Shown: piece after piece, positions 1 through 64,000 of the stretch
Numbering within the stretch: the stretch's first letter is position 1
Layout: every line of letters begins with the position of its first letter
The notes under the pieces: generated by a model
Told to the model about the DNA's origin: nothing
The model's input: the letters and a program-made list of their open reading frames with translations, nothing else
Database searches by the model: none
DNA from: Oikopleura dioica
Lineage: Eukaryota; Animalia; Chordata
DNA length: 64,000 nt
Direction of reading: 5' to 3'
Assembly: GCA_907165135.1 (NCBI GenBank)
Contig: OU015568.1
Location: forward strand, 3,038,001-3,102,000
Made by a program: the position numbers and the translations under genes

Positions 1-1890
1 ACCAAAACCCATAAACAGGCCCCATTCGCTGAAAAATCCTCGTGTAAAGCTTCCCATTTTCATCCCCTGGAATCGGCGGTAGAACATGTCCTTTGCTCTT
101 TTGCTCCTCAATGTAATTAAGAATCTCCTCTATGATTTCAGAGTAGGCTTCTGGATTTTCTGAATCAGGACCGACGAGATTCTCAATTTCAAATGGGTCC
201 TCCTCGAGATTGTACAAGCTGTATCCGTCCAGCAGGACTTTTTTCTCATAATCGTCAGCAACAGTAATCGACTCCGAGAATACTCTTTCCCAGTAGCTGC
301 TCGGGCGATCGAAAAATCTTCGTAGCTCGCTGTTTACTGTTACTTTCTTGGATGCATTTGTCTTTTTTAGAAAAGATTTTTACAAAAAATTGCACTTAAA
401 GATTTCTTGTCCGATCAAAATTATTGCATCCGTTCCTGGTTTGTCTGCATTTTCATCGCATTTAAAAGTATTTACCTTCATATTGAAGTTCATAAATTTA
501 TACCTTCCATATCTAACAGCAATCTGATCCTCCCACCTTTGCTTCTTCTCATTGTAAAAATCCAAAACGCCGTAGACAAAACTCTCCCTCTTATTCTTCA
601 CCCATCGATTTTCAAGTTCTATTTTTCTCGAAATTCCGTCCATGCTTGAGTCTGGCTCGATTCCCGCGAAATCAAGAAAGGTGGGGACCCAGTCGACGAT
701 GTGGAAGGGATAGTTCAACCTTGATCGTGCGAATTTTCTAGTGGTGGATATGAGGAAAGAGGGGCTAAGAACACCGCCCTCAAAAAGAGAGTTTTTAAAT
801 CCCTTGTACGGGTAGTTGCATGCTCGTGGGGTGTAGTCAAGCTCATCATAATCAACTGCGCTCGAGTCGGGACTTCTTCCGCCGCCAAATTTCTTCACAG
901 CGCCTCCGTTATCCGACTGAAAAACAATCAGCGTCTCTCTATGTTTGTCCTTCTTTGCTTGTTGGTAAATCTCTCTGACAGCCGTATCGATTTGGTTGAC
1001 AGCTGCGAGGTGTTCAGCCCGAGTGTAAGCGATTTCAGGGTGCTTTTCTTGGATTCTAGCGATGAGCTCTTCCGGCGCTCGGGTTGGCTCGTGAGGCGCG
1101 TTGAAAGCGAGATAGACGTAAGCAGGCGTGTTGGTCTTCTTTGATTGCTTGAGAATTTCAACTGTTCGATCGCGAAACAGATCTGTAGTCCATTCTCCAT
1201 CAGATTGTAAGTCAAGTTTGTGCCGTTCCTCTGTATTGTCGTAGAAATCATGGAAAAATGTCTTTGATCGTTTTATGTAATGTCCTCTGTAATCCACAGC
1301 GCCGGAGTAGTGGCCATAAAAAGTGTCGAAACCTCGGTTTGTTGGGAGATACGAGCTGTTGCAAACTCCTAAATGCCATTTTCCAACGGCGTGCGTGTCG
1401 TAGCCGACTTCTTTCAAATACTCAGGAAGGGTTTTGTCATTCGTATTCATTCCGAAGGGGACTTCTCGGGCGATCGGAAAGGATCCCATGCCGCTTCGGA
1501 AAGCATAGCGGCCAGTGAGAGCCATAGCACGGGAGGGGGAACACCGATGGGAGGAGTACATTTGCGTAAACTGAGGGAGTGAGAAAGAGGTTGTTCGACC
1601 TGACTTACTTGGGTTCCATTTTTAACGAGTTTATCCATAAACGGAGTTGATTCTAGCCCAACATTGTTCCAACCAACATCTGCCCAGCCCAAATCATCGA
1701 CCAAAATATACACTTCTCTGTTTTCAATACTCTATCTCTAGATATGAAAATTTGGGAAATAAAGGAAGATTTTTTTTAATTTGATAGAAAACAGTCCTAT
1801 ATTTGGTCTTTCATCCTGACTTTCTTCTGCAAAACTCTCTGTAGTTAAAAATGAAAGAATAAGTGCCAAACATGTCCGAATTTTTTTCAT
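1..1890 (-). CDS. Arylsulfatase (ARSB/I/J-like), multi-exon; 3' end runs off the window start
   Basis: Signal peptide MKKIRTCLALILSFL (ATG 1890), then RPNI|VYILVDDLGWADVG, the formylglycine motif CSPSR..LTGRY, GKWHLG and YLAFNAPHEP. Introns at 1713-1796 (GA-AG) and 1571-1608 (GT-AG, 38 nt). C-terminal YSLYNLEEDPFE lies near 200. Confidence 0.93.
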
Positions 1891-2548
1891 TATCTGAAAA
1901 AAACGTTCTGTTTGATAATTAGAAATATTTAGACAGTTTGACGCGAATTCAGTGACCTTAAATTCTCTGACTCAAGAAGCTCAATTAGTCGTGTTTCCGA
2001 TGACTTTGAATTTCAAGGTTTTTTGAATCTCAAAAAGAGGAGTACCTGGATCGTAAAAAAGTTCTCCCAAAATGTTACTCTCGGCGTTTTTTATGCTTTT
2101 ATATAATCCACTCTCTGAATACGCCTTTGTAGCTCTGTTTATCGCAAAATACAATCTTGCGTATCTTCTGATGGTAAATAAATATCTTCTGACCTCTGGA
2201 AAGATTTAGTGAAAGCGCTTTTTTACCTTTATCATAAAGGCTTTATGCCAAATTGGCTCATTATGAGGCTGTTCCGGAATCTTTGTTGACGCGTTAGGCA
2301 AAATTACGATAATAACATCGTATTTGGATGATTGATAATTCTGGCTATGTTTGCATCGTAAAATTTGTGACTTCAATGATTGACAGTTTTCTCTTTTATA
2401 ATTAACAAAAACACAATCAGTAATCAATGAATCATTGACAATGATTATAAGTCAAATTTATTGTCAGGTTCAGATTAATTATGTCAGGATTCACAGTAAA
2501 ACTTATTTCAAAGACATTTTTAAGCGATAAAAGAAGGAAGTTTTCAAT

Positions 2549-3627
2549 CTATCCCGAATGCTCCTGCGAAAATCCTTTGCACATGAGGAGTTTCTTGAAA
2601 TTTTTGCGATTCTCTTCTGCTCTTTCTTTCGGCGCAATCATGATCGTCCAAAAGAAATTGAAGATGATCGATAGTGGCACAATAATATAAACACTGAGCT
2701 GGATTTCTTCCGAGATCTGCATGTTCTTTCTCGTCGCCATATAAATCACCCAGTTCTCGAAACCGATCAGAAGGAAGTTGAAAGTTGACATAGAACAATC
2801 GTTGTGTATCGAGAATGGACTTGTACTGCAAATTCTTCCTCCTTGTTGTCATGTAGGTGAAAGTGAGGAGGGAACTGATAAGAGACAAGATCTGGAGAAC
2901 GCTGACACAACTCTCATCGGAATCGGAATGAAGGCATTTTTGGATGAAGAAAATTTGAATCAAAAGCTAGAAAATATGACTAAAGAGCAGTTATCATTCC
3001 TCTTACCTGTGGCGCAGCTTCCGTTGCTGCTTCTAGGGCTCGAATTTTCAATAGTTCGTCTCTCATATCATTCAGGTCTTTTTCTTCTTCCAATTTTGGT
3101 GCTCGCAGATTCCTGTTTTCCCCACTGTTTACAGTTGTCCACGCTTTCATTCGTTTATAATAGTGCAGATAATGCATGAACGGACCGACGAGGAACACGT
3201 GACCAATGGCCAGCGATCCGTTATCTCCCGATCCGTTATCTTCGTTTTCATTCTCTCCATAAATCTTCTTGGAACTATGAAAGTATGAATAGCCGGCTAC
3301 AAGCCAGCCGGAAATCAGGACGAGAAGAAACGTTGCGACACCCCAGTAAATTTCGCCTCTGATTATGAACGAAATGCCAAGAGCAATATCGGATCTTCAA
3401 TTCAAATGAATTAAAAGTTCTTCTCTTTTTACTTACATAATATCGAAAAGATAGAAAAACGCGCTTACACAAACTCGACTTGTATCTTCTTTCGCCAGTT
3501 CTACGCCTCTCGATCTCAAGTTCTTCGGATTAAAACAAACGAAAAGAAGAATCGACCCAATTCCGAGAATACCAACTGGTAGTTTCAAGCCATTCTCTTC
3601 AAACCAAAGCACTGTTTCGTTTCTCAT
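2549..3627 (-). CDS. XK-related (Xkr) multi-pass membrane protein; start uncertain
   Basis: Hand splicing gives DIALGISFIIRGEIYWGVATFLLVL (XK-type first TM pair) and KIRALEAATEAAPQ (matches the XK-family LEAxxEsAPQ motif), followed by further hydrophobic segments to the stop at 2549. Confidence 0.7.
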
Positions 3628-3855
3628 TTTTTCTCGTCATCAATAAAAACTCAGTTGCGTTCCTGCGAGAGTGCTTGCCATCGAATTGCAAATATAGAAT
3701 TGGTAAGAGACACTGTGTAAATATAGTAAGATTTATGAATCACAAATTCCTGTTCCAAGGATTGTGAAAATGATGAAGTCGAAAACGGGCGAAACGTTGA
3801 AAATGACCGAAAAGATCAACAAAGTCAGAATTCCTCATAAATACGAGAAACAAAT

Positions 3856-4589
3856 ATGAGGATCATTATTGATACAAAATCAAACATCATCGCAAAAGTA
3901 GCCTCAGCGGTTCACTCAGAAGAGAATCAGATTCAACTGACAGTTGAAAAGAAACCCTCATGTTTCAAAGATGGGACTCTTCAGACTCAGATTCCAGCTT
4001 CAGCCCCACGGAGTCTGAATTATCTGTTGGCCGAGCATGCCGGTCGCTGATACAGTTTCTTCTCTGCCCTCCTTATGGCGGAGAAATGACAGAGGGACCG
4101 TTTGGTTGGTCTCCTACTCATGAAACTATTCGAAGTGAGGTACACTTGGCTTTCAACCCACTTTTCTTTGCTTCATTTTAGTGCGTTGACTTGTTCGCTT
4201 TGTGCAAGAATTCAAAAGACTACGACGATTATGGAAACCGAATCAATGTTTACTCTGCTCTTCGCATGGATGGAAGCTACACAAGTTGAGGATGGAATAT
4301 TTTAAAAGATTCTAGGACTCTTTTAGACAATATAATCGGCATGAAACACATTTACGCAGAATCCGATGGATCCGAACTTGTCAATCCGACTCTAGGTGTC
4401 ACAAAAGGATCGCTATCAACAACGATAGCGATATCGGAGATGTCAAAATCAAGCTTCGATGGATATTTGATCATTGTGATGATTGTGCTTTTATCCATTG
4501 GAGTAATTTATCTGAGTTTATTGAAGAAATCAAAAGAAATACGAGAAGAAAAAGAAGACTCTGAGAAATCACCTTCTATTCTTGTCTGA
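3856..4589 (+). CDS. Possible single-pass membrane protein, unknown function
   Basis: ORF 4341-4589 ends in a TM helix (YLIIVMIVLLSIGVIYLSLL) plus a basic tail. Upstream exons could not be resolved. Confidence 0.3.
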
Positions 4590-4837
4590 AATTTACTCTG
4601 AATAAAAATCTAACAGTTGACAACCTTGACAAAATGGTGACAAAAAAACCCCAAAAAATGGGCCTTTTTCAGAAAAAGCGTGACTGTCGCGCGTGGGCGC
4701 ATTTTGCGCTAAATCGCGGTCTCCGCCGCGAGCGCTGAATTATTTTCCGTTTTCTAAAAAAAGTTTTTTTTTTCTAGAGAGATAATGAACTGAGAAGAAA
4801 ATCAAATAGAAGAAATTCAAAGTAATAAAGTGAGAAA

Positions 4838-7431
4838 ATGATCGAAGGATTGAAAAGCATCGACGAATTAAAAGCCGAGTTCGAAGCGCTAGAAAATGAA
4901 GAGAACGAGATCGACGCGTTGTTACAGGAAGTGCACAGTACCAAGCCGGATCTAGAGGTGAAAGCCGTTCAACTCCAGCGACTCGATCTTGATTCCCTCG
5001 AAGAAGATGCAACACACCTGACGAAAATGATCGACCACACTTCTTCCTTGGCCGATCAAATCTCCAAAAAGGTCCGACAACTCGATTTGGCGAAGACCCG
5101 CGTGTTTGAGGCGATTCAAAGGGTTGATGATATTCTTGACTTGAAGTTTTGCTCCGACGGGGTGGAAAAGGCAATGGCGATTCATGACCTTGAAAGTGCT
5201 GCTGGACACATTCATCGGTACCTCTGCTTGGACGAGAATTTATTGAAGGAATCTGTCTCAGGAAAGAGCTTTTAGATTCATCTTTCGATGGGTAAAACGC
5301 AAATCGATAAAAAGCAAATTGCTTTAAAAATGCTAAAGAAATCCCTTCATTTTCATCTAAATAGCTCTATAAAGACGAACGCGAATCAATTCAAACATCT
5401 ATCGAAGTCCTTGAAGCAGCGCGGAAGAAACTCTCGGAACTCGTCGACAAAGAATTTGCCGAAGCCGCCAAAGATGGCGACGAAAACAAAGTCGAAAAGT
5501 ACCTCCGTCTTTTCCCGCTGCTAAAGGAGCCTGAGAAGGGGCTGGACAAGTTTGGGAAGTTTCTGCAGATCAAAATCACGAAAAAGTCGAAAGAGGTTAT
5601 TCTAAAACGATTTTAATTAGCCTGAATTTTGCTTTTTAGGCGATCGAGCGCGCTAGAAACAAGGAAATTTCCTTCGCGGATGCGGCTACTGTCGTTTTTG
5701 AATCCATCGCTGGTCTTGTCGATAAATCTCAACCTTTCGTCGAGACTTACTACGGTCCCGGCCAGCTAAAATCGATGGTTTTCCAGCTTCAAAAAGAATG
5801 TGACAAACAAGCGATAAATGTTCTTCAAGCTTTTGACATGGACAGAGGATTCAGCGCGCTGAGCCAGAAGGTCATGAAGAGTAAAAGAGGCGATGTTGAC
5901 TCCTTATCACTCGATGCTGTCCTGACAGAAACTGCTCGACTGTCCGAGCGAGGAGAAATGTACTTCCGTTTCTTGCGAAGACGGCTTGCTACTGATCTGG
6001 AAAGCGTCTCCAAGGTAGATATCTTTTACAAAAAACCTCGAAAACGAGTGATTTTAGGGAGAAAAGCTAGACGAAGAAGTCCGAAAGCTAGAAAACTGGA
6101 TCGGCAACACATCGCTTGCGCATCACTTACAAAGTATCATGGGAAAATACGTTTCGATGGAGAAATATTACATGAAAGAATCGCTGCAGAAAGCGATTCA
6201 GATGGATCAATTCGCCGAGGGTTCGCTCACAAGCTCCATGATCGACGATACGTTCTACATTTTGAAGAAATCGAGGGATCGAGCGGTCATGAGTGGGAAT
6301 TTCAACTGCGTGTGCGCTGTTATTAATCATATCTGTAAGTTTCGAGATACCTTTAACAAAATTACGGCCATTCTTCTTAATTTTCATTTAGCATCGTTGC
6401 TGGAAAGCGATTTCTTCGATACACTTTCTTCAAATCTCCGATCGTTCCCGAGCGGCGGCCTGATGGACAACCTTAGCATGGGAATCACTGCGTTTTCTGG
6501 TACTCTAACCGGCGCAATGGGAGGCTCTGGAAAGGTCGTTTCTGCTGGAGACGCTGCTGAAGAACAGCGACAATGTGAGTTCTTGTTTAATGATAATCGG
6601 ATGAAGATGGCTCTTTTTTAGTGTTTTTGACGTCTCTGAGCAACGCGGAAATCGCAGTAGGCTACATTGGAGAACTAGCCTCGGTGGAAATTGTAAGGCG
6701 ATTGGGAAGAAAGCTCTCGGCTGGAGAAACGGAGAATATGAACAGCTGCGTCGAAGATTTGAAGGATCTGGCGAAGAAGTTCGAGCAGCTGGTCGAGAAT
6801 GGAATCAAGGAATTGAACAATTCAGCGTTGAAACATGAAGTCAAACCGCTGATTGAAGATTTCAGAGGTAAAATTATGCTGGTTACGACAGTTTACTGAC
6901 CGTATCTGCTAGATGTCCCACACGACATCGACGACGACGAGTTCGCAGAAGCAGAAGCAAACGAGCCCTGGGTTCAAAACGTCCTCATTCACCTACACAC
7001 AGTTCTAGAAAGCTTCAAGCCGCGCATGTCGCCCGATTCCTTCGACCAGCTAGTCTCCTATCTTACGAATACTGTTGCAAACACTCTAGAACGCGCCGTG
7101 TTGAAGTCGCGTTTCACTCGCCTTGGCGGATTACAATTTGATAGAGAACTCCGAGCGCTCGTCAATTTTTTGACTTCTGTGACGAGCTCGACGGTCAGAG
7201 ATCGTTTCGCAAAGCTGCATCAGATTAATACTGTGCTAAATTTAGAACAGGTAAAAGAGAAAAGTTCTACAGCGAATAATGAACCCTTCTTCCTAGCCAC
7301 AAGAAGTTCTAGAATACTACGGATCATCTTCAAGCGGTGTCACGTGGCGATTAAGCCCATCGGAAGTGCGAGATGTTCTTACCCGACGAATTGACTTCAG
7401 ATCTGAAGACATTCGCCGACTAAAACTTTAG
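4838..7431 (+). CDS. COG4: Conserved oligomeric Golgi complex subunit 4
   Basis: [55 protein letters not shown] and the C-terminal [15 protein letters not shown] match COG4. Multi-exon with GT-AG introns. Confidence 0.95.
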
Positions 7432-7580
7432 TTCAATTGCAATGACTATTTCACTATCCCATTTTTCTACATTTTCTGTCTTCTGTGCAATAGTAGTATT
7501 ACCAACCGACAATTACAATTCATATTATTTTAAGATCTACTTCAATCATTTCTTTAAGAATTTTGATAAGCTCAGTGAAA
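7432..7580 (+). promoter_or_regulatory. Short intergenic spacer with a candidate SL trans-splice acceptor (possible COG4-SmE operon)
   Basis: 149-nt U-rich spacer between same-strand genes, ending ttttgataagctcAG|tgaaaATG. Confidence 0.5.
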
Positions 7581-7888
7581 ATGAGCTACGGTCACAAAGT
7601 CCAGAAAGTGATGGTTCAGCCCATTAACTTGGTCTTTCGATTTTTCCAGAAAAAGATCCGGGTTCAAATCTGGATCTACGACGTTGTCAACCTTCGACTC
7701 GAAGGTAGGGCCGAGAAAAGAAACAGACAAAGATTCGTTCAGGTGTCATCGTCGGCTTCGACGAATACATGAACCTGGTTCTGGACGACGTTGAAGAAAT
7801 GCACGTCAAAACTCACTTCAAACGAAACATCGGACGAATCCTTCTCAAGGGCGACAACATCACTCTCATCCAACAGGCGCCTCAATAA
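7581..7888 (+). CDS. SNRPE: Small nuclear ribonucleoprotein E (SmE)
   Basis: [21 protein letters not shown]...RLEG|[15 protein letters not shown]...[14 protein letters not shown], with one 38-nt GT-AG intron (7705-7742). Confidence 0.97.
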
Positions 7889-8136
7889 ACCCGCTGCCAA
7901 GAAACGCAAGCATCATGAAGCAAAAGCAGCCCTTTCTTACCGTAGTTTCAAGGCCAGTGCTGCCTTTTTATGGCGGTAAAAAGCTGTCTTTTTTGCTTTT
8001 TTTCTCTGCTTGTAATAAAAATGAAAAAATCTTTATTCGAAGGTGAATAACGATCAGATTGTCTGGCAGATTTTGGCAATAAATTTGTCAGTCAATCATC
8101 GTTATATCACACCTCTCGACAACAATTTCCGCTTAA

Positions 8137-8471
8137 GGACCCCCCCGTCAGCTTTTTTCGAAAAATCAAATTTCGGAATTTTAAAATTTTGACCACTGAA
8201 ATGGATTCTACGGGTGAAAAAACGATTTTGAGGCTTCATTTTTTGGGGGTCTATCTCGACTCTAACACCCTCAAAATCGCCTTTGAAAATTGGACTTTTC
8301 GCCAAAAATTGACGAATTTGCCCTAATTTTGGCTAAAATATTGATTTTTATTGGTCAAAAATTCCTCTTATCAAGTTTTTGACGCAAGCTTAACCAGAGG
8401 ACGGATTAAGAACCAAAAATATGGTGTTTTTAAAAATTTCCATTTTCGAAGAAAAGAGCTGACGGGGGTCC
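8137..8471. mobile_element. MITE with TTAA target-site duplication and GG termini (Kolobok-like end structure)
   Basis: TTAA|GGACCCCCCCGTCAGCT ... AGCTGACGGGGGTCC|TTAA, with imperfect extension to about 30 bp; AT-rich interior with no credible CDS. Confidence 0.8.
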
Positions 8472-8903
8472 TTAATAAAGCTTTATAGATCCGCTAAATA
8501 GCCGCAACTTTAATTGCGCCAAAAATAAATCAAGGAGTACCGCAGCAGATACGGTGGTCTTCCCGTACTCGCAAATTCTGCATTATGATTCATTACGAAA
8601 TTATAAATAACAAGTTTTGCCAAACAACAAAACTTACTTTGAAAGTCCAAAAAGGGCAACTTCAAGAAGTCCAGAAACCAACTCCACGTCACTGGTAAAC
8701 CTTTTTGGCTCATCAGAAAGGACTCTTTGGGCAGTATCTCGAAAAGCGCCGTGGTTCCGGATTTGGCCTTGGCTTCCAAGTCACACTTTTGAGATCCATG
8801 CAAATTGTGGCCTCATTAAAGTCACGCGAGCGGTATAAAAAGAAATTATGAAAATTTGCATCGACAGAAGAATAGACGAATTTTCAATTGAGAAAAGAAG
8901 AAG

Positions 8904-9622
8904 ATGCGTGTTTTTGGCTTTTTGATTCTCTCAGGTACTTGATTTTCCTGAAAAATTTAAATAAAAGTCAAATTTAGGGTCTTGTCAAGACTATCAAAGC
9001 CGAAATTACGGCTCTTACCTAAGTCCAAGAGACGTCGGCGAAGAAACATTCGACATCTGCTCAAGATGGATTTACGATGCTCTTCGCTGCGAACCCCCAC
9101 GAGGAAAAACTTCGAAATACATTCATCGCTTTCAAAAAGTCATCGGCGACGCTCTCTGGCATGTTGAATCCACGTACAAATGCTCGGTCAATCGAGGTAG
9201 GCGAGAGGCAATTGACGTGTATTCAGGAGAATATGACGAGAAAAGTAATGAGTACGAGTACGAATATGAAGGCGATGCGGTTGTGGCAAGTGATGGGGAT
9301 ATAAGAAAGTTTGAAGCAAGATCGCAAATGGGCCTCGGGCGAGTGAGAAATGATGACCTAAGATCCCAGGTAGAGAACTTTAAGATTTTTGTCAACAGAC
9401 TATTAAACCTACCAGGACCTGAGGACCCTGATTCAAGCCTCTACACAGGTTTCCTCCCAGTTAGTTATACAAATTTAGTGCATCGAAAGTTTTGCCCGAT
9501 TCTATCAAAAAACTGACATCACCAGTTGCCGAAAAAAGTACGCCTGGAAAGCTCGAACCGACGGATTGACAAGACAAATAACAAAAATGATGTTCATCTG
9601 TATGAAATCAAACGGATATTGA
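8904..9622 (+). CDS. Small secreted Cys-containing protein, probably lineage-specific
   Basis: MRVFGFLILS| signal-like exon, GT-AG intron, then an open exon (CSRWIYDALRCEPPRGKTSKYIHRFQKVIGDALWH) and a plausible last exon CIESFARFYQKTDITSCRKKYAW...FICMKSNGY*. Confidence 0.6.
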
Positions 9623-9821
9623 CATCGAATCTATCACTTTGACTATTATTATTATTATTGTAAATACAATAAGAAAACTTTTTATTTTATGAGAGTACAT
9701 GGTTGTTTTTATTTGAAGATTAAATATGGGCGCTCGAAAATGAGCTTTTTTCAGCTTACAGATAAAGAAAGCTTTTCAGGATAGATACAGAAATTTGAAA
9801 AGAATTGCACAGTGCTCGATT

Positions 9822-11801
9822 TCAAAGACGATTATTGTTGAGTTGGCTATATGTACGTTTTAATTTTGCCAGAACATAATCGTACACTTCGTATTCGTAC
9901 TTGAGGGAAGTTTGTGTCCGCAGAAACTCTCTTGATTTTTGTCCCGCTTAAAAGACAAGATAAGAAGATAAATTGATGTCTTTCCTAGTAAAAAGAATTG
10001 CTGCTGGGTGCTTTTTACGATAGTTGCGGTAAACCAAAATTTATCAGATGACCAGATTACTTTTTGCTACAACACAAAGAACGATAATTGAGATGATTCT
10101 CGACGGATTAATTTATTTCCTGCGGTCACTAAGCATAAATCGTGGTTCATGAACTTTCCCAGAAAAACAACCATGTTCTCAAAACTGTCGAATAGACAAG
10201 ATCTTTTTGACGTCTCTTTCGGTGTTCAAAAATATGGACGATTCTCACTCTCGAACTCAAGGACATCGAAATTATACCTGGTTTTTTGAAAGTTGTCAGT
10301 GTTCCATTCCGCATTTTTTCGAACGACTCCATTTTCACGACAGTGCTGGCGTTTTTATAAAAAGCAGGAAGAAGAGCTTCCAGGACTTTGAGCGACATCT
10401 CAAGTTCATCAAGCAGCCCAACAAAAGCGTAGTTATGATCGATGTTGTACTAAATCCCGGCAGTTAATTAATTGAGCGGAAGAAAGACAAACCTTTGCTC
10501 GGTCGACCGCCCACTGTCCTCGTTCTTGACATCGTGGGTCTGAGTTTGGGCTCGTTTTTTGGTTATTCTAAAATGATCAAGCCGGCTCTGACGACCCGGA
10601 AACGACCCTCATTAATCCCTTATAAAGAATCTTGTAAAATCAAACGACAAGAAATATAAAATCAAGCCATATAAAGCCCATTACTTGGCCGCACAAATAC
10701 GGGACTATCTGCCACCAAGGTTTTACACATTCTTGCCGTCTATTCGCCACGCATTCGTCGACAGTTTCCTTCTTCCGTTCTTCGGTCAATTTCGCTTTTC
10801 CGCCACCGCCCAGATGATTGCCGAATCGAGAAAAGTAGTAAAAGCTTTCAAATCGAGCTAGAATAATTTGATGATTCTACCGGCTGAATTAAGCATTATT
10901 CGTTTCAAATTGAATGTCAAAGTTAATGGCTAGAAGTAAGGATTTATAGATTTTACCTATCGGATCACGAATCATGTTGATGTAGGCGACTTTTTTCTTT
11001 TGAGTTGGGTCCCTTAACGATCCAATTAAAATATTAATGACTCGTTAGCGTAAATCGTCTTCAATGTTAGAACAATTAGACAGCTAAGATTCAAAAATGA
11101 AATTTTTCTTACCAGAAATCAACATAATTCTGATGTCGAATGTACATATACGGTGGGGTTTGCTCAAACACATATTTTCTGAAGGCATCTTGTTCTTCTT
11201 GACTCTTCGTTTGCTTCTCCCCCGGTTCGTAAGGAGACTCGACTTTGAATCCGTTTTTTCCTCCCAAGTCGTAGGCTAGTTGGGTCATCGACATTGAGCC
11301 GCATTTCGGAACACGGTTGAATACAACGTAATCTATATTTGGCAATGCTTTCGTTGGATCAAGAATGATGCTATTTCGAGGAAGAGAACCATCTTCAATT
11401 AGGAGGCTTAACTTCTAATACGGTCGAGTTATGATTTTCTCCCACGCTGATAATCATATAAGCAAATTTGATGATCCTGGCCTAGGCTATTTTTGGTCGT
11501 TTCTGGAGGGGATCGGTGGACTCTTTTGCTTACAAACTCACTGAAAAAAGTACATATGATGTAAATATTTATGACCTCGACTAAGAAAAGATTAATGTTG
11601 TAAAATTTTACCTTTTCTGACCAGGTGATGAAATAAAATCAATCAAGAAAATGTACGTTAGGTAGATCGATCCATAAATGGCAATGAAGTAAGTGATGTT
11701 TTTTCGTCGTATTCCGCATACTGTGAGAGGGTTTCGACATCGCTAAATAAGGCATTACAAATTTTAAATAAGGCTGTTGCTTTTTCTTTTAAATTTGACA
11801 T
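9822..11801 (-). CDS. Heparan-sulfate 2-O / uronyl 2-sulfotransferase-like Golgi type II membrane enzyme; start uncertain
   Basis: 5'-PSB motif VVFNRVPKCGSMSM, 3'-PB motif YINMIRDPI, WAVDRAK|YNIDHNYAFVGLLDEL and last exon LKYEYEVYDYV. An N-terminal TM helix lies near 11640-11710. Confidence 0.85.
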
Positions 11802-13246
11802 TGCTTTGTGATTAATTAAACTTTCGTCTAAGATGTTGTCTCATTTAATGAAAGAGGGTTCATGTCGTGAACAAAAGTTACCTCTTTTTACATAAATTAA
11901 TCAACTGAGACCCTAAATTTTGCAATGAAAATCAATACAATGAGACTTAAATGTTTCTTTGAAGATAAAAAGTATTTTTTACAGCTTTCTTTTTCTTCAA
12001 AAAAAGGTAAGCTTATGATACAAAGACCACATTTCGTTTTGGTGAGAACTTTGGTGAAATCATTTGGTGAGCCTTAATATAATAGTATTTTACCATGTCT
12101 TTTAACATCAAGGAATAACTGAAGGAACCAATTTTGTCTTCCGGTTCTATTTTCTCTTCTTTCTATTTTTTTCTATTTTTTCGTTTTTTGTTGTGATAAT
12201 CGGGTAACGAGCTAACCGTTAAAATAAGTCTGATGAGCGCCCGTTTATTGAGCCGCTAGTTGCCAAAGCTAGCAGGAAATTAATATAGTGATTTAGCATC
12301 ATGCTCTGGCGTTCTCGTAAAAACCGAAGAAAAAAGAGTGCATCGCCAGTTATTTTTTCTCAGCGGGGTTCTTTTTGATCGTTATTGTTTTTGACGGGTT
12401 AATTTATATTTGAATGTCCGATGGTAAATATAAGTGTCATGTTATGATAATTAAGTCGAATTTATCAGGTATGAAGAGTGGGTTAATAAAACTGTCATCA
12501 TTTTTTGGCAAAAATGACACCTTAAAATGCCAACTATAAAGCGTGAACTTACTGCAGTTCAGATATACAGTAGTAAGAAGGAACTTGTTTGGCTTCCAAT
12601 TTTCTTCGGAAAAAGTCAGAAGACGTACTAAAGAGTGCTAAGAGACGTCAAATACAGTCTTGTTCACTGCTTGTCAGATTTTCAATTTATCGACAGCAAT
12701 ATAAATCCATTTTTTGTTCAGTCCACTTACTTTTTTCAATAAAAAAACACCGATAAAAAGGTAAAATCATTTTCAACTGAAAAAGAGAGCCATCTTTTTG
12801 CATTTTTCTCATAGCAAAATGAAAACGAGCTTTCTTTGAGCCAAAATGGGACTATCAATTACAGTAAAAAGGGTAATAAGAGTGGCTATCTATTTATAAT
12901 GCAAGTAGACAGGCGCTTTTTGAGTCCCATACTCGCTAAACACCCTGGCTCCATTTACTCATCCTTGTAGGTAGACCTTTCACCAGCATTCATTGAAGAG
13001 TATCCATTCAAAAATTAAATTGTCAGAAGAGAAAACGCCAATAGCTCCGAAAAAAACAAACGCCAGGCTCGTCGCAATTATTTTCTCAGCCAGGGATAAG
13101 AAAAACAACGATCAGGAATAAAACAAGATCAGGGAATCAAGGAGAATCGAACTGAAAAACAGAGAGAGAAGGACGACGGAAAACTGCATCGATCTTCAAA
13201 TGAGTCTATGGGAAATAGTCTAACAATGAATTATTACTGACTTTAA

Positions 13247-13628
13247 GGGGGGGGGGGGTCGACGAGAATTTTTTCAGGGATGATCGTAATTTCGCTTATA
13301 CACATAGTCAGGATATGAATCTTATATTTTTGGAATTTACAGATTCTTCTAAATCTGTTGAGCCTAAAATCATATGATAAAAATTAGATTTAGTGGTCGA
13401 AATGAACAAAATTGTAAAAAAATTGGCCATTTTTGGTGCATTTTCGCGAAAATGGCCCTACTTTGACGGGATTTTTAACCGACTTTTTCTGGCCAAAATT
13501 TTTTCTAGTTTTCGCCGCCTGATTTTTACAACCCTTTTCTATCGACCAGTAAAATCAGATTTTGCCTATCTTATCAGGTTTTCCCGCATTTTTGGTCACG
13601 GAAATCCCGATTCTCGTCGACCCCCTCC
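13247..13628. mobile_element. MITE with TAA (or degenerate TTAA) target-site duplication; Harbinger/Tourist-like or Kolobok-like
   Basis: TAA|GGGGGGGGGGGGTCGACGAGAAT ... ATTCTCGTCGACCCCCTCC|TAA; 382 bp, no credible CDS. Confidence 0.75.
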
Positions 13629-14007
13629 TAAATATATATCTTATATACTGGTATATAAATATGATTGTAAAAAGAACGCCTGAGATATTCAAGGATTGAC
13701 CTTATTATTATAAAGAATTAAGACAATTATGTACATTTGTATTTCTTCCATTTCTCCCTCAAGAGGTCACCATCAAGTCTGCTTTTGAGAGTAGTTTTGA
13801 TCAAATATTCATGAATAGATATTTGGTCAAGCAGTGAATTTAACAATTCAATATTAATAAATAAAAAATAATCAACAAAACCCGACAGTTATTATTAATA
13901 ACATGCGACTAACCCAGTCGGAATAGATCTCGTTGCGGCCCATTTAGAACAGAGAATCTGCTATTTCGGTCTTCATGGAAATTGTTTTTTTCTTTGTTGC
14001 TTCATAG

Positions 14008-17000
14008 AGAATAGAAAGGGTGGTTGGAAAGATAGGGTTGATTACAAATGGGGACTATTGGAAAGCGAATACTTGGTACTTGACGTTGGCTCTAGGGTCG
14101 GCTCTTGGAGCGGCCGCATTTCTTTCCTTTCTTGCTTATCTTTGCGGATGTTGGGAAGACGAAGACGGTATGATTTTTTATAATCAACGCTTCAATTACC
14201 CAAATTAAGATGAAGAACTATACAAGCCCCGTTTTTCCCGTCGATATTCATCAACAATCGTGTCCACTCCCGACTCTGCGACGCGCCGAAAAACTAACTC
14301 GTCGAACAATTTAAACTCCATTGTTCGAAGTCCGAGGGAGCCTTCATACAGTATTAAGAACAAAACTAATTTTACATTACCTCAAACAGGTAAAAAATAG
14401 GCTCAATCAATGTTCAGCGAGGACAGTTCAATCAGGGTTAAAACTACAGAAATTTAATACCTCTGCCTAGCGTTCCGTGTCTTCAAAGTACAAATCCCAG
14501 GAGATAAAATATTCAGAAACGGCAGTTAACGAAGTCAAACCTCAAACCTCCGTGAAAATAGCGAATGAAGTCTGTGATCCAACTTCAAAAAGTTCACAAG
14601 TTGCATCAATAATTACAGCAAATACTGATCAATCATCGATTCCGAAAGTTCAAGAACCAACACCAGATTCTGGGTAAGCGGTATCTTTAGGGGGTGAACG
14701 GTGAAAAAATTGATTTTTTTATCGTCCTCTAATAGAGATGAATAATATATCGATGGAAAGCCCTTCATCCACTGATCATTTTGACATATGACTTGAGGTC
14801 ATCAAAGGTCACGTGGGGTCAGCTGAGGTCAAAATCTGATTTTTCCTAAAGTCGACGTAACTAGGGTTTCTATGGATGATTTTGATTGCTGATAATCACT
14901 GATAATATTAATTTTTCCTAAATTTTTATCACGTGACATATTGGAGGACCCCGGAGGACCTAGATGATGGAAGAATTTAAGCAAATTAAATGAAAATTAA
15001 TCTCTTCCGGGGACTTCTTCGGCATGGTGATTAACCGAAACGTGAACATTGAAAAATCTGATAATTTGATCACGTGGACCCTCGAAGGACCCCTGATTGA
15101 AGAATTTATTTAAGAAAGAAGAGAAATCTATGTAAAAAGATAAAATAATTGATATTTCAAAAACCATAATTTAAAATCGGAAAGGACACACTGAAGTTAA
15201 TTGAAAAACGGGTGTGGGCGGGGTTTGGGAAAAAATGAGACTGATCATCTCTATCTTTTCTTCAAATCCCAGCCGTAATCAAGCCCATTTCAATTAAAAA
15301 GCCAGGGACGGGGCTGAGACGGCCCGAAGGGCCGTCAAGCCCATTTCAATTAAAAAGCCAGGGACGGGGCTGAGACGGCCCGAAGGGCCGTCAAGCCCAT
15401 TTCAATTAAAAAGCCAGGGACGGGGCTGAGACGGCCCGAAGGGCCGTCAAGCCCATTTCAATTAAAAAGCCAGGGACGGGGCTGAGACGGCCCGAAGGGC
15501 CGTCAAGCCCATTTCAATTAAAAGCCAGGGACGGGGCTGAGACGGCCCGAAGGGCCGTCAAGCCCATTTCAATTAAAAGCCAGGGACGGGGCTGAGACGG
15601 CCCGAAGGGCCGTCAAGCCCATTTCAATTAAAAGCCAGGGACGGGGCTGAGACGGCCCGAAGGGCCGTCAAGCCCATTTCAATTAAAAGCCAGGGACGGG
15701 GCTGAGACGGCCCGAAGGGCCGTCAAGCCCATTTCAATTAAAAGCCAGGGACGGGGCTGAGACGGCCCGAAGGGCCGTCAAGCCCATTTCAATTAAAAAG
15801 CCAGGGACGGGGCTGAGACGGCCCGAAGGGCCGTCAAGCCCATTTCAATTAAAAAGCCAGGGACGGGGCTGAGACGGCCCGAAGGGCCGTCAAGCCCATT
15901 TCAATTAAAAAGCCAGGGACGGGGCTGAGACGGCCCGAAGGGCCGTCAAGCCCATTTCAATTAAAAGCCAGGGACGGGGCTGAGACGGCCCGAAGGGCCG
16001 TCAAGCCCATTTCAATTAAAAGCCAGGGACGGGGCTGAGACGGCCCGAAGCCGTCAAGCCCATTTCAATTAAAAGCCAGGGACGGGGCTGAGACGGCCCG
16101 AAGGGCCGTCAAGCCCATTTCAATTAAAAGCCAGGGACGGGGCTGAGACGGCCCGAAGGGCCGTCAAGCCCATTTCAATTAAAAAGCCAGGGACGGGGCT
16201 GAGACGGCCCGAAGGGCCGTCAAGCCCATTTCAATTAAAAAGCCAGGGACGGGGCTGAGACGGCCCGAAGGGCCGTCAAGCCCATTTCAATTAAAAAGCC
16301 AGGGACGGGGCTGAGACGGCCCGAAGGGCCGTCAAGCCCATTTCAATTAAAAGCCAGGGACGGGGCTGAGACGGCCCGAAGGGCCGTCAAGCCCATTTCA
16401 ATTAAAAGCCAGGGACGGGGCTGAGACGGCCCGAAGGGCCGTCAAGCCCATTTCAATTAAAAAGCCAGGGACGGGGCTGAGACGGCCCGAAGGGCCGTCA
16501 AGCCCATTTCAATTAAAAGCCAGGGACGGGGCTGAGACGGCCCGAAGGGCCGTCAAGCCCATTTCAATTAAAAGCCAGGGACGGGGCTGAGACGGCCCGA
16601 AGGGCCGTCAAGCCCATTTCAATTAAAAGCCAGGGACGGGGCTGAGACGGCCCGAAGGGCCGTCAAGCCCATTTCAATTAAAAGCCAGGGACGGGGCTGA
16701 GACGGCCCGAAGGGCCGTCAAGCCCATTTCAATTAAAAAGCCAGGGACGGGGCTGAGACGGCCCGAAGGGCCGTCAAGCCCATTTCAATTAAAAAGCCAG
16801 GGACGGGGCTGAGACGGCCCGAAGGGCCGTCAAGCCCATTTCAATTAAAAAGCCAGGGACGGGGCTGAGACGGCCCGAAGGGCCGTCAAGCCCATTTCAA
16901 TTAAAAAGCCAGGGACGGGGCTGAGACGGCCTGACTGAAGTTGAATTATCAGTAGTCCAGCAATTGATTTCAAGCAAAAAAGTCCTCCGGAGGACTAATT

Positions 17001-17632
17001 ATGACTCAAACTCAGTCACGTGATCAAGTTTACGCAATTTTTCGACAATAATCGGAATGAAAAAAAAGTGTCATTGCCGGGATTCGAACACCCCTATAAG
17101 GCCAACTCACAGAGTTTGGACAAATAATTAGCTCTAGAATTTTTTGCACACAAGTGCACAAAGTGATTTTATAAGTTTCTGAAAGCATTTTTTCTGTAGA
17201 TTAAGAATATTTTTGATTTAGGCTTGAGGAAGGTTGAGATCAAAAGTTATCGTGAAAAAACTGTTATCTTCATGAGAAAATTGGCATTTATGATGGAAAA
17301 CAACGTTGTATTAATTTACAATTATTGAATTAAATGTTTTTTATGATGCGTTTTATACGTATTCATCGATTCAAATTAGTTTTTTAAACTTTGAATTTTG
17401 CTCAATTTTTCACTGTTCACCCCCTAGGTATCTTTCATAAAAAAAGAAGCCTTTGCTCAGCAACCCTAATTTCAGGGAGAATCCTCCAAAGCGACAACGC
17501 CCAAGTTTTAAAGCAGTGGCTCAAAAGATAGCGCATGAAAAAGCACTAGAAAAGCTCCGCGATCCAAATCAGAAAAATGACTCGTTGGTCCAAACGATGA
17601 AGGCCATCAGAACGCTTAATAGAATGAGTTGA
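14008..17632 (+). CDS. Single-pass membrane protein with Ser/Thr-rich tail; last intron carries the 2.7-kb array element; start unresolved
   Basis: TM segment WYLTLALGSALGAAAFLSFLAYLCGCW. The exon ending TCT GG|gtaagc (14673) joins in phase to tttgctcag|C AAC CCT (17461), which stays open for about 56 codons to TGA 17632. Confidence 0.5.
15214..15251 (+). promoter_or_regulatory. Array leader motif 1 (GC box plus TGAGA.TGATCA.CTC)
   Basis: GTGGGCGGGGTTTGGG...TGAGACTGATCATCTC; homologous to 60030-60068, upstream of array 2. Confidence 0.45.
15280..16931 (+). repeat. Tandem array 1: about 30 copies of a 55-56 bp unit with a perfect hairpin core
   Basis: Unit CAAGCCCATTTCAATTAAAA(A)GCCAGGGACGGGGCTGAGACGGCCCGAAGGGCCGT. 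Units differ almost only in A4/A5; one unit near 16050 has a GG deletion. Confidence 0.99.
17060..17100 (-). other. tRNA-like 3' fragment (B box followed by an oligo-T run) inside the TIR element
   Basis: Minus strand GTTCGAATCCCGGCAATGACAC followed by T8; no A box or cloverleaf upstream. Confidence 0.35.
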
Positions 17633-18580
17633 GTCCATCAAAATTCTACCCTCGCTGACCCCTATTTATAGATCGTGAGAAGGAGAAGAGAAAGCGGCTT
17701 CTTTGATAGGTTTTCGATGATTAAAATTGATGGCCAAAAGAGGTTAAAAATTTACCACGATAAATATCCTTCGCGACACTTTAATCGAAAACTGAATTAT
17801 TACTGAACATGGACAGTTGAAACAAAATTGCTATCACTGTTTACTAGAAGCAGGTGAGTTAATGGCCGCCCTAAAATGAACTCGGCATGACCACTATTTC
17901 AGATTCGAATGGAACAACAGATGCATCGTGGCAGGTAAGACCAGATAATCCACAAATCTACGCGAAAATGCGTGCTTTTTCATTAACATACATGTACAGA
18001 TGACGCGAATGCCCAAGAGTCCTCGGCAAAAGGGTTTCTCTGGGCGAGGCTCTCGATCCCCCAAATCCAGACACAGATCATATAAAAAACATTCATGATC
18101 ATGCACAGCAAGTAGACTCGTTTTTCACAGTTTTTTCCAAGCAAAAACTAATCAAATGAATCTTTATCATTGACTAAACTCCGTTATTTTTATTGCTACC
18201 CGACGAGAACAAGGATTATTTTCGAACTTGACAAATTTTCCTGGAAGTTTTCAAGAGTAGTTGTTTTTTATCAAATTGTTTAATTCTACTCCTCAACTTC
18301 TTTCTTTAAGACAATCATGGCAGTTGCCCGGTTCAAAAGCCCAAGGCGTCGCCAGCGATTTCACTGCGATGATTCTTGAGTCAATCCTGCTTCAATTTCA
18401 AGCAAAACTTCCTTCCTACTTTATTTATTTTGATACTTTATTGTTCAAAACAGAGTTTCTACTGTACAAAAATGCATATATTAAAAGACAGCCCGATCAG
18501 AGGGTCAAATAATTGCGGTTTTCTTGACGATCAGATTTGATATTCAGCGAGTTTTCTTCAGGAGATCATTTCAGCAGCCG

Positions 18581-21500
18581 TCAATAATGCATGCAAACAC
18601 TGCATTTAGAGACATAATCGGACGTTTTGGAACATGCAGATTCATCGTCAATAATCTTTAAAAAAAGAGTCGTCATTCATAATAAATCGCATAAGTCTAA
18701 CATACCGCTGAGAGCCAAGAACCGTCAGCATTTTGTTTTTGTCTACAGCCAGTTCTGTCACACTCCAAAAATGGGTCGTCTATCACTTCGCCCAAGCAAG
18801 AGCCAGAACTCATCAAGTCTTGGGAGCGCATTTTGCCGCGATTTTCCAAGTTTGAAATGAATGAATGTCCCTTCCACAGCCTTCCAAAGCCTAAAAATGT
18901 ATTTTAGAGTACTGTAACTGATAATTTCTATACTGAACTCAGATTCTGAGTCAGAAGCCTGAGTTAGCGTTCTGAAGGAGGTGAATGAGTAACTGTGTAC
19001 CTGATGGGCATTCAGGCTCTTCCTGTGTCATTGAATGAACAATGAGCGGTTTCGTCTTGACCTCGCAAACGCTGCATCTGGAGACATGCTGCTTTATCTT
19101 AATTTTTCAAGCATCATTAATTTATAGAAGATCAACAAAAGCACTCACATCATATCCCGTCAAAAGCGGGTCCCCATCGATGATTCCAAAGCTCTCCGTA
19201 GTCAGCCAAAAGCTCTTGTGTTCTTTTGCAGCATATTGACACTAAGATAAAGGATTGTAAAACTGACAGGCAAATTTGAGATAAGTGCAAACTTTTTGGC
19301 CGCTGCAGACGTAAATCGGGCTTTGCTGGAAATGCTGAAGACAGGAGGATGAGCGGCCCAAATCTTGAGTGCTCAAATGGGAGCTTGTTGCCGCGCCCAA
19401 GTAGCTGTAGCCTTCCCAAAGAAGTGTTGAGTCCTCGGGACAGCTTGGAATTGTCGTATTCTGAATTGGTTACGTAAAAATCTTTCAACCATTTCAAACC
19501 TGAGAATGCTTAGTGAGCACAAAGCCGCAATCTTCGCTGTCGCCTCTCGGCCCTCGTTTTCCAGGCGCCCCGACTTCTCCCGGCTGTCCAGGTTGACCAG
19601 CGTGGAAATTGTCTTGTCCCGCATTTCCGCGAGCTCCTTTTTCGCCAGCTTCACCTCGTGGACCGACGTCGCCTCGGATTCCTCGCTCTCCAGAGAATGA
19701 GCCTTCACAGTCACCTTCACAAGGGACATAGTCTGGGCCTGGCGGTCCAGGAAGACCCGGTCGACCAGGCTTTCCGTCTGGACCGCGATCACCAATCGTT
19801 CCTCGGTGGCCAGATCTGCCATCTTGTCCACGGTAGCCATTAGCTCCGTCGATACCAGGTTGTCCAGCGTAACCATCGGGACCTACGGGGCCTGGTGGAC
19901 CTTGATGGCCACAAAAACCATCGATTCCAGGAGTGCCAGGCTCTCCATCGACGCCAGGCATGCCATCATAACCAGGAGAACCATCTGCTCCGTTGAATCC
20001 AGGCTCGCCTTTCGGACCAACAGGCCCTGGAATACCAGCCATTCCCGTGTAACCGTCATCACCAGGCCAGCCATTCCACTTGTTCTTTGCCGCGACGCCA
20101 GGGGGGCCTGGCGGACCTCTGATGCCCATTTCACCGGGAAAGCCTTCGATTCCACAATCACCTTCTTCATCTGAGGGTTTAGTTCCGTCTTTTCCATCAA
20201 TGCCGTTTTCACCACGATCACCTTGTCTTCCTCTAAAGCCAGGATGACCAGCGATAGATTCGCCATCCTCCCCGGGCAAGCCATCTTCACCACACAAACC
20301 AGGCGGTCCTGGAGGTCCTTGATCTCCTTTAGGTCCGATCGGTCCGCTTTCCCCTGCTGGACCGACATTTCCACGAGTTCCAGGAACACCTTGTGGTCCA
20401 GGTTTACCAGGAGCTCCAGTTGGACCGACATCGCCGCGACGACCTTGTTCACCGGGGATTCCATTTATTCCTGGTATACCACAAACTCCAGGATATCCAG
20501 GCTCACCTTGCGGGCCATCTTCTCCAATCTGCCCGGGTTTTCCGGGCAAACCAGGGGCACCCGGAGCTCCAGGTTGACCGGGACTTCCTCCTGGTCCAAC
20601 AGGACCAGCCTCTCCATCCGGTCCAGCGGGTCCCTCTGGTCCTTGAGGTCCCTGTGGTCCGATTTCGCCTTCGACTCCAGTTGGACCTTTCGGACCCTTT
20701 TTACCGCCAGGTCCTCGTTGTCCTGTTTCTCCAGATTTTCCACGCTCGCCAACTTCACCTCTTTGGCCTCTTTCGCCGTCAGCACCAGGAGATCCTGCTG
20801 ATCCGGATAAACCAGGTTCTCCAGCATTTCCAGGAGCACCAGAGGAACCCTGATTTCCATCGTTTCCGGGCTCACCATTGTAACCAACATCGCCAGGTAA
20901 ACCAATCGAGCCCTTTTGATATGGGATTTCATTTATGTCGATTTGGCGCAATTCTGCTGGACCTTCGCCTGGTTCTCCAGCACAACCAAGCTCTCCTTTT
21001 AATCCTTTGGTTCCTTGATCTCCGATGGGCCCTTGTTTCCCGCGATTGCCTTGACGACCATTTTCACCATCAGGTCCGTCAAAACCATCGTCGCCGGAAG
21101 GACCAAATGGGCCACGCTCACCAATATCACCAGGGCCACCAGGCCTCCCCGGAATACCGTCTTCGCCAGCTTCGCCGTCAAATCCAGCAGGGCCCTCAGG
21201 CCCTTTCTCACCAATTCTTCCGTCTTCGCCAGGAACTCCATCAGCGCCAGCGGGACCAGATGGTCCTTGAACAGAATCACCAGGCTCGCCTTGAGCACCT
21301 TCTTTACCACGTCCACCGGCAGGACCTGGGATGCCATTAATGCCCGGCTCACCTTTTTGGCCGACTGGACCGACGATTCCAAGACGACAGTCTTCACCGT
21401 CGTCACCAGGTGCACCTGAAAGAACATTTCAGCTGCATCATAAATATATGAATCTACCTGTTTCGCCTGGATAACCCTTTTCTCCAGGAGTTCCAGCTTT

Positions 21501-24324
21501 GCCAACGAAACCTTGTTTGCCACGATCTCCTGGCTCGCCATCGTTTCCAGGAGCACCATGATTACCTGGCTTGCCATCTATTCCAGGAATACCAATAATG
21601 CCGTTTGGTGCATCGGGCGCATCATCACCTGGTTCACCTACTTGGCCTTCATCTCCTTCGTGCCCTGGTCGTCCAGTTTCACCTGGAAGACCCCATCGAC
21701 CAAGAGGTCCTTCTGGACCGCGCTCTCCTCTTTCACCAGGATGACCCCGGATACCAGGCTGGCTTTGCTTTCCTTTTTCACCAGCGGGGCCAGTCATACC
21801 TCGCTTCCCAGGCTGGCCAGGATTACCAGGAAAGCCTGGAGAACCAGGTCGCCCGCTCTGCCCTGGAAGACCAGGTGGACCAGCTTCACCACGCAAGCCA
21901 GGATGACCATCAATTGGCTTCGACGGAAAATTCAAGATCTCGCCTGGTTCACCGGGAATTCCATCAGCTCCAGGAGTACCTTTTTCACCGGCATCTCCAT
22001 TTTGACCTTTCAAGCCAACAGGACCTTCTGTTTCGTCCCCTTGAGGGCCAGCAATGCCTCTTTCTCCAGGAAATCCAGCAGGTCCGACGTCACCTTCTCT
22101 GCCACAAACCCCACCATATCCGGGTTCTCCTTTTTGTCCCTTAGCACCGGAAAGTCCATCTTTTCCAGGCAAACCGGAAAGCCCAGTTAATCCATTTTCA
22201 CCAGCTTCTCCTCTTTCGCCGAATTCTCCGCATTCAGCGTCGACTTCTGGCATTTTTGCAGGTTCTCCCGCTGAACCAGCACGTCCTTTCATCCCTGGAA
22301 GGCCAGGCCGACCAGCTTCGCCAGGTACGCCAACTGGTCCTTCCAAACCGCACAGACCCCGCTGTCCAGGCGCTCCAGGACGGCCAGGAATTCCAATCAT
22401 TCCTTTCACGCCACTATGGCCGTCGACGCCATCATCTCCTGGCTCACCAAATGCTTTTGAACAATCACACGGCGCAGCAGGCCGCCCGTTTTCGCCAGGA
22501 ATACCTTGATCGCCAGGTTCACCAGGATATCCAACACAACCTTGTTCGCCAACATGGCCTTTTGGGCCTCTCGGTCCGGTTATATGTTCGGGACAAGGAG
22601 ATCCATTGCATAAAAATCGACCTGGTTGGCCAGGACTGCCAGGTTCGCCGGGATGACCAGGGATTCCACCCTCTCCTGGAACTCCATGATCACCTCGCCG
22701 TCCACGAATGCTTTCTCCGGGCATTCCAGCCTCTCCATTCGCACCACAAAGACCAGGGTGGCCAGGAGGACCTTGTAGCCCCACTTCACCGGGTTTTCCA
22801 TCAGTTCCTCGCTTTCCTTTTTCGCCAGAAACAGATATTCCAGGAGGGCCACGATCACCAGGAACACCAGGAACGCCAGATCGACCAGATTCACCGGGAA
22901 TTCCTGGAACGCCTGGTTTTCCATAGTCGCCATTTTCACCACGCTCGCCCGATTCGCCTGGATATCCACACAAACCTGGAGGTCCCGGATTGCCAGTAGT
23001 TCCATCAACGCCTGGCTCGCCGATGTCCCCACTTGGTCCAAGTGCCCCTTTTGCACCGGGTTGGCCAGAAAGACCAGGCTCTCCAGACGGCCCAGTTTGA
23101 CCTGAATATCCTCTTCTTCCGTCTTCGCCAGGGACGCCAGTCGGACCTCTTGGTCCGTACATTCCGACTTGACCTTGTGCTCCAGGTTCTCCTCGACAGC
23201 CGCAAATACCTTCATCGCCGGGTTCTCCATCAGTACCGGCTTCGCCAAGATCACCTTTTGACATAAGCGCATAAGCATCGAAAGAACCTTTGAAAGCAGC
23301 TCTATCAGTGATGCATTTCTTCATGCTTTCTTCTGAAAAAGAGCATTCATCTGGATCCCCAGGATCGCCGGGAATCATGATTCCATCCTCTCCATCTTTT
23401 CCAGGTCGACCAGCTGCGCCAGGATCTCCTTGAGGTCCTTGAAAACCTTTCATTCCCCGACCACCTTGTGGCCCGGGAGGTCCACGAGGTCCCTCTTCTC
23501 CTAGCTCTCCTCGTTCTCCACGACGACCACGAGCAGTAGCTGCGAGAATATCTTTGAAACTTTCGAGATCAAAAGGTTCGCCTCGCTCTCCCTTTGGTCC
23601 AGCAATCCCACTTCGACCCGGTGGCCCAGGAATTCCGGCTCTGCCGGCTCGTCCTCGGTCTCCATGAGTGCCAGGAGCGCCGCACGTGCCCGGTGAACCA
23701 TCTGGACCTTGTTGGCCGCGACGGCCATTTTCTCCTGGAACGCCAGGAAATCCATTTGGAGCATCTACTCCTTGATCACCTTCACAGCCTTCGAATCCAG
23801 GAGGACCAACTTCCCCCTCCGGTCCAGCGTTCCCAGGAGGACCAAGTGGTCCGGGCGGACCGTCACGACCGGGAGGACCCATTTCACCCCGGATTCCTTG
23901 GAGACCTTTTTTGCCGGTTTTCTGAGGACATTGTTGGGAACATTTATCCGCGCATTCTTGATTGTCGCATCGAGGATTTAAGTATCGAGGGATTCGGGAA
24001 GTATAGCGTGTTGTTCGGTTCAAATCAGAATCAAGATCGGCATTTATGGCACGGGCGAAGTCATCCAAAAGCGAAGTCGGAGCGAATACTTCCGGTTGGT
24101 AAGTGGCGGCGGCTGAAAAAGGGTGGTTTCTTAATGATTTAAAAAGAGAGTTAGCCGATTGCGGCTTTAGATGAAAGACTATCGGCTTTTCAGCTAAAAT
24201 TAGAAAAAAGCCAAGTTTTAACATTATTCGACAAATATTTGCGTGCGAATTTTCCCCAGTTCAAAATTAACTTCAGCCCTTTTCCTGACGCCAGCGGTAA
24301 AACAAAACCACCAAAGAGCTTCAT
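18581..24324 (-). CDS. col4a: Type IV collagen alpha chain (7S-like region, interrupted Gly-X-Y helix, divergent NC1)
   Basis: Signal peptide [14 protein letters not shown] via a GA-AG intron (24194-24284), Cys-rich 7S-like [14 protein letters not shown], about 1,400 aa of Gly-X-Y, then NC1 GFVLTKHSQ|NTTIPSCP...[13 protein letters not shown]...HVSRCSVCE...GSCL...[10 protein letters not shown]. Confidence 0.95.
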
Positions 24325-25093
24325 ATCAGTTCATCCTTTTTCTTCCAAAGGCCTTCTCTTTTTTCTCTATTATTTGTCTAGTAGAGTCTCGATGATCTTT
24401 TATTTTTTTTCACAGCCGTAATCGCTGATTGCTCTTGGGCCGTTTTTGAAGTTGTAAAAATTGCTTTGAGCTTGGTGCTTTGATCGAAGTTGTAATTCGA
24501 ATTTACTACCAGGTCCCGGCGACACGAGGGATCCATTGTTTTCACAAAAAGCTAGCTAGCGGAAAATAGCAAGAATTCTAGCGCAAAGGAAGGGACTGAG
24601 GGTACAATTAAGAGATTACATCAATTATTTATGCCTCCATTCAACCTTACAATTATATAAAAAAAAATCAAAAATACGAAAGTTGAAAGTTGCAAAAAGC
24701 AAAAAAGCCGGTTGCGGCTTATTAGACCTAGGAATTAGACAGTATCTCTAAGAAGTTGTAACTAATTTTTTTATTAATCTTAAAAGCCGCAAGCGGCTCT
24801 TTCATAAGTAAATTCTTTTATAAGGCTATTTTAAGGAGGCATAAATAAGGAATATTCTTTAATTTTCGGACGTATAATTTATTTGTTTATCAAACATGTC
24901 GATCAAACAAGAATTGAACATTTTTTGAACAAGGGAATAGAAGGTACAAATGACTCTTCCATCGCCTTTTTTAACAAAATAAGACGATGGAAGGGAAATT
25001 TTTTAATAAATAAGTTCGACGAGCGGCATGTTGAGGTGGAATTGATGATCCTACTCTTGTTATTGTTGAATTGGGGGCTTGAAGGGAGGGTCC

Positions 25094-25922
25094 TTAATCG
25101 GCACCGTCGATTCGGGTCTCCTTGGGGTTCTTCCAGCAGTGGTTGACGTAGTCCCAGTGCTTGTAGTCTCGCTGGTTGAAGGAACCAGTGTACTGAATTC
25201 AGGTTAGTAAGGGTCCGGTAGACTCTGAAAAATCTTACCTCGAGGAAGATGTTCTCGGCAGCGATGTTCATTCGGGTCTGGGCCCATCCGGGCTGCCAGA
25301 AGTACCAGAAACCGGCCTGGTTGGGCTTGAAGCCAGAGACATCGGTCTAGAGCGAAAATATAAGAGGGTGAAAAGGGTGGTGCTCTTACGTGGAGCTCGT
25401 AGACGAGGCAGGTGGTGGAGGCCATGACGAGCATGAAAGCGCCGAGGATGCCCTTCCACATGTCGGTTCCCTGCTGCTGTTCGGCAATTGGCTGCATGAA
25501 GGCACCTCGGTAAAGGGCTTCCTAAACGATCGGGTAAGAAATCGGACTTGAATGAAGCATGCTTTATCAGCTTTATTTTTAATTTTTCCTGGCTTACCTT
25601 CTCAGCAGCGGAGAGATCCTTCCAATCGCCGGATTCCTTGGCTCGAACGGCGGCGAGCTCGGAGCCGGGTCGACCGATCTGGAATGGTCGAATGGGGAAG
25701 GGAACGTGGAGGGTTTCGAAGAAGTGAAGGTTGAATTCGGGGTTGTCCTGAAGAGGGTTAAAAAGGAAAGAAACAAAGGCTCCCTACCTGGTTTCGTCGG
25801 GGATCGTTCTGTCCGACAATGTAGACTTCATCGCCAGTGGTGTTGCCGTGAGCGATGATACCAGAGGTCTGGGCACGGGCAAGGCCGACGGAGAGCAATC
25901 GACGACTTCCGACCTTCAACAT
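25094..25922 (-). CDS. COX4: Cytochrome c oxidase subunit 4
   Basis: Mitochondrial presequence MLKVGSRRLLSVGLAR, then VRAKESGDWKDLSAAEK|EALYRGAF, TM MWKGILGAFMLVMASTTCLV and C-terminal KHWDYVNHCWK; four GT-AG introns. Confidence 0.88.
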
Positions 25923-25991
25923 TCTAAAAAGAGAGGTGTCATTAAAAGTTGTGGATTATCCGTTCTTGAGCGAAGGCAGTTCAGAAAACAG
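25923..25991 (-). promoter_or_regulatory. 69-nt spacer with a candidate SL trans-splice acceptor (AAR2-COX4 operon)
   Basis: The AAR2 stop is followed within 69 nt by ctctctttttAG|A-ATG of COX4, leaving no room for a separate promoter. Confidence 0.65.
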
Positions 25992-27565
25992 CTAGAGTTG
26001 GACGATTGTGGGACCATCTTCGTCGTCATCTTCTGACTCTCCATCTTCGTAAAGCTTCCAGTTGAACTTTGTCTCGCAGTAGGTTCGAAATTTCGAGCTT
26101 CGGAGGAAAAGAGCGGGTGGTATTTCTGCTTTTGCGTCGAAGACATTTCGGAAAAGCTAAAATTTCATGAGATAGAATTTGAGTGGATCAGCGTTGCTTC
26201 AAAAAAAGCTGTCTCCAATTACCTGGTTGAGACATTGAAGAACGACATTGTTGGAGGACACGATGTCAACCATAAAATCTTCGGGCATCGTTTGGATTTG
26301 AAAGTAAAGGGCAGTGAAGAACTTCTGGTATAGAGCGGAATGCGTGACGATGTCGGTGCAGTAAGAAAAAACCCTGTATTCATCGGTTCAGTCGAAATCG
26401 AAAACTATCAGAAATCTCACCTGAGAAGCTGTTTCCAATGATCAAAGCTCGCCATATGCTGGCCAAGAACAAAAACAATGTACGAGTACTGCAGCTCTGC
26501 CAGCAAATCTTCCGAAGAGCCGGTTTTCTTCACGAGTTCTCCGAGAAACCAACTGGAGTCTTGAGCATGAAGAGATCTCTCGGAAGGGGAGCAATTTTCC
26601 GGCCACCATTGGCGACTAACGGCAGTGTATTGAATTCGACTTTCTTCGGTCTGAAAGTTGTAAGGTCAAAATAGAGAAATTCTAGAAATTTCTAACGACC
26701 GAGGAATCAGGGCCAGCCAAAAAAAAACAATTTAAAAAGACAAAATAGCCGAAAAACAGGCATATCAACTAAGAGCGGCATTTTTCCTTCACAGAGAAAA
26801 TCCAAAGGAAAATATTCTTTTTCTTTTACCTGGCTGAGAATAGGAAGCCCATCTTTATCCAACTTCGATCTGTTATTCTCATCCACAGCAGGGGTGTAAT
26901 CGCAAACGGAATCAACAAATCCACACTTCGGGTCCAACCGCAGCAAAGCCTTCTTCGAGATCAAGTTCGACAAGCCGCACCATTTCTTGTATTCTTCAAT
27001 CGGATACGGTGCCAGCTCGCCGTCCATCGTTTTGAGATTTTCTGGGAGGGCGATATTAGACGCTGTCAGTTGGTCGAGTTCTTTGAACACGGCGGAGGCA
27101 GGCTCCCATTTTCGGGAGAAGACTTCCTTTTGGGAGAAATTGTGGAAAAAGCCGGATGTGGGCGAGTTGTTGATTCTGAAATATGAGGTAAAATATGCGA
27201 GAAAGTCGCCTGCGGCTTCTAATTTTGAATTCTTCGTTTGCTTCAGGAATTTATAAAACTTAAATGAAAGCCGCGCGCGGCTTTTTCGAGTAGGATAAAA
27301 AAGAAAAAGACGAATTTGATTTTACCTGTACGAAATGTAGTGAACTCCTGGCGGTATCATCTTCAGTCCTTTGAACTTCGTATCTGTAGTCTTTCAACAA
27401 GGATTTTAATCATCATATTATCGAGAAATATCATTTAAAATTCATGAAAAGTTTAAGCCTTTGCCAAGAATTCCAATCAATCGAAAACTCAGTTCCTCTT
27501 GGAACTCCTAAGAGAATCAAAAAGGCGCCGTATTCGTGCAGTTTTTCGACTGTATTCGCATCCAT
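25992..27565 (-). CDS. AAR2: AAR2 (U5 snRNP assembly factor)
   Basis: MDANTVEKLHEYGAFLILLGVPRGTEFSIDWNSW, KFKGLKMIPPGVHYISY, LAPYPIEEYKKWCGLSNLIS, LLAELQYSYIVFVLGQHMASFDHWKQLL and the C-terminal KFNWKL plus acidic tail. Confidence 0.92.
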
Positions 27566-28052
27566 TTTCTTCTGAAAGTTTTTCTTTGATGGATTCTCGA
27601 AAATTGGCGAAACGAGTTTTCCGCGCAGAAACGAGAAAAAGACGTGCGCTCATTGGTCGAGGCAACTTGCCGAACAAAATGACTCATCGCGCCTTTTTCT
27701 GGAATAAAAAATGAAGAAAATTTCCTCAAAAATTGAAAAAGATAGAAGTGCTTGTTGAAGGAGAAAACAGCAAAATGAAACACTAAATTTTTAATCTAAT
27801 TCTAGGTAATCCGATCATCGAGAAAAAAATATTTGTATAAAATGAAGTTAAAATTTGGTCTTTCACATTTTTTACCGAACTGAGATCTGTGTCATCATAT
27901 TCATTGTAAGTTTCCTATCTCGATAAATAAATCAATTTTACTTAGAAAAGTTTTCTCGTCATTCTTTTTCGTCTCCACGGAATACTAACATTACACTATT
28001 ATCATTTTTATTTATTGTAGCAGTAAGTGTTCAAAATGTATGATAAGTCTCC

Positions 28053-31000
28053 TCATTCTTGATCTTTCTCTGATCCCTCTTCTGAACTCTCCGTGTTGAT
28101 TTTAACCATGTGAGTCCTCAGGTCTTCTTTAGTGTTGAGTTTCTTCGTCACCCAGAAACCAGGTAGTGTTGGGCTCATTCCGAACGGTTGTGTTTCTTGA
28201 TCTGGGTACATGTACGCCTGAAAACATGAGTTAGTCTTTCTGATTTATTGACAAAAATGACCTGTAATTGAGCATCGAATTTCTCAGGCGGGAAGAGAAT
28301 TCTATCGAAGTTGATTTGCTCTAACTCTTCTCTATAATAATCAATATCAATAAAGCGTTGATTTGGTCTAGGCATTCTTACACTGGAAGAAGTTTTGTAT
28401 TGACTTTTTGAACAAGATCGACGCTTATCTTCAACAGGAAGTCCTTCGCCTTTGCCTTGATCGTTCCTTCTATGTTTTTCGGAACCTTTTTCGGGCTTGT
28501 TCAACTCGTACTTTTCTCATTAAGTTACAGGTAGAAGAGCCCAGTCCCTTGATTCCGGCCAAAGATGCGGCTTTTTTCATCAGATCAATCTTATTCGATC
28601 CGAGAGGTCCAGAGATCTCACCCGCCGTTTTCTTCAGCGCTTTTTTGAGCTCAACCGGTGTTGATGTTGATTTATCATGAAGCCTAAAGCAATTAAGAAT
28701 CATTCAAGAAATGGAAAAAGCACCTGGAGATCGAAAGACCAGGATATTTGGCAAAGAGCTCTCCAAGCTTTTCGGATCCGGGTTCTTCTCTTTCAGACGA
28801 GTTTTGCTCCTCGACATCAGCTAAGATCTCTTTGAATGTCTTCGATTTATCTGTCAAAAAGGCAAGAAGAGTATGTGCTTCGTCAATGAGTTCTCCATCG
28901 TATTCATGAATCTACGAGGGGATACAACTTTTCGACCTACTAAAATGAAGAGAAAGAGGTTGATCCCGGTAACAAATCGCATCTCGGTTCGCAGGCCCGA
29001 TCAAGTTCTCCGATTCGTTTCGCCATTTCCGTAGTTTTCTCGATTTCTTCCACATCGACATACACCTTTTGCTCTTTTCAATCTTTCAAAATCATATTTT
29101 TCAAGGATATTTTTCACTTTGAAAGACTCTTGCCCGTCTCATCAGTATCATCTTCCCAGTCGTGGAAGTCGACGTAGTCCAGAAGATCGATATTTGTCGA
29201 GAAATCTTTGAGAAGTGGTTTACCATCATGCTCCTCCTGTTCATCATCATGTTCGTTGCCAGCAATATCTTCAGAAAAGTCGACATCTTCTTCGTTTATA
29301 TCAATGTCTGAGATATCAACTTCTTCGGGAATATTTTCATCGTCAATTTTAACTTGATTTTCAACTTCGCCGTTTTCGTTCAGATATTTCTTGAATCCTT
29401 GCCGATGAAGATGTTCCTCGATCAAAAGAGAAGGATCAAGATATTGAGTCTTCGCATGAGACTTTGGCTTCTTTGGCTCTGGATGATAAGCAGTTGATTT
29501 CGTCTTCATTTCAGGCATTGCGAAGAATTTTTTGTTCAACCAAAGAGCAAAGCCTTTTGCAGCCTCTTGGAAGAACACCTGTGTCTCTAGAATAAAGCTC
29601 GAAAACTAAAAATCGTCCAAAAATGTACTTGGAGCGGCCTTAATCGCAAGAGTTCCAACAAGGGATCCACCAAGAGCTCCACCAGCCGCAGCTCCAAGCG
29701 TTTCAGCTGCTCCAGGAACATATGGCACTTCCGGTACAATAGTTGGTGGAGGGATTTCTTCCGGAGGCGGAGCTAAATTCGTTTTCAAAGGGGAATATAA
29801 GCTTCAATTTTTACGCATTCGACAAGTAAATGCCAAGAAATTTTCAGCAGCTGATGTGTCATTCGAATTTTGCTGAGTCCTTTTTTATGTTTTTCTTTAA
29901 ATAATAAGATGATGAATTCGCTAGAAAAACCCGTTCATGAAGCCTTGGTAATCTCCGTATAAATCACTGGTGCAATTGTAGGTGCCTTGAGATGGGAAGG
30001 GCATTTTACTGATCCACAAGTCAATTCCATGCACCGGCTTTCCCCAGTTATAGTCCGTGTCGAATTCTTGTTCGCCGAATAAACGACCCTTTGCTCCTTT
30101 CTTGCCTCCTTTTGACCCGATTTGATCTTCGGGGCAACCCTTAAAACTGAAGTCAAAGAGAAGAATACTTATTATCTCGGACGTCGGTATTGTTGATCGT
30201 GGCAATATGAAAGAAACCCATCACCGTATCACTCGAGCTTGAGTCACTTTGAGCTCTGAAAGCAGTTGTCGCTCCGACTTGATAAAACTGCTCGTAATTC
30301 AAGATTCCAGTGAACAAGCTAGACTGATCCATTCCAAATCCAAGTCCATTAAAAGCCAGCCCATCGCATTCTTTGAATTCTCCTCCAAAAATCTCCTCGA
30401 AGTTCTTGCCAGGAAAGAATGTCACATTCTGAGGAAATATTCTAGCGCGCTCGTTGTTGATTGCATCTCGCTCATCATCATTTCTTGCCGTGTCTGGAGA
30501 AGTTGTATTCGTAAATGGATTTTCTTCCTGATACCACGTGATGAAATGTCCGTGCTTTTTCTCAACACATTCGTAGCTTCTTTGATTGCAGGAAAGATCG
30601 AATCCGGGAGTCCACTGCATTTTGAAATACAGTCCTCCTTGATTTTCCAGATATCGAAAAGGCTTCATATTGAGCCAGGAAGTGGCATTATTTCGATTTC
30701 CCGACGGTCCTTTGAAGATAAAACAGTCATCAGAGTCTACACTTTCACACCGTTCATTGTTTCTCAGTGCAATTATGTCTTCAATGCGGAAGAAGTCGCA
30801 GTCAGGATCGCTCGGGTTGCATTCCTCGCTGAAAACTTGATGATAGACGTGAAAGACGCTGTTCCGAGGAAGAGTTTGGCAAATGAAGAATTTCTCGTCG
30901 ACATCGCATCTGGTGTCGCCAAGCTTGAGATCCTTGTTTAGATAGACACAGTCGTCGTCGTTGGGGTCGAGGGAGTTGGGATCGTCATCTGCCCACATTC

Positions 31001-31778
31001 CCTGCTCATCGATGTCATCCCAACTAAACAGGAAAGTTTGTCATTTCGCGAAGAAAAAGGGATGCTTACTCAAAATTGTTTCCTTTCGAGCCATCGTTAA
31101 GAAAATTATCAGCCGGGTAGGGGTCGTCTTCTTCCTCATCATCCGCTTGTCGTCTCCTCCTTAATTTCATTTTTCTTTAAAGTTTTTAAAAATCAAGGAA
31201 CCGGAAGTCATGGGTTTTGTTCGTTCCGTCGTTGACATTCCATCGATCTATTCGATAATTTCCCTCGGAGTCCTTTTTTATATCATTGTAATACACCCAA
31301 AATTCTGAATAAGCCGATACTGGCTCCATGCCTTCGGGTCTGAGGGTCCCTTCTGGCCAAGCAGATGCGTTGAATCCGTTGATATCTCGTTGGCGATTGC
31401 GAAAAGTATCGAGAAAATGAAGGTAGTTTTCATCATAAATTCGAGCTCAAAAGGTCTTCATAAAATTTTCCGATAAGATAATTTTCTGTCTAATCAAGAC
31501 CTTCCTAAATGGGATTTGTGCAGATGACAATGTTTTTGCGCATCTTTCCAATGCTTGTACTCTTCAAAAAATCTCACGCAAGTGTGATGCTTAGCTTCAC
31601 AAGTCCAAGTCGAATTGACTTTTTCATGATCTGGCAGAACAAAAAGCTCCTCCTCAGTTTCGTTTGCATCATTGGCGCTCTTGAGATTGATAACAGGAGC
31701 TTCTATTTCATGCACAAGCTCTTCAACTTTTTTTAGTTCCTCTTCGAGCTCCTCTAAAAAAGCGAGGCGGTCATTCAT
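28053..31778 (-). CDS. C-type lectin domain type I membrane protein with a long cytoplasmic tail; 5' end uncertain
   Basis: CTLD hallmarks TCVRFFEEYKHWKDAQKHCHLHKSHL|ARIY, FWVYYND and WADDDPN...DCVYL...DTRC...FFICQ. Phase-consistent splicing continues through PPPPEEIPPP, a Gly/Ala TM (AAAGGALGGSLVGTLAI) and an acidic tail. Confidence 0.6.
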
Positions 31779-31913
31779 TTTTGAAAGAAAAGGATATGGA
31801 AAATGAGGAAGTATTAAAATATGACTTCCGGTGTCATTTTTTTACTTTTCAGTATAACAACGTAACAGAAGAATATCTCCAGTGTGAAATTTTGATAAGC
31901 AAAAATAAACTTC

Positions 31914-33967
31914 ATGGCTTTGACTGTTTACTTCTTACGTATTGATGGCCTTATTTAATAAATCTCAGGAGGAGGCTGCAATGCATACAAAACTGCAACA
32001 CCTCAAATATCCATCCAAGATTTGAGACTGGTAACGCCCCTCTGGCCAGTGCAGGGCCGATTTCAGAGAAGAAAGGCTTTTCATCGATGGGTGACAGTGG
32101 GGTTTTCACCTCAAATAATCAGATTCCTCGGGATGACGAAGCCTTTCAAACGTAAAGGAAAAAAATACTCGATGAAAAAAAATTTTAGTGCCCAAACGGA
32201 AATCGACTACGACAGCAATAATCTACGGCAAACGAATGCTACCGATTTTTACCCAAGAAATCTTCCTGTCACTCAAGCGCCAAGGCCAAGAATGCAGACG
32301 GTGCAAAATCTTACGCAACAAACGGTAAATTTATTTAAAAAATCTCCTCTCAGATAAATTTTTAGAATAAGATGTCCCTGAAAAATAACTGCCAAGGGTG
32401 TTCTGAAAAAGATATGACAATTTCAAAGCTTCAAAATCACATTCAACAGCTGGAGGCGACTTTGAAAATGACTCAAATGAGCTTGGAGGTACGAAAAAAA
32501 TATTGCTGAAAATTTTCATTCTTGCAGAGTCGAAACTCAATGATGGAAGAATCAAGAACACCTGGATTTGTAGCTCAATCTGGTTCAACTATCAGTATCA
32601 ATAATTTCTTCTCGGGCAGTGCACCTTCTCCAGAAAGACGGTCTAGGCGGAAGAGCTCTCTTTCTTCGAACAATGACTTTCAAAGACAGTGGTCGTCTCC
32701 TTCAAGTCAACCATGATAATAGATGAAATAAATTTTGTTCGTAAATCAAAGTTTCCCTTCTCGGCTGAGTGTATTTGCAGACAGATTTTTATTTAAATAG
32801 AGAAAAGGAAAATCGTCAAGTCGAATGCAAGCATTCGCATATTTCAGAAAAGCAAGCAAGTAGATTTTTCTATGGCAAAACGCATGGAGACAGAAGCAGG
32901 TTTAGAGAAAGAAGAAAACGTTAAAGACTCAAAAATCAAAAGTCATCCTCCTGAAAAGATGAAAAGAAATGTCGAAATCGAAAAGTTCATGCCAGTTGAG
33001 ACCGTAGATAATTGTATAAAGGAAACTCAGATTGGTCTTGATGCTGTTTCAATAAGCAAGTAAGAAATTGTCTTTTGTTATTGAGTAGAAAAAACTCATT
33101 TATTATTTTGTAGGAAAGAAACCGAAGAAATCCCTACTGAAACTGCCCGAAATACTTGGAACACGTCTTTTATGAATCGTAGAAACAGGTTGATTCCCAA
33201 GATGAACAATTATTCAAATTTTTTTTAGAACAATACATGGTTTACTGAAGCCTTCTGATTTTGAAACGAAGCCCTTGCCAGCAAAAGACAGCACTACAAA
33301 TGTCCACAGGAATATCGCAAATATTACTCCGATAAAAACGAGACCGGTAAAGAACCAATTATGAGTTTGTCATTGTGATTGTAGCAGCCCGAAGAGCTTT
33401 CATGTCGACAATGTCAAGAGAAAGATCTTGTTATCGACCACTTGAAGAGAGAGAATGAAGCAAAAGACCACAAAATAGCAGCATTGACATCGGAAACTGC
33501 TCGACTTACTCGAATGAGTCAATATCAGGTAAACTATACTACTACGCGCAAAACATTCAACATGAGCTTCAGTCTCAACGCCAAGAATCGAATCCAGCAT
33601 CTCGAATTCTCATATTCAAAATATCCATACAGGATCTCCACCAAAACAAGAACCTTCCCAATTTCCACCATTTTCTTATCAGTTTGGTCGAGGTCTAAGT
33701 CCAGCGAACTCAGTCAGAACAAGTGCAACATTTGAGCATAGATTCACATCACCTGACGAAATTAACTAAACGTTTGGGCCCCGGAAATAATAATTTATTG
33801 TAAATACTAATCGTCAACTGTATCTGTCTTCCTCAAAAATAAATAACTTCCTTTCTTCCGAAACTCAAAAAGTTACACGTTACGAAGACCACCAATCCGA
33901 TGTCGCCAGATGTAGCTACTCATCCGTCGACTCTATTTTTTCACAAAACGGGCCTCGTGCCGTCTGA
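31914..33967 (+). CDS. Hypothetical Ser-rich / coiled-coil protein
   Basis: A run of same-strand open exons separated by GT-AG introns (e.g. 32022-32357, 32522-32716, 32872-33063, 33442-33530); no recognisable domain. Confidence 0.4.
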
Positions 33968-36402
33968 TGAAATTTTCAAGGCCAAGCCCCTGGATTGCGG
34001 TCGTTCCCTGGATTCCGGAAGAGGCTGTTAAAATAGTATCTTTGCGCAAAAGAAAAAACAGGGATTTTCAGGCCAAATGCGTTTTCGGCTGTTTGAGTTA
34101 TTGTTTTGGATGAAACAAGAAGAATATAACGTCAATCTTGGCCACTTGAAATCGTGTGAAAAGGGCTCAAAATCAAAGCGGTCTTACTTATCTTACGTGA
34201 TTACCAAAACCCTTTTTTATTTACTCTATTTAGCAAATTAATTCGAAAACACGTTTCGCCCCTCTCAGCGGTCCTATCACGTGGTTTTTAAAAGAACAAC
34301 TCTGAACAATAAATTTTCATCTGGCATTTTCGCAACTGTTCAAATTTTATGACAAAACGTGAAAACGAAATCAAAACCGTGTTGAGACGGTTAATTTTGC
34401 GTTTTTAGTCTACCAGGCTGATAAGAACCGCCACTTGATATAATTTTCATGATTCACAATTTGAGTTCAAATCCAATTTTTCAAGTCAAACAAGAATTCT
34501 CGTTTTCGTAACCGTCACTTTTGCAATTTCAAAGTCAATTTTCTTTAAAAAAGAAAAATCTTTTTCGGAAACCTGTGTGAAATCCTGAGTCAGGGTCATA
34601 AAAATTAAAGTTCAAAATCTCTTCGATCAATTTTCAAGAGCCTATAGTTGAAATTGTACCGCCCTTTCACCCCCTCTTTTTGATAAGATAGACGTAATCA
34701 AGCCCATTTTTCATACCAATTTACTAAACCACATGTTTATCGCCGTTTTTGTGAACGTATTGAGTTCCTCTTTTTTAGAACGACGCTAGCAAAAAGTGAT
34801 AGCTTACGTAACACGCAATAGATCTTCCTAAAGAATATGTCTGTTTTCTTGTCACGTGTTGACCAGCGTTTTTTTTTGGCAGAAAGAACATTCCGACAAT
34901 GCTTCCGACGGAAGCATTATCGGGATTACGACCAGAGTCGGATTTGTCACATTCAAAATGTTGGATTTTGGAAGGATCAACTTCCTGTGAAAAAAGGTCC
35001 TCTCCTTCGCGCCTGGAATGCGTCTTATTACCCAGTTCACTCAAACTCCTCGCCCTCGACTGTTACGTTGCCGATTTCCAACGATCTTTTAGTGGGCCAT
35101 TCATTTTTCCGGAATTGTCGCTTCGAGGGCCCGTAGAAGTAGAACCCGCATAGCATCACCTTCTACCTGTCTCAGGACACTTGTCGTTTTTGTCTTCGCG
35201 TCTTATTATATAAAATATTATAAAATTGTCAAGACGGAAATTCACAGCACTTGAGGGATTACTAATCCCGGATCACGTTTTTTGGGCATACCGGAAAAGT
35301 TCAGACATGAGCACTATTGATGAATAGAAGGTCTCTTTTTTAGATTCATTTCGACAAAAAAGGGGTTTTTTTTTAATTTATTTTATTTCAAAGATTGTCG
35401 ACTATATTGATTGCAGGGAAAACGTACTAGTAGTAGGTCATTTTATTCATAATAGTAAACAGTAAAATAATTTTTACGAAAATAATCAAAAGTTATTCAA
35501 TATTTTCACGCTATCAACATTCATCTCGAGTATTTTCGCTTCATTTTGTCCAATTCGTGGTCAAGATTCTCAATGATTTCATATTTTTCGTTTTTATTTT
35601 TGAATTTTTTTCCTCATTTTTGTCAAAAAATTATCTCAACTTCATTTCGGAATTAACAGAATCCGAATGAGCAGCAGAAACTGACCCAGAAATTCAAAAC
35701 GCCGGGCAAGAACAAACTGAGAAGTTGAGCAAATACAGTCTCTTAGACTCGCCATTGTGCGAGAATTTCCAAAATGTCTAGTTTCGATTGCATAATCGAC
35801 CAAATTGTGCCTCCCAAAAACCGCGAATTGCCATGTGAACAGCAGTCAAGGTGAAAGTTTTCTTATCCCCTTCTTACTGACCAAAAATCACTGTAGCCAC
35901 GAAAGTTTCGTTAGAAAAATTTCTAAAAGTCGCCTTAAATTTGCCCAAAAATGGTGAGATAATATTTGATGCTTTTGGCAGCCGCGAAATAAGCCGTATT
36001 CTGGCCGCATTCAGCGATTGAAAAGATAACACAATTAAAAAAAGAGTCAAGCTTAGATTATGTGTTTGCTGGAGAAATATTTTCGCGTCATCCTCTCAAC
36101 GTGCACCTGGGCGCGATATCATCCCACTTATAAAGACAATTCAAATAAGGGCACGCCCGGTTCCACTCATTTCGTCCGAGAATAGCCAAGCTGTGTAAAC
36201 TATTGAATTAGAATACTTTTTAGCGTCACAAGTTTTGAATCATAAGCATTTTTTGTTCAAGTTTACAGTAGCTCAGATCATTAAACGAGACACTTGTCAG
36301 TTGAAAATTTAGTGTTCAATAATGGTCGTAAAATCTCTTTTATTTATATGTTTTCGAACACGAGCGTATAATTTTACGTTCAAATTTGACAATTGTCAGA
36401 GG

Positions 36403-37339
36403 ATGTCTGATCGAAAGAGAGGCGTTTTAAGTCTTGAAAAACGAGAAATTCCATCGAGCTTTTTGGTTGGTTGCTTTCGAGCTTCTAGTTTTGCTTGCGC
36501 TGATTGCTGGTTTATTCCATTATTTGTTTCTCTCATTATCAAAAGATATTTTAGCGTAATCACGAATGAACTTTATGTCAATTCTTGGCCCTGTACGTTT
36601 AGAGAAAGGATTTATTGCAAAGATTGTGCAAATTCACTATCGTTAACGCACAAAAGAAATTGTGAATGTAAATACGTGACAAACGATGTATCAACTCTTC
36701 GGTTCCGATGCTTTTCTGTCATTTGTAGAGAGACCCATACATTCGATGGGTTTTTCGAGCATTTTGCTCAACACAAGCAAAGATCACAAGAATTGATAAA
36801 AGTTCAAGAAAATATCAGGAGTTCTCAAATTGGAACACTTCCTGATGACATTGAAAAAGACCTCAACCTTCGGGAGAACGAACTTAAGTCAGTAAGAGTT
36901 GAATGGGAAAAACTAGTTTCTGATGAAAAGGCAAAAACAGCTCGACTTGAATCGATAGAAAAAGCGATTGACAGTAATTGCGCATCAATAGAGAATCTTT
37001 TGCAAACTAACGAAAAACTGACAGAAGAAAAGAAGAAAATCGAAAAAGAGCTAGAAGCTTTTTCCGAGAGAAAACAAATGATTCGGGAAATAACATCAAG
37101 ATCGTCAAATCAAGGTTAACTTCAAACTTGTTTTCGAAATAAATTTATTTAAAGAAGAAGCTGATGAAAACTCCTGCAAAGTCTGCTTTTCGTCTTTCGA
37201 TAAAAACCTCCACCACCAGTCTTGCATCACGAAATGCTTTCATACCTTCTGCTACTCATGCCTCAATTCTGTCAATCCGAAGAACTGTCCAAGTTGCAGA
37301 AAGCCGTTCCAAATGAGCGATGTTCGAAAACTCTTCTGA
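36403..37339 (+). CDS. RING finger protein: N-terminal Cys/His Zn modules, coiled coil, C-terminal C3HC4 RING
   Basis: Last exon CKVCFSSF...CITKCFHTFCYSCL...CPSCRKPF...KLF*, joined by a GT-AG intron to ORF 36322-37119 (CADC, YCKDC, FRC..C..H, heptad region). Confidence 0.85.
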
Positions 37340-38492
37340 TAACCACGCTTTATCCTAATTTCCTGACTTTCGAATCGACTTATCCATTGTTTCCCTAATA
37401 AAAAAAGATTCTGAGAGAAATGACGGACCTTATGAAAAAGTGTTGAAATCTTGTGGGAGCTCGGGAATTTCGTGCTTTTCTTTGGGTGGGTTGAGAAGAA
37501 CGCGAATTGCTGCAACGTTGGAGCGGAAACTCGCCGCATTATTCATCGTGTGGTTATTCGCTGGGCTCTTCAATCGCCAAAACAGCGTTCTTTGTGTGCG
37601 AGATTCGCTTTTTTTCCGCATAAAATTAATAATTGCTCGAGTACTTTTTCACTGAATATTTCGCCCTTGTTTATCCCGCTCTAGAATTCCTGAATTGATC
37701 GTTTTTCTCAAAAATGCGCGGAGGAAAATAAAAACGTTCTTCGAAAAAGCAAAAAAAAAAATTGAAACAACACGATCGTGGACTCGAAATCGAGTGCTTC
37801 AAACACGTAAAATTACGGGAAAGAGGTGATTGTTATGCACGGTACTTATTGACTTCGTTCAATTGTGTGACTTGAGAGTGAGGCTTGATTGTTCAAATTC
37901 GTCACTGCTTTGGACGAGCTGGAAGTGCTGGACTTGACGAAAATATTGAATATTTACGGCTGCCTCTTGAAATCCTTTCTGGGGCGGAGGGAGGTCCTTA
38001 ATTTTGCGATGCATAAATGTTTAGCGATTTCGACCCTACTAGACAGGAAGAAGGGGGTTCTCTAAGAAAGAGATGACTATAAGTGATTTTTGCCGTAATA
38101 ATATACGAGCTCATTTTTATAATTTTGCAAAAATTGAAAAAAAAATTGGAAATTTGTCCCAGAATAACCCCTTGAAATATTATTTGTAGCGTTCTAAATT
38201 TATTTAGAAACAGCAAATCAAGTCCCGGGTGTTGAGAAACGCGTAAAATAGCCCCATCTGGGCGCTTTTGTATATTCAACGTTGAAATTTCATATTCATC
38301 GCGATGATGTGGTTAGCCAGTTCTGCTTCCGCCCGTGAGACGATATCGCCAGCCACTTAGAAGCACAGCTGGCCTAGAATCACGACAAGTCAGTGGAGCG
38401 TTTTCACTTTCAATCGGCAAGTCTAGACTATCTTTTGAAAACATAATTGCAATTCCAGTCAAAAAAATGTTCATCAAAATTTTGAGAACCGA

Positions 38493-38581
38493 GAAGCCGC
38501 TTGCAGCTTCGAGTAAAAATGAATTAAGCCGCGCTTTGCGCGGCTATTTGTTCCTTATTACTCGAAGCCGCAAGCGGCTTC
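38493..38581. repeat. Cluster of three AGCCGC-n-GCGGCT palindromes (dispersed family)
   Basis: GAAGCCGCTTGCAGCTTC, AGCCGCGCTTTGCGCGGCT and GAAGCCGCAAGCGGCTTC; further copies at 24705, 24785, 27267 and 40072. Confidence 0.75.
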
Positions 38582-40528
38582 TCGATTATTAAAAATGAAA
38601 AAATGATTGAGCAGATGCTAAAAATAAGCATTTGTCGACTCAAGAATTCGAAAAGAAAAACGTAAGTAGTAACAAGTGTGAAAAATTGGATCGACGACCG
38701 GATAAGAAAATGTTAGTTTTAGTGATAAGTTGCGCTGCTACCAATTGAAGGTATTACGTGGGGGTTCTTTTTTGACCGACTTTAGCAACTTTCAATATTG
38801 AAAATTTTAGAACTTGAATGTTTTTCTGCAAGTTTTGCGTCACAGACAGAGAGCGATTATAAACTTTAGATTTTCCGCTTTATAAATCGTACTAAGCATC
38901 GCAAAGCAATTAACAGATAAGAGCGGATCAAAATGACGAAGTGCGTCTAAGAGAAAATGTTCAACAAGGATATGCGTTCTGACTGTTATTAAGCTTTTTA
39001 CAGTCAGAAAGATTTAATTATTTGAAGCTAAAAAGCTCTGACTTTATAATTGAGAAGGAAAATAACAGCTCATAATAGAATTCTAGAGCGAAAACGAAGC
39101 TGAGAAATTCGTCGGATCCCAGCATATGATTATCGCGGGAGAAAAATCGAGCAGGAATTGCATTTTGGTGGAACTCTAATGCAACTTGCTCGAGCCTAAC
39201 GAGCTTCTGAGCGTGGGTCCATTTAAACTGCTCACTAAGCATAATTACTCTGTTTGTTTCTCCTGTTCGACAGGCAAGAGGACAGTTTATTTCACAATTG
39301 TTTATAATTACTCACAAAGAAACGGCTGCAGTAACTAGCGAGACAGACAAAATTGAAAATTTCCCGTTTCATCATTTTTTTGGAGAGTTCGTTTCTTCGT
39401 TAGAAGCACTTCCGAGTCGGAACGAACCTGTTCCAAAAGAAAATGATCGAACTGAAAATGAAAAATTCCAAGCTGAAGGCTCCACTTATCGTTCATCAAA
39501 AAATTTTCTCGCAGAGGAGGAGTTTTTGATAGAACTCAACCTTATGCAAGACTGCAAAAAAGGGGCCCGAACCCTAACCCTAACCTATCAAAACTCAAGA
39601 AGCCTGACTCAACAACTGGTATTTCAAGAAAAAAAATGCAAAACTATTCATTTTTCTATCCGTTTATGGTCAATTTTTCCCACCCGAAGAGCCAGTCCAA
39701 AAGCTATCTGATGACCCGTAAATTTCTTCGGTGTTTTTTGGAACGCGCGATAGAAATCTACCTCGCGATCCGTTCTTATCCGCGTGAACCTTGGCGCATT
39801 GATTAATAAATTAGCCGCGCCCGCAAAGAAGGGCTTTCAAAGGAAAATGTTAAATATTTTTCAAGAAAACAACACGTTGGCAAACCAAAAAATTTTGAGA
39901 AAAATAATCTTTCGGGTTCAATATCAAAGCCATTTTTCAAAATAGCCGGATCTCTTGGTGGAAAACCTGTGTAGAAACCTGAGTCAGGGTTCTAAAAGAG
40001 CTCTTATCAATAAATTCGTAGCAGCTTGTCTAAGAAAGTACCTTTTTTAACTAGATTTTCTTAATTCTTGGGAAGCCGCTGCGCGGCTTCTTTATAAAAA
40101 AAAACCACAATAAGAATCCTTTATAAATAAATCCTTTCAAAAATGTAAAATCAATCCTTTTTCAAATTGTATGAGTCAGCCGATTTCGTAAGATACCTAT
40201 CTCACCCCTTCTTCTCCGCGCTGGAAAATCATGAGTACTCCGATTGTGCGCGGCGCGCGCTGTAGCGCCATCGCGCAAATTTTCCGCGACCAACGGCGCT
40301 ATGTGTTTTCATGGGGAAACTATATAAGCTTTTCTTGTGATAAGGCAAAATAGACCTTCTCGATCTTTTTCGTATTTCAGCGCTGATTCTTGAGTCAAAA
40401 TCGTCAAAAGCAAATTTTATTTTTTGAAAAAAGAGAAATATTCACAGCTTCCATCAAATTTGGGATCTTCATCACTGTAAGCCAAATCGTGTTAAAAAAA
40501 GAAGAGAAAAAAATTTTCAGGAAATAAA

Positions 40529-42414
40529 ATGGTGAAGTTTTTTGCGTTGGCGCTCACAGCACTTCAGCTCAACCTGAGAATGGCTCGAGGATCTGAGCTT
40601 GATATTGAAGAAGAATTTGCGATTGCTGGAATTCAGCTGCCTCCAACAAATGGTAAGTCCCTAGCCGTAAAATTTTTCGGCAATAATGAGAGTTCGATCT
40701 TGGGTAGGTCAAAGAAGGATGAAGTCTTCAGATCCCATTCAAACTCATTACATTCATTACTTTTGTCTTTGCCTACTCTAGTTCGATCATGATTTATTGG
40801 TTTTTGAACAAAATCAATATGTTTATTTTCCTTGTCTTTTTCGCCTTTGGTCGAAATCTAAAAGTATAACTCATAACAATTTGAATTCAACTTTATGGTT
40901 TCTTCAAAACTCAATTCAGGACTAGCCGGACGACGATTTCAACCATCTGCGGAGCTAATGAATAACACTGGCCCCGGGATTCAAGAAAAACTCTACGAAA
41001 TGAACACGCTTTACACAAAATACAAAACCAACAGGAACGCATTTACGACCCAAGATCATTCAAGTCTTTTGGGAGGTGTTCACTCTTTCTTAAAATTCAA
41101 GATTTTAGGGTCGATTCGTTATTTTTCGAAAGCGACCGCTGTAATTGCATGTTCTCAAATATTGCGTCAGCAAAGTTCGTCTAATCACTAATTGCTGAAA
41201 ATTTGACACTTTTTGTGTGAACACTGATTATTAGGCGATCAGAAAGCTATTGCAGCTGAAGATAGTCGTGATGGGGATTCTAGATCTGAGCACTGAAGCG
41301 GCCAAGGACTTCAACTTTGATCGATTCTGCTTCTACGGCTGCTACTGTCTGCCAGACAAGTCGGTTCATGATGACTCTCCCGGACTTGGAAAGCCGGTCG
41401 ATGTTATCGACAACTCTTGCAAAGTAAGTCGAATTAAAAATTTTAACAGTAAAAATAAGCGGGTATGAGAGCATTTCCTGCCCAACAGGCGTTTTGAATT
41501 TTTTTCAAGAGCCAGGAAATGCATCGACTTTTTTGACTGAAAAAAAACAGTTCCATCATATTCAGAAACGCCCGTTTTTTTAATCAGTGTGATGAAGTGA
41601 GCTGCTCATAACTCATAAGTTAGAGATAATATCACTTGATTGCGTAAAGTAAAGAGTTTTGATTACTTTTTTTCTAAAATGATGTTTTAAACTTTTTGAA
41701 AGGGTTTTTTGAGAGGGAATGGTCTATAGTTTACTTCAGAGATTTTATTACAGATTCATTCTGAAATCAATGAAAAATATATAAATTAGTTAAAAAATAT
41801 CAATCTTTATGGTTTTCTCCATTTCAAGCTCATTTTTATAATGAAAAACTGTCTCAAAATTTCTAAACGGTTTTTGGGCGCGGCCAAAATTACAATAATT
41901 TTCAGGAACTGAAGCAGTGTTACCAATGTGCCGGAAAGGACACGAAAGAGGACACTGGCGAGCATTGCGATCAGGAATCTAGCTACAGTATGCAACTCAT
42001 CAACGACGCCAATGGGCAAAAAGACGTTCTTTGCACGAATGAGGAGGGTTCTTGCAGATGGAGAATTTGCCAGTGCGACAGGAACTTCGCTCACAAGCTC
42101 AGAGATCAGGTTTGGCAACGAAAAAATTGGGTTGTGCTTTCATGATCGTTTTTCAGTTCTACAAGGGCTACTACAACGCGCAATACCGCTACAATCAGGC
42201 AACAGGCGACGGTTTTGACCGAAGCACCTGCCAGGCAATTCAAGTTCCCGGCGAGAAAAAACAATGTTGCGGAAGCTACACAGCGAATCTTGCGTACCAG
42301 CAACGGCAACCCATCTCCAGTAATACGCACCAATGCTGTGCCGATCAGAGGATCAAGCTTTGTTGCGAAAATACAAGTTTTTGGTTGGATTTTTGGGAGA
42401 AAACGATTTTCTAG
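40529..42414 (+). CDS. Secreted phospholipase A2-like protein, predicted catalytically inactive
   Basis: Signal peptide MVKFFALALTA; FYGCYCLP...GKPVDVIDNSCK|ELKQCYQC (His-Asp replaced by Leu-Lys); CQCDRNFA; C-terminal CCG...CC module. Confidence 0.85.
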
Positions 42415-44224
42415 TGAAAAACTCGTGTCCCTCGAACTTACTACTTTTTCGCCCGTTAGTTTACATTTTACCGCAAGTTAGTATCATTAAGTTTATTCGG
42501 AAAAGAAAATGACTTGGCGCCGCGTCATTGAAGTTAGAACGCAGCTCGAGAAGCGCAATTATATGACTCGCCGGTCAACATTAATTTTAATTAAAAATGA
42601 CAAAGCGGGCTCGAAAGGATACCGTATGCGACTTTAATGATTATCGGGTGGGGCCGATGGAACGTCATTTCTTCTTGATCTCGGTCACATTACACGTCTC
42701 ATTTTGTTGACAAATGATTTTGTCGAGGTGGTTGATTTTAGGTTATTAGGTGATGACGGTAATGATAGAGACATCTCGCAGTCAGATCAATTTCATTATC
42801 AGGTTCATTATAGTGACATATTACTGTATTCTCTGTCATTTAAATTGAATAACTGATGATGAAAGACATGGCTGCATGTGAGAAATATTTTGTGACCGAG
42901 ATACAGTGTCTTTATTGTAGAAAAAAATTATTCTAAAAGAAAACTTGCCTTGAATTTCTTATTTGACGAAAAAATAAGTTATTTAATCATTAAAAATTGC
43001 TACTAGTAGAACCGGAATAAACTGTATTTCGAATCGAAAATGGTCTAACCAAGCACTTGGCTCGATAAATGATTAGGGTTAAAGTCACGTTTTTCATCCT
43101 GAGTACCTTGAGTGTCTTCAATTTTTAAGCATCTTGAACCCCGTTGGCATTAGACAATATGTTTTTCTTCCGTAGAAACAATGATCGACTTTAAATTCTA
43201 GGTGAATCTGACTGTTTTAATCTTTAATCAAAAACCGAGAAAAACTTCTAAAATGATTTTTTTTATTCAAAATTCTATTAAAAAAAGATCATTTTTTTCA
43301 ACAAACAAAAAGCCTTACGGAGAAACATGCTAAAACTCCGATTTCCAAGTTGATAAATCTTGGATTTGAAATGGAAAAAACTAAAAGGTGAATTTTAAAG
43401 TAACTCTTTTTTTGTAAATAGCAACAACAACACAAACGATCGACGAAATACGCGACATTTTCCGACAATTTGAAGCTGCGCCAGCGGACTCAACACAACT
43501 TTTTGTACAAAGAAAAACACACACGAAGATATTTGTATTATATAAAAATATTCTTTTCTGAAGACTTTTAATAAAGAAATCTTCCTTCTTCAAGTTTACT
43601 TTGCGAAAAAACGCAAAGGTCGATTTCGAAAATCGACGGGAAACCAAAAACCAACGAGTCTGGAGATCATCCAGTGGCTTGAATTGATGAATCCGAGAGC
43701 TCAAACGTCTTTTTGAATGCATAATTGATGCCGGATTAGTTGAGAATAAGCGGATAAAATGCGAGGGAAAGGAGGAACCTGCAGTTATTCTTCTAGACGC
43801 CAAAAACTAATCTCGAAAGAAATGTATTTTGACTTTTCTTTCTTTCTTTTTTCAATGCTTCTGGCTCTGAATCGTAAGTAGAGATGAAAGTCAGAGAGGA
43901 AGGAGACTTTATTCTTCGTTTTAGTGGTTGAATCAAGACACCTGCGTCCAGAGCATCAAATTCCTAAACGAACTGGTTCCACCTTATCAGCTTCCGGGTT
44001 TATGAAAATTTTGTTATTATAGCAACATTGTTCCTAACCGCGATTTCTCACAAAAACCTCGAAAAACCCACAGTGCCAAAATCAACCCTTTTCAAAGACA
44101 TCCCCGCAGATCTCCTCCAAAACGAACAGCGATTTTTCTTCGATTACTTCAAATAATTTCACAAACAAAACAAAAACTCTTCTTTCTTCAATAAAGCTGA
44201 CACTATCCTACTAATCGTTTTCTC

Positions 44225-44633
44225 AATGATGATTCCAGCAAATCCGAACTTTATCTCATCGTGTCTCGTATTTATCATAAAATTGTAAAGTACCGGGAGG
44301 CCTTATCAGTTATCACTAAGTTTTTGGGCTCAATCCAGCAATTGCAGATTGGCAAAATATTTCGCGGAGGAAACTCATTATCACTTTCTGAGATTAGTAT
44401 CGGAGTTCCCCGAAGGCGCCAGGGTCATTCTTATCGAAAAATATTCAAAATGGAAAAGACTCGGGAGCATATGGAAGTCGTTGTTGATATCACTTACAAA
44501 TAGAAGTTGCATTGGAGCATATATCAAGTCTCACATGACCTGGTTACAGTGCAAGAGACGGAGGGGAAATAAGGGTGTTAGGATCTTTTATTCATATAAG
44601 ACAGCTAACACGATAAATATTAATATCACATGA
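44225..44633 (+). CDS. Possible small helical protein with weak death-domain-like pattern
   Basis: LAKYFAEETHYHFLRLVSEFPEGARVILIEKYSKWKRLGSIWKSLLISL resembles the death-fold helix 5-6 pattern (L..W....G..w..L..aL). Judged by eye only. Confidence 0.3.
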
Positions 44634-45009
44634 TATTGACTACTTGTTTTTGAATTTATTTTTGATCCAAGTAAGAAAACAGTATTAATATTGAATCACC
44701 AGGGGCAAGAAAATCAAGAAGCGAGGTCAAATAAACCCCTAAAGATCGGTATTATTTAACATAAGCAACTATCTTTCAAGAAGAAATCTGCTATAAAGTT
44801 TCCATTTATGATTTTTGATCAAATAATCAATCAATATTTAGACTAAAAATTGTGATTTTTGTTGAGTGTCCGCAGGAAGGGCCCAATTTGGCTAAAATAT
44901 TTGTCTGTCAAATATTAAATGTAGCAAATTCAAGTCAGAAGGGTAAATACACAAGCCCATTTTAATCCAGAGAAGCATTTCTGAAACGACAGAGCATACA
45001 GTCTTGAAA

Positions 45010-45971
45010 ATGAGTGATCAAGCGCCTCCTCAAGCGGGAGCTCCCTTGTTAGGGGAAAACGGCTGGGCACCAGCGCCGGAAATGGAGCGGCCAAGTAATT
45101 GTCCACCAGGATTGGAGTACTTGCTCTACGTCGATCAGCTTTTAGTGAAACAGCAAGTCGAGCTTCTCGAAGCATTCACGGGTTTTGAAACTTCAAACAA
45201 ATACAAGGTTCTTTATTATTTCAATCAGTATTTGAGTAGAAAGATAAGGTTCTGAACAGCATGGGACAACAAGTATATTTTGCTGGAGAAAAGAGCGGCT
45301 GCTGTGGACGACAATGCTGTGGCTCTATTCGAGATTTTGAAATGGTGATTGCTGACAACGCTGGTAAAGAAGTTGCGAGGTTTATAAGACCCTTCAACTG
45401 TACCATCAGATGTTGCTTGAGCTACATTCCCTGTCAGCTTCAAGAAATGGGTAAGTGGACTGAAAATGTATTAATTTTGATTTATATTTTTGAGAAATTA
45501 ATGCGGGAGGCCAAACTGTTGGAAAGATAAAGCAACGCGCTGATTGCACTGATCCTGTTTTTGCGATTTGCGATGCATCTGGAGAAGAAGTTCTGAAAGT
45601 CAAGGGCCCTGCTTGTGTCATTTCCTGCTGTGGGGACATTGATTTTGAGGTACATCAAAGTCGGACTTGTCTTTTTATGCGTTGATTTCTAGGTACTGAC
45701 AAAAGACGGTCAGAAAATTGGAAAAGTTTCGAAACAGTGGAGTGGCCTAGTCAAGGAAGGATTAACTGATGCGGACAACTTTGGCGTTAGTTTTCCGATG
45801 GACTTGGATGTCAGAGTGAAGCTCTCACTGATGGCAGTGGTCTTCTTAATCGTGAGTATTTTTCACCGTCAGTTTTTGTAAAAAATTCTTCCTTAGGATT
45901 TCATGTTCTTTGAAAACAACGAGCCGAACGAAGATGGCTGCTGCTCGATTGAAGACTGCCTGTTTGACTGA
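45010..45971 (+). CDS. PLSCR: Phospholipid scramblase
   Basis: [98 protein letters not shown]. Confidence 0.95.
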
Positions 45972-46166
45972 TTTATTAATACAAAAATCGTTTGAGACAA
46001 TTTATAAATAAAAGGACGGAAAATAGGCATTTTTTCCTTCGGGGTTTTTCTTCAGTGTCATTTCTTCTTCCACCACGGCGCCATTTTGGAGGACTTTCCC
46101 ATAGCGCGCTCTGGCCCGCATCCTCCGAAAAGAAATATTTTTTTCCAAAATCGAGAAATGAGCTGA

Positions 46167-48096
46167 ATGATCCCTTTTCTTCTTTTTTGCCTCTTTGGTG
46201 TGTGTCTTCCGTATATCGACCGATGGCTGATAAACAATGACGTTTCAAAAGTATGTTTTTAGAGAATCATTTTCATGAGAAATTTATTGCTAGAAATATT
46301 CGGATTTGCGCGTTTCCGGGCAGCTAGAGATTTCTCACTTCTTCTTTAAATTCACGACAGAGAGATTCAATCGAAGATTAGCTTCTCTTGGACACCGATT
46401 TTCGAACTTTTCCAGCCTTTTCTACAGAATTGGAACATGTTTCGTTCTACTGTTGTCTCTTGCTGCTATACCGTTTCTTTGGTTTCAGGAAAAGGTTTAA
46501 AACGTTCGAAAAAGCTGCTAATTTTGACAATGGCGGACGAAAAAACTGACAATGTCAGCAATGTTGCTAAAATGTCATGGAATTCATCGTTTTTTTTTAC
46601 GAAGGACAAGTTTTAAGCCAATTTCGCGGCCTTCAACCTTCAAAAAGATCTTCAAAACGCTCTCTTCTTCCTCTACTTCTACCCCTGATACAGAACTTAT
46701 CGTCCCAGGCGTGAATCGTCCCCTCTCTCACATCATCCACGTCCTCTTCGCCATCATAATCTCCGTCGTCCTTCACGAAATCGGCCACGCTTTAGCTTGT
46801 ATCGCAGAAGGCGGCTCAATCAATCATGTTGGAGTTCTTTCTTTCGCAGTTCTCCCAGGCGCCTTCGTCAGCATGGATTTGGAGCGAGTTCCGAACTGGG
46901 GACGAGTCAGAATCTTCTGCGCTGGGATTTGGCACAATCTTCTCATCTGCGCTTTTTGCCTTTTGCTGAGGCATGAAGAAATGAATTTGACGAACGTTCT
47001 TTTTGAAAAAGATCAAGGATTGTCCGTGACCTACATTGACAGTAGCTCTTCAATTTCAGGTATGAACCGTATGGTTGTCAATTCTAGTAATTTTCAAAAA
47101 AATATCAAAATTTAGGCTCTTATGGGCTGAAACGCGGAGATATAATTATCGCTGCAAATGAATACTCCTTCTCCGACCTTTCTTTCGCCGAGACAATGGT
47201 CAAAATCCGCAATTCCACCCAAACAGGGTTCTGCGAAAACGTCGAGAAGCTCGAATCGCCTTCTTCGCAAGATTGCTGTCACGAAGATAGTTTGACTGAT
47301 TTGTGCTTCCGCGGAGAGGGTTTTCAAGTCTGCTTGCATGCCAGAAGCGTGTTTGAGTCGTCACAGTCGTTTTGCCATTCTGATGAAGATTGTGGGAGTG
47401 GATTTTCATGCCTTGTTCCAAAGTAGGTTTAAAATTGAGGGCTTAGATGATCATCTGGGCTCGGAAACATCTGGCATTGCCGTAACCGGCTTTCTCGCTA
47501 CCTTTTTACTCATTAATTCTTCAGAGTCAACGAAGAACTCCACGAGCGACTGATCGTCATCGAACGAAACACCCACCAACACACCGTTCTGTTCGTTGGA
47601 GACCCTTTTGAACTCGTCAAATCTGTTTCAATTTCCTCCCTCGTGCCCAAATACTTCATCTCCGCTGCCTTCGCCGAGTTCCAAATCAAGCTGCTAGAAT
47701 ACATCTTCAATATTTCACTCGCGCTCGCCTTCTTCAATTCACTTCCTTCCATCGCTTTAGGTAAAAAAGCTGGTGTGCCTAAAGGCCTGTTTTCTTGTGC
47801 CAATTCTATAATTGATATCGACGACAAGAAATAAAAACGAAAATTGCCACGTATTTCAAGCCACCTAAGACGCGCTCTTTTCTGGTTAGATGCGTGGTAA
47901 TTGTTTTTTCAAAAGGAAACAAGATTTATATTCAGACGGAAACCTGATTGTTTCGTCCTTGGTGGATATTTTTCTTCCGCTTGAAATACAGAAAGATAAA
48001 AACCTTCTTCTTCGAATCGTCATTGTCACGATTGGAACATTTTCACTCGGAATGTACTTGCTTCTTCAGTTCATATCTTTTGCCATTCATCTTTGA
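46167..48096 (+). CDS. MBTPS2: Site-2 protease (M50 intramembrane metalloprotease)
   Basis: Starts MIPFLLF; HEIGH zinc motif; PGAFV; RIFCAGIWHN; Cys-rich insert; FFNSLPSIAL|DG (NxxPxxxxDG) across a GT-AG intron. Confidence 0.93.
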
Positions 48097-49131
48097 TTAC
48101 TTATTAAATAAACTATGCCCAGTACTACCCGATCTATACAGTCAATTTATTCGTTGAATATTCCCGTCAAAGTTGATGCATCTTGGAATCTTTGGCAGGA
48201 AACGTAAAACAAAACAACTCATTAACTTCGAACTCAAAACCTAAAAAACTTTGGCGCCTGTCAAAAATGCAGCACCGTGCGCCCTCCACCACCGAACAAT
48301 TTACGCGGCCGAAGATTGACTCTTCGAGAATTCGTAACAGATATTTTCCTAAAGAAGAAAAAAGACGGGCGAGAGCGCAAAAGTTTAGAGAAAAGTTCAA
48401 GTTTAAGGTAGGTATCAGAAAACTCGCCCAAAATGGCTGTTTAACAGAAAATTCTGCCTAATTGAATCAATTTTAAACATCAATCGGGTTAATTTTACTC
48501 GATTTTATCGCTTTCACAGTTCAATCAAACCTTCAGTTTAAATTGATAAGCAATAACCACCACTTTTTCCGTTGAATTTCACCCTGAATTTCCCCTGAAC
48601 CTTATTAGTTTAACCGGTGGGCTGAGAAACAGAGCGATAGGGAGAGAGCTGTCGTGATACACCGCAGGTGGCAGCAAAATGAATCTAATCATATCATTCA
48701 GTCCGACTGATAGCGCCCCGGGCTCTTACCAGGCGACGGAAGCTCCCTTCAAAGGCGACAAAGGACGGCTTAAAAGACATGCTTAATTTTAGCTTTTTGC
48801 GCTTCCGTATTGCCTCTGGAACTCCTCTTACTCAGGAAAGTGTCAGAGAAATCATATTCAATCGTCTCAAAGAACATTACTTGTAGAAGATGTCGCCATT
48901 TTGAGGGATATTGTATAAAAATCTGTCAGTTGAATAAGCAAAGATGTTCGTGAGTTGGAATCATGTTATCCTAAATTAGATAAAATGACAAAAATTCATG
49001 AACGGAAGATCACGCCGGATAAGCAATCTATCAAAGCAACAGAAAAAGATTTTTGAAAGAAAGTAAATGAATTAAAATTGAACGTAAGAGTTTCTACCGT
49101 AAGAACACTAGCCCACTATAAGAGTACAAGA

Positions 49132-50712
49132 ATGTGCCCAAAAAGGAAATCTTTTGACATTTGTGAAGCTTGTCTCCTGCTTATTGCTTCTTTTTGTCAG
49201 CCTGTCTACGTACCGATTTGCTAGTTGTGGGATCTTCCTCACCATTCCAGATGAATTTTCGACTCTCCAGAAAACCCCTCTTCCACGTTGGAAAAATTTG
49301 AAAGACTACAATTTCACCGGCAGTCCTGAAAACGTCGTCCTAATCAAGAAACACAAGGAAAATCGGGTTGAAAACTGTCACACCCAATTTCATGTCGAAT
49401 TTTTAACTGCACATTCGACTGTATAACATGCTGCGTGAAATTTCAAATATGCAGATTTTTGTCGGCATTTTTCAATTTCATAAAATTAACCCTTTCAAGA
49501 GTGCTTCCAGCTCGCTTATTCAAGTCATTCGAAATTATCTTCACTGGCGAGGAGTGATAAATGAACGGCCTCTGTTCAGCAGCTTAGGAGGTTGTTACCC
49601 TGCGAAGTGGGATCCTAGGTGTCGAAAAGTACCACATCCGGATGGGATTACCTCGTTTTTCTATCATCACAGGATTGTTTTAATGTTAATCTTATGTACC
49701 GATAAACCTTATGAGATTCGCATATCTAACTTTATTTCATATTCACACTTTTGAAAACATGAAAAAAGATTCAATCCTCAAGTCCAACGCAACCTCGCCG
49801 CCCCTGGAACTGTTTTCATTTCTTCAATCCGCGAACCCTACAGCCTCTTTCTCTCTACATTCAACTTTTTCTACTACCGAAACGAGACCAATCGCTGCAA
49901 TACAGAGTGTCTTGGTGAGCCCTTCAAGACCTTTTTCGACGGAGAAACGGGTCGACTGCCGGACGAACTATTCGATATTCTGGAAGAGAAGTTCTCGGAC
50001 GATATTCCCTGGAGTTTCCGTTGTAAAAACTATCAATCTTTCGAGCTTGGCTTCGAAAATGGCGACGATCCGGACGAATTTGTCGCGCAGACAGCAAGTC
50101 ACATCGATTTTATGATTGTAACTGAGTACATCAACGAAAGCCTTGTTCTCCTCGCCGATTTTTTAAATATGCCGCTAGAACTAGCCTTTTTCATCACGAA
50201 GAAAAACGCAACCGACTACCCAAAACCAACCCTCTCACCGAAGCAGCAAAGAGTCTTCGAGAAATTCTTCAGTGTTGACAGAAAGCTTTACGATTTCTAT
50301 CACGCTGAGATTTTGAGAAAAATAGAAGAGTTTGGGAAAGAAAGAATGGAGCTGGCGCTGCGCCAGTTGAAAGAAATTCAGAAAAGGTGCGAAATTGACC
50401 ATACAAAGTGCCTCCAAGGGACGAGTCATCACAGGGAGAAGCTACAGGAGGCGAGGAAGGAATTTGGAGGGACTGCTCTTCCAGGACAGGGGTCGAATAA
50501 AGATCTGGATTAAGACAGTTGATATCTCCGCTTTGCTCTTATGATTAATTTTACGGTAGAAAGACCCTTAAAAAGCTAGAGAACTCGTCCGGATAATGGA
50601 AGAAAACGGCGGATATTGCGCGACTGGAGCTCAGCAAGCCATTCGCGAAGGAAAACCTATGCCGAGCTGTCTCTCAAATCAAAATTTTTCTTTTGAAGAT
50701 GAAGAAGATTAA
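49132..50712 (+). CDS. GAL3ST: Galactose-3-O-sulfotransferase-like; start uncertain
   Basis: N-terminal TM, 5'-PSB LIKKHK|SASSSL across a GA-AG intron, REPYSLFLSTFNFF, DFMIVTEYINESLVLLADFL, DRKLYDFYHAEILRKIEEFG. Confidence 0.88.
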
Positions 50713-50992
50713 CTTATTTGAATACTAAAAAATAAGAATACATCTGTACATAAGAATACATTCAAAGATTCCTCAATCACTTCCATTTTTGACAAAGTTA
50801 CAGTAATGATCATTGAAAACTTGAAGTTTTACGCAATTGAAAGGATGCCGGTTTAGTTATTCAAACACGCCTTCGAAATTAGCGCAACAGAAATGGAAAG
50901 AATGAGAGGTCCTTACAATATCAGCGGGGGCTTGTTGAAACTTTTCTCTTGAATTTTTTTTTCGCAGGCGAGCTTAGAGAAGGGGATACAAA

Positions 50993-51488
50993 ATGAGGTC
51001 GTTCAGAGATTCTGTCAGGTCTTCTGGAGAGTTGATAGCTAGAACTTACGGTATAGAGCGCATAAAGCGGTCTTCCGGTTCTCAATTCATATCAATCTTT
51101 AGAGAACGCGAAATCAAGCCTCTGTTCTTCTGGAAAAGCCGCTTCTGTCGATGATGCAGCTATTGGTAAGCGCTGAAACTTCCATTATTACATTCAACTC
51201 GGCTTTTTAGTATTTGCCGATAATGACCGATCCTCCGAAATGCTAGAAAAAAGGGTTGAACGGCTTGAAACCCTTATTCGAAATCGCCCAAAAGCAACAC
51301 CTAAGCCAAAACGACCGACAAAGCGGGCTCTTTTGGAAGAAATAAAGACTGGAATCGAAGAATTGACTAAAGAAATAAAAGAATCGAAGGCACCAGCGGC
51401 TCAAAAAAGCGCCCAAAACCCAACTGGTCGAGGAACAACACCAAGAAGAACTCGTGGACCACCAAGGATAGGTTCGAACTCAATTTAA
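50993..51488 (+). CDS. Hypothetical small basic / coiled-coil protein
   Basis: ATG at 50993, an open exon, a GT-AG intron near 51166, then ORF 51240-51488 (LEKRVERLETLIR...LLEEIKTGIEELTKEIKE). Confidence 0.4.
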
Positions 51489-51730
51489 ATCGATATCGAT
51501 AAAACCCTTTTTGAATCATAAAAAAGCCGCGGCAGACCACCATCAAGCACGTCAAAATACTGAAAACTGATTTAGCCTGCTTGAAGTTGTAGAATAGAAT
51601 GTTACTCACAATGTATTCTGTCATTTTTTCACATGAACTTTGTCAGGAAAGAAAGAGAGGGTGGAAAACTGGAAAAGAATCGAAGGCAATAGATAAATTT
51701 TGTACAATTTTGGAAACAAGTTGAGATTTT

Positions 51731-54700
51731 TTAAAGAGGAGGGGCTCCATTTGGCCAGGTAAGGGTGATTTCTGGATGTCTGAGTCTGAAAGAAAGGGTT
51801 AAGGGATAGATAAAGGAAGGAATACTGTACCTTTCTAGAGGACAATTCCTCGGGTCTTCACTTTGGCAGTGTACAAGTGAGTAAAGGAAGGTAAGAAACG
51901 GTAAAGCGTATGCATAAGTTGGATAGCTCAAAATCATGGAATAGAAAAGCAGCTTGGCTTTCGAGCGGCGCTGGAATTGAGATTCAGTCGAAAGCGGCGC
52001 TTCTTGCTCGCTCGTGTCATCTTTTAGGATTTCTGCGTCTTCGGGAGAGGCGTTGTCGGGCTCGCATTCTAGCTCGAAATTAAATAGTGGCGATTCTTCT
52101 TGCGCGTTTTCTGAGGTATAAAGTGGGTCAGCAGGGGCAAGGACAAGCTCAGGAATATCTTCCTCGATCTCCTAAGAGCAATTTTGAGTTAAACTCTCTT
52201 CAGGAAAAAGTTACCTCGGTGTGATTGTTATTGTGTTCTTCAATTTTTCTTTCAGTGTATTCAAGTTCTTTGTCGCAAATTGTCTTCACAATTCTCAGCG
52301 TGTCAAATCCATCGTAAACTGCTTCTTTCTCCTGGGGACCCGTTTTCTTTGGAGTTGAGGATCGAATTGGCTCGCTAGAATCGACAGACTCGCTCGTTTT
52401 GTCGATTGGGGAGTCGTCGACCTTTTCAACAGCGTGCAACTCGGAAATGATCTCCTCCAAATTTGAGACTCTCGATCTCAATGATTGAAGCTCATCGGCT
52501 AATTCGACGATTTCTCCAGAATCGTACTGATCTTGTGTTTTCTTGTGTAGCTCTCCGACAAGTTCTTCAGCTCGGCAGATGACATTCTCATACTCTTTCG
52601 ACTTTTTGATCTTCGTTTCGATCTTGAGTTTCCAAACTTCGATTCCTTTCGTGAAATCTCTCCACTGAACGTTAAGATTTTCCACTTTCGACTTCAGCTC
52701 TTCGTCCCAGAAAGATTCGCAATCGCCATTGGCGGATTTCTTGACCAGACTCTCCATCATCGGTTTTTGCTCTTTTGTATCGAGCGCCAAAGTCTTCAGC
52801 TTTGAGATTTCTTGTTGGAACTTTCTGAAAGTCTTTTCTGAGTCAGTTACATTCAGGCTTTCTTCTGCCCTTGATGAGTTTTTATCTCCACCGTGCATGA
52901 GCTCTAGAAGATTGTGCTCTTTCAGCCACGCTAGAAATGATTGTCAAGCCTGTTAGACGAGTAACTATTCTTACAGATAGCGAGATTGACGTCAGTAAGA
53001 AGCATTTCCGCCTTTTCGAACTTTTCTCTGAGACGATTTGATCGCTGCGAAGCCCCGACTCGAACTTCTTCCCACTTGTTGATAAGTGCTTGTGCTGAAA
53101 ACAAGCTAAGGAATCTCGTAAAGAAAAGGTCAACCAACCTTGATCTTTCCAAGACGCATCGAGAATCGACGGGTAGAGAAGCTGCTTATGCACTTTTTCG
53201 ATACTTTCGTCGGCTTTATCCACGATTTGCTCCTGAAAAAGGGTTGAACGGAGTCAAATAATGAAGAGTCATCATACATAATCATTTGTAAATCCATCAA
53301 GCTTCGAAAAAACGGGCGTTTCGCATCTGTTGAGATATTCGACTTGATCGACTTTCGTTCTGCCATCATCAATGAGTTTCTCTAGCGGCGCTGCAGCAGT
53401 TTCTAGCGGCGATATGACTGGAATCGGGGCTTCTTCGTCCTCTACGTGAGAATCTTCCAGGTCTCTGAAATCCGTTAGACCAATTTGGAAAGCCGAAAGA
53501 AGCTACCTGAGCATATCCGAATCGTCCCATTCAAAGCCATCTCGCTCTTCATCATCTGACGATTTCAGGACAATCGCTCTTGGTGGCCGAGTTCGTCGAA
53601 TTTCAGTGGAGCCAGTACTTGATCTGGCACTGTGTTTTTTGGCAGCAGGGGTGGAGGTGTAAAGAGGAGGGTGTTCGAATGCGGAGATATCTTCTTCATC
53701 TGACGCTGGTGGCTGAAGAATTTGATGAGAAGGGAAAAATTTGAGTAGAAAGAAATTTTGAAAATTTTGTAAAAAATACCGTAAATTCATCAATAGCCGT
53801 TAGAGAGTATCGATTCATCAAAATCTCTTTCGATCAGGACGTGTGCCCGTAATTGCGCTCTTCTGACTCAACTCTTGAAACAAACCCTTGATCAAGCTCA
53901 AGTTGCTTCGATCAGCAACTGTTTCAGTTGGAGCGCATTCAAGAGCGCTTCATTTTCGCACCCAGGGCCGCGATAAAAATAGAACACGCAAAATCGCTAC
54001 GAAAAAGCAAATATTAGAGCATAAGGCGAAAATTCGGAGGTCAGAGTTTGCTTTCTCTGCCAGATTTTTAACCAATTTTTATCAGCTGTTGAGAAGGGTT
54101 GAAAAAGTCAGGCAAGTGCAAGGAACAAGGGCAACGAGAAGGGAGAGAGCCCCGAGGGCGAGGGGGAGGGGCAGAAAAAGAAGGATGAGTAGCAGGTGCG
54201 AAAATCGATCAAGAAAAGAAGGTTTTGGAGAATTTAACCCGATACATTTTCTTGGCATCTAAAATCTTTGCTAATCAAAATTAAGGGTATTACTACTCGA
54301 AAGGTCCAAAAGAACTTGTTTTGATGCATTAGTTCGAACTTCGAACTTCGAAGCCTATTCAGACCCATATATGTTAACATTCAAAATGTGGAGCAAAGAA
54401 GAATGGTAGTAACTTTTTTATGACAAAAAAAAAGAGGTCATGAAAATTCGTTGTCTCACTCACCTTGATCAAACGCGAGACGGTTTCCATAATCCCTTCG
54501 CTCAGCGTCTGCAGATTCTCCATTTGCTCTCTAACTTCCATCTTTTCCTCGTCGTCGACGAAACCAATCACTTCTCCGGCCAGAATGCGCAGCTCTTCAA
54601 GGCCGGCTTTTCTGTGACTGGTTAAGCTTGTGTTCAAACTGTACATTTTTAAAGCCAAAAAAGGGCAAATCACAAACGCATTTTTTTCTTTCGGAAACGC

Positions 54701-56140
54701 AGAACAATTGTTTAATTAGCCATTTAACCCCGGGATGCGCAATCGCCAATTTTGCTATTCATGCTTTTTCTCTCGTTTTCTATGATTCGAGCTCTGTTTT
54801 TTCAATGCTACAGCTCTCAAGTGGGGATTTGTTGTAAACCCAAAACAAGGGCCTCAAACTTAACCGGAGCTTGGAATTTTTTAAAAGAAACAACAAGATA
54901 AAACTGGCCCGGGGTGAATTTTTCCGGCTGAATGGGGACTGCTTGCTTCGTGAATAAGTTTATAAGGTGGTCGCATTGAGAAATTGAAACGAATATGATA
55001 AATACCTTTTGAATTTAAAGACTGTTAAAATATTTCCTGGGAGTAGAAGAGATCCGTGGAAAAAATTTACAAAAAGAAGCTAAATCCCTGAAACAGAGAA
55101 GCGTAAACGCTCGGGACCAATACCGAGTAAATGAATGACTTAAGAAATGGGATCAAAAAAAGAAGAGTGTGTTAAATTATTTTGAAAATCACTGCGCTAG
55201 TATGAATATTAATATTACTGTATTCAATAACTTGAACTCATGTTTGAGAGTCCTTTAAATAAAATGAATCGTGACCAATCATATCAATTACGTCTAAATG
55301 ATCTTGTTAAGGTCCTCAGAATGTATCAAGGATTCTCATTTTTCCTGATCTAAAAATTCCTTGAATAAATGCTCAACCATTCCTTGATAAAAACTCTTTC
55401 GTCAATGTCTCCACAGTCTTCTCTAGCTTTTCTCTTTCCGTCATTCTCGCATGGTGCAGGATATCCAAGTCAACTTCAGTCAACCATTTGAGATGGTGAA
55501 AGTATTTCCTGTCGAATTTCTGGAACAGGTCCCATTTGTCCTTCATCGTCATCACAATTTTTTGAGCATCGAGAAGTTCGAGTTCGACGGTTTCGATGAT
55601 TTCCGGCTCATGGCTCTTGAAGAGGCGGATTGAGTCGACTTGAGATTCGATGTTGTCGAGGGAGATTTTCAACGACTAAAGGACTCAAGGAAGAAGTCAA
55701 TCGAGAAAGTGGTACCTGATATTTTTCTTTGACAAATGCCTTGGATAAAACCTTCTTTCTCAACATTTTGATCTTCTCTAGCTCTCCTAGTACATGCGTC
55801 TGAAAACGACTGTAAATGCGTGTTTTTATATTTCTCGGTCGATATCACGCGCCATGGGCAGCTTTTTAAATCCCGCGCCGAGTTTTTAGGCCATCTGATA
55901 GGCCAAGAGCAACCTTTTCAGGTCAGCCCCGTTCGAACCACTTACCAAGATGCAATCAAAGTTGAGATCGGAGTCGCTTCGCTGGGAAGATCGCATGAAC
56001 TCGACATTTTCCGAAATCGCTGCGACTTGATCTCTAAGTTCTCTAGAACTTGCCGTAAAACTTCCTGCCAGATCGCGGATTGAACTCAGGAGCTTTTCTT
56101 GGTTTTCCTCCTTGATTTCCTTCTCTTTCAAAATCTCCAT
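51731..56140 (-). CDS. Short nesprin-like KASH-domain protein (spectrin-repeat-like helices, W-acidic motif, TM plus KASH tail)
   Basis: C-terminus TM...EDPRNCPLER|LRHPEITLTWPNGAPPL* matches KASH (human nesprin-1 ends RYTNGPPPL). FEWDD at 53521-53535. Helical exons at 52200-52898, 54374-54673 and 55373-55672. Confidence 0.8.
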
Positions 56141-57737
56141 GAAAAAAATCTACTCTTCAGCCTTTTTTCTCCGCTCACGAGATGGTCACCCGCTGGGCTG
56201 GCCTTATCAATGACCAGATGCCCAATTACTGTACTCTCTAATCGCTTTTAGCACGGGCATTTTTTTCTTTCTCTGACCCGCCGCCCAGTGTGAAAAAACG
56301 CTGTTATTTTTTTAAAAGAGGCTTTTGTTTTTGTACTCTGACTCTACCACCACAAAAAAAGATAAAACGGACCGCTGGGAGTCAGAAATCAATCAACGTC
56401 TCTCGAGGATGGTGGATTACGATGTCATTATCGATCAAATTGCGACTAATTAGATCATCCTCTACTCAGCCCTAAAGTTATTTGTCCACTTGCCAAAGAA
56501 TTTTTTCTTTGAATTTCTTAACAGAGCAGCTTTATAACGGGAGAAAGTGAATTATTGATTAGTATTTGATTTTATTTGAATAAAAACGAAGGTGGGAGAA
56601 AACCAATGCCTGAGTGTTCTGTAAGATGGAATCGTCGGAGATGCTTGAGAGATTGCTTTGAAAGAGTTTTCAAAAGTGTTTCACAATTTATTTCAAGGAA
56701 AATATGACCGACCCATTAATTTTGGTTCAGTTTTCTCTGCGTGAAACGGGTTCCAATATAAGCAAGGGACTCAAGTCCTCTTCACTCTCTCTATATGACT
56801 GTAGTCAGTAGCATATGCTAAAATGAGACTTTATTTAAGTAAAAATAGTTTGGTTTCATTTGAAGGAATCAAGTATTTTACAAAAGAGTGCAAAAATGAA
56901 GCCGAAAGTCAAAATATCGCAAAGAGATTACTGTCTTCTTCTGTACTGAATGACTCAGCCTTTTCAATAAATATAAAGACAAGACTCAATCCTTGTTTCA
57001 AGCTTTTCTTCAACCCTAAGGTCACCCAACTCTAATGGCAAATCTTCGGCATTCTCAAGCTCTTCTTTTGAGAAAATCTCTGTCATAATTACAAAATCGG
57101 ACAAAAAAGTCAAATTGATCTTTCTGGCTGGACAGGTCTGAATCCTTCAAAACACTTATTTCTTTAGGGAGGGTAATAAAATTGGAGTATTAGACTCAAA
57201 TGATGCGACCGTTAGTTGTTTCAATTTTATCACATCGAGCCCCTCTCCCAGAGAGACCCAGCTCTCTTCAAATTTGTGTCGAGCTGGCTTTGACATTTTT
57301 ACATGACGAGTACATGTGATACTCGCTCAGAGGGATGGTCGACCTACTTTTTCACCTTGGCAAAAGAGCTGTTTATTATTATGACTTTGAAGTATAAAAA
57401 CTTATAAAAAACTAAAGCGCCGAAAGCAGGAAAAATATGTGACCTTCAAAAAGGAACAAAAAAAAAGACCCAGGTGTCCAGCTGTCATCCTAGCAATGGC
57501 CGTAACTCTCGTAAACGAGCAAGATTTCGTGGATTTTTCGCAGAAAAGTATTTTGATCGCAGAGATCTATCGCTATTGCTATGAAAAAAGAAAAAAATCG
57601 GCTTGAAAATACGATTTTCAAAACCAAAATCAGGGTAATTCAAGGATAATATTAATAAACATAGTCTGCTCTAGAGTCAAAGATTAATGATAAAAATAAA
57701 TTTCGAATAGTGTCTTGACTGCGACTGCATTGGTTTT

Positions 57738-58687
57738 TTGAGAAAACGAGGAAATAAGGTTTATCTCTTTCCCGAAGAAGTCTTGACAACTCGAAGCATT
57801 CATACTCAAGAACGCGATTTGAAAAAGAAGAAAACATGGAAGAAAAAAATAACAGCGAAAATAAGCCTCGCAAAGCATGGAAACGCTACAGATCCTCAGC
57901 AGTACACTTATCTCACACTTGGGACTCTTTTTTGGGTCACAGTTATGCTCATAGGTAACGCTGAGAATTTTTGATAGAATTTTTTGAAAGACCAGCGAAT
58001 CTCGCATCTCTGGAGAAATCTCGCGGCGTCACAACGTTTCTGACTTCCACATGTCATCGAAATTACAAGAAGTGCGTTCAAATCGCGACAATGGATTATT
58101 GCGGGCATTTGATGAAGCAATGCTTTGAGACGAAAAAATTCATTGTCCCTGAACCAGTGTCGAAAATCGAGCACGCCAAAGGCACAGCCATCGTATTCTC
58201 CGAAGAAGACAACCAACTGAATCTCCATCGATGCCAAAAGAAACAGTTTTACGATCAAAATATCTGCCGACATCTTTGCTCGACAACGCTGGTTTTGGAA
58301 TCAACGAGGACTAAACCAATCTCGCCCTGTGAATCAATGTGCTTCGAATTGACGAAATCCTCGGACTCAGCTGGTCAAGTCTGTCCAAGCCAGAAATACT
58401 GTCGAGACGGATGTCCTTGTCCTTTTTATGAGTGTGAAAAATTCGAGCTTCGCCAGAAAATGATTCCAGTTTTTGATCTCAAGACAAACTCATCAGACTT
58501 TATCTCTGATCCTGTGAATACTAAAACAGATACCGGTCGAAATGTTGACCTTATAACTGCTCGATGGCACAAACGGCGAAAAACTGAACGAAAATTTCGG
58601 AAATTAATTTTCTCCGACTTCATTGGAAACACTAAAAATATTCAGATTTCCGATTCATTTTCTTCCTATGAACGTTTTTGCTTGTAA
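57738..58687 (+). CDS. Cys-rich, probably membrane-anchored, lineage-type protein
   Basis: TM YLTLGTLFWVTVMLI|EFFERP, then a 238-aa ORF with VCPSQKYCRDGCPCPFYEC, a CP...C..GCPC..Y.C module I associate with Oikopleura-expanded families (not searched). Confidence 0.55.
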
Positions 58688-59285
58688 AGTTGTTATTGGC
58701 TCAAAATTGCAAAAAAACGCATAAGTCGACCGGTGCAACTTTCCTAAATGGTGAGCACTACTTGGTCGATGCGCTCGGAAATTTGATGAGAGTGAGACTA
58801 GGGATCGAACGCAAATCATCACCGGGGAACCCAAAAAATTTTCTTCTGAGCTTATGAATGAAAAAATAGGTTTTGTGATGCAGGCTTTTCAAATATGAAA
58901 TTCAAATTTTTATAGTTATCGTAGTTTTTGAGTTATCACGCTTTGAAAATTAAAGAGAGAAGAAGAAAAGAGCCAATTAGAAGCGCGCAGCGCGGCGAAG
59001 CGTCACGCAAAGGGTGGCGCTCCGGGGCGAGAAGCTTTTGCCGCGACGCGTTTCGAGTTTTCACTGCGAGCGAGCCAGCGCTCTCACCAATAGAAAATTG
59101 TAAAAAGAAATTCACAGCGTGATTCGAACGCACGCGACCAGGGAGACCCAATCCTACCAAATGCCAACTGGGCCACTTGCTTTTGAGTGGATCGTTCATT
59201 TTGAATAGATAAATTTAGGCTACTTAGGTCAAGTCCAATTTAGAAGACTTGAACTGGTAAATGTCAGAGTAACCTAACCCTTCCA

Positions 59286-59340
59286 TCAGCTTTTTTCGAA
59301 AAATAAAATTTCGGAATTTAAAAATTTTGACCCCGGAAAT
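59286..59340 (+). repeat. Second copy of the subterminal sequence of the 8137 MITE family
   Basis: TCAGCTTTTTTCGAAAAAT(a/c)AAATTTCGGAATTT(a/t)AAAATTTTGACC..GAAAT is 51/55 identical to 8148-8202. Confidence 0.8.
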
Positions 59341-60029
59341 CGATTGGCCGGAAAAAATATAAATTTTCGGCCTTCGAACAGCCATAACTCACGTGATACT
59401 CTTTGAAACCAGATGATCCAAGTATCAATGGAAAGCTCAGATTCTGAGGATTGGGGGAAAGCAAAAATTTTTCCGAAAAATCGGTTTTTGCTGATTGCTG
59501 AAAATATTAATTTTCGTCATTCAGAATCGATTTTTTTCAAATTTCTTTTCTTTCCCCCAATTCTTAGAAGCTGAGCTTTCTAAAAATATATCAATCACGT
59601 GATTTCATCATCTGCCACGTGAGATATGGCAGTTCGTAGAAAATTCATGAAAATGGCCTCAGAATCGCCCCAGGCGATGAAAAAAGGTTTTTTCCAGGTG
59701 TTTTCTAGAGTTTAGACGATGACAAAAACGGTCAAGATAATGATTTATCCCCAAGATGAAATTTTTGTCAAAATTGAAAATTTATATTTTTTCCGACCAT
59801 TCTACATGGCTAGGACTGCCACATAAAAAATCGGCGATAGTAAGCCTCACAGAAATCGATTTTTCTAACCCTGCCACCGATAAGAGTTTGCTCTAAGCTC
59901 TTAAAAAAAGGTTTGTAAAAGGGTGTAAAAATCGATTTATAATCATTTTTTTCGGATTATTTGAAAATTCAATAAAAACCATAACAGAGCTTGAAATTGG
60001 GCTTATATTGATTTTTACATCAGATGGAG

Positions 60030-60068
60030 GTGGGCGGGGTTGGGGACGGAACTGAGAATGATCAACTC
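60030..60068 (+). promoter_or_regulatory. Array leader motif 2 (GC box plus TGAGA.TGATCA.CTC)
   Basis: GTGGGCGGGGTTGGGG...TGAGAATGATCAACTC; homologous to 15214-15251. Confidence 0.45.
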
Positions 60069-60086
60069 AGATTTCCCGGCCTTTGT

Positions 60087-61949
60087 CAAGCCCCTTAAAT
60101 TTAAAAATCATGGAACGGGGCTGAGACGGCCCGAAGGGCCGTCAAGCCCCTTAAATTTAAAAATCATGGAACGGGGCTGAGACGGCCCGAAGGGCCGTCA
60201 AGCCCCTTAAATTTAAAAATCATGGAACGGGGCTGAGACGGCCCGAAGGGCCGTCAAGCCCTTAAATTTAAAAATCATGGAACGGGGCTGAGACGGCCCG
60301 AAGGGCCGTCAAGCCCTTAAATTTAAAAATCATGGAACGGGGCTGAGACGGCCCGAAGGGCCGTCAAGCCCTTAAATTTAAAAATCATGGAACGGGGCTG
60401 AGACGGCCCGAAGGGCCGTCAAGCCCTTAAATTTAAAAATCATGGAACGGGGCTGAGACGGCCCGAAGGGCCGTCAAGCCCCTTAAATTTAAAAATCATG
60501 GAACGGGGCTGAGACGGCCCGAAGGGCCGTCAAGCCCCTTAAATTTAAAAATCATGGAACGGGGCTGAGACGGCCCGAAGGGCCGTCAAGCCCTTAAATT
60601 TAAAAATCATGGAACGGGGCTGAGACGGCCCGAAGGGCCGTCAAGCCCTTAAATTTAAAATCATGGAACGGGGCTGAGACGGCCCGAAGGGCCGTAAGCC
60701 CCTTAAATTTAAAAATCATGGAACGGGGCTGAGACGGCCCGAAGGGCCGTCAAGCCCCTAAAATTTAAAAATCATGGAACGGGGCTGAGACGGCCCGAAG
60801 GGCCGTCAAGCCCCTTAAATTTAAAAATCATGGAACGGGGCTGAGACGGCCCGAAGGGCCGTCAAGCCCTTAAATTTAAAAATCATGGAACGGGGCTGAG
60901 ACGGCCCGAAGGGCCGTCAAGCCCCTTAAATTTAAAAATCATGGAACGGGGCTGAGACGGCCCGAAGGGCCGTCAAGCCCCTTAAATTTAAAAATCATGG
61001 AACGGGGCTGAGACGGCCCGAAGGGCCGTCAAGCCCCTTAAATTTAAAAATCATGGAACGGGGCTGAGACGGCCCGAAGGGCCGTCAAGCCCCTTAAATT
61101 TAAAAATCATGGAACGGGGCTGAGACGGCCCGAAGGGCCGTCAAGCCCTTAAATTTAAAAATCATGGAACGGGGCTGAGACGGCCCGAAGGGCCGTCAAG
61201 CCCTTAAATTTAAAAATCATGGAACGGGGCTGAGACGGCCCGAAGGGCCGTCAAGCCCTTAAATTTAAAAATCATGGAACGGGGCTGAGACGGCCCGAAG
61301 GGCCGTCAAGCCCCTTAAATTTAAAAATCATGGAACGGGGCTGAGACGGCCCGAAGGGCCGTCAAGCCCCTTAAATTTAAAATCATGGAACGGGGCTGAG
61401 ACGGCCCGAAGGGCCGTAAGCCCCTTAAATTTAAAAATCATGGAACGGGGCTGAGACGGCCCGAAGGGCCGTCAAGCCCCTAAAATTTAAAAATCATGGA
61501 ACGGGGCTGAGACGGCCCGAAGGGCCGTCAAGCCCCTTAAATTTAAAAATCATGGAACGGGGCTGAGACGGCCCGAAGGGCCGTCAAGCCCTTAAATTTA
61601 AAAATCATGGAACGGGGCTGAGACGGCCCGAAGGGCCGTCAAGCCCCTTAAATTTAAAAATCATGGAACGGGGCTGAGACGGCCCGAAGGGCCGTCAAGC
61701 CCTTAAATTTAAAAATCATGGAACGGGGCTGAGACGGCCCGAAGGGCCGTCAAGCCCCTTAAATTTAAAAATCATGGAACGGGGCTGAGACGGCCCGAAG
61801 GGCCGTCAAGCCCTTAAATTTAAAAATCATGGAACGGGGCTGAGACGGCCCGAAGGGCCGTCAAGCCCCTTAAATTTAAAAATCATGGAACGGGGCTGAG
61901 ACGGCCCGAAGGGCCGTCAAGCCCCTTAAATTTTAAAATCATGGAACGG
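60087..61949 (+). repeat. Tandem array 2: about 33 copies of a 55-56 bp unit with the same hairpin core as array 1
   Basis: Unit CAAGCCC(C)TTAAATTTAAAAATCATGGAACGGGGCTGAGACGGCCCGAAGGGCCGT; units differ mostly in C3/C4. Confidence 0.99.
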
Positions 61950-62657
61950 AAAATACTAGGCCCCCGCCAAAAACACCTCCTGACGTAGCAGCACGAGCAA
62001 TTTTTTGACTCAACCCAGCTTCTTTTTTGGGTGTCCCAAACGATCGGGTCCGGGAGTCTCAAGTTAAGTTTTTAAAAAAATAGCTGGGGACAGCCTTAAA
62101 AATAAATAAACCATTAACCATGCCAGATCTAGACTCAGAAAATTGCCAATAAGTGTGAATCTGCGGGACAAATTCGTAAAAACCGTGGGTTTTGGAGGTG
62201 GTTCAATCATGTCAGCTTAGGGGCCTAAGCTAGCTAGACTAGCTAAGCTGAGGGCATAAAAAATTTCTCCTAAGCTTGCTAAGTTGTGAGCTAACCAGAT
62301 TTAGAACTCTGCCTGAGGTGCATGTGTTGTTTTCGCTATGCACCTCAGCAGGTGCATGCAGTTACTCTCAAAAAAAGCCAAGTACCTGGAGTGGTCGAAA
62401 TCCAATATAAAGAACCCTTAAACTCAAAGGCACTTCGGTAAAAGCCAACTTTTGCCTCAGGAGGTGTACCCTGGCGGGGTAAGGTTAATGAATAAGCGAA
62501 TGGCAAGATAGGGAGCTGATTCTACCAGTTCATTTGAAAACGAGCTTTCAAATAAGCGCTTGATCAGCCTTTTACCAATATAAAGTAGATACGAGTTAAA
62601 GTTCGGGAAATGGGGGGATCCCTGTAATTTAATAATCATCGAACGAGACTCTTCCAT

Positions 62658-62735
62658 GTGTACATAGCCTAGTGGTCAATAGATGGGTCAGGGTCTAATC
62701 GGTGCGGCGGGTTCGAATCCCGGCGCTCAACTTTT
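62658..62735 (+). pseudogene. Degenerate tRNA or tRNA-derived SINE head
   Basis: A box TAGCCTAGTGG, B box GGTTCGAATCCC and a T run after it, but the acceptor stem pairs poorly and no anticodon arm is assignable. Confidence 0.45.
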
Positions 62736-64000
62736 GATTTTTTCGTGCGGCTCTCTCTAGCGCCTTCGCGCATTGACGCGGGCTATGCGCTTTTGCCGCC
62801 GCTTTATGAGTCATTCTTCAGAAGTACAAAAAGGCAAGCGCAAGTACGCGTTGCCGATTTTGAGTGTTTTCTTTACAGAAAACTCTTTTTAATCCATAAT
62901 ACATCTACTGTTAGCAACGCGTGATTGCGCGTCAACAGGAAGGCTGTTTTTCGACAGTATCCGGAGAACCGGAAGTGATAAAGGAATTTCATTAAGTAAT
63001 TTGAAATCAGCATGTCCGAATTACTATTCAAAATTTTAATATAAGAGACATATCAGTATTTTAAAAAATGGCTGTTTTGATTTGCGTTCGATCCCTAAGT
63101 GAGACAAGCGAATGATGATTCGATTTTCATACCAAATAGACATCAGAGAATGTAAGCAAGTTTTCGTTTAATCCATTTTATGCACTCATTAGAGGATTCT
63201 TCGTGTTTCACTATGGGTCATCTATTGGAACACATCATATAGAGATTCGTCTGAAAGAGAAAGACACCAAGACGTTTCCAGTCGTCGTGATTTGAAACGG
63301 GTCTTAAGTTTAGAGTCTAAACTTTAGACCGTCTAAACACGCTCTTTGAAAATAATACCCATTTTCTTGAGTTACTTTAAGGATATAGCCGTTCTCAAGG
63401 CACTTTTGTAGCGCCGAAATGGGACGATAAAATTTTTTCATTTCAAGACAGTTCCTACCTAAAATCGTCTGTAGAATTCAAATCTGATGTTTTTCAAAAT
63501 TTTTTTTCAGGAAAATTTCTCTCTAGAGCGATTTGAAATCTTACGATCACTTTTTCTCGAAAATTTTCCATTAAATCGCTAAAACTAAACCGTGTATTAT
63601 AATAAGAAACTATCAATCTAGCTTCTTAGGGCTTCAAAATTTCAAAACTCGACCAAATTTATATTCTAGCGCCTTCTTCTATTCAATCTCTTCTTCTTTC
63701 TCGTTGATGATTCGCTCGCGCGCGACCAATCAGCGCAAAACAGCCCGCCATGATTCTCAAGAAGACCCGACCCTCAACCTCAATCATTTTCCATCTGATT
63801 CATATTCCACTGTAGTATCTTTCCTTCGGCCAATAAACAAACTTTCGGAAAATCCGACGAATGATTGAAGAACAGACAAATTGTCTTGATTCTTTCTTGA
63901 ATAAAAGCTTGTCAATCTGATACTTTCACTCAGTATTGAGAAACAATGAGTACTAAAAGCAGTGTTGCAAATTTTTCAATATCATAAGCATGGCAAAGAA

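Follow-up and report, generated by a model that had tools for sequence, protein, structure and literature searches.

Two hairpin arrays with nearly uniform units

The 64-kb stretch of Oikopleura dioica DNA analyzed here (the window) holds two tandem arrays built on a GC-rich hairpin, and the locus raises the question of what this repeat is, how it came to be spread, and which part of it is kept. In a preliminary description, made from the letters of the window, it was proposed that an invariant 33-nt core was repeated at a fixed 56-bp period, that the linker between cores was replaced from locus to locus, and that the core was therefore constrained. The two arrays were readily found again:

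15279-16931, + strand: array 1, 29.8 copies, period 56 (Tandem Repeats Finder)
60085-61949, + strand: array 2, 33.6 copies, period 56 (Tandem Repeats Finder)

Uniformity within each array was 98-99%. The 33-nt core was identical in both majority units and the linkers differed at 8 of 23 positions, as had been described; the accompanying chance figure of 3.5e-4 was arithmetically correct, and the predicted fold of the core was also reproduced (DNA z about -5.2). Array 1 is made of about 30 units of 55 or 56 bp, each with a GC hairpin, a C-GAA-G loop, and a T/A-tract linker, and it stops at a mid-hairpin point. The period itself was less regular than had been claimed: units of 56 bp numbered 14 out of 29 in array 1 and 16 out of 32 in array 2, and the remaining units in both arrays were 53-55 bp long. 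About half of the units per array were 55 bp, through single-base differences in homopolymers, and a few units carried core deletions. Given that the linkers of the two arrays aligned without a gap and were identical at 15 of 23 positions, they are diverged homologues rather than replacements. The reading of the opposite strand as a cUUCGg tetraloop was dropped, as the fold predicted there is a UUC triloop on a perfect stem. A CRISPR-like repeat-spacer array was likewise rejected, the spacers being not unique and the linkers near-identical within each array.

Three rare unit variants recurred together in array 2 at a lag of 13 units (60616-60780 and 61337-61502), with P about 0.002 under a post hoc recoding in which the C3/C4 run was ignored. 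Before this recoding, a higher-order test was swamped by homopolymer noise and did not reach significance, and array 1 showed no testable higher-order pattern. From the 13-unit recurrence, array 2 therefore grew at least once by duplication of a block of about 720 bp. Elsewhere in the window, AT-rich flanks hold dispersed short hairpins of another family, unlike the array unit (AGCCGC..GCGGCT, at 24785, 27267, 38480-38594, and 40072), and another short interspersed repeat was present in three copies (9422-9459, 34524-34603, and 39919-39997).

Each array lies inside a non-autonomous hAT-type transposon

The window was scanned for inverted ends (TIRs) of at least 10 bp flanked by a direct duplication (TSD) of at least 6 bp. 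Exactly two such pairs were found, delimiting the elements E1 and E2, and one array was located inside each; these enclosing transposons had escaped the preliminary description. The features of the two elements are as follows:

14688-17426, strand not assigned: E1, non-autonomous hAT-type DNA transposon, 2739 bp (TIR/TSD scan)
14680-14687, + strand: left TSD of E1, 8 bp, GGTATCTT; right copy at 17427-17434
14688-14708, + strand: left TIR of E1, beginning TAGGGGGTGAAC, 20/21 match to the right end
17406-17426, - strand: right TIR of E1, 20/21 match to the left end
58799-63097, strand not assigned: E2, non-autonomous hAT-type transposon, 4299 bp (TIR/TSD scan)
58799-58818 and 63078-63097: TIRs of E2, perfect over 20 bp, TAGGGATCGAAC
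58791-58798, + strand: left TSD of E2, 8 bp, AGTGAGAC; right copy at 63098-63105
62665-62719, + strand: tRNA-like A-box/B-box unit resembling a type 2 Pol III promoter, with a T run after it, right arm of E2
59121-59175, - strand: second A-box/B-box unit, in inverted orientation in the left arm of E2; 64% identity with the first

The TSD of E1 is 8 bp when T14688 is taken as the start of the TIR. E1 sits within a 40-nt GT-AG intron (14674-14687 plus 17435-17460), and its computed empty site gave back this intron together with an open frame. When E2 was removed in silico, a continuous reading frame was left, which suggests insertion in a coding exon; E2 thus apparently splits such an exon. A Pfam search with the two host-gene fragments returned no match. 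A transposase-sized ORF was found in neither element: ORFs of at least 120 aa were absent from E1, and none above 87 aa was present in E2. The left end of E1 was present at other places, in that six contigs with other flanks diverged from the window sequence exactly at 14688, and in sequencing run X2 depth was about 290 in the flank and 2000-2800 at the left end of E1 (up to about 7-10x). E1 is therefore a multi-copy family with interspersed copies in different flanks.

Both A-box/B-box units of E2 point outward, each before a T run, and no such unit with a T run arose in 200 base-shuffled windows. Neither ARAGORN (no tRNA) nor Rfam called them; they may possibly be Pol III promoters, TFIIIC sites, or echoes of a motif in the TIR. 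Several further observations were made in the elements. E1 contains a B-box-like motif with a T run at 17081-17089 (- strand). E2 contains an imperfect inverted repeat with 115-nt arms (59372-59639), and an 88% match links its segment 59277-59345 to 8139-8207; small elements may be nested here. The window has four TCACGTGA E-box palindromes (14929, 17016, 59389, and 59595), and all fall inside E1 or E2, where 0.6 were expected. The motif GGGGATCC occurs within about 700 bp of an array at four loci (window 62614, L002:586, L015:564, and L016:319), and in E2 it precedes an isolated, diverged linker of the array type (62620-62650).

One leader and array in at least three transposon shells

On its upstream side, each array is joined to a leader:

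15160-15280, + strand: leader 1, comprising AAAACCATAA, then the GC-box-like GTGGGCGGGG (15214), a TGATCA palindrome (15242), and the array junction
59975-60087, + strand: leader 2; identity to leader 1 is 61% over the full length and 73% between the GC box and the junction

E1 and E2 had in common only the array, this leader (about 120 bp), and a short stretch resembling a B box. When the leaders of E1, E2, and contigs L010 and L018 were aligned, 48 columns were invariant, compared with a mean of 9 and a maximum of 16 after shuffling. The array was inverted relative to the leader in L010 and L018. On L018, a marine metagenome contig, the enclosing shell is a complete, Ac-like miniature element of 883 bp (L018:465-1348, or 1530-2412 on the reverse strand) with CAGGGATGTAAA TIRs, an 8-bp TSD (ATCGGACT), and GCGAA subterminal repeats, and it apparently interrupts an ORF. 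E1, E2, and the L018 element all have an 8-bp TSD and short TIRs with a (C/T)AGGG start, as seen in TAGGGGGTGAAC, TAGGGATCGAAC, and CAGGGATGTAAA; in E1 and E2 this start is TAGGG. The cassette of leader and array therefore sits in at least three hAT-type shells. The cassette has no sharp edge on its upstream side, which falls in AT-rich DNA; the outer boundaries are of the TIR/TSD type. Homogeneous, enclosed in non-autonomous elements, and found at many loci, the arrays have the character of a transposon-borne satellite-like repeat.

Abundance and variation in the genome

Three DNA runs and one RNA run were aligned to positions 14300-15343, which contain a single unit. The summed depth over the core exceeded 1e6; this value is inflated by overlapping contigs and is not a copy number, and it is read only as indicating that the genome holds hundreds to thousands of units. 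Nine variant joints were recovered with many different linkers, eight of them with a period of 55 or 56 bp. The core was not invariant even in the Okinawan lineage, given that 15318 G>A accounted for about a quarter to a third of the summed contig depth in the three DNA runs. Arrays are homogeneous within elements and different between them.

It is scarcely credible that the arrays are assembly or read artefacts. The assembly is Nanopore-based and many 1-bp homopolymer differences separate the units, but the core, the tandem joints, and the leader-array junction were all present in contigs of three independent DNA runs and in metagenomes. These contigs largely refute an artefact; exact copy numbers and some of the 55/56 variation may still be wrong.

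Variants probably from another lineage and the conserved part of the unit

RNA run X13, which carries the same species label and derives from a poly(A) library, yielded 42 matches in 6.7 million unstranded records. All 42 reads were less than 90% alike and split evenly between strands, and none lay on the flanking exon. The variant unit of X13 has the same inner hairpin, and its loose-end consensus implies a 56-bp period. A metagenome search for dimers, in which periods of 49-63 bp were tolerated, identified seven AT-rich marine contigs carrying an X13-like variant, all at 56 bp; two of the seven, L015 and L032, represent one locus. The other 27 dimer matches were judged unrelated from their flanks and spacing. 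Six related metagenome contigs (L003, L004, L007, L009, L014, and L026) carry an unrelated 50-51-bp tandem repeat that has a purine-rich linker and the same CGGCCCGAAGGGCCG hairpin. The exact 28-nt Okinawan core had no match in metagenome or viral contigs; dimer, 19-nt hairpin, and leader patterns retrieved unrelated repeats, lone hairpins, or nothing from viral contigs, and the leader plus unit pattern had no match in a phage collection. Because the seven contigs match the X13 reads, contigs and reads alike are probably from another O. dioica lineage. The Okinawa lineage split off about 25 My ago (PMC11067885), and the window itself carries at 380-1561 a sulfatase gene whose product is 100% identical to a protein of O. 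dioica OKI2018_I69, PAR scaffold; the window maps to about 3.04-3.10 Mb of OU015568.1.

Seven arrays could be aligned without a gap, and one long block stood out:

15319-15335, + strand: inner 17-nt hairpin ACGGCCCGAAGGGCCGT (first full copy), the sole long block invariant in the seven aligned arrays

The seven inner base pairs and the GAA loop were invariant across all seven arrays, where the inner 15 nt had served as the search pattern for five of the seven alignment rows and the X13 reads had been picked by overall likeness. The pair next to this invariant stem is G-C in Okinawa and A-T elsewhere (one event), and the five pairs of the outer stem are not all formed in the non-Okinawan variants, where GGGCT can pair upstream instead. 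Beyond the inner 15-mer, the core was 47-59% identical between Okinawan and metagenome variants, and linker identity to the metagenome variant was 71-79% for E1 and 54-63% for E2. The outer core is thus conserved no better than the linker, and the proposed opposition of an invariant core and a replaced linker therefore fails. Support for the proposed constraint is partial and narrower, limited to the inner 17-nt hairpin and the 55-56-bp period, both of which persist in the variant probably of another lineage, together with the one G-C to A-T double change. Leader identity was 58-68% from one lineage-like variant to another. At fourfold sites, the sulfatase gene was 42% identical to a non-Okinawan orthologue (about 1.1 substitutions per site), a neutral baseline of one gene from a lineage that may differ from that of the contigs. 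From these comparisons, the inner hairpin, the period, the T/A-tract frame, and the leader look conserved above neutral; horizontal transfer of the elements could mimic such constraint.

How the cassette may have spread

We favor, with moderate confidence, the explanation that the satellite-like cassette is internal cargo of several unrelated non-autonomous hAT-type transposons of O. dioica. The surrounding element would be moved by cut-and-paste through a hAT transposase acting in trans, and the array inside each element would grow and be homogenized by block duplication through slippage or unequal exchange. Transfer between element families, sometimes inverted with respect to the leader, could occur by template switching during repair of excision gaps, a process that has been proposed as the origin of Ds filler DNA (PMC3260210). 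GNA mini-hairpins are stable DNA folds (PMC13037366), and the inner C-GAA-G hairpin, if very stable in DNA made single-stranded by replication or repair, would favor slippage and the re-amplification of units that keep it. Persistence of the hairpin might then reflect selection on the repeat itself and no host function, which is the weakest step of this scheme. The gapless 56-bp period and a leader 58-68% identical, compared with 42% at fourfold sites, count against a purely passive passenger.

Those same two features, a fixed period and a conserved leader, would better fit an unlikely, though by no means negligible, alternative in which leader and array form a functional cis-module that benefits the elements as a multivalent binding or chromatin platform, such that families capturing it spread better. 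Anti-silencing, nucleosome phasing, and a germline enhancer are among the roles that could be proposed, with a reader that might be a host or a transposon-encoded protein. The period of 55-56 bp in eight of nine Okinawan variants and of 56 bp in all seven metagenome contigs would agree with such a module, as would the GC-box-like motif and palindrome kept in the leader, the confinement of all four TCACGTGA sites and both A-box/B-box units of the window to E1 or E2, the presence of the cassette in three different shells, and the precedent of tandem VANC target motifs in VANDAL elements (PMC5735166). However, the array can be inverted relative to the leader, the 17-nt GC-box leader pattern was found in only two of the seven metagenome contigs (several of them cut by contig ends), phasing is loose with about half of the units per array at 55 bp, and VANC targets diverge fast between families whereas the present cassette is shared. 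A bolder form appears distinctly doubtful: unrelated hAT families would capture an exchangeable cis-module, some 25 My old and kept by selection, because a protein reads extruded C-GAA-G hairpins at fixed spacing, for anti-silencing or replication priming.

Other readings assign the hairpin a more direct part in amplification. We regard as quite improbable a nested rolling-circle element of non-autonomous Helitron/Helentron type, or the hairpin as a nicking signal that amplifies the unit, as the preliminary description had suggested. The GC-rich hairpin with its GNA loop and the leader-side junction, fixed in E1 and E2, would suit such an element, and central tandem repeats are typical of HINE/DINE-1 (PMC4067079) and the oyster CgHINE. 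Nevertheless, E1, E2, L002, L015, and L018 share no distal end, subTIR pair, or 3' stem-loop; the arrays differ in phase at their distal ends; growth through a block of 13 units does not resemble monomer rolling; the ORFs of E1 and E2 are short; and every defined boundary is hAT-type. The nicking role, like the others raised in the preliminary description, found no support in these results, and no Rep/HUH gene or Helitron-type end was found. HINE/Helentron membership was rejected, since subterminal inverted repeats and a 3' stem-loop are not shared among E1, E2, and the metagenome loci, as was a Helitron, for which a 5' TC and a 3' hairpin followed by CTRR, or a Rep/helicase gene, would be expected, given the lack of a long ORF and a CTAG that occurs only after array 2, about 40 nt past the last hairpin. 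Very improbable, too, is that an element-encoded primase takes the hairpins as single-strand signals for priming or replication, by which array-bearing elements would be replicated or locally amplified; a CCGAAGG mini-hairpin belongs to ssiA, the priming site of primase RepB' (PMC13037366), but such hairpins are common and occur also in unrelated GC-rich contigs and phage contigs. The stable predicted RNA fold and the one compensatory pair would agree with action of the unit as a ribozyme or structured RNA, of the kind seen in satellites with hammerheads, a role we consider highly improbable. No Rfam family scored above noise (searches of E1 and of the arms of E2 gave sub-threshold noise only), the hammerhead CUGANGA/GAAA core was absent by inspection, the outer stems are unlike between lineages, and just 42 of 6.7 million RNA records matched, evenly on both strands, in a poly(A) library probably of another lineage. 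The RNA structural role raised in the preliminary description accordingly found no backing in the Rfam searches or in these unstranded reads.

Relation to known systems and significance

The shells themselves have close counterparts. Ac/Ds elements have a C/TAGGGATGAAA TIR, an 8-bp TSD, and filler DNA (PMC3260210). Maize Ds2 and Ds-l4 (PMC3260210) resemble the present elements in their short C/TAGGG-type TIRs, 8-bp TSD, lack of a transposase, and internal sequence unrelated to the ends; the TIR of the L018 element resembles that of Ac, and subterminal repeats are present in it. Unlike in Ds elements, the filler consists of a leader and a long, homogeneous array of hairpins, common to families with different TIRs and apparently also to different lineages.

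That tandem repeats are borne by non-autonomous DNA transposons is well known (PMC9659126). The short dispersed arrays of Xenopus Xmix/Xstir and miDNA4, Drosophila Tetris, and bivalve Pearl/HindIII are likewise spread inside transposons (PMC9659126). In the review's listing, however, each belongs to a single element family and often arose from the TIR or interior, whereas the present cassette occupies at least three hAT shells, is invertible, and keeps its period and hairpin. HINE/DINE-1 elements (PMC4067079; oyster CgHINE) similarly show a conserved block followed by central tandem repeats, as well as palindromic motifs; in contrast, the elements described here have no subTIRs or 3' stem-loop end, and their outer boundaries are TIRs with an 8-bp TSD, where a Helentron would insert in TT with no target duplication. 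The VANC arrays of Arabidopsis VANDAL elements (PMC5735166), targets of an element-encoded protein that relieves silencing, are also non-coding tandem arrays in DNA transposons that grow by slippage or unequal crossing-over, but VANC motifs are 8-9 bp long and family-specific. Finally, the GCGAAGC mini-hairpins of RSF1010 ssiA and of phages G4 and N4 (PMC13037366) have the same C-GAA-G loop on a GC stem; those hairpins serve replicons that are single-stranded and have a primase or polymerase of their own, whereas here the hairpin is multimerized in chromosomal DNA.

No description of the present repeat family was found in the literature searched. The general phenomenon, tandem repeats in non-autonomous transposons, is already known; what is new is that the cassette probably persists across lineages, that a third shell, Ac-like, carries it, that the array can be inverted, and that the part kept is narrowed to 17 nt. 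The genome of O. dioica is marked by extreme rearrangement and microhomology-based repair (PMC11067885), and this abundant repeat family provides it with a dispersed source of hairpins and homology. It also offers a clear case of a single satellite cassette moving between transposon families. If the conserved hairpin, period, and leader serve the elements, non-autonomous transposons would share an accessory module in this cassette, something new for animals.
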